Source: a virus
Lineage: Duplodnaviria; Caudoviricetes
Strand: one strand, 5' to 3'
DNA: 50,135 nucleotides
IMG/VR virus record: IMGVR_UViG_3300011128_000204
Span: 1 to 50,135 of that record
Shown here: positions 1-50,135 of the stretch, piece by piece
Numbering within the stretch: position 1 is the stretch's first letter
Layout of the letters: every line of letters begins with the position of its first letter
Translations under genes and position numbers: made by a program
The notes under the pieces: model-generated
The model's database searches: none
Told to the model about the DNA's origin: nothing
The model's input: only the letters and a program-made list of their open reading frames with translations

Positions 1-933
1 AACGCTGCCGAGTGGGAGCCTTTATCTACAAACACGGCTGGCTCACTACGATGTTCTGCTGGATCTCAGATAATTGGCGGTCTTAGGGCTAGGCAAGAAA
101 CTTTAATCTGGACAGACGTTGCGCTGTATAGCCTACAGTTTATTGGCGCGCCACTGACGTTTGGTCTTACGCTTATCAATGAAGGCATAAGTTTAATTGG
201 GCCTAATGCGCCAGTGAACACACCTACTGGCATCTTCTGGATGGACAAGAAGGGTTTTTACGCATACCAAGGTTCGGTACAGCCCATCCCATGCAGCGTT
301 CACTCGTATGTATTTGATGACTTAAACGAAGATCAAGCATTCCAAGTGTTTGGGTTTCTCAATAAGCAGTTCAACGAGGTGGGTTGGTTCTATTGCTCCG
401 GTAGTTCAGAAACAATTGATCGTTATGTCACTTACAATTATGTAGACCAGACTTGGGCGATAGGCCAGTTAGCGCGTACTGCATGGCTTGATGAGGGCAT
501 TGCAAACGTGCCTAGAGCAGCAGGCTATGACGGCACAAACAACTACATCTATTCTCATGAGACTGGTTTTGATGATGACGGCTCCCCAATGGACAACGTG
601 TTTATTGAAAGTGCAGACTTTGATATTGGTGATGGCCAAGAGTTTCAGTTTATTAAAAGGGCCATCCCTGACGTTAAGTTTACAGGTAATGGTGGCACAG
701 ATCAGACCATTAACTTTGTTTTGAAGGCTAGAAATTATCCAGGGCAGTCTTTGACTACAGATCAAACATCTTCATTTACTGGCACAACAACCAAGATCGA
801 TACCCGTGCTAGGGGTCGGCAAGCGGTTGTGCGTTTTGAATCAGATGATGATGCATCCGCTGGCGTAAGGACGGGTGTAGGGTTTAGAATCGGTGCGACT
901 AGATTAGATCTTCAGCCAAATGGTAGAAGGTAA
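1..933 (+). CDS. Tail hub / packaged-DNA stabilisation protein (P22 gp10-like), 5'-truncated
   Basis: Frame is open from base 1 (NAAEWEPLSTNTAGSLR...); beta-rich, ends in RARGRQ...GFRIGATRLDLQPNGRR; precedes ejection genes. Confidence 0.7.
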   Translation, partial: NAAEWEPLSTNTAGSLRCSAGSQIIGGLRARQETLIWTDVALYSLQFIGAPLTFGLTLINEGISLIGPNAPVNTPTGIFWMDKKGFYAYQGSVQPIPCSVHSYVFDDLNEDQAFQVFGFLNKQFNEVGWFYCSGSSETIDRYVTYNYVDQTWAIGQLARTAWLDEGIANVPRAAGYDGTNNYIYSHETGFDDDGSPMDNVFIESADFDIGDGQEFQFIKRAIPDVKFTGNGGTDQTINFVLKARNYPGQSLTTDQTSSFTGTTTKIDTRARGRQAVVRFESDDDASAGVRTGVGFRIGATRLDLQPNGRR

Positions 934-935
934 GC

Positions 936-1280
936 ATGAGCAAGTTGCTACAGGGCAGATTACCATTTGCGCCTATGGCTCAGAATGTAGATGGAAATAC
1001 TTTTAACAAAGCTATTCGTTTGTTAGAACTTAGTTTAGATTCTTTTGACCCAGATTCTACACCTCAGTTCAATAGATCTGATAGAGACAAGTTAAAATTT
1101 AATACTGGCGATATAATATGGAACACATCCATTAATACGCTGCAGGTGTATGATGGAGATCAGTGGATAAGTTTGTCACAAGAACTGCCGTATACAACTG
1201 ACCCCTTAGAAGCTACGGGTAGAATCGGAACTGTTCAGGTTATTAATAAAGGCGCAATAGTAGTGAGTGTTGGTAAATGA
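936..1280 (+). CDS. Hypothetical virion-associated protein
   Basis: 114 aa ORF abutting its neighbours; GDIIWNTSINTLQVYDGDQW resembles short tail-fibre-type modules. Confidence 0.7.
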   Translation: MSKLLQGRLPFAPMAQNVDGNTFNKAIRLLELSLDSFDPDSTPQFNRSDRDKLKFNTGDIIWNTSINTLQVYDGDQWISLSQELPYTTDPLEATGRIGTVQVINKGAIVVSVGK

Positions 1281-1561
1281 CTAAATTATGTGCAAGAGGA
1301 AAGGCTGCAGCTAAACGAAAGTTTGATGTGTATCCATCAGCGTACGCAAATGCGTATGCCAGCAAAATCTGTGCAGGTACAATTAAAGACCCATCTGGTA
1401 AAAAGAGAAAAGACTTCAAGGGTCCAAAGCCCAAGACTAGTGGCACATTATCTGCTGCTAAAAGAGTTCGCACATCTCCTGCTTCTGCAAGAGGTAGAAG
1501 AAGAAATTTTAATGGCGGTGGATTTGTTGCCAAACGCGCTAGAGTTGCAGGTATAAAATGA
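1277..1561 (+). CDS. Small basic phage protein (DUF5872-like, YPSAYAN motif)
   Basis: AKRKFDVYPSAYANAYASKIC; ATGA overlaps at both ends; FNGGG tag. Confidence 0.7.
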   Translation: MTKLCARGKAAAKRKFDVYPSAYANAYASKICAGTIKDPSGKKRKDFKGPKPKTSGTLSAAKRVRTSPASARGRRRNFNGGGFVAKRARVAGIK

Positions 1562-1896
1562 GCCTTCAAGATTGGTTTGGTAAAGGCCCAAAAGGTGATT
1601 GGGTTGATATTGGAGCGCCAAAAGTAGACGGTAAGTTTCAAGCTTGCGGGCGCTCAAGTACCAAGGGATCAAAGCGCAAGTACCCTAAGTGCGTGCCTAG
1701 ATCTAAAGCAAAACAGATGACCGCTTCAGAAAAAACTAGCGCAGTAAAACGCAAGCGCGCAAAAGCACAAGGTGTAAGCGGCAAGCCTACCAATGTTAAA
1801 ACATTTGCCCGTGACGGTGGGTTGATTGAAAAAAGAAACCACCGTGGTTGTGGCGCAGTGATGTCTGACCGTAGAAAGCAGACAAGGTATTCCTGA
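1558..1896 (+). CDS. Small basic phage protein
   Basis: WVDIG...CGR...KYPKCVP pattern; overlaps neighbours; ARDGG tag and RGCGAV tail. Confidence 0.75.
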   Translation: MSLQDWFGKGPKGDWVDIGAPKVDGKFQACGRSSTKGSKRKYPKCVPRSKAKQMTASEKTSAVKRKRAKAQGVSGKPTNVKTFARDGGLIEKRNHRGCGAVMSDRRKQTRYS

Positions 1897-2252
1897 TGTT
1901 TAAGCGATACGCAAAAGAGTTTAAGGATGGTGGCATCGTTGGTGGCAGATCTAGAGCCGCTAAACGTAAGCGCGACAAGCCAATACCAAAGACCACTACC
2001 GGCAAGTCTGCCAACTACCTGCCTACTAAATCAGGCGCAGGCATGACAGAAGCTGGTGTAAAAGCCTATCGCAAAGCAAATCCAGGTAGTAAACTCAAGA
2101 CTGCAGTAACAGAAGATAAGCCAACAGGCAAGAGAGCAAAGAGAAGAAAGTCTTTTTGTGCTAGATCTGCAGGCCAAATGAAGAAGTTTCCGAAAGCAGC
2201 GAAAGATCCTAACTCAAGATTGCGTCAGGCTAGACGCAGATGGAAGTGTTAA
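1896..2252 (+). CDS. Small basic phage protein (DUF6321-like)
   Basis: GMTEAGVKAYR..NPGSKLKTAV...RRKSFCAR...DPNSRLRQARRRWKC; FKDGG tag. Confidence 0.75.
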   Translation: MFKRYAKEFKDGGIVGGRSRAAKRKRDKPIPKTTTGKSANYLPTKSGAGMTEAGVKAYRKANPGSKLKTAVTEDKPTGKRAKRRKSFCARSAGQMKKFPKAAKDPNSRLRQARRRWKC

Positions 2253-2253
2253 C

Positions 2254-3336
2254 ATGTCAAATGAATATCGAAACTTAAATGTGGGTCAACGCCAAGCCCT
2301 TGTGGGGCAAGGCGTAGAGCAAGCTTATAGGGACGCAGATTTTAGTCGGTTTGGCGGAGGAAGCCCTTTAGAGTCAGGCAAAGATTCCTCTCTTCTTGGA
2401 AGGGGTGGCGTAAATCCATTTGCAGGAATATTTAATCAACAACGCATGCCTGGAGCGCAATACGCAAACTACGAAAGGGCAGCGCCAAATGTTGGCGGCC
2501 CACTTCAAGCGCCACAAGTTCCAGCAGGCTTTGTTCCTCCAGGCACGCAGCCAGTAGTTCTTCCCAACCCAAACGCCCCCGCACCTACAACTTCAACAGA
2601 ACCAACCGACCCAGCCACTCAAGCTGAAGAACTCTTAGCCGACATAAATGAATTTCGTATTATAGAAGGACTAGAACCTTTTGAAACATTTGAGGAGTTT
2701 CAAAGAGATATTGGCATATTCGAGGGCATAGGCAACATAGGAATGGCTGACGGTGGCATTGCCTCTCTTGAGCCGCAGTACTTTGAGGGCGGTGGTCTTG
2801 CTGGGTTAATGAGCGGTATTGGCGGCGGTATCACAAGCGCCTTGGGCGGTATTGGTGGTGCTATGACCGGAGTGGGAGGCGCGATTCAAAACGCTTTTAA
2901 AAACTATCAAGACAATACCGCAAAGCAAGAAAAAGACATTGATCAAATGACTCGTGAAGAGCTTCTTGAATATATCAAGAGTGGCAAGAAATCTTCTGCG
3001 GGTGGTTTTAATGTTGAAGGTATTCAAAAACTATTTGGCGGTGGTGGAGGCGAGGCTGCAGGGGGAATAGCTTCAGCACCTCCAATAATGGCGGCTGATG
3101 GCGACTTTGTTGAATACCCTCGTATGAATGGACAAATATCAGGTCCAGGCACAGAGCGATCAGACGATATAAAAGCCATGCTTAGTGATGGTGAGTTTGT
3201 TGTAAATGCCAAGGCTGTGCGAGGCATTGGTAAGATGGATGGCGCTAATGGCAGCAAACAAGAGCAAAGACAAAAGGGTGCGCGTATGATGTACGCCATG
3301 CAGAAAGCTGGTGAACAAGCGATGAGGAATTCGTAA
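2254..3336 (+). CDS. Putative internal virion protein with C-terminal GPGT..SD...LSDGEFV domain
   Basis: 360 aa, Gly/Pro-rich; C-terminal GPGTERSDDIKAMLSDGEFVVNAKAV resembles a module found in tape-measure protein C-termini. Confidence 0.7.
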   Translation: MSNEYRNLNVGQRQALVGQGVEQAYRDADFSRFGGGSPLESGKDSSLLGRGGVNPFAGIFNQQRMPGAQYANYERAAPNVGGPLQAPQVPAGFVPPGTQPVVLPNPNAPAPTTSTEPTDPATQAEELLADINEFRIIEGLEPFETFEEFQRDIGIFEGIGNIGMADGGIASLEPQYFEGGGLAGLMSGIGGGITSALGGIGGAMTGVGGAIQNAFKNYQDNTAKQEKDIDQMTREELLEYIKSGKKSSAGGFNVEGIQKLFGGGGGEAAGGIASAPPIMAADGDFVEYPRMNGQISGPGTERSDDIKAMLSDGEFVVNAKAVRGIGKMDGANGSKQEQRQKGARMMYAMQKAGEQAMRNS

Positions 3337-5384
3337 TGGCTAATAAAAAACACCCTATGAAGAAACAGGCTGATAGGTTAGCCAAGCAAGGTCGTTACGG
3401 AGATTCAATGCTGGTTCACATGAACCCAGCAGAAGTTGATGCTTTAAGAAAAACTTCACCAATAGGTGATTTAACAATCAACCCTCAAACGGGTCACCCA
3501 GAAGCTTTTGTTCAGTTTATTCCTGCAGCTTTAGCTGCGGCTGGTGCATTTGCTGGTGGAAAATCTAAAACAAAGCAAACAGACGAATCAACCCCAACAG
3601 TTTCTCCGCAAGCTTCACAATCATATTCATCTGCCCCTATGGAGAGGCTTTCTAGGCAGTTGATGGATTCGTATTTCAATCCTGAATACGGAATGATTAA
3701 CCAGCAGATTCCCATCCCTGTTCAACAGATCGCTGGCCTATCACCACAAGAAATTCAAGCCCGTAACTTAGCGGGTGGTTTAGGCGGCTTTGGCGCACAA
3801 CTTGCTGAAGCTCAAGACATGTACCGTCAAGGCTCTCAGGCATTTGACCCTGGCTCTGCTGGATTGTTTGCAGACCCTCAAGCCCGTGCCTTATATGAAC
3901 AAAGCACTCGTGGCTATGACCCCAGCATGGGCCAACAGTTCATGGACCAAGATGCACGCCGCATGATGATGGGCGCTGCTGATGACATCCGTGGTGCAGG
4001 CCAAGGTATATCTGGAGAGGTAGGTTCTGCACAACAACAAGCCGCACAAGCCGCTGCCCGTGCTAGAGGCCAAACAGAAATGGCTGGCAGAGATCTTAGA
4101 TCTGCTGGTCAGATGGGTCAGTCTGCTGCAATGCAGGGCATAGCGGGACTAGCAGGTACTGGTGATCAGTACGATCCATCGTCTGCCAGCAGCTTCATGG
4201 ACCCATTCAATAGAGATGTAATTGACGCACAACAAGCAGAGATTGCGCGCCTAGGTGAGAAGCAAAAGATTGCTGCTCGTGATCAGGCTGTTAAATCAGG
4301 TGCATTTGGTGGCTCTCGCGGTGCTATTGCAGAGGCTGAGATAGGCCGCAACGTATTACAACAACAAGCTAAGACCGGCGCTGAGTTGCGCTCACAAGGC
4401 TTCCAGCAGGCCCAACAGCAGGCTCAACAATCGTTTGAGCAAGCGCAGGGACGTAGACAACAGGCAGCACAAATGACTGGCTCACTGGGTCAAGCAGGCG
4501 CTCAGACGGGTATATCTGCAGCACAACAGGCAGCTAACCTAGGCTTGTCTGCAGAGCAACTTGCTCAACGTGGCGCGCTTGAGGGTGGTCAACTTGGTCT
4601 TTCAGGGCAGCAAGGTATTGGTTCTTTAGCCGCTCAACGCGCAGGCATTGGCCAAAACTTAGGTAGTCAATTTCAGTCTGCACAGCAGCTTGGATCTAAT
4701 GTATTCGGCAATCAAATGAATCGAATGCAGGGCGCAGCATCTGGCATGGGTGGCTTGACCAACCAGCAGATGAGTAATGCCATGAATGCTTACCAAATGA
4801 CAGGCGCTAATCAAAGAGCAGGCGCGCAAGGTATTGCAGGTCTAGGTCAGCAAGGTCAGAACATGCTCACAAGCCAGATTGGTACGCTTGGTGGTCTTGG
4901 TCAAACAGGCAGAGGCATTCAACAGCGCGGACTTGATGCTCAGTACAAGGCTGGTACTCAAATGGCTGATGAGCCGTTCATGAGACTGCAGCGTGGCTTT
5001 AATGTTATGGGGCAGGGTGCTGCATACATGCCAACATACACTACAGGCTACGGAACTGGACAGCAGCAAGTTGCTACATCTCAAGTACCTGGCACTGCAG
5101 CTAGAGCAATGAACGCGCTTTCGTTTGGATCAAACTTCCTTCCTGCTTCTGACATTCGCTTGAAAGAAAACGTAGTCAAGGTAGATGAAGTTGAGCCAGG
5201 TGTGGGTTGGTACACATGGGATTGGAATGATACCGCTAAAGCCATGGGTATTGATGATCAGACTGAAGGTGTGATTGCACAAGAACTCAAGGAAATTAAA
5301 CCATCTGCTGTGGTAATGGCAGATGATGGTTATTATCGTGTAGATTATTCGCAAGTTAAGCGTAAAAGAACAGGGGTTCAGTAA
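3336..5384 (+). CDS. Putative DNA ejection/pilot protein with C-terminal peptidase S74-like intramolecular chaperone
   Basis: Gln/Gly/Ala-rich helical body with GAFGGSR motif; C-terminal SDIRLKEN...GVIAQE...YYRVDY. Confidence 0.75.
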   Translation: MANKKHPMKKQADRLAKQGRYGDSMLVHMNPAEVDALRKTSPIGDLTINPQTGHPEAFVQFIPAALAAAGAFAGGKSKTKQTDESTPTVSPQASQSYSSAPMERLSRQLMDSYFNPEYGMINQQIPIPVQQIAGLSPQEIQARNLAGGLGGFGAQLAEAQDMYRQGSQAFDPGSAGLFADPQARALYEQSTRGYDPSMGQQFMDQDARRMMMGAADDIRGAGQGISGEVGSAQQQAAQAAARARGQTEMAGRDLRSAGQMGQSAAMQGIAGLAGTGDQYDPSSASSFMDPFNRDVIDAQQAEIARLGEKQKIAARDQAVKSGAFGGSRGAIAEAEIGRNVLQQQAKTGAELRSQGFQQAQQQAQQSFEQAQGRRQQAAQMTGSLGQAGAQTGISAAQQAANLGLSAEQLAQRGALEGGQLGLSGQQGIGSLAAQRAGIGQNLGSQFQSAQQLGSNVFGNQMNRMQGAASGMGGLTNQQMSNAMNAYQMTGANQRAGAQGIAGLGQQGQNMLTSQIGTLGGLGQTGRGIQQRGLDAQYKAGTQMADEPFMRLQRGFNVMGQGAAYMPTYTTGYGTGQQQVATSQVPGTAARAMNALSFGSNFLPASDIRLKENVVKVDEVEPGVGWYTWDWNDTAKAMGIDDQTEGVIAQELKEIKPSAVVMADDGYYRVDYSQVKRKRTGVQ

Positions 5385-6565
5385 TGTACGATGAGATTAT
5401 GAACAGACCAATGTTTCAAACGCCACAGCAGCGTCAAGGCGCTGGCATCATGGCAGGCGTTGCGCCTATCCGTGGGTATGCAGATGGCGATTTGGTTGAA
5501 GACGATGACTCTATGATCGCATCTCTTTTGGCTCAAGCCGAAGAACTTCCAGAATCTTTGTCAAACTTAACCATGGAAGATGCTGTTGGTTATGTTAAAG
5601 AGAACCCAGAAATATTGCTTGCGGCAATTCCTGGTCTCGGTGTAGCGGGTGGGGTTGCGATTAAGTTTGGCCCAGGGGCTGCGCGAGGCGCTGTTTCTCT
5701 TGGCAGAAGATTGCTTGCTAAGAAAAAGCCAGGCAAGGATTTGGTTCCATATGCAAGCAAACTTGATAAAGCAAAAGATGTTGGCAAGCAGGCTGGTAGC
5801 GGTATATCTAAAGTAATTAGAAATCCAATTAAATCTACTATTGCTGGTACAGGAATTTATGCGTTAGCAGAACAATTTCCAGACCTAGAACTAGATAAAT
5901 TAATGGATCAACCAGAGGTTAGAGCTTTATACGAAACGCTTCCAGAAGGTCTTAGGGATGTTATTTCGCCTGACGTTGGAGAGCGAGTAGAACTTACAGG
6001 CTCTGCTGCCAAGCGATTAGATGCGGCAAAAAAAGCTAAAGCTGCAGGGTTTCCTGATGAAAAACCTGTAGTCCAGCAAGGTCCACCGCCACCACCCCCA
6101 GAACCTCCTTCAATGTACGAAAGAGCAAAAGGTTTCTTGCAAGATCCTGCGAACCAATATGCTTTTGCTAAGGCTGCTGCGCCATCTGAAGGCGCTACAC
6201 CCCGTAACTTCGCTAGTGATTTTGTTTTAGGCAAAGAAGAATATAAAACCATAGAAGCTGCTAGGGGTGATGAGACAGCATTGGAGCAAAACCTTGCCCT
6301 CTTAAGAAGAGAGAAGCCAGAAGCAAGTGTTGATGAGTTGCTTAACTTGCTGTTAAGTAAAGATACTGCAAGTGAACTTGCTCAACAGGTGCGAACTCAA
6401 ACATTGTCATTGTTCGGAGAACTGCGCGGTGATGATATGAATACAAAAGTTAGTGATGCTGAATTGATGGCTAGAGCGCAAAACATAGTTTTTGGAACAA
6501 TGACTGGAGGCGCTCCTGCAGCAGCAAGCCAAGGCGAAACAATAGATCTTGAAGTTTCTGAATAA
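5384..6565 (+). CDS. Putative ejection/internal virion protein
   Basis: 393 aa, lies between two ejection-like genes, translationally coupled; N-terminal RPMF and YADGD motifs. Confidence 0.6.
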   Translation: MYDEIMNRPMFQTPQQRQGAGIMAGVAPIRGYADGDLVEDDDSMIASLLAQAEELPESLSNLTMEDAVGYVKENPEILLAAIPGLGVAGGVAIKFGPGAARGAVSLGRRLLAKKKPGKDLVPYASKLDKAKDVGKQAGSGISKVIRNPIKSTIAGTGIYALAEQFPDLELDKLMDQPEVRALYETLPEGLRDVISPDVGERVELTGSAAKRLDAAKKAKAAGFPDEKPVVQQGPPPPPPEPPSMYERAKGFLQDPANQYAFAKAAAPSEGATPRNFASDFVLGKEEYKTIEAARGDETALEQNLALLRREKPEASVDELLNLLLSKDTASELAQQVRTQTLSLFGELRGDDMNTKVSDAELMARAQNIVFGTMTGGAPAAASQGETIDLEVSE

Positions 6566-9500
6566 TGATCACTGTAAGGTTGCCTGATGGCAGATCTGTA
6601 AATGTAAATACAGATGATCAAGATGCGGCTAGAAGAACCGCCCAAAAATACTTAAATGAAAACCCACTGGTTGAGCGTGGCGCAGAGTTAGCTGAAGAAG
6701 ATATCTCAGCAGTAGGCGATGTTGCTAGAGGCTTAGGTGCCAGTGTTGTAAGCGCGGCTGAAGGTATTGCCACGCTACCTATGGAATTAGCAGGCTCTGA
6801 TGAAGAAAACATTCAGACAGTCAGAGACTTTTTCAACAAGTACAAGCCAGAGACTCAAACTGAATTAGGCAAAGCTGTAAGATTTATTGGGCAGTTTGCC
6901 ATTCCAGGTGGGGCTGCTATGAAGTTGGCCAAGGGGCTAGGTACTTCAGGCAAGATAGGCGCTGCAATAGCTACAGACATAGCTGTAACCACACCTGATG
7001 TTGAGACTCTAGGCGACTTCTTCGATGCTGGCCCAACCAAAAGGATTGATACATCCGATTTAGCGGGGGCAGAACTTGCTGCAGCTAACTTATCAAACCG
7101 ACTTCGTGTAGGTGCAGAGGGCGCGGCTGTGGTCCTTGGCGTTCCAGCTATTGCAAAGCTTGGCGCTAAAGCTGTTGGCGCTGGAGCAGATGCTCTAGCC
7201 GGTACAGACTTTATTAAAGCAGCAGCGCAAGCCATTAAAGACCCAAATACACCCTTTAGTAATGTTGGTGTTAGGCCAGATCTTGAAGATCCTACATTCC
7301 TGCAACGAAACTTTGAACGTTTAGGTAAGGTTGGGAGAAAGTATTTTTCTCAACAAGGAGAGTTGCCCGATAGGTTTACAGCCATGTATGACGCTATACG
7401 GGTATCACATATAGCGGCGAAGAACTCAAAGGCAAGACAAGCTGTTGAGAAGATGGAGAACGCTTTGTCTTTTGCCAACAAGAATGAAGGTATATTCAAC
7501 GGGCAAAACAAATCAGAAATTCTTGATACGTTAAACAATTATCTTTTTGCAGAAACCACAGGCATGAAGGCTGGGGTATCAAGGGATACCATAAGAAACA
7601 ACGCCGAAAGACAGCTTAGAGAAGTTGACGATATCATTGCCAAGAACGCGCCTAAAAGCTTGTTTGGCGGCAAGAAAAACTTAAGTCTTTTTGATGGCGC
7701 AAAAGAACTGCGTGATCATATTGATGGGTTGAGCGGTTCTGTAAGAAGCATTTTAGATGATTCACTTCTTCCTGAAGAATCAAAGCAAGCCTTGATCGAT
7801 ACCATTGGTAATAACGAAACATTCTACGGAATGCGTTTGTATCGAGCTTTAGATGATGTGAATTACAAACCAACAGTTGAACAAGAAGCTTTAGCTGTTG
7901 ATGAACTGGTTAAGTCTAGCGCAGGACTTGATGAAGCTTCTAAGTTAAATTCTAATCAAGCAAAAGAATTGCTAAACAGTATGATGCAAAGCGATTTTAA
8001 CAACGCTGCCATGAAGCCTAAAGATGTTGTTGATCCACCAACTTTGAATGGTGTATCTCAAGGCATGCTTAAAAATAGGCGGTTAGATACTTTACCTGCA
8101 GTTAGAGACTTTTTAGGTGAGTACACTGGCGCTAAAGATGTGGTCGCTAGGTTCAAGCCTGAACGCATAAGAGCACGAGATGTTGCAGAGCAAGAAGCGG
8201 GTCTTCGCACCAAGATGATTGAGACTGTTGATGTTATGTCAAAGCACATAGCTAAAGCCGACTATTACAAAAACCTTATTAATTACAACAACAAGCTTGG
8301 AGATCGTAAGTTTATCTTTGATAGCTTGCCTCCCAATGCTCGTGTCGGGGAATACTCCAAGATAGGATCAGAATCTTCTAACCCTTTAAGTGAAATATCA
8401 GAGGGTCAGATATCTAGGTTTGGTCCGCTTGCTGGCAAATATATAAAGAACGAGTACAAAGCTGCCCTTGAAGGTGGTGCTGATATTTTTGATTTAGCCA
8501 AAGGGGGCATACCGCTTTACTCGACGTTCCTAGGCTTGAAGGGTTTGTCTCAAATAGCTAAAACAGTTTACAGCCCAATCACCCAGATAAGAAACGCGAC
8601 AACAGCCAGCTTCTTCGCATTGGCTAATGGTAATGTCGGCAACTCAAAAGCTTTGGCAAATTCTGTATCAACTGTATTCAGTAATTTAAACCAAAGATTG
8701 ACTGGGCCAGGTAAAAGCAACGCCACTCTTGCGGAAAGACAAGATTATTACAATGACCTTATTGATTTGGGTGTTGTTAATACTAACGCCAAAATTGGCG
8801 AGTTTGAATCGCTCATGAGTGATGCGGCAGAGGGTACTGGAATTGGTTCTGGGCTTGGCAAAGCCATGTTCAAAAAAACCCAAGGGTTACAAAACAGTTT
8901 TGCTGCAAAGCTTTATCAAGCATCTGATGATGTGTGGAAAACATACAGTTATGAAATGGAACTTGGTCGGCTTGAAAATGTGTTTGGTAAAAACCCTAAT
9001 GCATCAATAGCTGTATCTGACCCAAGAAACTTTACAGAGTTTGGGCCGGTCATAAGGGCTTCTGAATTAACTGAAGAGCAACTAAAGCTTGCGATGAAAC
9101 GTGAAGCTGCAGAGATTGTCAAAGACACCGTGCCTAACTACTCTCGCGTTCCAGAGTACATTAAAAGGCTAAGGCAAATGCCGTTTGGTAACTTCGTTGC
9201 CTTCCCTGCTGAGATGATCAGGACCAGCGGGAACATTCTTGGTCGAAGCATTAAGGAGTTAGCAAGCGAGTCTCCAGAGATTCGTGAAATAGGTATGAGG
9301 CGCTTAATGGGCCTCACATCTGTGAACGTAGCAATACCAACTTCTTTGGTTAAAGCAGGAACAATTTTAACTGGCGCGGATCAAGAACAGATAGATGCTT
9401 ACAAGCGTTCTATGGCCGCTGATTGGGATAGAAACTCTACGTTAATACCTGTGGCTACAGATAAAAATGGCAAGGTTACCGACTTCTATAACTTCTCGTA

Positions 9501-10629
9501 CACCAACCCTTATGACTACATTGCCCGTCCAGCAGCGGCTGTGTTTAACGCTGTAAACAACGGAATTGCGAAAGAAGAAGACCTAACAACAATAGCTTTT
9601 AAAGCCAGCTTGGGAGAAGGCGGTGCTGCTAGAGAGTTTTTCTCGCCATTCATGAGCGAGGCGATTGTCACTGAGAAGGCTCTCGACCTGCTTAGAAACA
9701 ACACTACCTTTAATAGGCCAATCTACAATGAAAGCGATACTTTGGGGACAAAGTTTGGCAAAGGCTTTGCTCATCTAGCAGATGGTATTATGCCTGGAGT
9801 TAGTCCAGTAGATATAACAACGGGGTCAGATTCGTTTTTGCCTTTTTCTTTAGATGTTAGAATGAGAGACTTTCCTAGAGCAGTTGCTTCTGCCGCTTTA
9901 GGGGATGAACGCCTTGGCGTAAGCAAGCAGGGCTATAGATTAGATGCAGCCCAAGAATTTACAGAGGCTTTGACGGGCGTTAAAAGCATAAAGCCAAGAG
10001 TTGATAGAGTCCTTTATTATCGCGCTCTTGAGGCTGGAAGAAATGTAAGGGATGCGGCTGGCATATTTAACCAAGTGGCGAAGCAGCGAGGAAGTGTTGA
10101 TGCGGAGGCAACGACTCAAGCATTTATAACGTCAAACGAGCAGCGTTTTAAGTCCTTGCGTGATTTAAACATGGCCATTGAAGATGCCAAAACCCTTGGG
10201 CTTTCTACAAAAGACATTGTTGTTTCTTTAAAAAAAGCAAAGACACCCAATCTTGGGATGGTTATGGCGGGAAAGTTTAATGCATTCTTTCCAAGCAGCG
10301 AAACCATTGCAGAAGCTTTGAGAGGCAATGAAAACAAGCTTGCTAATCCTTTAGACTTTGAATCAATTGGCCAACAATTTGGTGAGTTTCAAGGTAAAGA
10401 TTTCAGACCAGAAGCTGCAGCCGAAGCACAAGCCGCACAACAATCTGCGGCTCAACCCCCTGCACAGGCACAGCCTGCGGCTCCAATGCCCCCAGCACAA
10501 GCTAGCACGCCCCCTGGACCACCTCAAGCAGGCGCTCCTGTACCACCGGCACCGCCTCAGTCACTCTTTGACCGTGGCATAGATGCCTTGAAGCAGGTAG
10601 AGTTAAACAAACTCATGGGCATAGATTAA
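6565..10629 (+). CDS. Large internal virion / DNA ejection protein
   Basis: 1354 aa, mostly helical, last large gene of the structural operon as in podoviruses; Pro/Ala-rich tail. Confidence 0.7.
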   Translation: MITVRLPDGRSVNVNTDDQDAARRTAQKYLNENPLVERGAELAEEDISAVGDVARGLGASVVSAAEGIATLPMELAGSDEENIQTVRDFFNKYKPETQTELGKAVRFIGQFAIPGGAAMKLAKGLGTSGKIGAAIATDIAVTTPDVETLGDFFDAGPTKRIDTSDLAGAELAAANLSNRLRVGAEGAAVVLGVPAIAKLGAKAVGAGADALAGTDFIKAAAQAIKDPNTPFSNVGVRPDLEDPTFLQRNFERLGKVGRKYFSQQGELPDRFTAMYDAIRVSHIAAKNSKARQAVEKMENALSFANKNEGIFNGQNKSEILDTLNNYLFAETTGMKAGVSRDTIRNNAERQLREVDDIIAKNAPKSLFGGKKNLSLFDGAKELRDHIDGLSGSVRSILDDSLLPEESKQALIDTIGNNETFYGMRLYRALDDVNYKPTVEQEALAVDELVKSSAGLDEASKLNSNQAKELLNSMMQSDFNNAAMKPKDVVDPPTLNGVSQGMLKNRRLDTLPAVRDFLGEYTGAKDVVARFKPERIRARDVAEQEAGLRTKMIETVDVMSKHIAKADYYKNLINYNNKLGDRKFIFDSLPPNARVGEYSKIGSESSNPLSEISEGQISRFGPLAGKYIKNEYKAALEGGADIFDLAKGGIPLYSTFLGLKGLSQIAKTVYSPITQIRNATTASFFALANGNVGNSKALANSVSTVFSNLNQRLTGPGKSNATLAERQDYYNDLIDLGVVNTNAKIGEFESLMSDAAEGTGIGSGLGKAMFKKTQGLQNSFAAKLYQASDDVWKTYSYEMELGRLENVFGKNPNASIAVSDPRNFTEFGPVIRASELTEEQLKLAMKREAAEIVKDTVPNYSRVPEYIKRLRQMPFGNFVAFPAEMIRTSGNILGRSIKELASESPEIREIGMRRLMGLTSVNVAIPTSLVKAGTILTGADQEQIDAYKRSMAADWDRNSTLIPVATDKNGKVTDFYNFSYTNPYDYIARPAAAVFNAVNNGIAKEEDLTTIAFKASLGEGGAAREFFSPFMSEAIVTEKALDLLRNNTTFNRPIYNESDTLGTKFGKGFAHLADGIMPGVSPVDITTGSDSFLPFSLDVRMRDFPRAVASAALGDERLGVSKQGYRLDAAQEFTEALTGVKSIKPRVDRVLYYRALEAGRNVRDAAGIFNQVAKQRGSVDAEATTQAFITSNEQRFKSLRDLNMAIEDAKTLGLSTKDIVVSLKKAKTPNLGMVMAGKFNAFFPSSETIAEALRGNENKLANPLDFESIGQQFGEFQGKDFRPEAAAEAQAAQQSAAQPPAQAQPAAPMPPAQASTPPGPPQAGAPVPPAPPQSLFDRGIDALKQVELNKLMGID

Positions 10630-10630
10630 T

Positions 10631-10996
10631 TTGATCCCTCAACGCGCACCGAAAAAGAGTAAGTACTTCGCCAAGAAGACTGAGTACGATGGCATCATGT
10701 TCGACTCAAAGCTTGAGGCGGCACGCTATAAAATACTTAGGCGTTACGAAGATGCCGGTGAGATCTCTGATCTAGAGGTACAGGTAGACTTTCCCTGCAT
10801 AGTCACAGTAGATGGTGAAGACAAAAAGATCTGCTCATACGTTGCAGACTTCCGCTACAAGCGCGATGGTGAGGTGGTGGTAGAGGATACTAAGGGTGTG
10901 ATCACCCAGGTATTCACGCTCAAGAAGAAGCTTGTTGAGGCGCTATACCCAGGGACCAAGATACTGATTGTTAAAGACCCACGCGCTTGGGACTAA
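10631..10996 (+). CDS. DUF1064-family PD-(D/E)XK endonuclease
   Basis: SKYFAKKT..DGIMFDSKLEAARY...YVADFRY...VVEDTKG; TTG start uncertain. Confidence 0.85.
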   Translation: MIPQRAPKKSKYFAKKTEYDGIMFDSKLEAARYKILRRYEDAGEISDLEVQVDFPCIVTVDGEDKKICSYVADFRYKRDGEVVVEDTKGVITQVFTLKKKLVEALYPGTKILIVKDPRAWD

Positions 10997-12084
10997 AAAC
11001 CAGGCGTGCTCTCATCCATGTTGTCATAGTAGCTCCCTGGAAACTCAGCCCTAATCTTCTCGCCCTCGATCATCATCTGGGTATTGAAGTTAGTCTTAGA
11101 TAGCTCCCGCATCTCTGCGCTACTGTACTCATACTCAGCCCCCTCTGGGCCTTTGCCATTGAAGAACTCCAAGATGCCTGCTCGATAAGCCATGCCATCA
11201 GGCGTGCTTCTCTCAGGCATATGGTCTGCGTTGACCAGTGCGGGTATCCACATATGGTCCTTACAGCCCAGCGGCTGCTCCTCAATTGGTATGGATCTAT
11301 TGCTACGGCTACAGTACCAAACCGCGCCATTGGAGTTAGTAAGTGGCTTCACATGCACACAGTTCCTGCAGTTGACTGACTCAGGTAGCCGCCGACCATA
11401 GTAGATGTCCTTGTACACACTAGGCTCATTCTTCATACGCCAATCTTTCTCTGAGCGGCGAGTGCCAATGTCTGGCCTATCGCTGCAGATGATGCGTTCA
11501 GCTTTCTCTTGAGCACGCTCCCAGATTTGTGGCTTGTAATCGATGATTTCAGAGTATATCTCGCTGTTGTTTTTGTTCATCACTACAGCCATACACTTGG
11601 TCAGACCAAGCGCGCCCATGTAAGCATGGATCTGCACACGATATGAATCGCTCCAGTCCTCGTAGCTTTGTAGCTTAACCAGTTCTTTAAACCGCTTGTC
11701 GTTGGCGCTCTTGACTTCCATGAGAAGAACAACCTCTTCATCAGGGGGTGGCAGTACGCCCTTGAGAAGGCCATCACAGGAGCCTGCGAAGTGACCGCCA
11801 AGGAACGATGCTCTGAACTGATTGCCATCTGCATCATGTGAGGCAATAGATATAATCCCAGTGTCGCGGATGTTATCTACGATCTGGTCCTCGATGCGGT
11901 TGCCCAAGTCAAACAAGCGCAGCATCCTGCCGCCGAATGTAGATGGTAAGCACCAGCGGAATCCCATCCACTGCCGGTACTCATCATCATCCCCTATGCC
12001 GCTGAACCCTAGGTGTCCACGGTTACGGCCTTCCTTTGCGGCAATGGCTTCATCAATCTTTTCAAAAATGGACGCTGATAACAT
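10993..12084 (-). CDS. Cas4/YqaJ-like PD-(D/E)XK exonuclease
   Basis: GSCDG...LMEVKS...QIHAYM nuclease motifs; C-terminal CRNC..C..C cluster; next to helicase. Confidence 0.8.
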   Translation of the reverse strand: MLSASIFEKIDEAIAAKEGRNRGHLGFSGIGDDDEYRQWMGFRWCLPSTFGGRMLRLFDLGNRIEDQIVDNIRDTGIISIASHDADGNQFRASFLGGHFAGSCDGLLKGVLPPPDEEVVLLMEVKSANDKRFKELVKLQSYEDWSDSYRVQIHAYMGALGLTKCMAVVMNKNNSEIYSEIIDYKPQIWERAQEKAERIICSDRPDIGTRRSEKDWRMKNEPSVYKDIYYGRRLPESVNCRNCVHVKPLTNSNGAVWYCSRSNRSIPIEEQPLGCKDHMWIPALVNADHMPERSTPDGMAYRAGILEFFNGKGPEGAEYEYSSAEMRELSKTNFNTQMMIEGEKIRAEFPGSYYDNMDESTPGF

Positions 12085-13750
12085 TCCAGTATTTCCCCTC
12101 TTTTCTTACGGTTATTTGTTTGATGTGATTCATATTGTTCTGCACGTTTACTTGGTGTACAGCCCAGTCAATGTCTGCAGGGCATTTGTATTGCTTGGTC
12201 AACGCCCTCCACTTCTTCTCAGCCATCATCCCAGCCTTACCCTTCATGCCCAGCATGATAGGCATGTTCTGTGGCCAGTAATCGCCTGGACTTGAGAACA
12301 TGACGTTCAGGTATTCATTACCACTCTTCGATACCTTCTTCTCAGCAGTCACATAGTCAATGTCTTTAATCTTCTCTAGCTTCTCAGCAGGATCTTCCAA
12401 CTCATCTGATAGAACAGAACCTGCGGCTGCTTGCCTAGATGTGGCGGCATCCTTCTCCTCTTGCATCGCGCCTAGTATTAATTGCTGCTCTTTGACCATC
12501 TGCTTAACGCGGTCAGCGCCACACTCAACGCAGGTATATACATCGTTGTCGTTTACCCCTACGCACTCATCGCAGATCCAGATCTTAGGAGTCTTGCTCT
12601 CTTCCTTTTCAGGTGCTGGTGGCTTGGCAGTATCGATACACCCGTGACGCTGCATATTCTCGCCATAGTCCAGTAGCATGCAGTCTTTCTTATCTCCCCA
12701 TGTACGCATACCTCGACCACAGATCTGAACGTACAAGCCAAGCGACTTGGTGGGCCTGAGCAGTGCTATGCAGTCAGTTCGCGGGGCATCCCAGCCTTCA
12801 GTTAGAACAGCTACGTTACATAGTGCGTTGATCTTGCCATCCTCAAAACGCTCAAGGATATCTTCTCGCTCTGCTTGTGGGGTTTCCCCCGTCACTACTG
12901 CCGCATTAATCCCTGCTTGCTGCAGGTACATGCACATCTTGTTCGCGTGATCTACTGTGATACAGAAAAACACACTGCTCAGTCTGCCCTTGCTGTAGGC
13001 TTTGTCGATCCAGTCATTGATGATAGCCAGCATGGTCTGATCTTCCATGGCAAGCTTTGCAATGTCGGACTCGCGGTAGTCACCACCCTTGAACTTGACT
13101 CTGGCGGTAGACGCATCGATCACGGCATCATCTGCTACCTGAAATGCAGACAATCGACACAGATAACCCTGCTTGATCATCTCAGGTATGCCTACCTTGT
13201 ACGCGACACCAGAAAAGAACTGATCATCTAGGCCATAGATAAAGCCTTGGCCCATACGATACGGTGTGGCAGTTACGCCTAGAATTTTAGGCTCAGTCCA
13301 TTGCTCATCATCAAAGTGTTGAAAGATCTTGCGGTAGCGTGTTTTTGGATCTGGCGCAACGTGGTGGGCTTCATCAACAATGATGTAATCGAAGTGACCA
13401 CTAGAACCCAAACGCTTTGGTGTGGCTAAGGTGTCACGGCTGGCGATAACAATACGGGCATCTACTTCAAACTGGTTAAGCCCAGCAGCCACAATGCCTG
13501 ACGGGGCGCATGACCAAACTTTCTTAAGCTTGTCATCTGCCTGTGACACAAGCTCCTGCCGGTGTGCCAAGATTAAAACCCTGCAATCAGGCTCTCGCTC
13601 AAACAACTGCTTGATCAGGTTAGCAAAGACTACAGTCTTGCCAGCGCCTGTAGGGAGAACGATCAGTGGGTGCGTGTCTTGGGTTTTAAACCAGTGCAGC
13701 GCAGCATCAATTGCTTCTTCTTGATAGTATCTTAACTTCATTAGTGACAT
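12062..13750 (-). CDS. Superfamily 2 DEAH helicase (RadD/YejH-like) with zinc finger
   Basis: LRYYQ Q-motif, PTGAGKT, DEAH, TATP, LTEGWD, QICGRGMR; CxxC..CxxC. Confidence 0.93.
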   Translation of the reverse strand: MSLMKLRYYQEEAIDAALHWFKTQDTHPLIVLPTGAGKTVVFANLIKQLFEREPDCRVLILAHRQELVSQADDKLKKVWSCAPSGIVAAGLNQFEVDARIVIASRDTLATPKRLGSSGHFDYIIVDEAHHVAPDPKTRYRKIFQHFDDEQWTEPKILGVTATPYRMGQGFIYGLDDQFFSGVAYKVGIPEMIKQGYLCRLSAFQVADDAVIDASTARVKFKGGDYRESDIAKLAMEDQTMLAIINDWIDKAYSKGRLSSVFFCITVDHANKMCMYLQQAGINAAVVTGETPQAEREDILERFEDGKINALCNVAVLTEGWDAPRTDCIALLRPTKSLGLYVQICGRGMRTWGDKKDCMLLDYGENMQRHGCIDTAKPPAPEKEESKTPKIWICDECVGVNDNDVYTCVECGADRVKQMVKEQQLILGAMQEEKDAATSRQAAAGSVLSDELEDPAEKLEKIKDIDYVTAEKKVSKSGNEYLNVMFSSPGDYWPQNMPIMLGMKGKAGMMAEKKWRALTKQYKCPADIDWAVHQVNVQNNMNHIKQITVRKEGKYWNVISVHF

Positions 13751-13983
13751 ACCACTGGTTCTAATTGATCTTCAATTTGCTTCAGGGTTGTTAATAAAAA
13801 AGGGCTTAAGAACTCAATGCGCTCATTAGCTATGAGGTAAGTGGCTGCATAGATCATCATGGTTTCTGCAAATACATCTGGATCTAAATCATCCGCAACA
13901 CCTGCCATGTTCTTAATAAGCTCAAGAGCATACTGGTATTCTTCGTTTGCACCAGGCATTTCAATTTCAAATTCTTCATTCAT
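13741..13983 (-). CDS. Hypothetical protein
   Basis: 80 aa acidic ORF overlapping both neighbours, GGAG upstream. Confidence 0.7.
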   Translation of the reverse strand: MNEEFEIEMPGANEEYQYALELIKNMAGVADDLDPDVFAETMMIYAATYLIANERIEFLSPFLLTTLKQIEDQLEPVVCH

Positions 13984-14312
13984 TTTACAATAGCTCCATG
14001 AGTATTAACGCCTTCGGCATACTCTTCACAATTTAAACAATAAAACCCTTCGCCTAGATCGTACTCAAGGTCGGGCTTGTAACAGTCTGTGCAATACAAC
14101 TGCCCCTCATTTAGGTGAGCAAGCGCCTCGCACACTGGGCAAGATTCATGGGTAGACCATCCAGTTGGTGAGTCACAGTCTTCATACTCATCAGACTCCA
14201 TCTCTACATCAGGATGCTTATCACAGAACTCTGCGTCCTTTACGTTCCACGGGGCGCAAGGGTTACTTGCCTCCGACTTTCTTCTGACTTCATCTATGTC
14301 AGTCATTATCAC
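13980..14312 (-). CDS. Hypothetical Cys-rich (zinc-binding) protein
   Basis: CxxH, CPVC, CTDC and CLNC motifs; coupled to neighbours. Confidence 0.7.
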   Translation of the reverse strand: MIMTDIDEVRRKSEASNPCAPWNVKDAEFCDKHPDVEMESDEYEDCDSPTGWSTHESCPVCEALAHLNEGQLYCTDCYKPDLEYDLGEGFYCLNCEEYAEGVNTHGAIVK

Positions 14313-14509
14313 TCCTTCTTTGCAAAGCCCTCACTTCTTCTTTGGTAGCAAGATTGACACTTCAAGCGGCCCTTGAACTGAGTAAACTCAGACGCTGGCT
14401 TAAGCTTCCCGCAATTGATGCACGGCCTAGTCTTACCAACCGTTGCATCATCTGGGAGTTGAGTTGGCTTGTTACCTTTAGCAAGCCATTCTTGGTAAGC
14501 GTCATTCAT
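14309..14509 (-). CDS. Hypothetical zinc-finger protein
   Basis: CINC...CQSC; abuts neighbours. Confidence 0.7.
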   Translation of the reverse strand: MNDAYQEWLAKGNKPTQLPDDATVGKTRPCINCGKLKPASEFTQFKGRLKCQSCYQRRSEGFAKKE

Positions 14510-14938
14510 CTAGCAGTTCACACCATTTTCAGCCATGAAAATCTCCACCCCAATGTGTTCATCAGGGAAAGACTCGTAGGCTTCAGACAAAAGCTTCTGC
14601 AACTTCACCAAGATTTCTATCTTGCTCTGCGTATCCGCTTCGCCGTGGTAGTTAGTAAAAAGGGGTATCCTAGTCAGCAATTGCTTGCTGTCATCATGGT
14701 CATCCCCATGCGTGTAGATCCGCAGACCGTGGTCAGCATATCGGTGCCAAAATAAATTGGCAGGGTGCGAAACCTGAAAGGCATCAGTGCCTTTGGTTAA
14801 CTGCTCAAGCTCTTCGATGCGCTTCTCTGCTGCGCGAAGTTGCTTCACAGTGTTGATGTGATGCTCTTGATCCAAGCTGCGTGACCTGATCTCTTCTTTT
14901 AACTGCTCTGTTACTTCTTTTTTTGTTGGTGCTTTCAT
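14510..14938 (-). CDS. Hypothetical protein with N-terminal coiled coil
   Basis: 142 aa ORF within the minus-strand operon. Confidence 0.7.
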   Translation of the reverse strand: MKAPTKKEVTEQLKEEIRSRSLDQEHHINTVKQLRAAEKRIEELEQLTKGTDAFQVSHPANLFWHRYADHGLRIYTHGDDHDDSKQLLTRIPLFTNYHGEADTQSKIEILVKLQKLLSEAYESFPDEHIGVEIFMAENGVNC

Positions 14939-14976
14939 ATCTATCTCTTGTTGCTTTGGTTTTTAATTGATACCGC

Positions 14977-15138
14977 CTAATGGCGTTCATCTTCCATTGA
15001 AGACTCCATCAAGAGTTCTTCTACTGTAGTTGGGTTTAACCTGCCCGACAGCGTCATAGATAAAGTTGCTATCAAAGATATCAACTCATCATTTTCTAAG
15101 TTGTATAGGGCTACCATTTGCTCGGCTGTTAATTTCAT
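14977..15138 (-). CDS. Small hypothetical protein (53 aa, not in the ORF track)
   Basis: Manual translation MKLTAEQMVALYNLENDELISLIATLSMTLSGRLNPTTVEELLMESSMEDERH; ATG directly follows the upstream TAA. Confidence 0.6.
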   Translation of the reverse strand: MKLTAEQMVALYNLENDELISLIATLSMTLSGRLNPTTVEELLMESSMEDERH

Positions 15139-15306
15139 TTACTTGTGACCTATCTTCTTTGAAGGACGATTGTTTATTTCTTTCCAATGACTACGCAATT
15201 GTTCGTCATAGAAAGTGTCTCTGGACCCGCTTTCGTTTGCAGGTAATGCTTTGCGAAACGATTTGGTGTTTCGCTTAAGTCGTTTCTTTTGTTTATTTGT
15301 TTGCAT
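15139..15306 (-). CDS. Small basic hypothetical protein (55 aa, not in the ORF track)
   Basis: Manual translation MQTNKQKKRLKRNTKSFRKALPANESGSRDTFYDEQLRSHWKEINNRPSKKIGHK; strong TAAGGAGG RBS. Confidence 0.7.
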   Translation of the reverse strand: MQTNKQKKRLKRNTKSFRKALPANESGSRDTFYDEQLRSHWKEINNRPSKKIGHK

Positions 15307-15319
15307 AATACCTCCTTAA

Positions 15320-15384
15320 TTAGTCCCGTCTTCGGCCACACTGACGGGCAAGTGCTACTAGGAAGTAGGATTCTCCCTTGGCCT
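15320..15384 (-). ncRNA. Candidate structured RNA, copy 1 (pseudoknot, possible ribozyme)
   Basis: GGCCA..CACU-UGCCCGUC-AGUG-UGGCC-GAA-GACGGG-ACUAA; intergenic; homologous to 15627-15689 with compensatory changes. Confidence 0.6.
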
Positions 15385-15388
15385 ATTA

Positions 15389-15592
15389 TTAGAAATACCA
15401 AGCGTTTCTATTAAAAAACGCCACGATGCCTTCTTTTGTCGCAGGAAACTCACAAGTATGCTTTTCAATGTCACACCATGATTGATCCTTCACCTTAGCG
15501 ATGTATTCTTTTCGCTCCTTGGCCGTAGCAAAGACCTTTACTTCGTTGTCGCCGCCTTCGTTGTCCATTGCCCGTGCTAAAAATAGCTTCAT
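15389..15592 (-). CDS. Hypothetical protein flanked by the duplicated RNA element
   Basis: 67 aa, AGGAG RBS. Confidence 0.75.
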   Translation of the reverse strand: MKLFLARAMDNEGGDNEVKVFATAKERKEYIAKVKDQSWCDIEKHTCEFPATKEGIVAFFNRNAWYF

Positions 15593-15626
15593 AAATTTCT
15601 CCTATAAAGGTACGTCTTGCGCCCAA

Positions 15627-15689
15627 ACTAGCCCCGCCTGCGGCCACACGGACGGGAACGTGCAAAAGAGGGGTGTTAACCCTTGGCCT
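15627..15689 (-). ncRNA. Candidate structured RNA, copy 2
   Basis: GGCCA..CACG-UUCCCGUC-CGUG-UGGCC-GCA-GGCGGG-GCUAG; starts 12 nt after the SSB stop. Confidence 0.6.
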
Positions 15690-15699
15690 TACTGCTTAG

Positions 15700-16191
15700 T
15701 TAAGACCAGCTTGCAGTCTCTAGGCCAGCGGCTGGTGTAGCCTGTGCCTGTTGTGGCTGCTCAGTCTGAGAGTGTGGTTGTGCAGGGCCAGCGCCAGACT
15801 TGTACCCAGCAATCTTGTTGCTTGGTCCATACTGGCCAGAGCCAGGCTCAACCTTAATGCTTGCAGTGAACTGCTTACCCATCGCAGCGCGCAGCATGTC
15901 AGTGTTCAAAGTCTGTGATACATCCTGCCCAGTGGCTCCAATGAATCCCTTCAGGCGAGACACGCCCACTTGGTTGTTGAGCACGAAGTAATCCCAGATC
16001 TTACGACCTGCATAGCTTGGCCCAACTACATTGAACTCAATCTTGATCATGTCGTTGCCAGCCTTGGACTGCTGCTCTTCGTACATAGCCGCCGACAAAG
16101 TGTAATCACCTGCTGGGAACGGCTCAGAACCACCGCCACCTGTACTTGCTTCGATGTTACTTACATCGATCCCTTGATCTAATAGACCCAT
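15700..16191 (-). CDS. Single-stranded DNA-binding protein (DUF669-like)
   Basis: PFPAGDY...SKAGNDMIKIEF.V.GP.YAGRKIWD; flexible tail ending in W-S; follows a Sak4-like gene. Confidence 0.8.
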   Translation of the reverse strand: MGLLDQGIDVSNIEASTGGGGSEPFPAGDYTLSAAMYEEQQSKAGNDMIKIEFNVVGPSYAGRKIWDYFVLNNQVGVSRLKGFIGATGQDVSQTLNTDMLRAAMGKQFTASIKVEPGSGQYGPSNKIAGYKSGAGPAQPHSQTEQPQQAQATPAAGLETASWS

Positions 16192-16202
16192 AATGCTGCT
16201 CC

Positions 16203-16976
16203 TTAAGCTGCTTCTTCGTTTTTATTTGCAGACAATGCTGCGGTGTAGGAATCCATAAAGGATTGCCATGAGAACTCAATCTTCTGTGGAAGATCTATGC
16301 GAGACTTCGCGTCATATGCTGCTGCGAACTTTGTAAACAAACTGCGGTTACCGTAGCTCACGCCACGCGCCTTCTGATTATCCTTAATTAAGGTGGTTTC
16401 ATAGTTAGCGAACAAATTGAAATCAACCCAGTCCTTTATCAGGGCGTTGACCTTTTTGTTGCAGCGCATCTCCCAGCGATCATAAGGTTCCAACTCTGGA
16501 TCTTTGTACGCCTTAGATGCAACGTGGCTTAACAGAATGATGTTCATGTTCTTCGATGAGTGAGCTACGTTCAGCCCATTCAAAAGATGAACCCATGCAT
16601 TCTCTTCAGCTACATAGAACGCGCCGTACCCCGCCTTGGGATCTGCCGCACTTGACCAGCCATTCTTAGTACACACATATGCTTCGCCCAACTTGGCGGC
16701 AGCATCAGTCGTATCCAAAACAACAGTTTTGTACGGATGGTCTTCAGTCACAAGCGTCTTCACCTGCTCAAGAAGATCTTCCCAAGTGTTAGCTTGGGGG
16801 AACCTTGGCGCATCAATGAAAGACAGACCGTCCTCCGCTTGAATGAAGATCGATTGGTCTGCGTTAGCACCAAACGTACTCTTGCCTATACCATCTGTGC
16901 CTTGGATGTTAATCCGCACTGGGGGTATTGGCCCACCGCTTTCGCGGGTAGTTGTTACCTGCTGAAGTAAAGACAT
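16203..16976 (-). CDS. AAA_24 / Sak4-like ATPase (recombination)
   Basis: GTDGIGKST Walker A, TVVLDT Walker B, IILLSH, DAKSR. Confidence 0.85.
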   Translation of the reverse strand: MSLLQQVTTTRESGGPIPPVRINIQGTDGIGKSTFGANADQSIFIQAEDGLSFIDAPRFPQANTWEDLLEQVKTLVTEDHPYKTVVLDTTDAAAKLGEAYVCTKNGWSSAADPKAGYGAFYVAEENAWVHLLNGLNVAHSSKNMNIILLSHVASKAYKDPELEPYDRWEMRCNKKVNALIKDWVDFNLFANYETTLIKDNQKARGVSYGNRSLFTKFAAAYDAKSRIDLPQKIEFSWQSFMDSYTAALSANKNEEAA

Positions 16977-16993
16977 ATTAGTCCTCCTTTTTA

Positions 16994-17218
16994 TTACAGC
17001 GTTTTCAATTCATTCAAATCTAAGCTGGCAACATTACAATCATGTCGCACACACCAAATTTGAATACCATTTTTAGTCGGACCTATATTTAGTCTTGCGT
17101 ACTCTGCTGGTGACTGATCCGGTAAATGCTCTACTTCCTCAGAACATTTACTGCAGTGCCAGTAGAACTCAATCTCATTGAGAGCTTTAGAAAACAGGTA
17201 GGTGACATTACTCATCAT
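16994..17218 (-). CDS. Hypothetical protein with Cys/His motifs
   Basis: HCSKC...GIQIWCVRH; start moved to the ATG following GGAG. Confidence 0.7.
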   Translation of the reverse strand: MMSNVTYLFSKALNEIEFYWHCSKCSEEVEHLPDQSPAEYARLNIGPTKNGIQIWCVRHDCNVASLDLNELKTL

Positions 17219-17636
17219 CTTGCTCCTGTAGCTTCTCGACATTGATTGATTTTACTCTAGGGTCGGCTAACTTAATTGAATGTGCGTCATGCCATTTCTT
17301 AGCTTCGGCTGGATGAGCCAATGCATAATCTTTGAATGCACGCATATCAACTTTGTATGTAGTTTGCTGAGTTAAAAAGGAGGGCCAGTTTTGCTTTGGG
17401 ATTGCTTCAGATACTTCATCGAGGATGACTTGATCCCAGATGTGATCTCTCTTCATCTCTACAGTAATACCATTTACTGTTCTTTCCCCACCCTCATTAT
17501 GGATCGGAGCAAGCATTGCACTTACTTCTTTCGTATCCAATAGTTCACGATTCAACTTCTTAATCGTTCTATCTATCTCTGCCTTTTTGCTTTTTGCACC
17601 CACTAATTGCAGCGCCAAACACTTTATGCTTGTCAT
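17208..17636 (-). CDS. Hypothetical protein (coiled-coil N-terminus), first gene of the recombination operon
   Basis: 142 aa, AAGGA RBS. Confidence 0.75.
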   Translation of the reverse strand: MTSIKCLALQLVGAKSKKAEIDRTIKKLNRELLDTKEVSAMLAPIHNEGGERTVNGITVEMKRDHIWDQVILDEVSEAIPKQNWPSFLTQQTTYKVDMRAFKDYALAHPAEAKKWHDAHSIKLADPRVKSINVEKLQEQDDE

Positions 17637-17680
17637 GCTTCTTTCCTTTCTTCTGTCTAACTCATCTCTCTACGAAACTG

Positions 17681-17757
17681 ATAGTGCACCAAAGTCCACC
17701 AAGGTGCAATACCTTTTTATAAAATAATTTTACAAACGGATATTACATGAGTAGTAT
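17681..17757. promoter_or_regulatory. Divergent sigma70-like promoters
   Basis: Rightward TTTACA(17729)-17 bp-TAGTAT(17752); leftward TTGCAC-17 bp-CACTAT; inverted repeat TGCACC..GGTGCA overlaps the leftward promoter. Confidence 0.55.
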
Positions 17758-17787
17758 GAGGCAACTTAGCTAACAAAAAGAAGTGTC

Positions 17788-18009
17788 ATGGAATTTATGA
17801 TTGAGCAAAACGTGCCGAAGCCAAGTCATCCTACGAAGGGTCAAGGCAAATGGCAAAAGCTTTTGAAGAAGATGGCTATAGGTGACAGCGTGTTCTTGAA
17901 CAGTGAAGAAGAAGTCAGGTGTATTAGGGCGGCAGCATACAAGTTAGGCATGACTATTGAATCATCTCGTGGTGATGACCAGAGGTATTGGGTCGGACGG
18001 AAATCTTGA
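17788..18009 (+). CDS. Small putative DNA-binding protein
   Basis: IEQNVPKP...KW..L..M.IGDSV pattern; directly upstream of the primase. Confidence 0.7.
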   Translation: MEFMIEQNVPKPSHPTKGQGKWQKLLKKMAIGDSVFLNSEEEVRCIRAAAYKLGMTIESSRGDDQRYWVGRKS

Positions 18010-20051
18010 TGATGCCTTTTCTAGCTAGTAGCTATGACGGGCCTATGTCGCCCGAAGCAAAGGAAGAACTGCTCTTTGATATGTGGGAGCAGGGTATGCA
18101 CATCATCCCTTGTGGTTCACCAACTGAAGTGGTGCCGCAATACTTCCGCACCAGACATCCATTTGATTCAGAGGATGAGCTTAAATCTAAGTGGGCCAAG
18201 ACACCACGGGTGAAGTGGCAGCACTACCAAAAGATCCAGCCATCTCAAGATGAGATCAAGCAGTGGCACAGTCAATACCCACTGGCAAACTGGGCGGCGA
18301 TCACCGGCATTACCTTCGCGGTAGTGGACGCAGACAGTGATGATGCAATCAATTGGATCAATGCTGGTGCAATAACAAGAACACCATTGAAGCAGACAAC
18401 CCCAAGGGGTGGTGCTCACTACTTCTATTCACTTGGCCCTACTGTTATTCGCAACAGTGCAGGCAAGAACAAGCTCGATGTTCGTGGTGATGGCGGGTAT
18501 GTAATGGTCGCACCTTCGCATGGATATACCATGACATGTGATGACACCTACGGGGTGGTTGGGTCAATGGATGATCTCCCCGCTCTGGTGGATAACGATC
18601 TGCAAATGATGCATGTGTTCAACACGGGCAACAAAGTTGAATCGATCCGCGACAAACTGACTGAAGCTCCACAGGAGCAGGGTACTCGCAACGATACCTT
18701 GGCAAGACTTATCGGCAAGTGGGTGAAAGAAGGCTGGGGCATGCGCGAGGTATTGATCAAGGCGCAGGACTGGAACCAAACATGCTTCCCGCCTATGGAC
18801 CTGATCGAGGTCACCCGTACAGCCATCAGCATAATCAACGGGCATATCAAACGACACCCAGATGATGTCAATGCAGGAGTCATGGGGTGGGAGACATCCA
18901 AGTGGCAGACTGATATCAATGAAGACCTCAAGGTCATTCAGTCACAAGAAGATCCGATAGAAGAAAAGAAACGTGAGGGTGAAGAGGATAAGTCATCAGG
19001 CCCACTAGGGTTAAAGCCGTTCAGCGATACTGAATGGGTGGACATGAACGATGATGGCATCGAGCAGTTTTGGGGTGATGCATTCATATTCCAGAAGAGT
19101 CGGGTGTTACTGCTTGGTAAACCAAAGATAGGTAAGTCCAATTGGCTGGGTGCATTTGCAGCAGGAGCTACCACCGGCACAGACTTCATGGATGTAGAGT
19201 TCAGTAGGCCATTGAAGGTGATGTGGTTCCAAGCAGAGATCATTGCAGAGTTTCTCAAGCGCAGAATAGATACCTACTACAAGCGGTTTGAGTTTGATGA
19301 TGACCTGCGAAGGATGGGTCACAACAACCTGATCATCAGTGGGCGGCTTAGAAAGAACCTGATGCGCGACCAAGACATAGAGCAGTTCAGTCAAGAGATT
19401 GAGTTTCACAAGCCAGACATCGTGATGATTGACCCCATCATTAACTTCTTTGACGGGGAAGAGAACAGCAACACAGAGATACGCAAGCTGCTGGATCGCG
19501 TAGACATGCTGATGGATATGCACAACGTGACAGTGATCATAGCCCACCATACAGGTAAGGAACGGGCAGATGATAAGACGTTTATGTCAGCGCGTGGTGG
19601 GTCTGTGTTCGCCGGTTGGTTTGATAGTGGCATCAAGCTGGGTGGTGAGAAATCAAACGTGTCGGTCTTCTATGAAGCGCGTAATGCTATGGAACCCAAG
19701 GAACACTTAGCAAGCTTCGACTTTGATGATGGCATGTGGAAGGTGTCAGACTTAATGCAGCGCAACATCAAGCCCCAACTAACAGAGGATGATGAGGTAG
19801 CCATTGCCAATGTGGTGGTGGATGCAATGAGTAGCACCACATTTTATAAGAGAAAAGAATTAGAACTACTGGCTAAAGAGGCTTTGAGTAAGGCCAAGAT
19901 GTCCAGTGGGGATAAGGCTGGTCAGAAGGCGGTGTCTTATGTTCAGAAATATAAAGGTAGCGTAGTCAAGACGCATGCCGTTCCAGGCAAAGCGGTCTGG
20001 CATTACCTTGAAGCAAATGAAATGACAAGACCATGGGAGTCTGAAGAATGA
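18009..20051 (+). CDS. Bifunctional primase-polymerase / PriCT / AAA_25 (RepA-like) helicase
   Basis: VVDAD, TPRGGAHYFY, LDVRGDGGYV (Prim-Pol); GTRNDTLARLIG (PriCT-1); GKPKIGKS, MIDP, IIAHHTGK, ARGGS (helicase); start placed at the ATG overlapping the upstream TGA. Confidence 0.92.
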   Translation: MMPFLASSYDGPMSPEAKEELLFDMWEQGMHIIPCGSPTEVVPQYFRTRHPFDSEDELKSKWAKTPRVKWQHYQKIQPSQDEIKQWHSQYPLANWAAITGITFAVVDADSDDAINWINAGAITRTPLKQTTPRGGAHYFYSLGPTVIRNSAGKNKLDVRGDGGYVMVAPSHGYTMTCDDTYGVVGSMDDLPALVDNDLQMMHVFNTGNKVESIRDKLTEAPQEQGTRNDTLARLIGKWVKEGWGMREVLIKAQDWNQTCFPPMDLIEVTRTAISIINGHIKRHPDDVNAGVMGWETSKWQTDINEDLKVIQSQEDPIEEKKREGEEDKSSGPLGLKPFSDTEWVDMNDDGIEQFWGDAFIFQKSRVLLLGKPKIGKSNWLGAFAAGATTGTDFMDVEFSRPLKVMWFQAEIIAEFLKRRIDTYYKRFEFDDDLRRMGHNNLIISGRLRKNLMRDQDIEQFSQEIEFHKPDIVMIDPIINFFDGEENSNTEIRKLLDRVDMLMDMHNVTVIIAHHTGKERADDKTFMSARGGSVFAGWFDSGIKLGGEKSNVSVFYEARNAMEPKEHLASFDFDDGMWKVSDLMQRNIKPQLTEDDEVAIANVVVDAMSSTTFYKRKELELLAKEALSKAKMSSGDKAGQKAVSYVQKYKGSVVKTHAVPGKAVWHYLEANEMTRPWESEE

Positions 20052-20323
20052 ATACAGCGGCTTTGGAAAATATAGAAAGACATATCCTTAGTATTAAAGT
20101 GAGAACAGAGAGCGCATCTGAACATCTTGCTGCAGGGATGTACGATAGAATTGAAGGTGGTATAGATAAATCTGGGGAGAGAACAGCTATCGGAGCCAAC
20201 TCAAAAGTAATCTCATATTTTCTTGAAGGTTATGGTTCGCAAAGTAGTGTGCCAGAACTAGCAGATAGAATTCTTAGACTTGTGCGGGAGGAGTTAAACA
20301 AAAGAGAGGATCGAAGCGCATGA
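20048..20323 (+). CDS. Hypothetical protein
   Basis: ATGA overlaps at both ends. Confidence 0.7.
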   Translation: MNTAALENIERHILSIKVRTESASEHLAAGMYDRIEGGIDKSGERTAIGANSKVISYFLEGYGSQSSVPELADRILRLVREELNKREDRSA

Positions 20324-20580
20324 AAGGAAACACTCAAATAAAATCAACAGGCCAAGTCGGGTGGGTTGTTCTGTTTATTGGCACGCCGTTTATGGATGGT
20401 CGGTACAGAAATAAAGAGCACGCCGTACAGGTGAAAGATAGAATGAAAGATCGATACCCAAACTTACGCTTTGAGGTTGCTCAAGTGGGAGGAAAGTTCC
20501 TAGTGAGTGATGACATCTTCTGGGCGAATCATTATGAAGAACTTGATCTATTAAGCAGCGGCAGGACTTATTCAGCATGA
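20320..20580 (+). CDS. Hypothetical protein
   Basis: GAGG RBS, ATGA overlap. Confidence 0.7.
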   Translation: MKGNTQIKSTGQVGWVVLFIGTPFMDGRYRNKEHAVQVKDRMKDRYPNLRFEVAQVGGKFLVSDDIFWANHYEELDLLSSGRTYSA

Positions 20581-20727
20581 GCAAGTGTGCGGAGTATAAA
20601 AAACCCCGCAAGAGGTGCGTGTCAAAGTGGGTGAGGAAGGCACACACATTACGGGGAACCCAAAGCAACAAGGGTCAAAACGGACTCTAACAGATGATAA
20701 ATAAATACGCGAGTGGAGCAGTACGAT

Positions 20728-20946
20728 ATGGCAAAGGTAACCTTGGAAGCAGAGGTGGAAGAGAATCTTGTTGAGGAGTTCATTGGCACTATGAAAGAGT
20801 TGAGTGCATTGAGCAGGGCAAACGAGGATCTCAGTGAGTCAATGGAGTTCTTAGCCAAGAACATAGGCAAGAACACTGCGGACATACGCAAGCTCACAAA
20901 GTCTGTAGAGGGATTGATGTTAGTAATACAATCAACAGGTAAGTAA
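20728..20946 (+). CDS. Hypothetical coiled-coil protein
   Basis: Heptad-like sequence; GGAG upstream of ATG 20728. Confidence 0.65.
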   Translation: MAKVTLEAEVEENLVEEFIGTMKELSALSRANEDLSESMEFLAKNIGKNTADIRKLTKSVEGLMLVIQSTGK

Positions 20947-20984
20947 CAAAACAACAAGTAAGTAAAGCAACGGAGAAGTATAAG

Positions 20985-21242
20985 GTGAGTAATGGTTTAG
21001 CAAGTAACATGTTCATGTCAGCAATACGGGCGCAGGAAGTGGCGCACGAGAACTACATATCATATAAGCTGAAGACGGTGGTGACGGATGAGTTCACCGA
21101 AGCTCAGAAGCGAGAGATCTTGAGCATGCAGTACAGTGGTGTGGTCTGCTCAAAGATCGCACAGCGCATGGGAACAACGCCATTAGTGGTGACTAGGTTG
21201 ATCAACAGAACGTCTTGGCCTGGCCCTAGGCAGTCGGGTTAA
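20985..21242 (+). CDS. Putative helix-turn-helix protein
   Basis: FTEAQKREILSM..SG...SKIAQRMGTT..VV.RLI. Confidence 0.6.
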   Translation: MSNGLASNMFMSAIRAQEVAHENYISYKLKTVVTDEFTEAQKREILSMQYSGVVCSKIAQRMGTTPLVVTRLINRTSWPGPRQSG

Positions 21243-21260
21243 GTCGGGTTAGGAGGTCGT

Positions 21261-21485
21261 ATGAAGGTAGTAGTGAACAACGAATGGCACATTGAATGCA
21301 TCTCGTGTGAGGCCCAATACTATGTGGCTGAGTACCCTGGAATAGACTACAGCGGGTGCCGTCACTGTGGCAAAAACGTACTGTATGTGACCGATCATAG
21401 GGTGAAGGTTGAGCCTGTGAAGGGGTCGGATGGTAGAGATGGGCATAACGAAACTGTTGGGCGTGGTGACACACTTAGACCCTAA
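21261..21485 (+). CDS. Hypothetical zinc-ribbon protein
   Basis: CISC...CRHC; AGGAGG RBS. Confidence 0.7.
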   Translation: MKVVVNNEWHIECISCEAQYYVAEYPGIDYSGCRHCGKNVLYVTDHRVKVEPVKGSDGRDGHNETVGRGDTLRP

Positions 21486-21534
21486 AGTTAATGTAGTTTC
21501 GAGGTTTGCGCGGGGGGCTGAATACCCTAAAAGC

Positions 21535-21785
21535 GTAGGGTCACGGGGGGTTTTTGAAATTGACCCTACACCCCCTCAAAATGACGTAAGTCATTGATTT
21601 ATATAGTAGGGTCACGGTGGGTCATAGGGTCAGCGTGACCCTGCCTGACCCTTGACCCTACCCCTACCTAAGTCCTTGATTTATAAGGGTGGGTCATAGG
21701 GTCATAGGGTCACTTCTAAAGAAGGGGAGAGAGATATAAATATCTCCCCTACGGGACACCCCCTTACTCCCTTCTTTGAAGAGGG
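21535..21785. repeat. Iteron-like GGGTCA/TGACCC array with two IHF consensus sites (candidate origin or pac region)
   Basis: 7 GGGTCA and 4 TGACCC copies; WATCAANNNNTTR matches on the minus strand at 21587-21599 and 21669-21681; long inverted repeat at about 21714-21781. Confidence 0.7.
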
Positions 21786-21820
21786 GGTAAGAAAGGAAAA
21801 AAAATTTTGGAGTTTTAATT

Positions 21821-22582
21821 ATGAGTAGTGATTTGTTGGGCGCAGAACAGGTGAGTGAGGATGAGTATGATGCTGACACTGACATACTCAATAGTCCAAA
21901 GCGGCATGCGATTGCAAAGTTTAAGGAACGTCCGTTTACAAAAAAACAACAGGCGTTTATCCAGGCATTTGTTTATCAAGATCTGACCAACACAGAGTGT
22001 GCGTTTCGTGCAGGCTACTCAGTGCCAACTCAGTCGGCATCTATGCTGCTTAATGATCCCAGATACACGCATGTGCAGAATAAGATTAGGGAGCTACAAG
22101 AATCTAACCAGAAGAAGTATGAGATTACTTTTGAGAAGGTTGCGCGTGATCTTCAGATGATCAGGGATGCAGCAGTCGAGGATGGTTCGTATGGGGCGGC
22201 AGTAACTGCTGAGTTAGGCAGAGCAAAACTTGCAGGGCTGATGGTCGATAAGAAAGAGATCAAGCATGGGCGTATCGATCAGATGGATAGGTCAGAGGTT
22301 GAGTCAAGACTCAAGGCGTTGATCGATAAGAATCAACTTGCGCCTGTGCTCATGGAGAAGGTGGTGAGCGAGGAGGAAGTGCCAGAGGAGGTTGAGGAGG
22401 TGGTTGAAGAAGATTTCTCTGATATCACAGATGAGGAGGCTGAGATCATGGAGCAACAGGCTGATGCCATGGCAGAGGTTGAAGCGATTGATGGCTTTGA
22501 AGAATGGGATGATGAAGATGGTGATGATGGGGAGGATGAGATCCTCGACTCCGAAGAGCGCGAGGATGGTGAGGAGGACTAG
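21821..22582 (+). CDS. terS: Terminase small subunit with acidic tail
   Basis: FTKKQQAFI...TECAFRAGYS...ASMLL HTH, then AVTAELGRAKLAGL.VDKKE. Confidence 0.8.
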   Translation: MSSDLLGAEQVSEDEYDADTDILNSPKRHAIAKFKERPFTKKQQAFIQAFVYQDLTNTECAFRAGYSVPTQSASMLLNDPRYTHVQNKIRELQESNQKKYEITFEKVARDLQMIRDAAVEDGSYGAAVTAELGRAKLAGLMVDKKEIKHGRIDQMDRSEVESRLKALIDKNQLAPVLMEKVVSEEEVPEEVEEVVEEDFSDITDEEAEIMEQQADAMAEVEAIDGFEEWDDEDGDDGEDEILDSEEREDGEED

Positions 22583-22911
22583 ACAAGGTGCCTAGGTGGT
22601 CTGAACATCTTGCCCTTACGCATCAGTTCAGTAAGTCGCTTAGGCTTGGGTATCTTCACAGCCTGTTGTGATCTGAATGCCTTGAGCCTATGGCTTGCAC
22701 TACAGAATCTAGACAGTGGGTGGTGAGCCTTGAATGGTTCACCGCACCACTCACACTTGAAGTCACGCAGAACACGGTGCTTGTGTATCTCAGCAGAGTT
22801 CTCACGCAGCCCACCCCATTCAGCCTCATCTCGAGAGGGTGAGGTAGGTGAGGTGAGTGAGGTGGGTGATGTAGGTTTATCAGTATAGTTCGACTGCATT
22901 GGGTAGCTCAT
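22579..22911 (-). CDS. Hypothetical zinc-finger protein
   Basis: CEWCGEPF...RFCSASHR; TSP repeats. Confidence 0.65.
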   Translation of the reverse strand: MSYPMQSNYTDKPTSPTSLTSPTSPSRDEAEWGGLRENSAEIHKHRVLRDFKCEWCGEPFKAHHPLSRFCSASHRLKAFRSQQAVKIPKPKRLTELMRKGKMFRPPRHLV

Positions 22912-23116
22912 TAACCTTTTTTTGAAGTGATGTCCATGCGGACTTGAGTGCGCCCTCTTCTTCTTTTGTGTAGGCTTGCGACCAGAAGCATGTGCCTATC
23001 AAGCCATGGATGCGCGGGTCATCGGTTGATGAACTCATCATGCGTAACAGTAACTCACGCTCAATGATGGTCAGGTTGATCAGAAAAATGGGATCGGTAG
23101 TGTTCGTATCACTCAT
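22880..23116 (-). CDS. Hypothetical protein
   Basis: 78 aa, AAGGA RBS, overlaps the MTase stop. Confidence 0.65.
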   Translation of the reverse strand: MSDTNTTDPIFLINLTIIERELLLRMMSSSTDDPRIHGLIGTCFWSQAYTKEEEGALKSAWTSLQKKVNELPNAVELY

Positions 23117-23849
23117 GGTTCATTTCCTTGTCTGCGGCAAGCACAAGCTCACCTATTATTTGAATTAGTTGAGGTACAACAGCGTTGCCTAGGGATTTAA
23201 TTCTGTCCACCCTATTGGGAACCCCATCAGCCACTCGACCCACTGCGGGTTCAGTTGGCCAGTCACCGCCTGTCTCCCACCCAAGTCGTTGATCACCTTC
23301 GTGGTCAAGCTTTCTTGTGTGCCTTTCTTTCCCCGACTCCTGTCTTGATAGCCCAGCCTCGCCTCGTGAGCTAGTGGCGTAGGCCACAATGAATACCCTG
23401 TCTCTGCGGTGCTTCGCGTCAACGGCACAAGCTGGTAGTACAAACGTCCTGACGGTGTAGCCTTCGTTTTCCAAGTCAAGCGACACATCGTCGAGTGCCA
23501 TGCGGACGAAGCCAGAAACATTTTCTCCAATGACCCATCTTGGCTTGGACTCACTGATGACTCGTAACATTTCAGGCCAGAGGTGACGGTCATCGTCTTT
23601 GCCTCGCTGCTGTCCTGCAACTGAAAATGGTTGGCAAGGGAATCCCCCGCAAACAACGTCAATTGACCCTGCGTATTTTGTTCCATCTAATTTCCTCACA
23701 TCGCTATGCACAGGCACATCAGGCCAATGCTTGTTTAGTATCTTGGTACAGAATTCATCACGCTCACAGAAGGCAGTGGTAGTCATACCACACGCCTCCA
23801 ACCCAAGCGAGAACCCGCCTATGCCTGAGAAGAGATCAAGGACTCTCAT
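23109..23849 (-). CDS. dcm: C5 cytosine DNA methyltransferase, large (alpha) chain
   Basis: DLFSGIGG (I), GGFPCQPFS (IV), ENV (VI), HRRDRVF (VIII), LGNAVVP (X); motif IX absent from this frame. Confidence 0.92.
   Translation of the reverse strand: MRVLDLFSGIGGFSLGLEACGMTTTAFCERDEFCTKILNKHWPDVPVHSDVRKLDGTKYAGSIDVVCGGFPCQPFSVAGQQRGKDDDRHLWPEMLRVISESKPRWVIGENVSGFVRMALDDVSLDLENEGYTVRTFVLPACAVDAKHRRDRVFIVAYATSSRGEAGLSRQESGKERHTRKLDHEGDQRLGWETGGDWPTEPAVGRVADGVPNRVDRIKSLGNAVVPQLIQIIGELVLAADKEMNHE
23189..23686 (-). CDS. C5 methyltransferase small (beta) chain, nested out of frame
   Basis: 165 aa alternate-frame ORF with LWPTP and LNPQWVEWLMGFPIGWT (motif IX-like); true start uncertain. Confidence 0.8.
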   Translation of the reverse strand: MEQNTQGQLTLFAGDSLANHFQLQDSSEAKTMTVTSGLKCYESSVSPSQDGSLEKMFLASSAWHSTMCRLTWKTKATPSGRLYYQLVPLTRSTAETGYSLWPTPLAHEARLGYQDRSRGKKGTQESLTTKVINDLGGRQAVTGQLNPQWVEWLMGFPIGWTELNP

Positions 23850-24109
23850 TGCAGGTGCGCACACCGTATTGGTGCGCCATCATCATCGACCTCATCAGTG
23901 TCATAGAAGTCTTCACCTTCTTTTGATCGGTAAGGCTTGATATCGCCCTGCTGCACAATATCTTCTGCAGCCTCCCAATCTTCAGCCTCGACAAGGAAGC
24001 TTTCAGTTATGGTTCTGGTCACTCTTACTTCAAACTTAGAGGTAGCCCTATCAGATGCTGGCTTTTTTGAAGGAATGTCATCTTGGAATATAACGAAATC
24101 AGGACACAT
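23846..24109 (-). CDS. Hypothetical acidic protein
   Basis: GAGGAGG RBS with leader motif; FEVRV......FLVEAEDWEAAE pattern. Confidence 0.7.
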   Translation of the reverse strand: MCPDFVIFQDDIPSKKPASDRATSKFEVRVTRTITESFLVEAEDWEAAEDIVQQGDIKPYRSKEGEDFYDTDEVDDDGAPIRCAHLQ

Positions 24110-24111
24110 GG

Positions 24112-24501
24112 TTAGCCCTCCTCTTGGTTTAGTAGTGTGGATAAAGGTTTGATTGTCTCTTGTGATTCACGCCATTCGATTACATCAGCGAGTAAGTCAT
24201 CAAGGCTTTGGGTGAATGGGTAGTCTTTGGCTACGCGGTTGTTGAATTCCTCTTCATCAACTTCGCACATCTCAGCGAGATTCATCAGTGCGTGCTCAAG
24301 CATCATGATGTTCTGAACCACGGCATCTTCTTCGACTACCAGTGTTGACATGCTCTTAGGTAATCGAGTTACCCAGCCATCGCCAGCCAATGCTTGGGCG
24401 TTAGCTTCCCGATGGTTAGAGGCAAGTACGCGCACCTCATGGCGTACAAGTTCGTGGGTGGTGACAACAAAGTGCTCTAGGTTTGGGTGTAGGTCAGTCA
24501 T
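24112..24501 (-). CDS. Hypothetical protein
   Basis: Start set at the ATGA overlap with the upstream stop. Confidence 0.7.
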   Translation of the reverse strand: MTDLHPNLEHFVVTTHELVRHEVRVLASNHREANAQALAGDGWVTRLPKSMSTLVVEEDAVVQNIMMLEHALMNLAEMCEVDEEEFNNRVAKDYPFTQSLDDLLADVIEWRESQETIKPLSTLLNQEEG

Positions 24502-25109
24502 TCTGCATTCCTCCAATGCTTAAGGGCTTTTGATTCGGACAGTTCGTTGAGCCAAACGTATGGCTTTTTTTCATGGTATTTTTTGAGCGGATCAATGTTT
24601 GATTCCACAGGAGTGGTTTTCCAGAAATCTATTTCACGGGTGCGTGTGTTGTACGCGCAAACATATTTCTTCAAGTGCTTACGCATCTCTTTCAAGAGTT
24701 CAATCTCATTGATCAGGTCAGCGATCAACCAATCGATTAACTCATCATGATCAGCGAAGCGGTCAATAGCCCAATCGTAATCCTCACCCTTAGCCTCAAT
24801 GTAACGCACAGCTTCTTTGCGTGCTTCAGACATAGCGTTCTTGAAGTCGGAGAGTTGAGCGTTACGCTTTTCTCCAGCTTTTTGCGTCTTGCCATAGGGG
24901 TAGTAGTTGTTCGGCCCACCACGGCCTTCGTTCTCTGCGGAGAAGGCACGCTTGCCATCGATGTAGACGGTTGCAGTAAAGCAATGTGTTTCTTGGCTAA
25001 AGTGCGTGTTGAGCTTTAGGTTCTTAATCTCAATGCTGTTAGCTCTGCCGTACTCCTCAAGAGTCGGGTCGCTCGATGGCTGGAATGGGTTGGGGTTTCT
25101 CTGCGTCAT
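24498..25109 (-). CDS. Hypothetical early protein
   Basis: SQETHCFTATVYIDGK...NEGRGG pattern; start set after the TAAACAAAAGGAG leader. Confidence 0.75.
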   Translation of the reverse strand: MTQRNPNPFQPSSDPTLEEYGRANSIEIKNLKLNTHFSQETHCFTATVYIDGKRAFSAENEGRGGPNNYYPYGKTQKAGEKRNAQLSDFKNAMSEARKEAVRYIEAKGEDYDWAIDRFADHDELIDWLIADLINEIELLKEMRKHLKKYVCAYNTRTREIDFWKTTPVESNIDPLKKYHEKKPYVWLNELSESKALKHWRNAE

Positions 25110-25278
25110 TTCTGACTCCTTTTGTTTAATGTTTGAGAACCGTATCATGCATTAGTGTTGCGAGACAAGCGGATTATAAAAATAAATTATTAAAGTGTGT
25201 GTATTTGTGGGTATTTCGGGGGGAGAGTCGCACCCACCCCTCCCACAAGGGGTGTAGCGTTTGATTTGGGGGCGATTC

Positions 25279-25458
25279 CTTGCGGCCTTGAGTGATCGGG
25301 TGGGGTAGGGCTTGCGCCCTTGAGAGCGCCCCTGCTTGCGGCCTAGGGGCATGTATATATATACATGTTTTTGGGGGAGTGCTTGCGCCCTTTCTTGCGG
25401 CCTAGCTTGCGGCCTTCATGATTATATATATTTTGCGCGTGCTTGCGGTTCGCGGCCT
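25279..25458. repeat. CTTGCG(G/C)CCT repeat cluster A with (TA)n palindrome
   Basis: About 8 co-oriented copies; perfect palindrome CATGTATATATATACATG at 25350-25367. Confidence 0.85.
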
Positions 25459-25532
25459 TCCCTTTTTCCAGGGATCGCAAACTCCTGCCTAAGCGTAAGC
25501 CTAGGCGCTGAGTTGGTTGGTGGTCGCGCAAA

Positions 25533-26261
25533 CTACGCGACCTCAAATAGTGGGATAATATTGGTATCGACTACAAAGCCATTGGTGTTTTGCTTTGCTG
25601 GGCCTTTGGCTGTTAGCCCGATGATCACTTCACCAGAGTAGACATTGTCTAGGTCGGATTTGTCGCCGTCGATTACTTGGCGGCCTAGGAATATGTCTGG
25701 CATTGGGCCGCGAAATACTACGGCAATCGGTACGCCATAGCACAAAGCTTCTAATACTTGCTTGCGATATTGTGCGCGCCCACTATACGAGAACATTAGC
25801 TTATAATTTTCTGGCGTTTTGCCTAAGCGTTTTGCGCGCTTGGTGTAGTCATAGAAGAATAGTTCGGGAAATTGTTGCGGTATCCTGTAACCTTCCCAAT
25901 CTATATCAGACAAAACATTGAGGCGAACTACGCCTTTCACGCCTTGCTTGTCGCATAACTTGGAAAAGTTTGTCAGCTCTCTTGTGAGTTGGGTTAAGAA
26001 TCCTACCTTGTCATCGTGCCAGTAATCGGTGCGCGCTTGGCGTGCTATGTTCACGCTCTTATAAACTGATGCTAGTCCAGCTTCCTTAAGGCAGTCTTCC
26101 ATACACCCCGCCGCTTTGCTGCCAGCGCAAATTAAAAAGTCTGGCATCATAGACAATGAAGCCATTCTAACCTTGCCGCCAAATGGCAAACCTTTTTTGC
26201 CAGTCTTGGCAACTTTTGTGTTCCCGCTTTTCTTTGCGGTATCTAATAGTTTTTTAACCAT
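25533..26261 (-). CDS. GP88-like protein (Cys-cluster, radical-SAM-like)
   Basis: ICAGS.AAGCMEDCL...G, VVRLNVLSD, FFYDYTK, IDGDKSD, GLTAKG. Confidence 0.7.
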   Translation of the reverse strand: MVKKLLDTAKKSGNTKVAKTGKKGLPFGGKVRMASLSMMPDFLICAGSKAAGCMEDCLKEAGLASVYKSVNIARQARTDYWHDDKVGFLTQLTRELTNFSKLCDKQGVKGVVRLNVLSDIDWEGYRIPQQFPELFFYDYTKRAKRLGKTPENYKLMFSYSGRAQYRKQVLEALCYGVPIAVVFRGPMPDIFLGRQVIDGDKSDLDNVYSGEVIIGLTAKGPAKQNTNGFVVDTNIIPLFEVA

Positions 26262-26356
26262 GATTATATATTCCTTTGTTTAAGTTGCATTAGTGTATCA
26301 AAAAATCCAGGAATAAAACACTTTTTTTTGTGGCGTGTAATCGGTGATTTAAAACA

Positions 26357-26490
26357 CTTGCGGCCTTGCGGCCTTCGTGCTTTCAAAAAAAATGGCCGCT
26401 TGCGGCCTCGATTCTTTTTTATATATTAGTGCAAGTCGCTTGCGACCTTGCGGCCTTGCGGCCTTCATATATTTATATATATATTTATTG
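26357..26490. repeat. CTTGCGGC repeat cluster B with (TA)n run
   Basis: 6 co-oriented copies, several in direct 8-bp tandem. Confidence 0.85.
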
Positions 26491-26496
26491 CCAGGC

Positions 26497-26526
26497 AAAA
26501 AAATGGAGGGCTACTGCCCTCCCCAT
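26497..26526 (-). terminator. Rho-independent terminator
   Basis: GGAGGGC-AGTA-GCCCTCC followed by A and T7 on the minus strand, just after the stop at 26532. Confidence 0.75.
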
Positions 26527-26531
26527 TCTGA

Positions 26532-26750
26532 TTAACTGTGAGTGTACCCGTCTGGCTCAATGCCTAGCATCATATTGGGTACTGCGACCATGATGCAGTC
26601 GGAAAATGCTGGGTGAACATCGCGTGTAACCCAATCGATAAAGCCTAGGTTCTTAAAATCCCCATGGTCGCTGTCGCGTACATGGCGCTCGAACACTCTG
26701 ACTAATGCATCTTTTTGCAGTTTGGTCGCTTCGTTATTGATCATATCCAT
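26532..26750 (-). CDS. Hypothetical early protein
   Basis: Ends in MLGIEPDGYTHS; start set after the CTAAACCAAGAGG leader. Confidence 0.75.
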   Translation of the reverse strand: MDMINNEATKLQKDALVRVFERHVRDSDHGDFKNLGFIDWVTRDVHPAFSDCIMVAVPNMMLGIEPDGYTHS

Positions 26751-26797
26751 TGTTATTTCCTCTTGGTTTAGTGTGGGGGATTTCTCCCCCATGTTGG

Positions 26798-27118
26798 TTA
26801 TTGATTAAGACCTAGTGATTGATGGCGCAAGAACATCGCGGCTTCATCATCATGGGCACCATATAGCGCCTCCCATTCTGGCGTGGCCTCTACCAGATAC
26901 CCATGCTGCAAAACATCGCGAGCATATGTATCTCCCATTTCAAAACTGCCGCCATGCATCAATGGTGAAGTAGCAGCGACAAACCAGCGAGAATAATCGT
27001 GCTCGTTTTCTTTATGCTTGTACGTTTTTAGTACGCGCCATTCCCAGCCATTGGTGCTTTTATATATTGCATATGGCTTATCTTGCGTTGTAGTTTTTCC
27101 GAATGTTGTTCTAGGCAT
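26798..27118 (-). CDS. Hypothetical early protein
   Basis: PYAIY...WEWRVLKTY...RWFVAATSP...E.GDTY; AGGAG RBS. Confidence 0.8.
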   Translation of the reverse strand: MPRTTFGKTTTQDKPYAIYKSTNGWEWRVLKTYKHKENEHDYSRWFVAATSPLMHGGSFEMGDTYARDVLQHGYLVEATPEWEALYGAHDDEAAMFLRHQSLGLNQ

Positions 27119-27203
27119 GTTAATGCTCCTATTGTTTAAGTAATGATATCAATCGATATCGCAATACCCGCCGCCAATGTGACGGGTATTACGCTATGGA
27201 TTA

Positions 27204-27413
27204 TTAGCACGCAGTCATTTGAATCAGCGTTGTGCCTTCACCTTTAGCGTATGCGGTAACAATCTCGACTGCTTCTTCCCATGAATTCGCACCATCCGCA
27301 AAAAATCCATCTAAGTACTCGTTGTCGAATATGCATTCCGCATTGGTATCTTCGTGCCATTCGCCATAACACTCTACTTCCTGATCGTTTTTTATAATTA
27401 TTTGCTTATCCAT
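27204..27413 (-). CDS. Hypothetical acidic early protein
   Basis: 69 aa with leader motif. Confidence 0.7.
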   Translation of the reverse strand: MDKQIIIKNDQEVECYGEWHEDTNAECIFDNEYLDGFFADGANSWEEAVEIVTAYAKGEGTTLIQMTAC

Positions 27414-27460
27414 TGTTCTATTTCCTTTTGGTTTAGTTCGGGCCTTTCGGCCCGTTTGGT

Positions 27461-27724
27461 TTAGATTGCCGTGATTTTTACAGTCGTTCGGGTATGAGCC
27501 TTAACGTCTGACATGGCGACTGACCATGCTACTGTTTCATTGTCGATCTTAAACTTGCCAGAATCGCGTCCCGTGTTTGCGCTTACTTTCTTGGCGCGCT
27601 CTTTTGCTGGCGTTAACTTTTGCGCTATCGCCTTCTCAATTGTCGCCAATTGCTTTGCGCGTTTCGTTTGAGATATCTCAAACTTCAAAAGCTTTTGCTG
27701 TGCGAATAACTCTTTTAATTCCAT
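27461..27724 (-). CDS. Hypothetical basic early protein
   Basis: 87 aa with leader motif. Confidence 0.7.
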   Translation of the reverse strand: MELKELFAQQKLLKFEISQTKRAKQLATIEKAIAQKLTPAKERAKKVSANTGRDSGKFKIDNETVAWSVAMSDVKAHTRTTVKITAI

Positions 27725-27770
27725 TGTTCGATCCCTTTGGTTTAGTGTGGGGCCTTTCGGCCCCGTTTGA

Positions 27771-27986
27771 TTATAGTTCGGTGTTGAGATCTTCAGTCTC
27801 AGCCATTTGAATTAGAACCTCGCGCAATGTTTTGTCTCCGACCATGGAGTTAAATGCAGCGCGTCCATTCAAATCCAATTGGCAATATGCAGAGTGCAAT
27901 GCCACCATTGCTACTTTTAGGCTGGCTGTTCTGCTATCGGCAATGCCGTATTGAATCAGTAGTTCGCGGTATCTTATTCTATCCAT
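27771..27986 (-). CDS. Hypothetical early protein (first gene of the early operon)
   Basis: Start set at the ATG after the CTAAACAAAAGGA leader. Confidence 0.7.
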   Translation of the reverse strand: MDRIRYRELLIQYGIADSRTASLKVAMVALHSAYCQLDLNGRAAFNSMVGDKTLREVLIQMAETEDLNTEL

Positions 27987-28043
27987 CTTACTATTCCTTT
28001 TGTTTAGTGTTTTGCTATGCCGTTTCGCCATAACATGGATGTT

Positions 28044-28120
28044 ATGTTAGCAGGTTGACCGATCATTGCAATAACGTTTCACGAATAATTGTAATCTTTT
28101 TTATCTTTTTTTCTTTTTTT
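28044..28120 (-). promoter_or_regulatory. Putative strong early sigma70 promoter with UP-like A-tracts
   Basis: TTGCAA-16 bp-TAACAT with extended -10 TG; A-tracts upstream. Confidence 0.55.
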
Positions 28121-28360
28121 GCCGCAATCGTCTGCCTGATTAACCTCTGGCGACCACTGCATTGCAGCCTCGATAGGGTAGGGTAGTCGCCCGCACAGCT
28201 TCGCAGGCGCGACAGCCTGCGCTGCGGACTAGGTACCCTAGGACGCAGACCCAAAAAAAGAGTCCGCGATTTATCGCACCCTCACCCCCCTAATGTAGGC
28301 AACTGTATAGTCTTAGTGTATATATAACGTTCGCCACCCATAATTATATGAAAATTACAA

Positions 28361-29824
28361 ATGACTAACTTGAGCCACTTGTCTGAGGGCGAGATGAAGG
28401 AGATCCTAATGTTGCAAGAGCGTTTATCGCTTTTGGAAACGCAGGACAAGTCCAAGGACTCTTTTATGGAGTACATCCGGTACATTTGGCCTGGGTTCAT
28501 TGAGGGTGATCACCACCGTATTATTGCTGATGCGTTGACCCGTGTTGCTAAGGGTGAGTTAAAGCGGTTGATTGTGAACATGCCGCCCCGTCATACGAAG
28601 TCTGAGTTCGCTTCTATTTACTTTCCTTCATGGGTCATGGGTTTGAAGCCTGACATGAAGATCATGCAGACCACCCACACGGCTGACTTGTCTATTAACT
28701 TTGGCCGCAAGGTCAGAAATTTAATGGATTCTGACGAGTATGCAAAATTATTCTCGAATGTGTCTTTGGCCAGTGACTCAAAATCTGCGGGAAAGTGGCA
28801 AACGAATAAGGGGGGGGAATATTTCGCTGCTGGTGTAGGAGGCGCGATTGCGGGTCGCGGTGCTGACTTGTTGATCATTGACGATCCGCACTCTGAGCAG
28901 GACGCAATGTCTATTAATCTGCTTGATTCTTGTTATGAGTGGTATACGTCTGGTCCCCGCCAGCGTTTACAGCCTAATGGTGCGATTGTAATTGTGATGA
29001 CTAGGTGGAGCACGGCAGACTTGACGGGTCGGTTGTTGAGTCGGCAGGTTGAGAGTCGCTCTGACCAGTGGGAGGTCATTGAGTTACCGGCTATTTTTGA
29101 GGATTCTGGCAACGTACTGTGGCCTGAGTTCTGGAAGGAGGAGGAGCTTCTTTCTGTTAAGGCATCTATTCCTGTAGCTAAGTGGAACGCTCAGTACCAG
29201 CAGAACCCTACGTCTGAGGAGGGTGCGATCATTAAGCGCGACTGGTGGCAGTTGTGGGATAAGGATGACCCGCCGCCTTGTTCGTACATTATTCAGTCTT
29301 ATGATACTGCCTTCAGTAAGAAAGAAACCGCCGACTATTCGGCCATTACTACTTGGGGTGTATTTAAGCCGAAGGAGGGCATGGGTGATGCTTTGATCCT
29401 GTTGGACGCGATTAAGGGTAGGTGGGACTTCCCTGAGTTAAAGGCGGTTGCACAGGAGCAGTATGCTGAGTATGAGCCTGATATGGTTTTGATTGAGGCG
29501 CAGGCGAGTGGTACGCCGCTTACGCATGAGCTTCGTGCTATGGGAATCCCTGTGGTGAACTATCGGCCATCTAGGGGTAACGACAAGATGACGCGGGTTC
29601 ACTCTGTGAGTCCTGTGTTTGAGGCGGGGATGGTGTATGCGCCTGATCAGGGATTTGCTGATGAGGTGATTGAGGAGTGCGCTGCATTTCCGTTTGCACA
29701 GAACGATGACTATGTGGATACTACGACACAGGCCATATTAAGATTTAGGCAGGGTAACTTTATTAATCTTTATTCTGACGAGGAAGAAGAGGAAGTTTAC
29801 CGACAACAGATATCATATTATTAA
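28361..29824 (+). CDS. terL: Terminase large subunit
   Basis: NMPPRHTKS Walker A, LIIDDP Walker B, VMTRW, QSYDTA, DDYVD nuclease motifs. Confidence 0.96.
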   Translation: MTNLSHLSEGEMKEILMLQERLSLLETQDKSKDSFMEYIRYIWPGFIEGDHHRIIADALTRVAKGELKRLIVNMPPRHTKSEFASIYFPSWVMGLKPDMKIMQTTHTADLSINFGRKVRNLMDSDEYAKLFSNVSLASDSKSAGKWQTNKGGEYFAAGVGGAIAGRGADLLIIDDPHSEQDAMSINLLDSCYEWYTSGPRQRLQPNGAIVIVMTRWSTADLTGRLLSRQVESRSDQWEVIELPAIFEDSGNVLWPEFWKEEELLSVKASIPVAKWNAQYQQNPTSEEGAIIKRDWWQLWDKDDPPPCSYIIQSYDTAFSKKETADYSAITTWGVFKPKEGMGDALILLDAIKGRWDFPELKAVAQEQYAEYEPDMVLIEAQASGTPLTHELRAMGIPVVNYRPSRGNDKMTRVHSVSPVFEAGMVYAPDQGFADEVIEECAAFPFAQNDDYVDTTTQAILRFRQGNFINLYSDEEEEEVYRQQISYY

Positions 29825-29869
29825 TCAGCGCCGTTCACTGATCAGTCTGGCGTAAAGGAGATCTCCCCC

Positions 29870-31303
29870 ATGGCAACTCAAACCGAACGTGACAATGCTA
29901 GAGCCAGAGCTAAAGCTAAAGAGGCTAATAAGCGAAACGAAGAATTTGACAGAAGAGCGCGCAGGCGCGGCGTTCAAGAGAGAACAATAAGGTCGCTTCA
30001 GGATAAGGGCAAGCTTGCCACGTTGTTTGACAGAGCCTCCACCAGCCCTTCTGAGCGAGAGGCTAGAGAGGATAAGCGGGTTTCTGATCTTAAGACGGGT
30101 CGTACTCGCGCTGGCGAAAGGATCTTAGCTGAACGTGGTAAGAAGCGTGATGCTGAGACTAAGGCGCGTGTGGCTAGGGCGGCTCAAGCTGATATTGATA
30201 GAAGATCTGCTGCATCTGGGGCAAGGCTTGAGGCCAAGATGAAAAAAGACGCAGAGAATGCGCGTAAATTAAAGGAAGCAAAGAAGACCCAGAAGGTTGT
30301 TGCTGACTTTACTGGTGAGTCTGGTAAGCGTGCAAGACTTTCTGATGCGAAAAGAAGGGCTGATGCCAACAAGACAATTACCATGTCTCCAGAGGATTTC
30401 GCTAAGGTTCCTTCTGTTCCTCCCGCGAAGAAAAAGCCGGTCACCAAGAGAATGACTGAGGCTGAAGTTAGGGCTATGAAGAGCAGTCCTTTAAACACTA
30501 AGAAGAAGGCCAAGTCTCAAGGCGGCACTGCTCCAGGGATCATGACAAAAAACGCTGGTGTAAAGCCTAAAGCTGCAGCCAAGCCTGCTGCTAAAGCCGA
30601 TTCTAAAAGCACCACCAAGACTTGGAGGGACGTTAAGTCTGTAGCTGCTGCTAAAGCTGCTGGTCTTAAGAATTACACTGGCAGAGATGGCAAGAAGAAA
30701 GCTGCTATTGATGCATCTGAGATTAAGAAGGGCGAGTCTATGACTCAGGCTTTTAATCGCATTCAGGGCAAAACTGCTCGTAAGCCTTCATCCAAAACCA
30801 CCAAGTCCACTACCAACACCACCACCACCACCAAGACACCCAAGAAGGTCGGCGGCATTCGCAGGTTCTTGCTAGGTGATGATGGTAAGTTTGGCGGCGC
30901 TCGTGGCGCGATTGATTTCTTGCCTGGTAAGTCTCGCAAGAAGAAAGAAGACAAGCCTGTCAAGAAGAACATGGGCGGTATGATGAAATCCAAGATGTCA
31001 TCCAAGGGTGGCGCACGCGGTGGACGTAATCCTATGGGCATGAAGAATGGTGGTTTCCCTGACCTAAACAAGGATGGCAAGGTCACACAGGCTGATATTC
31101 TGCAGGGTCGAGGAGTCGTCAAGAAGAAAGCTGGCGGTATGGCCAAGAAGGGTTACGCTAAGGGCGGCATGACCAAAAAGGGATATGCAAATGGTGGTGC
31201 TGTACGATCCAAGATGGCATCCAAGGGTGGTGCATCACGCAAACCCACTAAGCCTCGTGGTGTAGGTGTAGCGAAGCGTGGCTACGGCAAGGCGATGCGA
31301 TAA
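29870..31303 (+). CDS. Very basic Lys/Ala-rich protein with EF-hand-like loop and repeated xxGG tags
   Basis: AAGGAG RBS; PDLNKDGKVTQAD; seven GG motifs in the C-terminal ~115 aa. Confidence 0.8.
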   Translation: MATQTERDNARARAKAKEANKRNEEFDRRARRRGVQERTIRSLQDKGKLATLFDRASTSPSEREAREDKRVSDLKTGRTRAGERILAERGKKRDAETKARVARAAQADIDRRSAASGARLEAKMKKDAENARKLKEAKKTQKVVADFTGESGKRARLSDAKRRADANKTITMSPEDFAKVPSVPPAKKKPVTKRMTEAEVRAMKSSPLNTKKKAKSQGGTAPGIMTKNAGVKPKAAAKPAAKADSKSTTKTWRDVKSVAAAKAAGLKNYTGRDGKKKAAIDASEIKKGESMTQAFNRIQGKTARKPSSKTTKSTTNTTTTTKTPKKVGGIRRFLLGDDGKFGGARGAIDFLPGKSRKKKEDKPVKKNMGGMMKSKMSSKGGARGGRNPMGMKNGGFPDLNKDGKVTQADILQGRGVVKKKAGGMAKKGYAKGGMTKKGYANGGAVRSKMASKGGASRKPTKPRGVGVAKRGYGKAMR

Positions 31304-31758
31304 TGCCTGCTCCTCTTGCGCTTTTCCCTATAATCACGTTTATCGCCAAGAAAGGTGTTGAGGCTGCGGTCAAGAAGTACGGCAAGACTGCGGTTAAGAA
31401 GGCGCAAGATGCGTCTAAGAACCAGCCTACGCCCAAGTACATGAAGGATCAGAAGGGTCCGTCTATTGCTGAAAAAGAGAAGGCTGCTACTGTTGCACGC
31501 AAAACTCGCAACCGTGTTGGCGCTGGCACAGTGGCTGTTGGTGCTGGTCTTTACGGTATTGACAAACTTGCACGGGCTGCTGGTAACTATGAGCGTGAAA
31601 GGCAGAAGACTAATAAGGCTAATAGTGAAAAACCTGTCAATAAATCTAATGGCGGTATGCTAAACTCCCCCGCCGCTGTTAAACGCCGCTCTGGTGCTGC
31701 AGTAAAGGGTTTTAATAAAGGTGGTATGGCCACAAAATGGGAATCTAAGTGGGGATAG
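31303..31758 (+). CDS. Basic hypothetical protein with GG tags
   Basis: TAATG coupling; KSNGGML and FNKGGMA. Confidence 0.75.
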   Translation: MPAPLALFPIITFIAKKGVEAAVKKYGKTAVKKAQDASKNQPTPKYMKDQKGPSIAEKEKAATVARKTRNRVGAGTVAVGAGLYGIDKLARAAGNYERERQKTNKANSEKPVNKSNGGMLNSPAAVKRRSGAAVKGFNKGGMATKWESKWG

Positions 31759-32588
31759 AAGACTTACTAGACGATATCTCTGCCGAAGAAGCCCGTGCCG
31801 CATCTGAGGCTATGGCTGATATTGAGTTTGATAATGAAATTCAAACTCGCCTGCCTGAAGATCTTCGTTATGGCGGTCTTTACGGTCTAATTCCTTATCT
31901 TGGCATGCAAGGCCAAGGTGATCAGGAAGGGTCACAAGGTCGCCGTGCCGTTATCAAACCCAAAGGTATGCCGCGCCGTGGCGAGAAACAAAAGATATCA
32001 ACAACTGCTGGTTCGTATTATTTGCCATACGCAGATGCTGATAGCATTGCTAATAGTATAGATCAATACATGGGTCTTGATTTCTATCAAGGCTCTTACC
32101 CCCAACCTGATGAGATTAGATACTTTCAAGGAGCATCACCAATATTAGAAGAGTTGGAGTTATTGGATGGATATTTTGGTTTAGATAATACGGCAACCAC
32201 CATCAATCATGAACTTTTTCATAGAGGCCAAAATTTGCCTTTTTTGGAAGATATGCTTAAAGATATAAATGCAAAAATGAATCTCGCTGACCGCAACTCT
32301 TTTGAGGGTGGTCTTGAGTACAACAAACTAGAAGACGAAGAATTTAGGCTCAACGATCTTATTAATTTGGCTAGAGGCCACTACTACTTGGATGCTTTGG
32401 ATGAAAGGCGACCAGAACTTGACCGAAGACGTTTAATGGAGCTTGAGACTCTACAGGATGACATTAAAAATTATTTAACACCAGAGAAGCAAGAAGAATT
32501 AGGTGTTAGACTCCCCACTCCTGCAGCAAAGCCAAGAACTCCAGGGTTGATGGAAAGGCTTGAGGATTACGCAAAGGACATTTTTTAA
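31749..32588 (+). CDS. Acidic protein with HExxH (possible zinc metallopeptidase)
   Basis: TINHELFHRG; GTG start overlapping the upstream gene. Confidence 0.6.
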   Translation: MGIEDLLDDISAEEARAASEAMADIEFDNEIQTRLPEDLRYGGLYGLIPYLGMQGQGDQEGSQGRRAVIKPKGMPRRGEKQKISTTAGSYYLPYADADSIANSIDQYMGLDFYQGSYPQPDEIRYFQGASPILEELELLDGYFGLDNTATTINHELFHRGQNLPFLEDMLKDINAKMNLADRNSFEGGLEYNKLEDEEFRLNDLINLARGHYYLDALDERRPELDRRRLMELETLQDDIKNYLTPEKQEELGVRLPTPAAKPRTPGLMERLEDYAKDIF

Positions 32589-32600
32589 AAGGAAAAGCAA

Positions 32601-33278
32601 ATGCCTTACCTTCAAAGCAACATCCCACACTTTAAGTGTTGGATAAGAAGGGAATACACAACCAATCACGAGCGATACCATGGAGAGTTTCTACACGCCA
32701 TGGTCATTGCTGTCACTACAATGCCTACCAGGTGTCTGAGTTTTCAGGTTATCTTCACTGGGTGTGAATCGGATGACGATGAGAACGAACCAAATATCCA
32801 CGGCGGTGCAATGTGGGCGAGAATGCCTATCACCGCTCTTGTTGGCGACACGCCGTTTGAGGAATGGCCAGAGCCTATGGCGGTACATGATGCCCAGCCT
32901 TGGGATTGTTCTTCTCGCACTCACTCCGTTTATGTTCTAGATCGAGCAACGCCATGTCCATGGCTGGCGAAGATTGATGGTAATTTTTACCCCGCCAAGT
33001 ATATGTTCACGGTAGATTATACTGACAATGAGATAGCAGATGATCCTGCACAGCACAAGCAGTCGCATGTGATGGAGTTACTTGATGCTGGCGAGTGGAC
33101 TGGAAATATAGTAGCGTTGCCAAATAACAGGGTAAGGGTTACACATCCAGCTTGGTTTGAGACAGGAGAGGGCGCACCTGACTTTAAGCCATCTCAGCAT
33201 GTTCATTACAGCAAGTCTGATTTAGATTACACTTTGGATGTTAATCGCATATTTAATAATCTGTACGCAGAAGAGTAA
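32601..33278 (+). CDS. Hypothetical phage protein upstream of portal
   Basis: 225 aa globular ORF, AAGGA RBS; GGAMWARMPITAL, QPWDC, HKQSH, PNNR. Confidence 0.85.
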   Translation: MPYLQSNIPHFKCWIRREYTTNHERYHGEFLHAMVIAVTTMPTRCLSFQVIFTGCESDDDENEPNIHGGAMWARMPITALVGDTPFEEWPEPMAVHDAQPWDCSSRTHSVYVLDRATPCPWLAKIDGNFYPAKYMFTVDYTDNEIADDPAQHKQSHVMELLDAGEWTGNIVALPNNRVRVTHPAWFETGEGAPDFKPSQHVHYSKSDLDYTLDVNRIFNNLYAEE

Positions 33279-33281
33279 GTT

Positions 33282-35837
33282 ATGGCAATTGAACGTGGCG
33301 TAGATGACATAGACATCGATGAGTTGGATATTGAAGACAACTCAAAAGAAATCCTTATATCAGATGAGTCTGAAGATGATTTAATCCCATCACTGTTTGA
33401 CGGCATAGAGGATGGCGATGAGTCAATTCTAGAAGACGGCACTATGGTCTTTGGCGAAGGCGATCTTGGTGAAGATATGCCGCTTCCATTTACTGCAAAC
33501 CTTGCTGATGAACTTGATAAGCAGGAGCTTGGAGAAATCTACAGCGACTGTATGAGCGCAATTGAGGACGATAAGTCTTCTCGTAAAGAGTGGATGGACC
33601 AGTACACTGAGGGATTGAAGTTCCTTGGCATGAAGTTTGAGAACCGTACTGAGCCATTTGATGGCGCTTCTGGTGTTGTACACCCCCTTCTTGCTGAGTC
33701 TGTCACACAGTTCCAAGCCCAAGCTTACAAAGAGATGTTACCGTCTGGCGGTCCCGTTAAGACCATGGTTATTGGTATGGGTACGCCGCAGACTGATCTA
33801 CAGGCTGCTCGTGTGCAAGAGTACATGAACTACATGATCACTCAGGAGATGAAGGAATACGATCCTGAGACTGACCAGATGCTTTTCTATTTACCCTTGT
33901 CTGGTAGTGCGTTCCGCAAAGTACACTTTGACCCTGCGCTAGGCCGTCCTGTCTCGCGCTTTATCCCATCTGAGAAGTTGATTGTGCCTTATGGTACAAC
34001 CAGTTTAGACAGCGCAGTTCGTATCACGCATGTAATTGACATGTCGATGAACGATGTACGCAAGCTTCAAGAGTCTGGCTTTTACAGAAAGACTAATAAG
34101 GGCATGAGCGATGACAGTGGCTCATATGGTTCTTCAGATGAAGTAGAGGAAGAGATTGATGAGTTACAGGGCGTTAAGCCTTCTGGCAGTTCAAGCGACT
34201 ACGAGTGTGAGTTGTTTGAAATGCACGTTGAGATGGACATCGCAGGTTATGAAGACCTGAATGCTCAAGGTGAAGAGACAGGCATTAAGCTTCCTTACAT
34301 CGTCACTCTTTCGCCTAAGCACTCTACGATTCTTTCTATTCGTAGGAATTATGCACAAGCCGATATGATGCGTAAGCGCATCGATTACTTTGTGCATTAC
34401 AAGTTTTTACCAGGTGTAGGTTTCTACGGCTTTGGTTTGACCCATATGATTGGTGGGTTGTCACAAGCTTCTACTTCTATTCTGCGTCAGTTAATCGATG
34501 CAGGCACGCTGGCTAACTTACCTGCAGGATTTAAGGCCAGAGGCATACGGATTCGTGATAACGATGTACCGTTACAGCCTGGTGAGTTTAGAGACATGGA
34601 TGCACCTGGCGGGTCACTGCGTGATGCGTTGATGCCATTGCCGTTCAAAGAGCCAAGCCAGACGCTACTACAGCTACTGGGTATGTTGGTTGAGGCTGGT
34701 CGCAGGTTTGCTTCTGTTGGTGATATGCAGGTTGGTGATGGTAACCAACAAGCGCCGGTAGGCACCACGATTGCTCTTCTTGAGAAGGGTAGCCGTGTTA
34801 TGAGTTCTATTCACAAGCGCATGCACTACAGCCAGCGAATTGAGTTTAACTTGTTGGCGCAGGTCATCAAAAACTCTCCTGTCAAAGCCTACCCATACAT
34901 GATTGCCAGTGGGCAACAACAGTTGATGGCACAGGACTTTGATGATCGTATTGATATCATTCCTGTATCTGATCCCAATATCTTCTCTATGAGCCAGCGC
35001 GTCATGCTTGCCCAAGAGATGATGCAGATGGTTCAGACAAACCCGCAAATACACGGCCCACAGGGTATGTATGAGGCGTATCGCCGTATGTATGAGGCTA
35101 TGGGTGTACAGCAAATTGAACAGCTTTTACCACCTCCTCCGCAGCCACAACCTGTATCTGCAGCTATGGAGAACTCTGGTTTCTTGCAGGGACAGCCTGC
35201 ACAGGCGTTTGCCGATCAAGATCATGATGCACACATTAAGTCTCACTTGTTATTGCTTAAGTCGCCCATTGTTGCCATGGCTCCTCCTGGTCAGCAGCAA
35301 GCTTTAGCTATGATTCAAGCTCACATCTACCAGCACATTGACTTCAAGGCGCGTGAGATGGCACAGCAAGATCCTGAAGTAATGCAGATGCAGCAACAGA
35401 TTCAGCAGATTCAGCAACAGGCCCAGATTGACCCAATGATGCAGCAGCAAGTTCAAATGCAGGTACAGCAGATGCAGCAGCAGATGCAGGCGATTATGGA
35501 AGATAAGGTTGCTCAAACTACGGTTGAGTTGCTTAATGAGCTTGAAGAAGAATTGCAAATTGGTCAGGAAGAAGATCCTTTAGTTGATCTTCGTAGAGAA
35601 GAGCTTGGCTTGAAGGACAAGGACATTGACCGCAAGGCTCAAGAGGCCCAGCAGCGTATCAAGCTAGAGGGCGATAGGATTGATAATAATGTTGATTTGG
35701 GCCAAGATCGCTTGGCTCTGCAAGAGCAGACTGCCAATATGAAGGATGATGTTGCCAGAGAGCGTATTGATTTACAGCGTTCTGCACAGATGGCAAAGAC
35801 GGCAGAAAATATGGCCAAAAACTTCTTTGGCAATTAG
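33282..35837 (+). CDS. Portal protein (P22-like, with Gln-rich barrel region)
   Basis: 851 aa; HPLLAESVTQFQAQA, LPLSGSAFRKV, GFYGFGL, LRQLIDAGTL; long C-terminal coiled coil. Confidence 0.9.
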   Translation: MAIERGVDDIDIDELDIEDNSKEILISDESEDDLIPSLFDGIEDGDESILEDGTMVFGEGDLGEDMPLPFTANLADELDKQELGEIYSDCMSAIEDDKSSRKEWMDQYTEGLKFLGMKFENRTEPFDGASGVVHPLLAESVTQFQAQAYKEMLPSGGPVKTMVIGMGTPQTDLQAARVQEYMNYMITQEMKEYDPETDQMLFYLPLSGSAFRKVHFDPALGRPVSRFIPSEKLIVPYGTTSLDSAVRITHVIDMSMNDVRKLQESGFYRKTNKGMSDDSGSYGSSDEVEEEIDELQGVKPSGSSSDYECELFEMHVEMDIAGYEDLNAQGEETGIKLPYIVTLSPKHSTILSIRRNYAQADMMRKRIDYFVHYKFLPGVGFYGFGLTHMIGGLSQASTSILRQLIDAGTLANLPAGFKARGIRIRDNDVPLQPGEFRDMDAPGGSLRDALMPLPFKEPSQTLLQLLGMLVEAGRRFASVGDMQVGDGNQQAPVGTTIALLEKGSRVMSSIHKRMHYSQRIEFNLLAQVIKNSPVKAYPYMIASGQQQLMAQDFDDRIDIIPVSDPNIFSMSQRVMLAQEMMQMVQTNPQIHGPQGMYEAYRRMYEAMGVQQIEQLLPPPPQPQPVSAAMENSGFLQGQPAQAFADQDHDAHIKSHLLLLKSPIVAMAPPGQQQALAMIQAHIYQHIDFKAREMAQQDPEVMQMQQQIQQIQQQAQIDPMMQQQVQMQVQQMQQQMQAIMEDKVAQTTVELLNELEEELQIGQEEDPLVDLRREELGLKDKDIDRKAQEAQQRIKLEGDRIDNNVDLGQDRLALQEQTANMKDDVARERIDLQRSAQMAKTAENMAKNFFGN

Positions 35838-35848
35838 GAGAAACACTT

Positions 35849-36103
35849 ATGAGTTCAGTAAGACAAAAGATGGCTGCGGTACAGAAAGCGCAGAACAAAC
35901 AGTTTGAAGCAGACAAGCGTGGGTTCCTACCCCTTCAAGAGCCTACAGCAACGCTTAAGCCTTTGGTTGAAGAGGTTGAAGAGGTTGCGCCAGAGGTTGA
36001 AGAAACCACCCCAGCCCCTGAAAAGCCAAAAACTACAAAAACTGCAAAAACTACAAAAACTGCAAAAACTAAAAAACCAGCACCTAAAGGTAAGAAGTCA
36101 TGA
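35849..36103 (+). CDS. Small low-complexity protein
   Basis: AGGAG RBS; 9-bp tandem repeat encoding KTTKTAKTTKTAK. Confidence 0.7.
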   Translation: MSSVRQKMAAVQKAQNKQFEADKRGFLPLQEPTATLKPLVEEVEEVAPEVEETTPAPEKPKTTKTAKTTKTAKTKKPAPKGKKS

Positions 36104-36294
36104 TTAAGCGACAAACAAGTTTTCCACAGCCTAAAGTAACCGACAGCCAAGTATCTTATAAAGATCAAGGCACTGTTAAGTACGCTAAGGCTGAGACTAT
36201 TGCTACTCCAGGCAAGCCTGCTCCTTATGGTGCTGGTGAAATGCGTGGCACTGGCGCAGCACTGCGCGGCAAGAAGTTCTCAGGCATCAGTTAG
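36100..36294 (+). CDS. Small basic protein with RGTGAALRG tail
   Basis: ATGA overlap; C-terminal motif shared with other late proteins. Confidence 0.75.
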   Translation: MIKRQTSFPQPKVTDSQVSYKDQGTVKYAKAETIATPGKPAPYGAGEMRGTGAALRGKKFSGIS

Positions 36295-36314
36295 GCGCGT
36301 ATCAAGGATTAGTT

Positions 36315-37658
36315 ATGGAAATTAATTTAGGTGACTTAGGCATATCCCCAGAAATGCTGCGTAAATTTCAAGAGAATTACGGAAAAGGAATAGCTGCGCC
36401 AAAGAAAGTAAAGAAGACAAAAAAGGCTGCGCCGAAAAAACCTGCTGGCAGAAGACGGGGTCAGCCTGTTGGTGGTAGGGGTATTGATGTTAAAGCGCCT
36501 AAGCCTGTAGCGGCTATAAAACCTCCCAAGCCTAAGCCTGGTCGCAGAAGAACTAGGGTGGAGATAGAAGCGCCCGAAACTGTTCGCTTTGGTCGCAAGG
36601 GAACAAAAAGCGCCCGTCCTGTAGGCAAAGCGCCTGTAGCACCCAAAGCACCTGTAGTTGCTAAAAAAACTGTAGCGCCCAAGGCACCTAAGCTTCCTAC
36701 GTCTGGCGGCAGTGGTGGAATTGTGGCTTCTCAAGAATCCCGTGACTGGACGGCAGCTATTGAAGCAAGCGATTTATATCCTGAAATACAATCCGCCAAC
36801 CAAGCCTTGAACAAATATGTAAAAGAAAAACATGGTAACAGTCAAAACTCCGCACAGTCTGATCCAGCCTATCAAAAGATGGTAAAAGACTTGTTTGCGC
36901 TTCAAGATCAAGCGGCAGGCGGTGGCAGCATGCCTAGAACAGGACAGCCTGGAGGCCCACAACCTGGAACAGGCACGGTTCCAGATGATTATGATTATGG
37001 CAGTGGTGGCGGATCTTTCGAGTCGGCTTATATCGATTGGATGGAGTCTGAGCCGAAAGCGCCACCAGTACGAAGAGGAATGTCATCAGCCTCTAAATCA
37101 TATAAAGAACAGAAAAAACAATACGCAACAGATCTTGAAGCATGGAAAGCAAGTAAGCCAGCAAGGGCAACGTACAGCGCACCTGCGCCAACTGCGCCAA
37201 CTGCACCTGCGCCAACTACTGCCCCAATAGCGCCTCCGCAACCCCCTATGCCAGACAAGTTTGAGGGAAGGTATGTTCCACAAGCATCAATACTTGGTAC
37301 GCCAGACATGTCGATATCAAGTAACATCGTTGGTCAGTCATATGACCCAAGCTTTGCTGAAAGTTTTAAACAACCACCACAACCACCTGGCAGTACTTTT
37401 GGTGGGTATGGGGGGCAAGCGCCTATGCAGGCATTGAATCCATACGCAGGTATGGCTCAAAACAATCCGCAGCCTACTGACTTCTTCCCAACATACATCC
37501 CAAGACCTGCGCCTGTTTATGAGCCGCTTCCAGATCAAGGCAATACTCAATCAGACGCTCAACCTGTAATGGATCAACAAAGCCAAAAACCTTTGCTTAG
37601 TCAGAATCCAGGTAGCAGCAGGTACGGTGCCGATGGGATTAGGACGTATAGAAGATAA
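36315..37658 (+). CDS. Low-complexity Lys/Pro-rich protein
   Basis: 447 aa, likely disordered; AAGGA RBS. Confidence 0.7.
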   Translation: MEINLGDLGISPEMLRKFQENYGKGIAAPKKVKKTKKAAPKKPAGRRRGQPVGGRGIDVKAPKPVAAIKPPKPKPGRRRTRVEIEAPETVRFGRKGTKSARPVGKAPVAPKAPVVAKKTVAPKAPKLPTSGGSGGIVASQESRDWTAAIEASDLYPEIQSANQALNKYVKEKHGNSQNSAQSDPAYQKMVKDLFALQDQAAGGGSMPRTGQPGGPQPGTGTVPDDYDYGSGGGSFESAYIDWMESEPKAPPVRRGMSSASKSYKEQKKQYATDLEAWKASKPARATYSAPAPTAPTAPAPTTAPIAPPQPPMPDKFEGRYVPQASILGTPDMSISSNIVGQSYDPSFAESFKQPPQPPGSTFGGYGGQAPMQALNPYAGMAQNNPQPTDFFPTYIPRPAPVYEPLPDQGNTQSDAQPVMDQQSQKPLLSQNPGSSRYGADGIRTYRR

Positions 37659-37859
37659 ATGGATTCAATATCTTTAGCGGCATACATATACAAAAAGCTT
37701 AATCAATTTGAGGAAGCTCACGTTGACTACATAACATCTGGCCATGTTAAGGACATGGAGGACTACAAGTTTGCAATGGGTGAATTATCGATGCTTCGCA
37801 CCCTGCGTGATGAACTAAAAGAAGCGTTGCAGATTGAAGGAGATTCCCTCGATGAGTGA
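37659..37859 (+). CDS. Small helical protein upstream of GroES
   Basis: G.VKDMEDYK..MGEL..L pattern; abuts neighbours. Confidence 0.8.
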   Translation: MDSISLAAYIYKKLNQFEEAHVDYITSGHVKDMEDYKFAMGELSMLRTLRDELKEALQIEGDSLDE

Positions 37860-38292
37860 TCTATTATTAGATACCGTCGCAAAACCGTCCGTATTGGGCG
37901 CATATGTGAGTGAAGAAGAGAAGGTATTAGACCCTTCTGTGCTAGACAAGTCCTTGGTTGAAAGAATGCCAAACCCTTCTGGGTATCGTTTATTGGTCCT
38001 CCCTTACAAAGGTAAAGGTACGACTGATGGTGGTATTCAATTAATCCAATCTACGTTAGATAAAGAAAATCTAGCTACATCTGTTTGTTATGTAATGAAA
38101 ATGGGGCCATTGGCTTACAAAGATTACGACAAGTTTGGTGATGAGCCTTGGTGTAAAAAAGGCGATTGGGTTCTTATTGGTCGTTATGCAGGCTCAAGAT
38201 TCTCTTTAGAAGATGATCATGAAGTCCGCATCATTAACGACGATGAAGTTATTGGAACTATTCTTAATCCAGATGACATTAAGTCTGCATAG
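37852..38292 (+). CDS. groES: Co-chaperonin GroES
   Basis: PSGYRLLV...TDGGI...GP.AY...GDWVLIGRYAG...RIINDDEVIG. Confidence 0.9.
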   Translation: MSDLLLDTVAKPSVLGAYVSEEEKVLDPSVLDKSLVERMPNPSGYRLLVLPYKGKGTTDGGIQLIQSTLDKENLATSVCYVMKMGPLAYKDYDKFGDEPWCKKGDWVLIGRYAGSRFSLEDDHEVRIINDDEVIGTILNPDDIKSA

Positions 38293-38299
38293 GTGAAAT

Positions 38300-39382
38300 A
38301 TGAGCGAAGAAACATTAACAGAGGCATTGTCTAAGCTAGACGATGATAGCTCTGTAAGTAAGGCTGCAGTGCCTTCAGGCCGCAGAGTTGAGGAAGAACT
38401 TCAAGAGGGAGACGCAATAATTGAGTTTTCTGAAGAGGAAGCGGAGGAGATTGCTCCTGTAACAGAAGATTCTGTTAAAGAAGAGTTTGATGCCCCGTAT
38501 GAAAACCCTGAAGAAGAACTTTCAGAAGCTGAAGTAAAGGCAAAAACTGCACAAAGCAGAATTAACCAAGCGGTTAAACAAGCTAAAGAATATCAACGCA
38601 GGGAACTACAAGCCTTGCAGTTTGCAAAAGAGTTGCGGGATCAGAACCAACAACTGTCTGATCAATTGCAAAGCACTCAAGCGTCTGGCGCTGAACAAAA
38701 CCTTAAGATTCAAGAAAGCTACGGTAATGAGTTTGCTACCCGCGTAGACACTCAAGCTGAATCTGCTAAAAGAAATCTTAAGTCTGCGTATGAATCAGGC
38801 GACCCTGAAGCTATGGCTGACGCACAGCAACTTCTCGCAAGAGCAGAAGCGGATAGAAGTGCTTTAGCAAAGTATCAGCAGGAACTTGAAGAGTACAAGG
38901 TGCAGTATTCAGATTGGCAAGATCAGCAGCGTCACGCTCAAGAGCAAGCGCAGCAATATGTTGAGCCTGAATACCAGCAACAGTATCAAGAGCCTCAATA
39001 CCAAGAACCTTCAAACAAGTCTCAGGATTGGGCTACGAAGAATGAATGGTTCGGTAAAGATAAAGTAATGACCAATGTAGCATTTGCTATTCATCAAGAT
39101 CTTGTTGATCAAGGTGTTGACTTAGAGTCGGATGAATACTACGCTCAAATTGATTCTCGTATGAGATCTGAGTTACCTCAGAAATTTAACGAGCAAAATT
39201 TCGCGGGAGGCAATCAACAAACCGTCCAAACGGTTGTCTCTGGATCGCGCACGACTGGAAGTGGACGCAATCAAAACTCTCGTAGAGTTGCACTGAACCC
39301 AAGTGAACAAGCATTAGCAAGGAAACTTGGAGTTCCGTACAAAGAATACGCAAAACAGAAAATGAGGTTACAACGATCATGA
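38300..39382 (+). CDS. Putative capsid scaffolding protein
   Basis: Acidic coiled coil; WATKNEWFG; C-terminal LARKLGVPYKEYAK; position before the capsid genes. Confidence 0.75.
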   Translation: MSEETLTEALSKLDDDSSVSKAAVPSGRRVEEELQEGDAIIEFSEEEAEEIAPVTEDSVKEEFDAPYENPEEELSEAEVKAKTAQSRINQAVKQAKEYQRRELQALQFAKELRDQNQQLSDQLQSTQASGAEQNLKIQESYGNEFATRVDTQAESAKRNLKSAYESGDPEAMADAQQLLARAEADRSALAKYQQELEEYKVQYSDWQDQQRHAQEQAQQYVEPEYQQQYQEPQYQEPSNKSQDWATKNEWFGKDKVMTNVAFAIHQDLVDQGVDLESDEYYAQIDSRMRSELPQKFNEQNFAGGNQQTVQTVVSGSRTTGSGRNQNSRRVALNPSEQALARKLGVPYKEYAKQKMRLQRS

Positions 39383-39849
39383 GTGACGAGCAAAAGGCAG
39401 GCTCTAATAGAGCACCCAGAGGTAGCGGCGGAAGAACAGCTACTGAAGCTAGAAAGCCATGGCGTAGACCTCAAGCATTGGAAACACCAGAACCGCCTCC
39501 AGGCATGAAGTATCGTTGGGTGAGAACCCACATGCGCGGTGAAGCAGATAAGACCAATGTCCACATGAGACTTCGTGAGGGGTACGAACCTGTACATCCT
39601 AGCGAGATCGAAGGCTACGATCTCCCCGTCTTAGACGAAGGAAGTCATGCTGGTACTGTGGGTGTAGGTGGTCTGATGCTTACCAAGATACCTGAAGAAA
39701 CGGTGAACGAAAGAAATGCTCACTTTGAGCAGCAAACTAATCAACAGATGAATGCTGTTGACAATGATTTGATGCGCGATGAGCACCCTGCAATGCCAAT
39801 CTCTAACGAGAGAAAGACGCAGGTTTCATTTGGTCGAGGCAGAAAGTAG
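39379..39849 (+). CDS. Hypothetical head-module protein
   Basis: PPPGMKYRWVR...REGYEPV...GVGGLMLTKIP. Confidence 0.8.
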   Translation: MSDEQKAGSNRAPRGSGGRTATEARKPWRRPQALETPEPPPGMKYRWVRTHMRGEADKTNVHMRLREGYEPVHPSEIEGYDLPVLDEGSHAGTVGVGGLMLTKIPEETVNERNAHFEQQTNQQMNAVDNDLMRDEHPAMPISNERKTQVSFGRGRK

Positions 39850-39888
39850 CCTCGTTTTGATTGTGTTTATTAATTAGGAGATTCCAAA

Positions 39889-40473
39889 ATGGCAAATCAA
39901 GATGCCGCATTTGGCATGCGTCCAGCACGAATGATAGGGGGAGCACCCTACACTGGCGGACAAAGCCGATATAGAATCGCCGCTAACTATGGCACTGCTA
40001 TATTCCAAGGGGATATGGTCATGCAAGTTACTGGTGGTACAGTAGAAGTTCACGCTGACGCAGGCACTGTGCCTATCGTTGGTGTATTTAACGGTTGCAC
40101 CTATACCGATCCAACAACCAAGAAGACTGTATTCAGTAACTTCTATCCAGCAAGCACCAATGCTTCTGACTTAATTGCGTTCATCATTGATGATCCAATG
40201 GTTGTGTTTGAAATCCAAGCTACTATTGCGTTCCCGATTGCAGACTTGTTCGGCAACTTCGATATCGTTTATACGACAGCAGGAAGCACGGTAACTGGTA
40301 TTTCTGGTGCTGAGTTACAGGTAACAGATGGCGGCACTGCCACTTCACTTGCTCTTAAGGCAATTGACATATCTGAAGATCCTGAAAACTCAGATGTAAG
40401 CGCAGCACATACCAATGTGTTGGTAACTATTCAAAACCACTTGTTCGGCGTTAAAGGCGCTGGTCTAGCTTAA
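39889..40473 (+). CDS. Putative capsid decoration / minor capsid protein
   Basis: Beta-rich; MANQDAAFG.RP; immediately upstream of the major capsid gene. Confidence 0.7.
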   Translation: MANQDAAFGMRPARMIGGAPYTGGQSRYRIAANYGTAIFQGDMVMQVTGGTVEVHADAGTVPIVGVFNGCTYTDPTTKKTVFSNFYPASTNASDLIAFIIDDPMVVFEIQATIAFPIADLFGNFDIVYTTAGSTVTGISGAELQVTDGGTATSLALKAIDISEDPENSDVSAAHTNVLVTIQNHLFGVKGAGLA

Positions 40474-40485
40474 GGGAGTTAATTC

Positions 40486-41394
40486 ATGGCTATTTCAAGA
40501 GCACAATTAGCCAAAGAGCTAGAGCCTGGCCTCAATGCTTTATTTGGTATGGAATATGCGCGTTATGAAAACGAGCACGCTGAGATCTTTGAAACTGAAT
40601 CTTCTGACCGAGCGTTTGAAGAAGAGGTTCTGATCGTAGGCTTTGGTAATGCACGGGACAAGTCTGAAGGTCAAGGTGTCGGTTACGACTCTGCGTCTGA
40701 AGGTTTCACCGCTCGTTACACACACGAAACTGTTGCACTGGCTTTCGCTTTGACGGAAGAAGCAGTAGAAGATAATTTGTATGACCGCCTTGGCGCACGT
40801 TATACAAAGGCTCTTGCACGCAGCATGGCACACACCAAGCAAGTTAAAGCTGCTAACGTCTTGAACAATGCGTTCAATTCTAGCTTTGCTGGCGGTGACG
40901 GTGTTGAGTTGATTGATGATGCACACCCCTTAGCTGGTGGTGGTACATTCTCAAATCGTCCTTCAGCGTACTCAGATTTGAACGAAACATCTCTAGAAGA
41001 TGCTTTGATCAACATCTCTACGTTTGTTGATGATCGAAACATGATCTTGGCTCTGCAAGGAACCAAGCTTATTGTTCCACCTCAACTTCAGTTTGTTGCT
41101 GATCGTCTATTGGAAACACCAGGGCGTGTAGCTACAGCAGACAACGACATCAATGCTATTAGGAACATGGGACTGTTGCCACAAGGCTACGCAGTAAACC
41201 ATTTCTTAACAGACACTGATGCTTGGTTTGTCTTGACTGACTGCCCAGATGGTCTAAAGCACTTTGAACGTAGCCCGATTTCAACTTCTATGGAAGGTGA
41301 CTTCGACACAGGCAACGTGCGATACAAGGCTCGTGAACGCTACAGCTTCGGCTTTAGTAACCCACGCGCAGTGTTCGGATCGCAAGGTGCGTAA
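40486..41394 (+). CDS. Major capsid protein (HK97 fold, Mu gpT-like)
   Basis: MAISRAQLAKELEPGLNALFG..., LIVPPQL, NHFLTD..AWF, RYKARERYSFG; followed by a terminator. Confidence 0.9.
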   Translation: MAISRAQLAKELEPGLNALFGMEYARYENEHAEIFETESSDRAFEEEVLIVGFGNARDKSEGQGVGYDSASEGFTARYTHETVALAFALTEEAVEDNLYDRLGARYTKALARSMAHTKQVKAANVLNNAFNSSFAGGDGVELIDDAHPLAGGGTFSNRPSAYSDLNETSLEDALINISTFVDDRNMILALQGTKLIVPPQLQFVADRLLETPGRVATADNDINAIRNMGLLPQGYAVNHFLTDTDAWFVLTDCPDGLKHFERSPISTSMEGDFDTGNVRYKARERYSFGFSNPRAVFGSQGA

Positions 41395-41395
41395 T

Positions 41396-41411
41396 TGTTT
41401 CATGTGAAACA
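41396..41411. promoter_or_regulatory. parS-like palindrome
   Basis: TGTTTCATGTGAAACA, 15/16 match to the chromosomal parS consensus TGTTTCACGTGAAACA. Confidence 0.65.
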
Positions 41412-41413
41412 AT

Positions 41414-41445
41414 AAAGGAAGGGGCATTTGTTGCCCCTTTTCTTT
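41414..41445 (+). terminator. Rho-independent terminator after the capsid gene
   Basis: AAGGGGCA-TTTGT-TGCCCCTT followed by TTCTTT. Confidence 0.8.
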
Positions 41446-41516
41446 ATGTGTGATATAAAAAGTTATTCCTGACAGGCGCATACCGTGCCTGACACTAGCC
41501 ACGACAGGAGATCCTC

Positions 41517-42065
41517 ATGGCGAATACAACCTTCAATGGTGCAGTCCGTTCCGAGAACGGTTTTAAAGTTATTTCTAAAAGCTCAACAACTGGTGCAGTT
41601 ACTGACGTAGTCGATATTGCTTCTACTGGTATCGTAACCGCTAAGTATCTTAAGCACGTTGGGTACGCGACTGGTGTTACTGTAAACAGTACTGCTGGCG
41701 ATAGCCCGACTATAGGTGAGTTTACTCAGCCTGCTAACACAATTATCACTGACATCAAGATTTTTTGTGATACCGCTCCTGTTATTGGAACAGGCGACAT
41801 TGGTTATGAAGTTGGTACTTCTAGCTCTGGCGCACAAATCGTAGCGGCGGTGACTGATGAGATTCTTGATGGCGGCACCACTGTTGTTGTACACAATGTG
41901 ACTTTGACTACTTTGGTTGTTCAGACTCAAAGCGGTACTACGGCTCCTGCTTCTGTTCAATACACAGACACTGCAAGAACTATCTTCTGCAACATCACTA
42001 ATACAGTTGATGCTACAACAGCGGGATCGTTTACGTTCATCATTGAATACGTTCAGATAGCGTAA
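41517..42065 (+). CDS. Putative structural protein
   Basis: MANTTFNGAVRSENGF; Thr/Val-rich beta protein. Confidence 0.75.
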   Translation: MANTTFNGAVRSENGFKVISKSSTTGAVTDVVDIASTGIVTAKYLKHVGYATGVTVNSTAGDSPTIGEFTQPANTIITDIKIFCDTAPVIGTGDIGYEVGTSSSGAQIVAAVTDEILDGGTTVVVHNVTLTTLVVQTQSGTTAPASVQYTDTARTIFCNITNTVDATTAGSFTFIIEYVQIA

Positions 42066-42077
42066 TAGGGGATTGTT

Positions 42078-42479
42078 ATGGCTGACGCAGTTACCTCTCA
42101 AACCATCCAAGATGGTGAACGAAAAGCTGTTTTAAAGTTTACAAACATTAGTGATGGCAGCGGCGAAGCCGCAGTCAAGAAAATTGATGTAAGCGCCCTT
42201 TCAGCTAACAGTGCTGGCGCAGCTTGCACTGAAGTCGCCGTAGCAAAAATTTGGTGGCAGTGTGTTGGCATGGGTGTTGAGCTTTTAAATGATGCTTCAA
42301 CAGACACACTGATCATTGGTTTGTCGCCTGACTCAAACGGCTTTCATGATTACTCAGACTTCTCAGGCATTCCAAACGATGCTGGAGATGGAAAAACTGG
42401 CGATGTCATGTTCACAACGATTGGCGCAAGTAATACCGATACTTATACTGTCATTGTTGAAGTTCTAAAGAGTTATTAA
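42078..42479 (+). CDS. Putative structural protein
   Basis: 133 aa beta-rich ORF in the neck module. Confidence 0.75.
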   Translation: MADAVTSQTIQDGERKAVLKFTNISDGSGEAAVKKIDVSALSANSAGAACTEVAVAKIWWQCVGMGVELLNDASTDTLIIGLSPDSNGFHDYSDFSGIPNDAGDGKTGDVMFTTIGASNTDTYTVIVEVLKSY

Positions 42480-43156
42480 TGGCTACTTCAGGAAGTAGGG
42501 ACTTTGAGCCAGATGTCGCGGAATACATTGAGGAAGCATTTGAAAGATGCGGTCTTGAATTCCGCACAGGCTACGATGGTGTAACAGCTAGGCGTTCGCT
42601 CAACCTGCTTTTTGCTGACTGGGCAAACAGAGGGCTAAACCAGTGGACGGTAACCAATACAGCAACAACCCTTACTCAGGGTGCTGAGTTTATTGAGTTA
42701 TCTGGCAGCACCATTGATGTTCTTGATGTTGTCATTAGGCGAACTGATGGCACAACAACCACTGACATAAGCATGGATCAAATTGGTAGATCTGAGTATT
42801 GGAACCTTCCAAATAAATCTACCCAGTCTAGACCAACACAGTTCTTTTTAGACAAGCAAATAACACCCAAGCTTTACATTTGGCCTGCATCTGAAAATGC
42901 TACTGACCAGTTGATTATTAATCGACTTGTTCGCATAGAAGATGCTGACGCAAGCGTTAATACCGTAGGCGTGCCATTTAGATTCTACCCATGTCTAGCT
43001 GCTGGATTGGCGTATTACATTGCGCTTAAGAAAGCCCCAGACCGCGTACAGATGCTTAAGGGCTTGTATGACGAAGAGTTTGCCAGGGCTGCAGACCAAG
43101 ATCAAAGTAGGGCTTCATTAACAATCTCACCTGGTCTTAGGTCTAGGATAGCGTAA
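42479..43156 (+). CDS. Head-tail adaptor protein
   Basis: IEEAFERCG...ARRSLNLLFADWANRGLN.W...IWP...PFRFYPCLAAGLAYY. Confidence 0.75.
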   Translation: MATSGSRDFEPDVAEYIEEAFERCGLEFRTGYDGVTARRSLNLLFADWANRGLNQWTVTNTATTLTQGAEFIELSGSTIDVLDVVIRRTDGTTTTDISMDQIGRSEYWNLPNKSTQSRPTQFFLDKQITPKLYIWPASENATDQLIINRLVRIEDADASVNTVGVPFRFYPCLAAGLAYYIALKKAPDRVQMLKGLYDEEFARAADQDQSRASLTISPGLRSRIA

Positions 43157-43497
43157 TGTCTTTTGCGTCTGGCAAATACGCTCTTGCCATCTGCGACAGG
43201 TGTGGCTTTGAGTACAAATACACTAGCTTAAAAAAAGAGTGGACTGGCTTTAGAGTTTGCAACGAGTGCTTTGAAGTAAAACATCCACAGCTTGAGCCTG
43301 TTAATCATATTGCTGATGCTGAAGCTTTGCAGCACCCAAGACCGGCAGTAAATTCGGCAGATGTTGCTGGTGCCGGTGTGGTTAGGACCATAGATGCAAA
43401 CAAAGTCATGTCGGTAACTGATGACGTTATTGGTACAGAGTTTAGTCAGGATGCTTCTACAGGCGAAATTGGTACGGTAACGGTGGTTATAACATGA
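43156..43497 (+). CDS. Zinc-finger-containing neck protein
   Basis: CDRCGF...VCNEC.E.KHPQL. Confidence 0.75.
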   Translation: MSFASGKYALAICDRCGFEYKYTSLKKEWTGFRVCNECFEVKHPQLEPVNHIADAEALQHPRPAVNSADVAGAGVVRTIDANKVMSVTDDVIGTEFSQDASTGEIGTVTVVIT

Positions 43498-44129
43498 GTT
43501 TTACATTAGCGACATTGAAGTCAGCGGTACAAGATTACTGCGAAACTGCAGAAACTACCTTTGTATCTGACCTAGATATATTTATAAAAGAAGCTGAAGA
43601 GCGGATCTTAAAGAATGTAGAACTGCCTGTGTTTAGAAAAAACGTCACGGGTACTGCAACCACAAGCAACCCATACGTTTCTACGCCATCTGACTTCTTG
43701 GCTCCTTATAGCTTTGCTGTAATCTCAAGCAGCATATATTCGTACCCACTTCTTAAGCACGTTTCTTTTATAAGAGACTACACGCCAAACGCATCTACTA
43801 CAGGCTTGCCAAAGTATTATGCATTGTTTGATGACACCACATTCTTGGTAGCGCCTACCCCTGACGCTGATTACACCATAGAATTACACTACAAGTTTAG
43901 GCCAGCATCACTAACCACAACTTCAGGGTCCGAAACCACTTGGCTTTCTGACAATGCACCAGATGCGCTTTTGTACGGTACACTTGTAGAAGCGGCAACC
44001 TTTCTAAAGGTTCCAGAAGAGATTGGCCAGTACGAGCAAAGATTTATTGCGGCTACCGCTGCGCTTAAGAAGCTTGGCGAAGGTTATGGCGCTCGTGATG
44101 AATTTAGATACGATATTTCTAGGGGATAA
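43494..44129 (+). CDS. Second adaptor-like (tail tubular) protein
   Basis: FIKEAEERI...G.PKYYA...APTPD..Y.IELHY...WLSDNAPDALLYG.LVEA. Confidence 0.75.
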   Translation: MSFTLATLKSAVQDYCETAETTFVSDLDIFIKEAEERILKNVELPVFRKNVTGTATTSNPYVSTPSDFLAPYSFAVISSSIYSYPLLKHVSFIRDYTPNASTTGLPKYYALFDDTTFLVAPTPDADYTIELHYKFRPASLTTTSGSETTWLSDNAPDALLYGTLVEAATFLKVPEEIGQYEQRFIAATAALKKLGEGYGARDEFRYDISRG

Positions 44130-44131
44130 CA

Positions 44132-44425
44132 TTGGCATTTTTTGAAGCTCCAAAACTTGAGATTGGTAATGTATTAGTAACGACTACAACCAATAAAGGG
44201 CATGACCCTGAGTTTTGGGCGCAAACAATAGCTGACAGAGTTGTAAGCGTTGGCGGTAATTGTCATCCTGCTATTGCTCAACAAGCAGAAGAGTTTAAAG
44301 AGGCGGTTAAGGCTACGGCTTTACACTATATTAAAGAAGCAATTAAGAGCGATAGGACTACACTTACCGCTGAATTTGAACGTCAAGGTCATAAAGACAT
44401 GGCTGATATAATTAGGAGGCTATAA
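44132..44425 (+). CDS. Hypothetical protein
   Basis: 97 aa, TTG start, coupled to neighbours. Confidence 0.7.
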   Translation: MAFFEAPKLEIGNVLVTTTTNKGHDPEFWAQTIADRVVSVGGNCHPAIAQQAEEFKEAVKATALHYIKEAIKSDRTTLTAEFERQGHKDMADIIRRL

Positions 44426-44853
44426 TGGCTATTAGCACTGCAATGTGTACTTCGTTTAAGGTTGAGATTTTAAAAGGTGTTCATAATTTCACCGCTGCGG
44501 GAGATCAGTATAAACTTGCGCTTTACACAAGCTCCGCAACATTGGGCGCAGCTACAACTGCTTACACAAGCTCTAATGAAGCCAGTGGTACAAACTACAC
44601 TGCAAAGGGTGCGTTCTTAACGTCTATAACTCCAGTGGCTAGTGGTACAACTGCTCTTGCTGACTTTGCCGACCTTACATTTTCAAATGTAACAATCACT
44701 GCAAATGGGGCGTTAATTTACGGTGAAGCTTTATCTGGCGATCCTAGCGTATGCTCGTTGGCTTTTGGTGGAGATAAGACTTCTACCGCTGGTGACTTTA
44801 CTATCCAGTTTCCTACCGCTGACGCATCCAACGCGATTATTCGCATCGCATAG
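44425..44853 (+). CDS. Putative tail structural protein
   Basis: AMCTSFK.E.L.G.H.F...KLALYT...FGGDKTST.G.FTIQFP. Confidence 0.75.
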   Translation: MAISTAMCTSFKVEILKGVHNFTAAGDQYKLALYTSSATLGAATTAYTSSNEASGTNYTAKGAFLTSITPVASGTTALADFADLTFSNVTITANGALIYGEALSGDPSVCSLAFGGDKTSTAGDFTIQFPTADASNAIIRIA

Positions 44854-44863
44854 GGCATAACGT

Positions 44864-45427
44864 GTGGCAGCTATTAGCGGATGGGGCAGAGGTACTTGGG
44901 GCGAAGCTGGATGGGGTGAAACAATCCCAGTCACTGTCACGGGTGTCGCAGGCACTTCGGCTATCGGGTCTGTCACAGTTTCGGCAGCGGCTGATGTTAC
45001 CCCTACAGGCGTTGTCGGTACGGGCGCGGTCACTACAGTCACGGTTGATGCCGAAGCAAATGTTGCCGTCACGGGAGTTGTTGGCACGGGCGCGGTCACT
45101 ACCGTCACTGTGGATGCTGCGGCTAATGTTTCGGTTACAGGCGTTGCGGGGACAGGTGCAATTGGCACAGTCATTCCCGTATCAAACAACACTCTGGCTG
45201 TCACAGGGGTACAAGGAGTCGGTGGAGTCGGTACGGTATCGACTACAGCCGATGCGAACGTTGACGTTATTGGCGTTAGTGGTACTGGCGCAAGTGGTCC
45301 GTCAAATGTATGGGGTCTTATCATCCCTGGTCAAACAACAACTTGGTCGGCTGTCTCAGACAGTCAAACGCCAAACTGGTCGGCTGTTTCAGACAGTCAG
45401 ACTCCTAATTGGGAAGAGGTAGCATAA
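44864..45427 (+). CDS. Fibre-like protein with V/T/G repeats
   Basis: GWGRGTWG N-terminus; about 24-aa VTGV.GT.A.G.VTV repeats; WSAVSDSQTPN x2. Confidence 0.8.
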   Translation: MAAISGWGRGTWGEAGWGETIPVTVTGVAGTSAIGSVTVSAAADVTPTGVVGTGAVTTVTVDAEANVAVTGVVGTGAVTTVTVDAAANVSVTGVAGTGAIGTVIPVSNNTLAVTGVQGVGGVGTVSTTADANVDVIGVSGTGASGPSNVWGLIIPGQTTTWSAVSDSQTPNWSAVSDSQTPNWEEVA

Positions 45428-45428
45428 A

Positions 45429-48050
45429 ATGGCAACTTACGTTAATGATTTACGCTTAAAAGAGATTGCCACTGGCGATGAAGCGGGTACTTGGGGAACG
45501 AGTACAAACACAAACCTAGAGCTTATTGCAGAGGCAATGGGTGTCGGTGCAGAAGCTGTAGCTGACGCTAGTACGCATACCATCACAATGGCAGACGGCG
45601 CGACTGACCAGTTTAGAAGCACCTTCTTACGCCTAACAGGTGGTGGTCAGGCTTGTACGGTAACACTGGCCCCCAATACGCTATCTCATACATGGATCAT
45701 GCGTAACGAAACTGCTGCCGCTTTAACGCTTACACAAGGCTCTGGCGCAAACGTGGTTATTGCTGCTGGTCAAACTAAGATTGTAGCTACCGATGGTGCA
45801 GGATCAGGCGCAGTTGTCTATGAGATGGACGATCTTGAGTTAGCGGGTAATCTTATTGTTGCAGGAACTGTTGCAGCAGACATGACCTTTGCAGACGGTG
45901 CAGACATCATCACCGCGTCAGCAGGAACGTCTAACACCCGTATAGGTGTCAACGCAGGTAACAGCATTGAGTCTGGCGGCAACTACAACGTGGTCGTGGG
46001 CGATGAAGCAGGTACGGCTTTGACTACGGGTGATTCAAATACATTTGTAGGTTATGCCGCAGGAGATGCTACTACAACAGCGGGTAATAACACAGCAGTT
46101 GGTGGCTCGGCTTTAACAACAAACACCACGGGTGTTGATAACAACGCTTTTGGACAAGGAGCTTTGACTGCAAATACAACAGGTACAAATAATGTTGCTA
46201 TGGGACGCTTGGCGGGAACTACAAACACAACTGGAGCTAATAATGTTGCGGTGGGACATGTAGCATTACGAATGAACACTACAGGTGCTTCAAACGTAGC
46301 TATAGGTTCTCTAGCTTTAGACGCAAACACCACCGCAGATAATAACACAGCAGTTGGTTACGCTGCTGGAACCGCAGTCACCACGGGAGAGCAGAACACT
46401 CTCCTCGGTGCTCTTGCAGGTGATGCCCTAACTGACGCAGATAAAAATATTGCTATTGGCTACAACGCACTAACGGCAGATACTTTGGGGTCAAGAAGTG
46501 TTGCTATTGGCGTAAGCGCTTTAGGAGCGCAAAACTTTACTACGGCAACCTCCACTTACAATGTTGGTGTTGGGCATAACGCAGGTGCTCTAATCACCAC
46601 GGGAGTCCATAACACCTTGATTGGAGCCACTGCTGGTGATGCTCTTACTGCTGGGGGAAGCAATACCGTTTTAGGTAGGGATGCGCTTAGTGCAGACACT
46701 CTTGGAAGCAGAGCCGTTGCTATTGGTGAAGCAGCTTTACAATCACAAAACTTCACTACTGCGACTGAACACTACAATGTAGCTGTTGGCTACGCAGCAG
46801 GTGCGTCAGTCACCACGGGAACACTTAACACCTTAATTGGCGGTCTTGCAGGCGATGCTCTGACTGATGCAGACCGAAACACGGCTTTAGGGCGTTCAGC
46901 ACTAACTACAGACACTCTTGGTTCAAGGTCAGTTGCGGTAGGCTATGGTGTTTTACAGGATCAAAATTTCACTACGGCTACGAATTCTTACAACACCGCT
47001 GTGGGATACGATGCAGGTGCGTCAGTCACCACGGGAACACTTAACACGTTCATTGGTGGTTTGGCAGGTGATGCTTTTACAGATGCTGATGCTAACATAG
47101 CAGTAGGTCATCAGAGTTTAACTTCAGATACTTTGGGTAGTCACTCAATTGGTATAGGATTTCAAGCATTAACAACTCAAAACTTTACTACGGCTACAAA
47201 TGTTTACAACACCGCAGTTGGCTCTTTTGCAGGGAGGCTAATCACTACGGGCGTAGAAAATACTATTATTGGTGGCCTTGCAGGTGATGCTCTTACGGAT
47301 GCTGATTACAATGTTGCTATGGGCAGTTCAGCATTGAGTTCAGATACTAAAGGGGGCAGTTCAACTGCTATTGGTTATCAAGCCTTATTGACTCAAAACT
47401 TCACTACGACTACAGACGCTTACAACGTGGCGGTTGGACGTAATGCAGGTGTATCAGTCACCACGGGCGTTAACAACACCCTAATCGGTGGTAAAGCTGG
47501 TGGCTCTATTACATCTGGCGCTAATAATTTATGCCTTGGTAAAGACGCAGGTCTTACAGGAAGTCCCGGCGGCAACATTACTACGCACAGTAATAATGTA
47601 ATTCTTGGTGATGAAAATATTGCTGCTATTTATGCTCAAGTACAGACTATTTCAGCATCTGACGAGCGGGATAAAACTGACTTCACAGACCTAGACCTTG
47701 GCCTAGACTTTGTAAAAGCCCTAGCACCTGTTACCTATAAGTGGGACAAGCGATCTAAGTACGGCGATAAGGCTGCTGATGATTATGATTTATTAGCTCA
47801 AACTCCAGACGGTACTCACAAAGAAGATTGGTTGGACATTGGTTTTAAAGCACAAGAAGTTATAGCTCTTGAAGAAGCTGCTGGATATAAAATTTCTGAC
47901 AAGACAAACCTTGTATCAAATCTAACTGAGGACGGTAAACAGTACGGGTTACAGTATGAAAATTTTGTACCAATCCTTGTCAAAGCCATCCAAGAACAAA
48001 GCGCACTAATCACAGCACTAACAGACCGTATAACGGCACTAGAAGGATAA
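45429..48050 (+). CDS. Tail fibre / receptor-binding protein with YadA-like repeats and peptidase S74 chaperone
   Basis: GTWGTSTNTNL anchor; ~14-aa NxAxGxxAL repeats; SDERDK...GFKAQE...LVKAIQE. Confidence 0.88.
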   Translation: MATYVNDLRLKEIATGDEAGTWGTSTNTNLELIAEAMGVGAEAVADASTHTITMADGATDQFRSTFLRLTGGGQACTVTLAPNTLSHTWIMRNETAAALTLTQGSGANVVIAAGQTKIVATDGAGSGAVVYEMDDLELAGNLIVAGTVAADMTFADGADIITASAGTSNTRIGVNAGNSIESGGNYNVVVGDEAGTALTTGDSNTFVGYAAGDATTTAGNNTAVGGSALTTNTTGVDNNAFGQGALTANTTGTNNVAMGRLAGTTNTTGANNVAVGHVALRMNTTGASNVAIGSLALDANTTADNNTAVGYAAGTAVTTGEQNTLLGALAGDALTDADKNIAIGYNALTADTLGSRSVAIGVSALGAQNFTTATSTYNVGVGHNAGALITTGVHNTLIGATAGDALTAGGSNTVLGRDALSADTLGSRAVAIGEAALQSQNFTTATEHYNVAVGYAAGASVTTGTLNTLIGGLAGDALTDADRNTALGRSALTTDTLGSRSVAVGYGVLQDQNFTTATNSYNTAVGYDAGASVTTGTLNTFIGGLAGDAFTDADANIAVGHQSLTSDTLGSHSIGIGFQALTTQNFTTATNVYNTAVGSFAGRLITTGVENTIIGGLAGDALTDADYNVAMGSSALSSDTKGGSSTAIGYQALLTQNFTTTTDAYNVAVGRNAGVSVTTGVNNTLIGGKAGGSITSGANNLCLGKDAGLTGSPGGNITTHSNNVILGDENIAAIYAQVQTISASDERDKTDFTDLDLGLDFVKALAPVTYKWDKRSKYGDKAADDYDLLAQTPDGTHKEDWLDIGFKAQEVIALEEAAGYKISDKTNLVSNLTEDGKQYGLQYENFVPILVKAIQEQSALITALTDRITALEG

Positions 48051-48054
48051 ACCA

Positions 48055-48306
48055 ATGACCAGAGAAGCAGATCAAATCGCACAAGACTACTCAGCAATGC
48101 TAGGTAGCGTAAACGTAATTGAAAGCGTTCTGGATGCAAACAATGAGTTTGGCAACGACTTGACCAACACTGAAAAGCAGGAACGTATTCTGCGTAGCTG
48201 TGGTTATCTTGAGCAGATGGTAGCCTTAGATGATTGGGGTTCTGAGGATATGTCTACAGTCAACGCAGCCATAAAAACTGCAAACGCATACGACCCTGCT
48301 GCCTAA
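48055..48306 (+). CDS. Hypothetical protein downstream of the tail fibre
   Basis: 83 aa, AAGGA RBS. Confidence 0.75.
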   Translation: MTREADQIAQDYSAMLGSVNVIESVLDANNEFGNDLTNTEKQERILRSCGYLEQMVALDDWGSEDMSTVNAAIKTANAYDPAA

Positions 48307-49007
48307 TGGATGAAGTCCAGTACCGTATGATGCCGTTACCGTCATTGTTTTTGATGGAAACGACTGTGCCTGACTATATGGTTACAAGCATCAATGACTA
48401 CTTAGATGAGTTAATGCACCAGAATGACCGTATTTCTGCTGCACATACTCTGGTAGGCCAGATCGGTAATGGCGAACAGCTTGTAATGGATCACGAAGAT
48501 GGTCGTTTAGCAGAGTTTTCCCAGTTCTTAACGAGCATGGGTGCCGAGTACGTCAGTGCGTTTATGGCTAACACGGGTCAGCAATTAGATGGTAACCGTA
48601 ACGTAGAAATGGATGAGCTTTGGTCAGTGCATTCTTATGCTGGCGATTACAATCCGATCCACGATCACGGCACCAAAACCATTATGGGCGTTAGCTGTAC
48701 AACGTGGACTAAGGTGCCAGAACAGATCCTAGCTCAACCTGCGGCGGGTAGTGAGTCATACAATTTATACAACGCCTCTGGCGCGTCTGACGGGTATCTT
48801 TGCTTTAACTACGGGCAAAGTGCCACATGGGACAAAGAACGCCTTAAACCTACGCAGAACGTGGTTATGAAGCCCGAAGTAGGTAAGTTATTATTCTTTC
48901 CGAGTTGGCTGCAACACATGGTCTATCCCTTTCAAGGTGAAGGTGAGCGCCGTACCGTAGCAGCTAACTTAAACTGCTGGCCCGTGCAGCAAGAGCAACC
49001 ACACTAA
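48306..49007 (+). CDS. Putative 2OG-Fe(II) oxygenase
   Basis: GDYNPIHDH...PEVGKLLFFPSWLQHMVYPF...RRTVAAN (HxH..H..R). Confidence 0.85.
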   Translation: MDEVQYRMMPLPSLFLMETTVPDYMVTSINDYLDELMHQNDRISAAHTLVGQIGNGEQLVMDHEDGRLAEFSQFLTSMGAEYVSAFMANTGQQLDGNRNVEMDELWSVHSYAGDYNPIHDHGTKTIMGVSCTTWTKVPEQILAQPAAGSESYNLYNASGASDGYLCFNYGQSATWDKERLKPTQNVVMKPEVGKLLFFPSWLQHMVYPFQGEGERRTVAANLNCWPVQQEQPH

Positions 49008-49015
49008 GGATTAAC

Positions 49016-49237
49016 ATGAGCGAAGAAAACACAGTAACAATCAATGACGAGCAGTATGACTTTGAAGGTCTGGCTGTAGAGACTCAGGCAAACATAGCCC
49101 GTGTAAACGAGTTACGCCGTGAAGTAGCTTCGCTACAGATGCAGATTAGTGAGCGCCAAGCATTGCTTCAAATGTACATTGCCGCGATTACTGAGTCTGT
49201 TAAGCCCGTAGAAGAATCTGAAGAAGAGGCAAGCTAA
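49016..49237 (+). CDS. Small coiled-coil protein
   Basis: VTINDEQY followed by heptads; TAAGGA RBS. Confidence 0.75.
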   Translation: MSEENTVTINDEQYDFEGLAVETQANIARVNELRREVASLQMQISERQALLQMYIAAITESVKPVEESEEEAS

Positions 49238-49398
49238 TGGAATTAATTGAAGTTATAACAACTCTGACTACATTGTCGGTAATAGCCAGTGCCATTTGTG
49301 CTGCTACACCTACACCCAAAGATGATGCCTTCTTTGCTAAATGGATATACCCCGTAGTTGAAGCACTAGCTTTAAATATCGGTAAGGCCAAGGAATAG
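49237..49398 (+). CDS. Small membrane protein, holin-like (53 aa, not in the ORF track)
   Basis: Manual translation MELIEVITTLTTLSVIASAICAATPTPKDDAFFAKWIYPVVEALALNIGKAKE; overlaps both neighbours by 1 nt. Confidence 0.7.
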   Translation: MELIEVITTLTTLSVIASAICAATPTPKDDAFFAKWIYPVVEALALNIGKAKE

Positions 49399-49601
49399 TG
49401 ACGGCACAGCGACCTACGGTAAAAGATGCTCTCGCTGAGATTGGCGCACACGAAAGAGAATGCGCGATCAGATATGAAAACATTGAAAAGCGTTTGGAGT
49501 CTGGGTCTAAGAGGTTCGACAGGATCGAACACTTAATTTACGGTATTTACATTCTTGTTCTAGGGTCGGTTTTAGTGCCGATATTGCTATCTATGAGGTA
49601 G
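49398..49601 (+). CDS. Coiled coil plus C-terminal transmembrane protein (XhlA/holin-like)
   Basis: HERECAIRY..IEKRL...RFDRIE followed by a hydrophobic helix. Confidence 0.7.
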   Translation: MTAQRPTVKDALAEIGAHERECAIRYENIEKRLESGSKRFDRIEHLIYGIYILVLGSVLVPILLSMR

Positions 49602-49604
49602 AAA

Positions 49605-50044
49605 ATGATTGCAGAAATCTCCGCGATTGTGGCTGGGGTCAACATGGCGACATCCGCAATCAAAAAAGCAGCAAGTACAGCGGATGATTTAAGCACCATA
49701 GGAACCTTTCTCAGCAAGCTGGGTGGGGCTGAAGTAGAACTGGCTAAGGCTCAGAACGCTGGCGGTTTGTCAGAAGCTGACGCGGTTAAGGCTGCGCTGG
49801 CGCGTAAGCAAATTGCAGAGACAATGCAGGAAGTTAAAGACCTGTTTGTTATGAGCGGCAATGGTCATTTGTATCAGCAGTGTATGCAGGAAATGGCTAA
49901 TGCTCGAAAGGCAAAGCAAGAAGAGTTAGCTAGGGCTACGGCAAAGAATAAAAAGTTCTGGAAAGATATGCGCCAGATTGGGATGCTTGTCTTGCTGGTT
50001 CTTGTCTTAGTACCCGCTGCTGTAGGCGCATTATTGGCTTATTT
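49605..50044 (+). CDS. Hypothetical membrane-anchored protein, 3' end replaced by adapter
   Basis: Helical ORF with a TM segment; the last ~26 codons in the ORF track are adapter-derived. Confidence 0.7.
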
Positions 50045-50117
50045 AGATCGGAAGAGCACACGTCTGAACTCCAGTCACCTTGTAATCTCGTATGCCGTCT
50101 TCTGCTTGAAAAAAAAA
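50045..50117 (+). other. Illumina TruSeq indexed adapter (index CTTGTA) plus poly-A read-through: artefact
   Basis: AGATCGGAAGAGCACACGTCTGAACTCCAGTCAC-CTTGTA-ATCTCGTATGCCGTCTTCTGCTTG-A9. Confidence 0.99.
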
Positions 50118-50135
50118 CATTAATCGTGACATTAT

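What the first reader, a model, noticed from the sequence alone, without database searches (positions are those of the whole stretch)
15311..15689. Duplicated covarying pseudoknot RNA flanking a 67-aa ORF: candidate novel or HDV-like ribozyme or translational switch
Seen (minus, coding strand): two ~62-nt intergenic elements about 305 nt apart, each starting 6-12 nt after a stop codon and ending near the next RBS. Shared architecture: GGCCA/UGGCC helix; a variable AGGG..CCU hairpin; stem CACU/AGUG in copy 1 versus CACG/CGUG in copy 2 (compensatory U-A to G-C); 8-nt loop U(G/U)CCCGUC, complementary to downstream GACGGG versus GGCGGG (U-A to U-G); then GACUAA or GGCUAG. The G-U pairs only work on the coding strand, which points to RNA-level structure. 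Established (from recall): HDV-like ribozymes have the order P1-P3-L3-P3'-P1', an L3 like UUCCCGU and a catalytic strand like GGCUAA/GACUAA, and minimal forms occur in phages. Caveat: P2 is plausible only in copy 1, where CUUCCU would pair with the AGGAGG RBS, and the 6-bp loop pairing is not part of the HDV fold. It may therefore be a different class or a two-state switch. Inference: mRNA processing or regulatory elements that could also serve as homology arms for swapping the enclosed gene.
Basis: partly seen in the sequence, partly recalled or inferred. Interest (0 to 1): 0.82.

Follow-up and report, generated by a model that had tools for sequence, protein, structure and literature searches.

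The report
New pseudoknotted RNA module in marine phages
The two repeats are real copies of a widespread, previously uncatalogued folded RNA module that sits in front of early genes of uncultured marine phages, but it does not have the features of an HDV-like ribozyme and its function is still unproven.

Summary
Two co-oriented units lie on the minus strand (15688-15633 and 15383-15325) and flank a 67-aa ORF. Each has a 4-bp P1, a variable hairpin, a 5-bp P3 with an 8-nt loop, and a 6-bp pseudoknot between loop positions 3-8 and the strand 3 nt after P1.

They sit between early genes or directly after an early promoter, always in the direction of transcription. The 4 whole phage records that carry it have it at a single locus.

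Covariation is very strong. P1, P3 and the pseudoknot pair in 97.8-99.6% of cells, 0 of 500 shuffles reach the observed score, and all six pseudoknot pairs show compensatory changes. No Rfam 15 family matches.

The HDV-like reading fails. There is no P2. The "RCUAA" tail is not conserved: 28 of about 154 unique copies lack the C. There is no P4, and a 6-bp helix stands where the 2-bp P1.1 should be.

My best guess (about 0.35) is an autonomous cis-acting mRNA leader or intercistronic module that works as a structural barrier or insulator. Its strand order is, from my recall of published diagrams, that of flaviviral xrRNAs. Comparative evidence also shows that the units border shuffled gene cassettes.

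The parts
15633..15688 (-). Unit 2 (upstream unit, 56 nt): P1a 15685-15688, hairpin 15669-15683, junction 15664-15668, P3a 15659-15663, 8-nt loop 15651-15658 (pseudoknot 5' strand 15651-15656), P3b 15646-15650, P1b 15642-15645, linker GCA 15639-15641, pseudoknot 3' strand GGCGGG 15633-15638
   Evidence: coordinates; covariance model R1, 71.5 bits; it is a seed sequence; covariation
15325..15383 (-). Unit 1 (downstream unit, 59 nt): P1a 15380-15383, hairpin AGGGAG/CUUCCU 15360-15378, junction 15356-15359, P3a 15351-15355, 8-nt loop 15343-15350 (pseudoknot 5' strand 15343-15348), P3b 15338-15342, P1b 15334-15337, linker GAA 15331-15333, pseudoknot 3' strand GACGGG 15325-15330
   Evidence: (84 bits; seed sequence)
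15389..15592 (-). 67-aa ORF enclosed by the two units. It is a cassette that is absent from close relatives. No Pfam or PHROG family matches.
   Evidence: the joint that skips 15374->15680 in an RNA-library contig
15700..16191 (-). Upstream gene: 163-aa DUF669 / SSB-like protein. Its stop codon lies 11 nt before unit 2.
   Evidence: PF05037, E 3.5e-08; phrog_378, single-strand DNA binding protein
15139..15306 (-). Downstream gene: 55-aa very basic protein. Its SD sequence AAGGAGG starts 7 nt after unit 1, and its ATG starts 19 nt after unit 1.
15304..15324 (-). A/U-rich tail and RBS after unit 1 (ACUAAUUAAGGAGGUAUUAUG). It is not a conserved part of the element.

Best explanation
The two repeats are members of a large family of autonomously folding RNA modules that has not been catalogued before. 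Units are about 56-95 nt long.

Each unit is a three-way junction:
- a 4-bp closing helix, P1;
- a hairpin of variable length and sequence;
- a 5-bp helix, P3, that abuts P1 directly and carries an 8-nt loop.

The last six loop nucleotides (usually CCCGUC) pair with the strand that begins 3 nt after P1 (usually GGCGGG or GACGGG). This gives an H-type pseudoknot locked onto the junction.

The units are transcribed as part of early operons (replication, recombination, cro-like regulators) of uncultured marine phages. They sit directly after the early promoter or between cistrons. They occur singly or as 2-5 tandem units separated by 8-10 nt A/U-rich spacers. The last unit usually ends about 10-45 nt before the next start codon.

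Shown: the structure, the strand, the family, and its placement.

Inferred mechanism: the unit acts in cis as a rigid structural module on the mRNA. It would be a barrier or insulator that marks cistron boundaries. It would protect the 3' end of the upstream segment and the 5' end of the downstream segment once the A/U-rich spacers are cut by a host endonuclease, and it would keep the following RBS in a defined, unpaired context. In this it would be functionally analogous to nuclease-resistant viral RNAs.

As a by-product, its conserved roughly 30-nt core acts as a recombination boundary for small gene cassettes such as the 67-aa ORF.
For: Structure:
- On 73 distinct model-aligned copies, 99.6% of cells are paired and 10 of 15 pairs change on both sides. 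The covariation score is 0.376 against 0.125 in shuffles (0 of 500 reach it) and at most 0.039 when the partner columns are slid.
- On 113 distinct 3' halves, 11 of 11 pairs change on both sides and the pseudoknot is paired in 100% of cells.
- At least 10 matched pseudoknot sequence pairs are seen.
- Different pseudoknot pairs occur in neighbouring units of one array, and each matches its own partner (L122, L123, L231, L260, L277).
- The hairpin region folds better than shuffles: mean z -2.9, and 94% of 70 copies have z < -1.

Strand: the central pseudoknot pair is U-G in 95 of 113 copies. Copies on the opposite DNA strand precede an RBS and ATG on that strand, after a promoter-like TTGTAT-17-TAATAT.

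Placement:
- 116 unique arrays: 73 single, 39 double, 3 triple, 1 quintuple.
- Among terminal units, the start codon is at most 45 nt away in 71 of 109 (median 26 nt).
- Flanking genes are early-region genes: DUF669, Sak4, cro/YdaS-like and XRE HTH proteins, SNF2 helicase, a PDDEXK protein, and a primase-polymerase-like ORF that I named by eye from its motifs, not by a family search.

Conservation pattern: helices covary and junction nucleotides vary, so no invariant unpaired core is evident (for the set not biased by the search pattern).

Topology: three-way junction P1/P2/P3 with a pseudoknot between the P3 loop and a downstream strand, often in tandem. That matches the description of class 1 flaviviral xrRNAs in passages of PMC8571300 and PMC8374639.

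Cassette borders: see the mosaic and the alternative joints.
Against: - No experiment and no transcript-end data were available. The RNA-library runs are held only as contigs, which cannot show ends or even prove transcription.
- A general stabiliser would be expected at many sites, but whole-record scans find the element at a single locus per genome (4 of 5 records with 1-2 hits each, none in a complete relative).
- Simple hairpins usually suffice as 3' barriers, so the elaborate fold suggests a more specific partner.
- The pseudoknot sequence CCCGUC/GRCGGG is far more conserved than pairing alone needs, although part of that is search bias.
- The host and its RNases are unknown.
- Copy number varies from 1 to 5 among near-identical phages. 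That fits a titrating or decoy role equally well.
Confidence: 0.35

Rival explanations
1. It is a cis-regulatory RNA that acts through a protein or through RNA polymerase. This could be an operator for a phage or host RNA-binding protein, as in the T4 gene 32 leader pseudoknot followed by an A/U-rich tract. It could also be a processive antitermination element like the lambdoid nut or HK022 put sites, controlling the early operon.
For: - There is a single locus per genome in the early region.
- In some phages it lies directly after an early promoter. In others it lies after cro/YdaS-like or XRE HTH genes, which is where nutR and putR lie (their placement is from recall and from passages of PMC9378689).
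- The pseudoknot sequence is highly conserved.
- A/U-rich tracts lie between the pseudoknot and the RBS.
Against: - Arrays of up to five units, and copy number that varies among near-identical phages, are not known for nut or put sites.
- putRNA is two stem-loops with a triplex, not a three-way junction with a pseudoknot.
- The pseudoknot sequence can be replaced entirely if the pairing is kept.
- No co-occurring candidate protein was found: 96 of 109 pattern-derived loci have no DUF669 homologue in the stretch held.
Confidence: 0.2
2. It is a self-cleaving ribozyme of a new class, not HDV-like. It would cut the polycistronic early mRNA at each unit.
For: - Compact pseudoknotted fold of 56-95 nt.
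- Phage origin, tandem copies, and positions between cistrons and at 5' ends.
- The 8-nt loop resembles the L3 of HDV-like ribozymes, with U at position 1 and G at position 6. That resemblance is from recall only.
Against: - No invariant unpaired nucleotides that could form an active site were seen. The junction, linker and tail all vary.
- The most conserved nucleotides are Watson-Crick paired, and they can be swapped for other pairs.
- No match to any ribozyme family of Rfam 15 at E <= 10 on the window region, or at E <= 1 on six loci that carry diverse copies.
Confidence: 0.1
3. It is a minimal HDV-like ribozyme. P1, P3, L3 and an extended P1.1 would be present, with the catalytic C in RCUAA and P2 formed with the RBS region.
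For: The strand order P1-P3-L3-P3'-P1', followed by a strand that pairs with L3, is the same as in HDV-like ribozymes. Minimal forms without P4 exist in phages (passages of PMC10879173).
Against: - P2 is absent. Complementarity between the junction and the tail equals chance (4.30 against 4.28 +/- 0.09). In arrays only 8-10 A/U-rich nt separate the pseudoknot from the next P1.
- The C is missing from both of the first two tail positions in 28 of about 154 unique copies (my reading of its rows).
- P1 is 4 bp, and a 6-bp helix after a 3-nt linker replaces the 2-bp P1.1.
- No hit to the Rfam HDV-type models.
Confidence: 0.03
4. The units are processed out of the early transcript and act in trans. 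They would be a small RNA, or a decoy or sponge that titrates a host factor such as a nuclease or a defence protein. Alternatively they are ligand-binding aptamers, that is, tandem riboswitches or ligand sponges.
For: - Autonomous units with mutually orthogonal helices occur in arrays.
- Copy number varies from 1 to 5 among near-identical phages.
- They lie in the early, variable, accessory-gene region.
- P3 abuts P1 directly, as the T arm abuts the acceptor stem in tRNA. This could make the unit a processing substrate (inference).
Against: - No unpaired nucleotides are conserved as a binding pocket would require.
- The terminal unit keeps a tight spacing to the next RBS, which points to action in cis.
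- ARAGORN finds no tRNA-like gene.
- There is no direct evidence for processing.
Confidence: 0.15
5. It is a DNA-level element: a single-stranded DNA structure such as a priming or origin signal in the replication module, or repeated protein-binding sites (iterons or palindromic operators).
For: - It lies in the replication/recombination module beside SSB-like, Sak4, helicase and primase-polymerase-like genes (the last named by eye).
- It forms repeated arrays at one locus per genome.
- Inverted repeats can also covary in palindromic operators.
Against: - Three interleaved helices all covary, which protein-binding sites do not explain.
- The wobble pairs are almost all G-U on the transcribed strand. 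The central pseudoknot pair is U-G in 95 of 113 copies, with no C-A cell. A DNA helix would prefer T-A there.
- The orientation always follows the flanking genes.
Confidence: 0.05

Closest known systems
Class 1 flaviviral exoribonuclease-resistant RNAs (xrRNA)
   Same: - Three-way junction of P1, P2 and P3.
- A pseudoknot between the P3 loop (L3) and a downstream single strand (PK2, 2-7 bp; here 6 bp).
- Size of about 60-70 nt.
- Frequent tandem duplication.
- Structure conserved more than sequence (passages of PMC8571300 and PMC8374639; that S4 follows directly after the P1 3' strand is my recall).
   Different: - Found in DNA phages of bacteria, not in eukaryotic RNA viruses.
- No Rfam xrRNA hit.
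- The junction between the hairpin and P3 is 4-8 variable nt rather than one conserved C.
- PK1 and the ring around the 5' end could not be tested.
- There is no P4.
- The nuclease it would block is unknown.
HDV-like (delta-like) self-cleaving ribozymes, including minimal and theta ribozymes of phages
   Same: - Order of the strands: P1, P3, L3, P3', P1', then a strand that pairs with L3.
- An 8-nt loop that starts with U and has G at position 6 (recall).
- Phage context (PMC10879173 passages).
   Different: - No P2.
- No conserved catalytic C.
- P1 is 4 bp.
- A 6-bp loop-tail helix after a 3-nt linker, instead of a 2-bp P1.1 adjacent to P1.
- A variable hairpin lies where J1/2 and P2 would be.
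- No Rfam hit.
PeSL (promoter-early stem-loop) cassettes of T4-type phages
   Same: Repeated, conserved non-coding modules that flank small early genes in a hyper-variable region and coincide with gene-shuffling borders. Here the arrangements are E-orf67-E, E-orf55-orf53-E, E-E and five tandem units among close relatives. The comparison with PeSL is from recall.
   Different: PeSLs are a promoter plus a simple stem-loop. This module is a covarying pseudoknotted RNA with no recognisable promoter inside it.
T4 gene 32 mRNA leader pseudoknot / HK022 put RNA
   Same: Phage-encoded structured RNA in early or replication-gene transcripts, acting in cis. In gene 32 the pseudoknot is followed by an A/U-rich unstructured tract that leads to an RBS (recall). 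put lies just after early promoters and after cro (PMC9378689 passages).
   Different: The gene 32 pseudoknot is a simple H-type pseudoknot upstream of its own SSB gene. put is two stem-loops with a triplex. Neither forms arrays or has a three-way junction. No sequence or model similarity was found.

Membership tests
HDV-like ribozymes (drz, including minimal/theta) | P2 helix that closes the nested double pseudoknot (5' strand between P1 and P3, 3' strand after J4/2) | tested here: not met
   The longest junction-tail helix averages 4.30, against 4.28 +/- 0.09 for shuffled partners (167 unique copies). In arrays only 8-10 A/U-rich nt follow the pseudoknot.
HDV-like ribozymes (drz, including minimal/theta) | Invariant catalytic cytosine at the first position of J4/2 (PMC10879173 passages) | tested here: not met
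   28 of about 154 unique copies have no C at +1 or +2 after the loop-pairing strand (one search lists 31 rows; I dropped 1 probable chance match and 2 rows that do have a C at +2). Tail types are tallied.
HDV-like ribozymes (drz, including minimal/theta) | Short P1.1 (about 2 bp) formed by L3 with the nucleotides directly after the P1 3' strand, and P1 of about 6-7 bp | tested here: not met
   A 6-bp helix starts after a 3-4 nt linker. The P1 core is 4 bp. The sizes expected of the family are from recall.
HDV-like ribozymes (drz, including minimal/theta) | Match to curated covariance models (HDV, CPEB3, drz and HDV-F-prausnitzii families in Rfam) | tested here: not met
   0 matches at E <= 10 in window 15200-15800. 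0 matches on the elements at E <= 1 in six loci. The RNArobo descriptor for theta ribozymes is in a supplement that I could not see.
HDV-like ribozymes (drz, including minimal/theta) | Self-cleavage 5' of P1 | not testable with these tools
   The RNA runs are held only as contigs, which cannot show ends.
Class 1 flaviviral xrRNA | Three-way junction of P1, P2 and P3 | tested here: met
   P1 covaries at 4 of 4 pairs and P3 at 5 of 5 pairs. The hairpin region has mean z = -2.9.
Class 1 flaviviral xrRNA | PK2: the L3 loop pairs with a downstream single strand (2-7 bp) | tested here: met
   A 6-bp helix, 100% paired in 113 copies, with all 6 pairs changing on both sides. Caveat: 11 of the 13 variant copies were found by a scan that required complementarity. 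The two variants found without that requirement (L123:3001-3067 and L122:3109-3177) are also compensated.
Class 1 flaviviral xrRNA | [quoted passage not shown] | tested here: inconclusive
   The junction between the hairpin and P3 is 4-8 nt with no invariant base, so the conserved-C feature is not seen. A 1-2 bp PK1 and the ring cannot be assessed from sequence.
Class 1 flaviviral xrRNA | Sequence/model homology and exonuclease resistance | tested here: not met
   No Rfam hit. Nuclease resistance is not testable here. I therefore file it as an analogue in topology, not as a member.
HK022 put antiterminator RNA | Two long stem-loops in a V shape with a triplex, about 70 nt, promoter-proximal | tested here: not met
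   The architecture differs: a three-way junction plus a pseudoknot (against passages of PMC9378689). Only the placement near early promoters or cro-like genes is similar.
Any Rfam 15 family (4227 models, including C4/CI antisense RNAs, riboswitches, and the twister, pistol, hatchet and hammerhead ribozymes) | Covariance-model match | tested here: not met
   Whole window at gathering thresholds: only Mu-gpT-DE, elsewhere in the window. Element region at E <= 10: none. Six related loci at E <= 1: only a weak Ocean-V hit elsewhere.

The most novel reading that the evidence does not exclude
The module is a bacteriophage counterpart of viral exoribonuclease-resistant RNAs. A three-way junction latched by a loop-tail pseudoknot would mechanically stall a host RNase (RNase J, scanning RNase E, or a 3' exonuclease/degradosome) at cistron borders of early mRNA. 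This would be the first xrRNA-like device in a DNA phage or a bacterial system. Alternatively it is a new class of self-cleaving ribozyme or an RNA decoy against a host factor.
Probability: 0.2. Interest if true: 0.85.

Novelty: new variant of a known kind. Interest (0 to 1): 0.66.

Why it matters
This is a compact, very well supported RNA fold that no Rfam 15 model detects. Four searches of the held papers, on sequence motifs, xrRNA in phages and phage RNA-motif surveys, listed no description of it (one search covered theta ribozymes only).

It is abundant in marine viral contigs: more than 120 in a capped scan. Of 21 pattern matches among 185,579 species genomes, only 2 are family-like.

It occupies a regulatory position in early operons, forms arrays of mutually orthogonal units, and marks the borders at which small early genes are exchanged.

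If it blocks nucleases, insulates cistrons or self-cleaves, it would be a natural, portable part for controlling polycistronic mRNA. It would also be a new handle on how uncultured phages organise early gene expression. The covariation data already give a testable model at base-pair resolution.

Tried and rejected
- Nested MFE folding of each copy on either strand was no better than shuffles. It is uninformative because the pseudoknot is not modelled.
- blastn of the locus against 50,697 phage records gave no match. tblastn with the Sak4-like protein gave only hits below 35% identity, so no cultured relative or host was found.
- The first viral-contig pattern returned 116 stretches, of which only 7 were real relatives.
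- The anchored P1 helix-length test was weak. The observed distribution is only modestly shifted from the nulls, because 4-bp complements are common by chance. P1 support therefore rests on the aligned covariation.
- A generic structural scan for non-canonical units was noisy: 370 hits against 145 on reversed sequences. Variants were accepted only when the P1b-linker architecture and adjacency to canonical units agreed. This makes the pseudoknot covariation count partly circular.
- The promoter/terminator scan around the locus found nothing above shuffles. Only 7 of 155 unique tails are U-rich, so the unit is not a general intrinsic terminator.
- Stop-codon read-through or frameshift stimulation is rejected. 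Copies occur in 5' UTRs, and the frame after the DUF669 stop closes after 7 codons.
- Coding potential is rejected, because the changes are compensatory in helices and hairpin lengths vary.
- No tRNA or tmRNA was found.
- Pattern scan of 185,579 species genomes: 21 stretches. Two are family-like (L315, L321). Two more have a P3 of at least 5 bp in GC-rich actinobacterial DNA and were not followed up (L322, L328). Seventeen have a P3 of 4 bp or less.
- RNA-library contigs (X15-X18) cover parts of the locus. Being contigs, they show neither transcription nor ends, and the gaps in their cover mean nothing.
- Linkage to DUF669 is rejected as general: 96 of 109 pattern-derived loci hold no homologue in the stretch fetched.
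Full report
**1. What is in the window**

The finding lies in a run of minus-strand genes of a 50,135-bp virus record. CheckV estimates it at 96% complete. The gene order on the minus strand is:
- a 142-aa ORF;
- an 82-aa ORF;
- a Sak4-like AAA_24 annealing protein (16203-16976);
- a DUF669 / SSB-like protein (15700-16191);
- unit 2;
- a 67-aa ORF (15389-15592);
- unit 1;
- a 55-aa very basic ORF (15139-15306);
- further small ORFs;
- a DEAD/ResIII helicase.

Their parts, 5' to 3', are:

| Part | Unit 2 (15688->15633) | Unit 1 (15383->15325) |
|---|---|---|
| P1 5' strand | GGCC | GGCC |
| Spacer | A | A |
| Hairpin | AGGG[UUAACAC]CCCU | AGGGAG[AAUCCUA]CUUCCU |
| Junction | CUUUU | AGUA |
| P3 5' strand | GCACG | GCACU |
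| 8-nt loop | UUCCCGUC | UGCCCGUC |
| P3 3' strand | CGUGU | AGUGU |
| P1 3' strand | GGCC | GGCC |
| Linker | GCA | GAA |
| Pseudoknot 3' strand | GGCGGG | GACGGG |

A pattern that spans P1 to P1' occurs twice in the window and in none of 100 shuffles. A covariance model finds no third copy in the window.

**2. Relatives**

No cultured phage matches at the DNA level. The Sak4-like protein has only hits below 35% identity among 50,697 phage records.

Relatives were collected in three steps:
- The DUF669 protein brought in 77 viral-contig loci at 99-40% identity. Reading the 200 nt after each DUF669 stop showed the element in most loci with 57-99% identity, often twice.
- A model built from 7 copies (A2, R1) found 65 hits at E <= 1 in 49 sources.
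- A degenerate pattern on the loop and pseudoknot strand hit more than 120 further viral contigs, where the scan stopped at its cap.

My own parse of 196 sources gave 240 instances, 168 of them unique, with 110 unique cores.

The same pattern class run on one genome for each of 185,579 prokaryote species gave 21 stretches:
- Two are family-like (L315 and L321), on 32-34-kb contigs of two Bacteroidota MAGs. I take these contigs to be binned phage DNA from their size; I did not check this.
- Two have a P3 of at least 5 bp in GC-rich actinobacterial DNA. I did not follow them up.
- Seventeen have a P3 of 4 bp or less and look like chance.

The element is therefore essentially confined to phages. 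The sequencing runs that hold the locus are labelled seawater or marine metagenomes.

**3. Structure**

*Model-aligned copies.* On the alignment of 88 hits (73 distinct rows, A4), the structure P1 + P3 + pseudoknot pairs in 99.6% of cells.
- Ten of 15 pairs change on both sides: 4 of 4 in P1, 5 of 5 in P3 and 1 of 6 in the pseudoknot.
- The covariation score is 0.376 against 0.125 +/- 0.008 for shuffles. None of 500 shuffles reaches it.
- With slid partners the score is at most 0.039.

*P1 pair types.* These include GGCC/GGCC, GACC/GGUC, GGGC/GCCC, GGUC/GACC, UGGC/GCCA, AGGC/GCCU, GGCU/AGCC and GACU/AGUC.

*The pseudoknot.* It is nearly invariant in that set, partly because the retrieval pattern fixed it. 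I therefore aligned 113 distinct 3' halves that include 13 units with other loop sequences (A5).
- All 11 pairs change on both sides, and the pseudoknot is paired in 100% of cells.
- The matched loop/strand pairs seen are:
  - CCCGUC/GRCGGG
  - CCCACC/GGUGGG
  - CCUGUC/GGCAGG
  - CCUGUG/CACAGG
  - UCCGUC/GGCGGA
  - CUCGUC/GACGAG
  - UCCGUU/AACGGA
  - CCAGUU/AACUGG
  - CCCAGC/GCUGGG
  - CCCGCC/GGCGGG
- Caveat: most of these variants came from a scan that required complementarity, and that scan is noisy (370 hits against 145 on reversed sequences).
- Two variants were found by the model, which does not know the pseudoknot (L123:3001-3067 and L122:3109-3177). Both are also perfectly compensated.
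- Within single arrays, neighbouring units carry different pseudoknot sequences, and each matches its own partner (L122, L123, L231, L260, L277). This argues for pairing within each unit.

*The variable hairpin.* It is real. The segment between P1 and P3 is 18-42 nt in these rows and up to about 55 nt elsewhere. It folds with mean z = -2.9 against shuffles, and 94% of 70 rows have z < -1.

*Strand.* The central pseudoknot pair is U-G in 95 copies and U-A in 15 of 113. The outer P3 pair is G-U in 59. These would be C-A mismatches on the other strand.

*Geometry (inference).* P3 abuts P1 with no spacer. The core sizes are 4-bp P1, 5-bp P3, an 8-nt loop, a 3-nt (sometimes 4-nt or longer) linker and a 6-bp pseudoknot. 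With these sizes P1 cannot stack straight under P3 while the pseudoknot is formed. P1 must pack beside P3, which brings the 5' entry of the unit next to the pseudoknot junction.

**4. What is not conserved**

- The tail after the pseudoknot varies. [A/G]CU is commonest, but 28 of about 154 unique copies have no C at +1 or +2 (UUUUU, GUUU, AAAAC and others).
- There is no complementarity between the junction and the tail beyond chance: 4.30 against 4.28 +/- 0.09.
- The junction and the two nucleotides after P1 vary.
- In the set that is not biased by the search pattern, the linker is GAA, GCA, ACA, UAA, AAA, GAUA or GUAU, and the loop prefix is UU, UG or CG.

I therefore see no invariant unpaired core of the kind that ribozyme active sites and ligand pockets have.

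**5. Placement**

- The 116 unique arrays are 73 single, 39 double, 3 triple and 1 quintuple (L123).
- Units in arrays are separated by 8-10 A/U-rich nucleotides.
- In 71 of 109 terminal units the next start codon with an SD-like sequence is at most 45 nt away (median 26 nt).
- Whole-record scans of five phage records found 1-2 hits at one locus in four of them. They found none in a complete relative whose DUF669 intergenic region also lacks the element.
- In L147-type phages the unit is on the other DNA strand. It lies directly after a promoter-like TTGTAT-17-TAATAT and 17 nt before the ATG of a 73-aa ORF. A primase-polymerase-like gene follows; I named it by eye from its motifs, without a family search. 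Orientation thus follows transcription.
- Among pattern-derived loci, 96 of 109 hold no DUF669 homologue in the stretch fetched, so the link to DUF669 is not general.
- Flanking ORFs fall into 31 upstream and 35 downstream clusters.
  - Upstream representatives include cro/YdaS-like and XRE HTH proteins and DUF3310.
  - Downstream representatives include an SNF2 helicase, a PDDEXK-like DUF3799 protein and HTH proteins.
  - These are genes of the early region.

**6. Cassette borders**

Close relatives differ exactly at the units (E = one unit):
- L119: DUF669 | E E | orf142
- L123: DUF669 | E x5 | orf142
- L124, L189: DUF669 | E | orf55 orf53 | orf142
- L145, L146, L194: DUF669 | E | orf55 orf53 | E | orf142
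- the window: DUF669 | E | orf67 | E | orf55 orf53 | orf142

Contigs from marine RNA libraries show the same alternative junctions. One skips 15374->15680, which removes orf67. Another joins the end of orf53 to a unit. Being contigs, they may come from DNA and may be related strains.

It does not show a mechanism.

**7. Comparison with known families**

*Rfam 15.* There is nothing on the element at gathering thresholds. There is nothing at E <= 10 on 15200-15800. There is nothing at E <= 1 on six related loci.

*HDV-like ribozymes.* They share the strand order P1-P3-L3-P3'-P1' followed by an L3 partner, and minimal P4-less forms exist in phages (PMC10879173, passages only). The element fails the other defining features:
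- P2 is not met.
- The catalytic C is not met.
- The sizes of P1.1 and P1 are not met.
- The covariance models give no hit.

The RNArobo descriptor for theta ribozymes is in a supplement that I could not read.

*Class 1 flaviviral xrRNA.* The secondary-structure topology matches what passages of PMC8571300 and PMC8374639 describe:
- a three-way junction of P1, P2 and P3;
- PK2 between L3 and a downstream strand (2-7 bp);
- copies often in tandem.

That the downstream strand follows the P1 3' strand directly is from my recall of the published diagrams. There is no sequence or model similarity. The junction lacks the single conserved C. PK1 and the ring cannot be judged from sequence.

*HK022 putRNA.* It is two stem-loops with a triplex (PMC9378689, passages), so only the placement is similar.

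*Literature.* Literature searches listed no paper describing this motif. They covered sequence motifs, xrRNA with phage terms and phage RNA-motif surveys.

**8. How it most likely works**

Shown:
- a rigid, autonomously folding RNA module on the transcribed strand;
- its position at the 5' end of early transcripts or between early cistrons;
- its usual position just ahead of an RBS;
- selection for the fold rather than for unpaired sequence.

Inferred (about 0.35): it acts mechanically in cis as a boundary element.
- Host endonuclease cuts in the A/U-rich spacers would leave the upstream segment ending in a unit and the downstream segment starting with one.
- A promoter-proximal unit would cap the 5' end.
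- The following RBS would be kept free of long-range pairing.
- Doubles, which are common, fit this picture.

Against this reading:
- There is only one locus per genome.
- The pseudoknot sequence is very strongly conserved.
- Copy number varies among near-identical phages.

These points keep other readings alive: regulation mediated by a protein or by RNA polymerase (0.2), a processed trans-acting decoy or aptamer (0.15), a new self-cleaving class (0.1), a DNA or ssDNA element (0.05), and HDV-like (0.03).

**9. Verdict**

- The HDV-like interpretation is not supported.
- The element is a genuine, abundant, uncatalogued phage RNA family whose function remains to be tested.

Noticed in passing
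window 41467-41519 (+): A full-length match to the Rfam family Mu-gpT-DE RNA (RF03012): 71.5 bits against a gathering score of 49, E 9.3e-15. It suggests a Mu-like head gene region on the + strand.
   Followed up: no
L140:3157-3222, L170:3122-3187 (also L141, L151, L160, L161, L163): A degenerate unit (about 26.5 bits) with an enlarged P3 loop overlaps the 3' end of a small ORF (MSSAKDIF...). The ORF's last codons and stop lie in the pseudoknot strand and tail, so a unit appears to be partly co-opted as coding sequence.
   Followed up: partly
L315:1725-1818 and L321:5025-5052 (GTDB MAG contigs): The only clear copies in 185,579 species genomes lie on 32-34-kb contigs of a Sphingobacteriales MAG and a Flavobacteriales MAG. 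These are probably binned phage contigs. The strong SD sequences in these phages fit a Bacteroidota host poorly, so the host remains open.
   Followed up: no
window 15139-15306 (-): The 55-aa ORF directly after unit 1 starts MQTNKQKKRLKRNTKSFRK. This is a very basic N-terminus reminiscent of arginine-rich RNA-binding peptides. It has no Pfam or PHROG family. It travels with orf53 as a cassette between units in relatives.
   Followed up: partly
L124:2992-3055 (also L145, L146, L189, L194): In these relatives a roughly 60-nt spacer with its own inverted repeat (UUGCAACUU...AAGUUGCA) separates the DUF669 stop from the unit, instead of the usual 6-14 nt.
   Followed up: no
units across A4/A5 (e.g. 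L139, L198, L230 versus L148, L176, L178): Sub-families pair a hairpin-loop motif with a junction motif: loop (U)CAUCAC goes with junction UCC(A/U), and loop CUCCA goes with junction GAAAC. Loop position 2 (U or G) also tends to go with pseudoknot position 2' (G or A), which could be a base triple. Either pattern could be a tertiary contact or just shared ancestry.
   Followed up: no
L123:3912-3958 (+): A weak sub-threshold match to Ocean-V RNA (28.7 bits against a gathering score of 75, E 0.041), downstream of the five-unit array. Probably chance.
   Followed up: no
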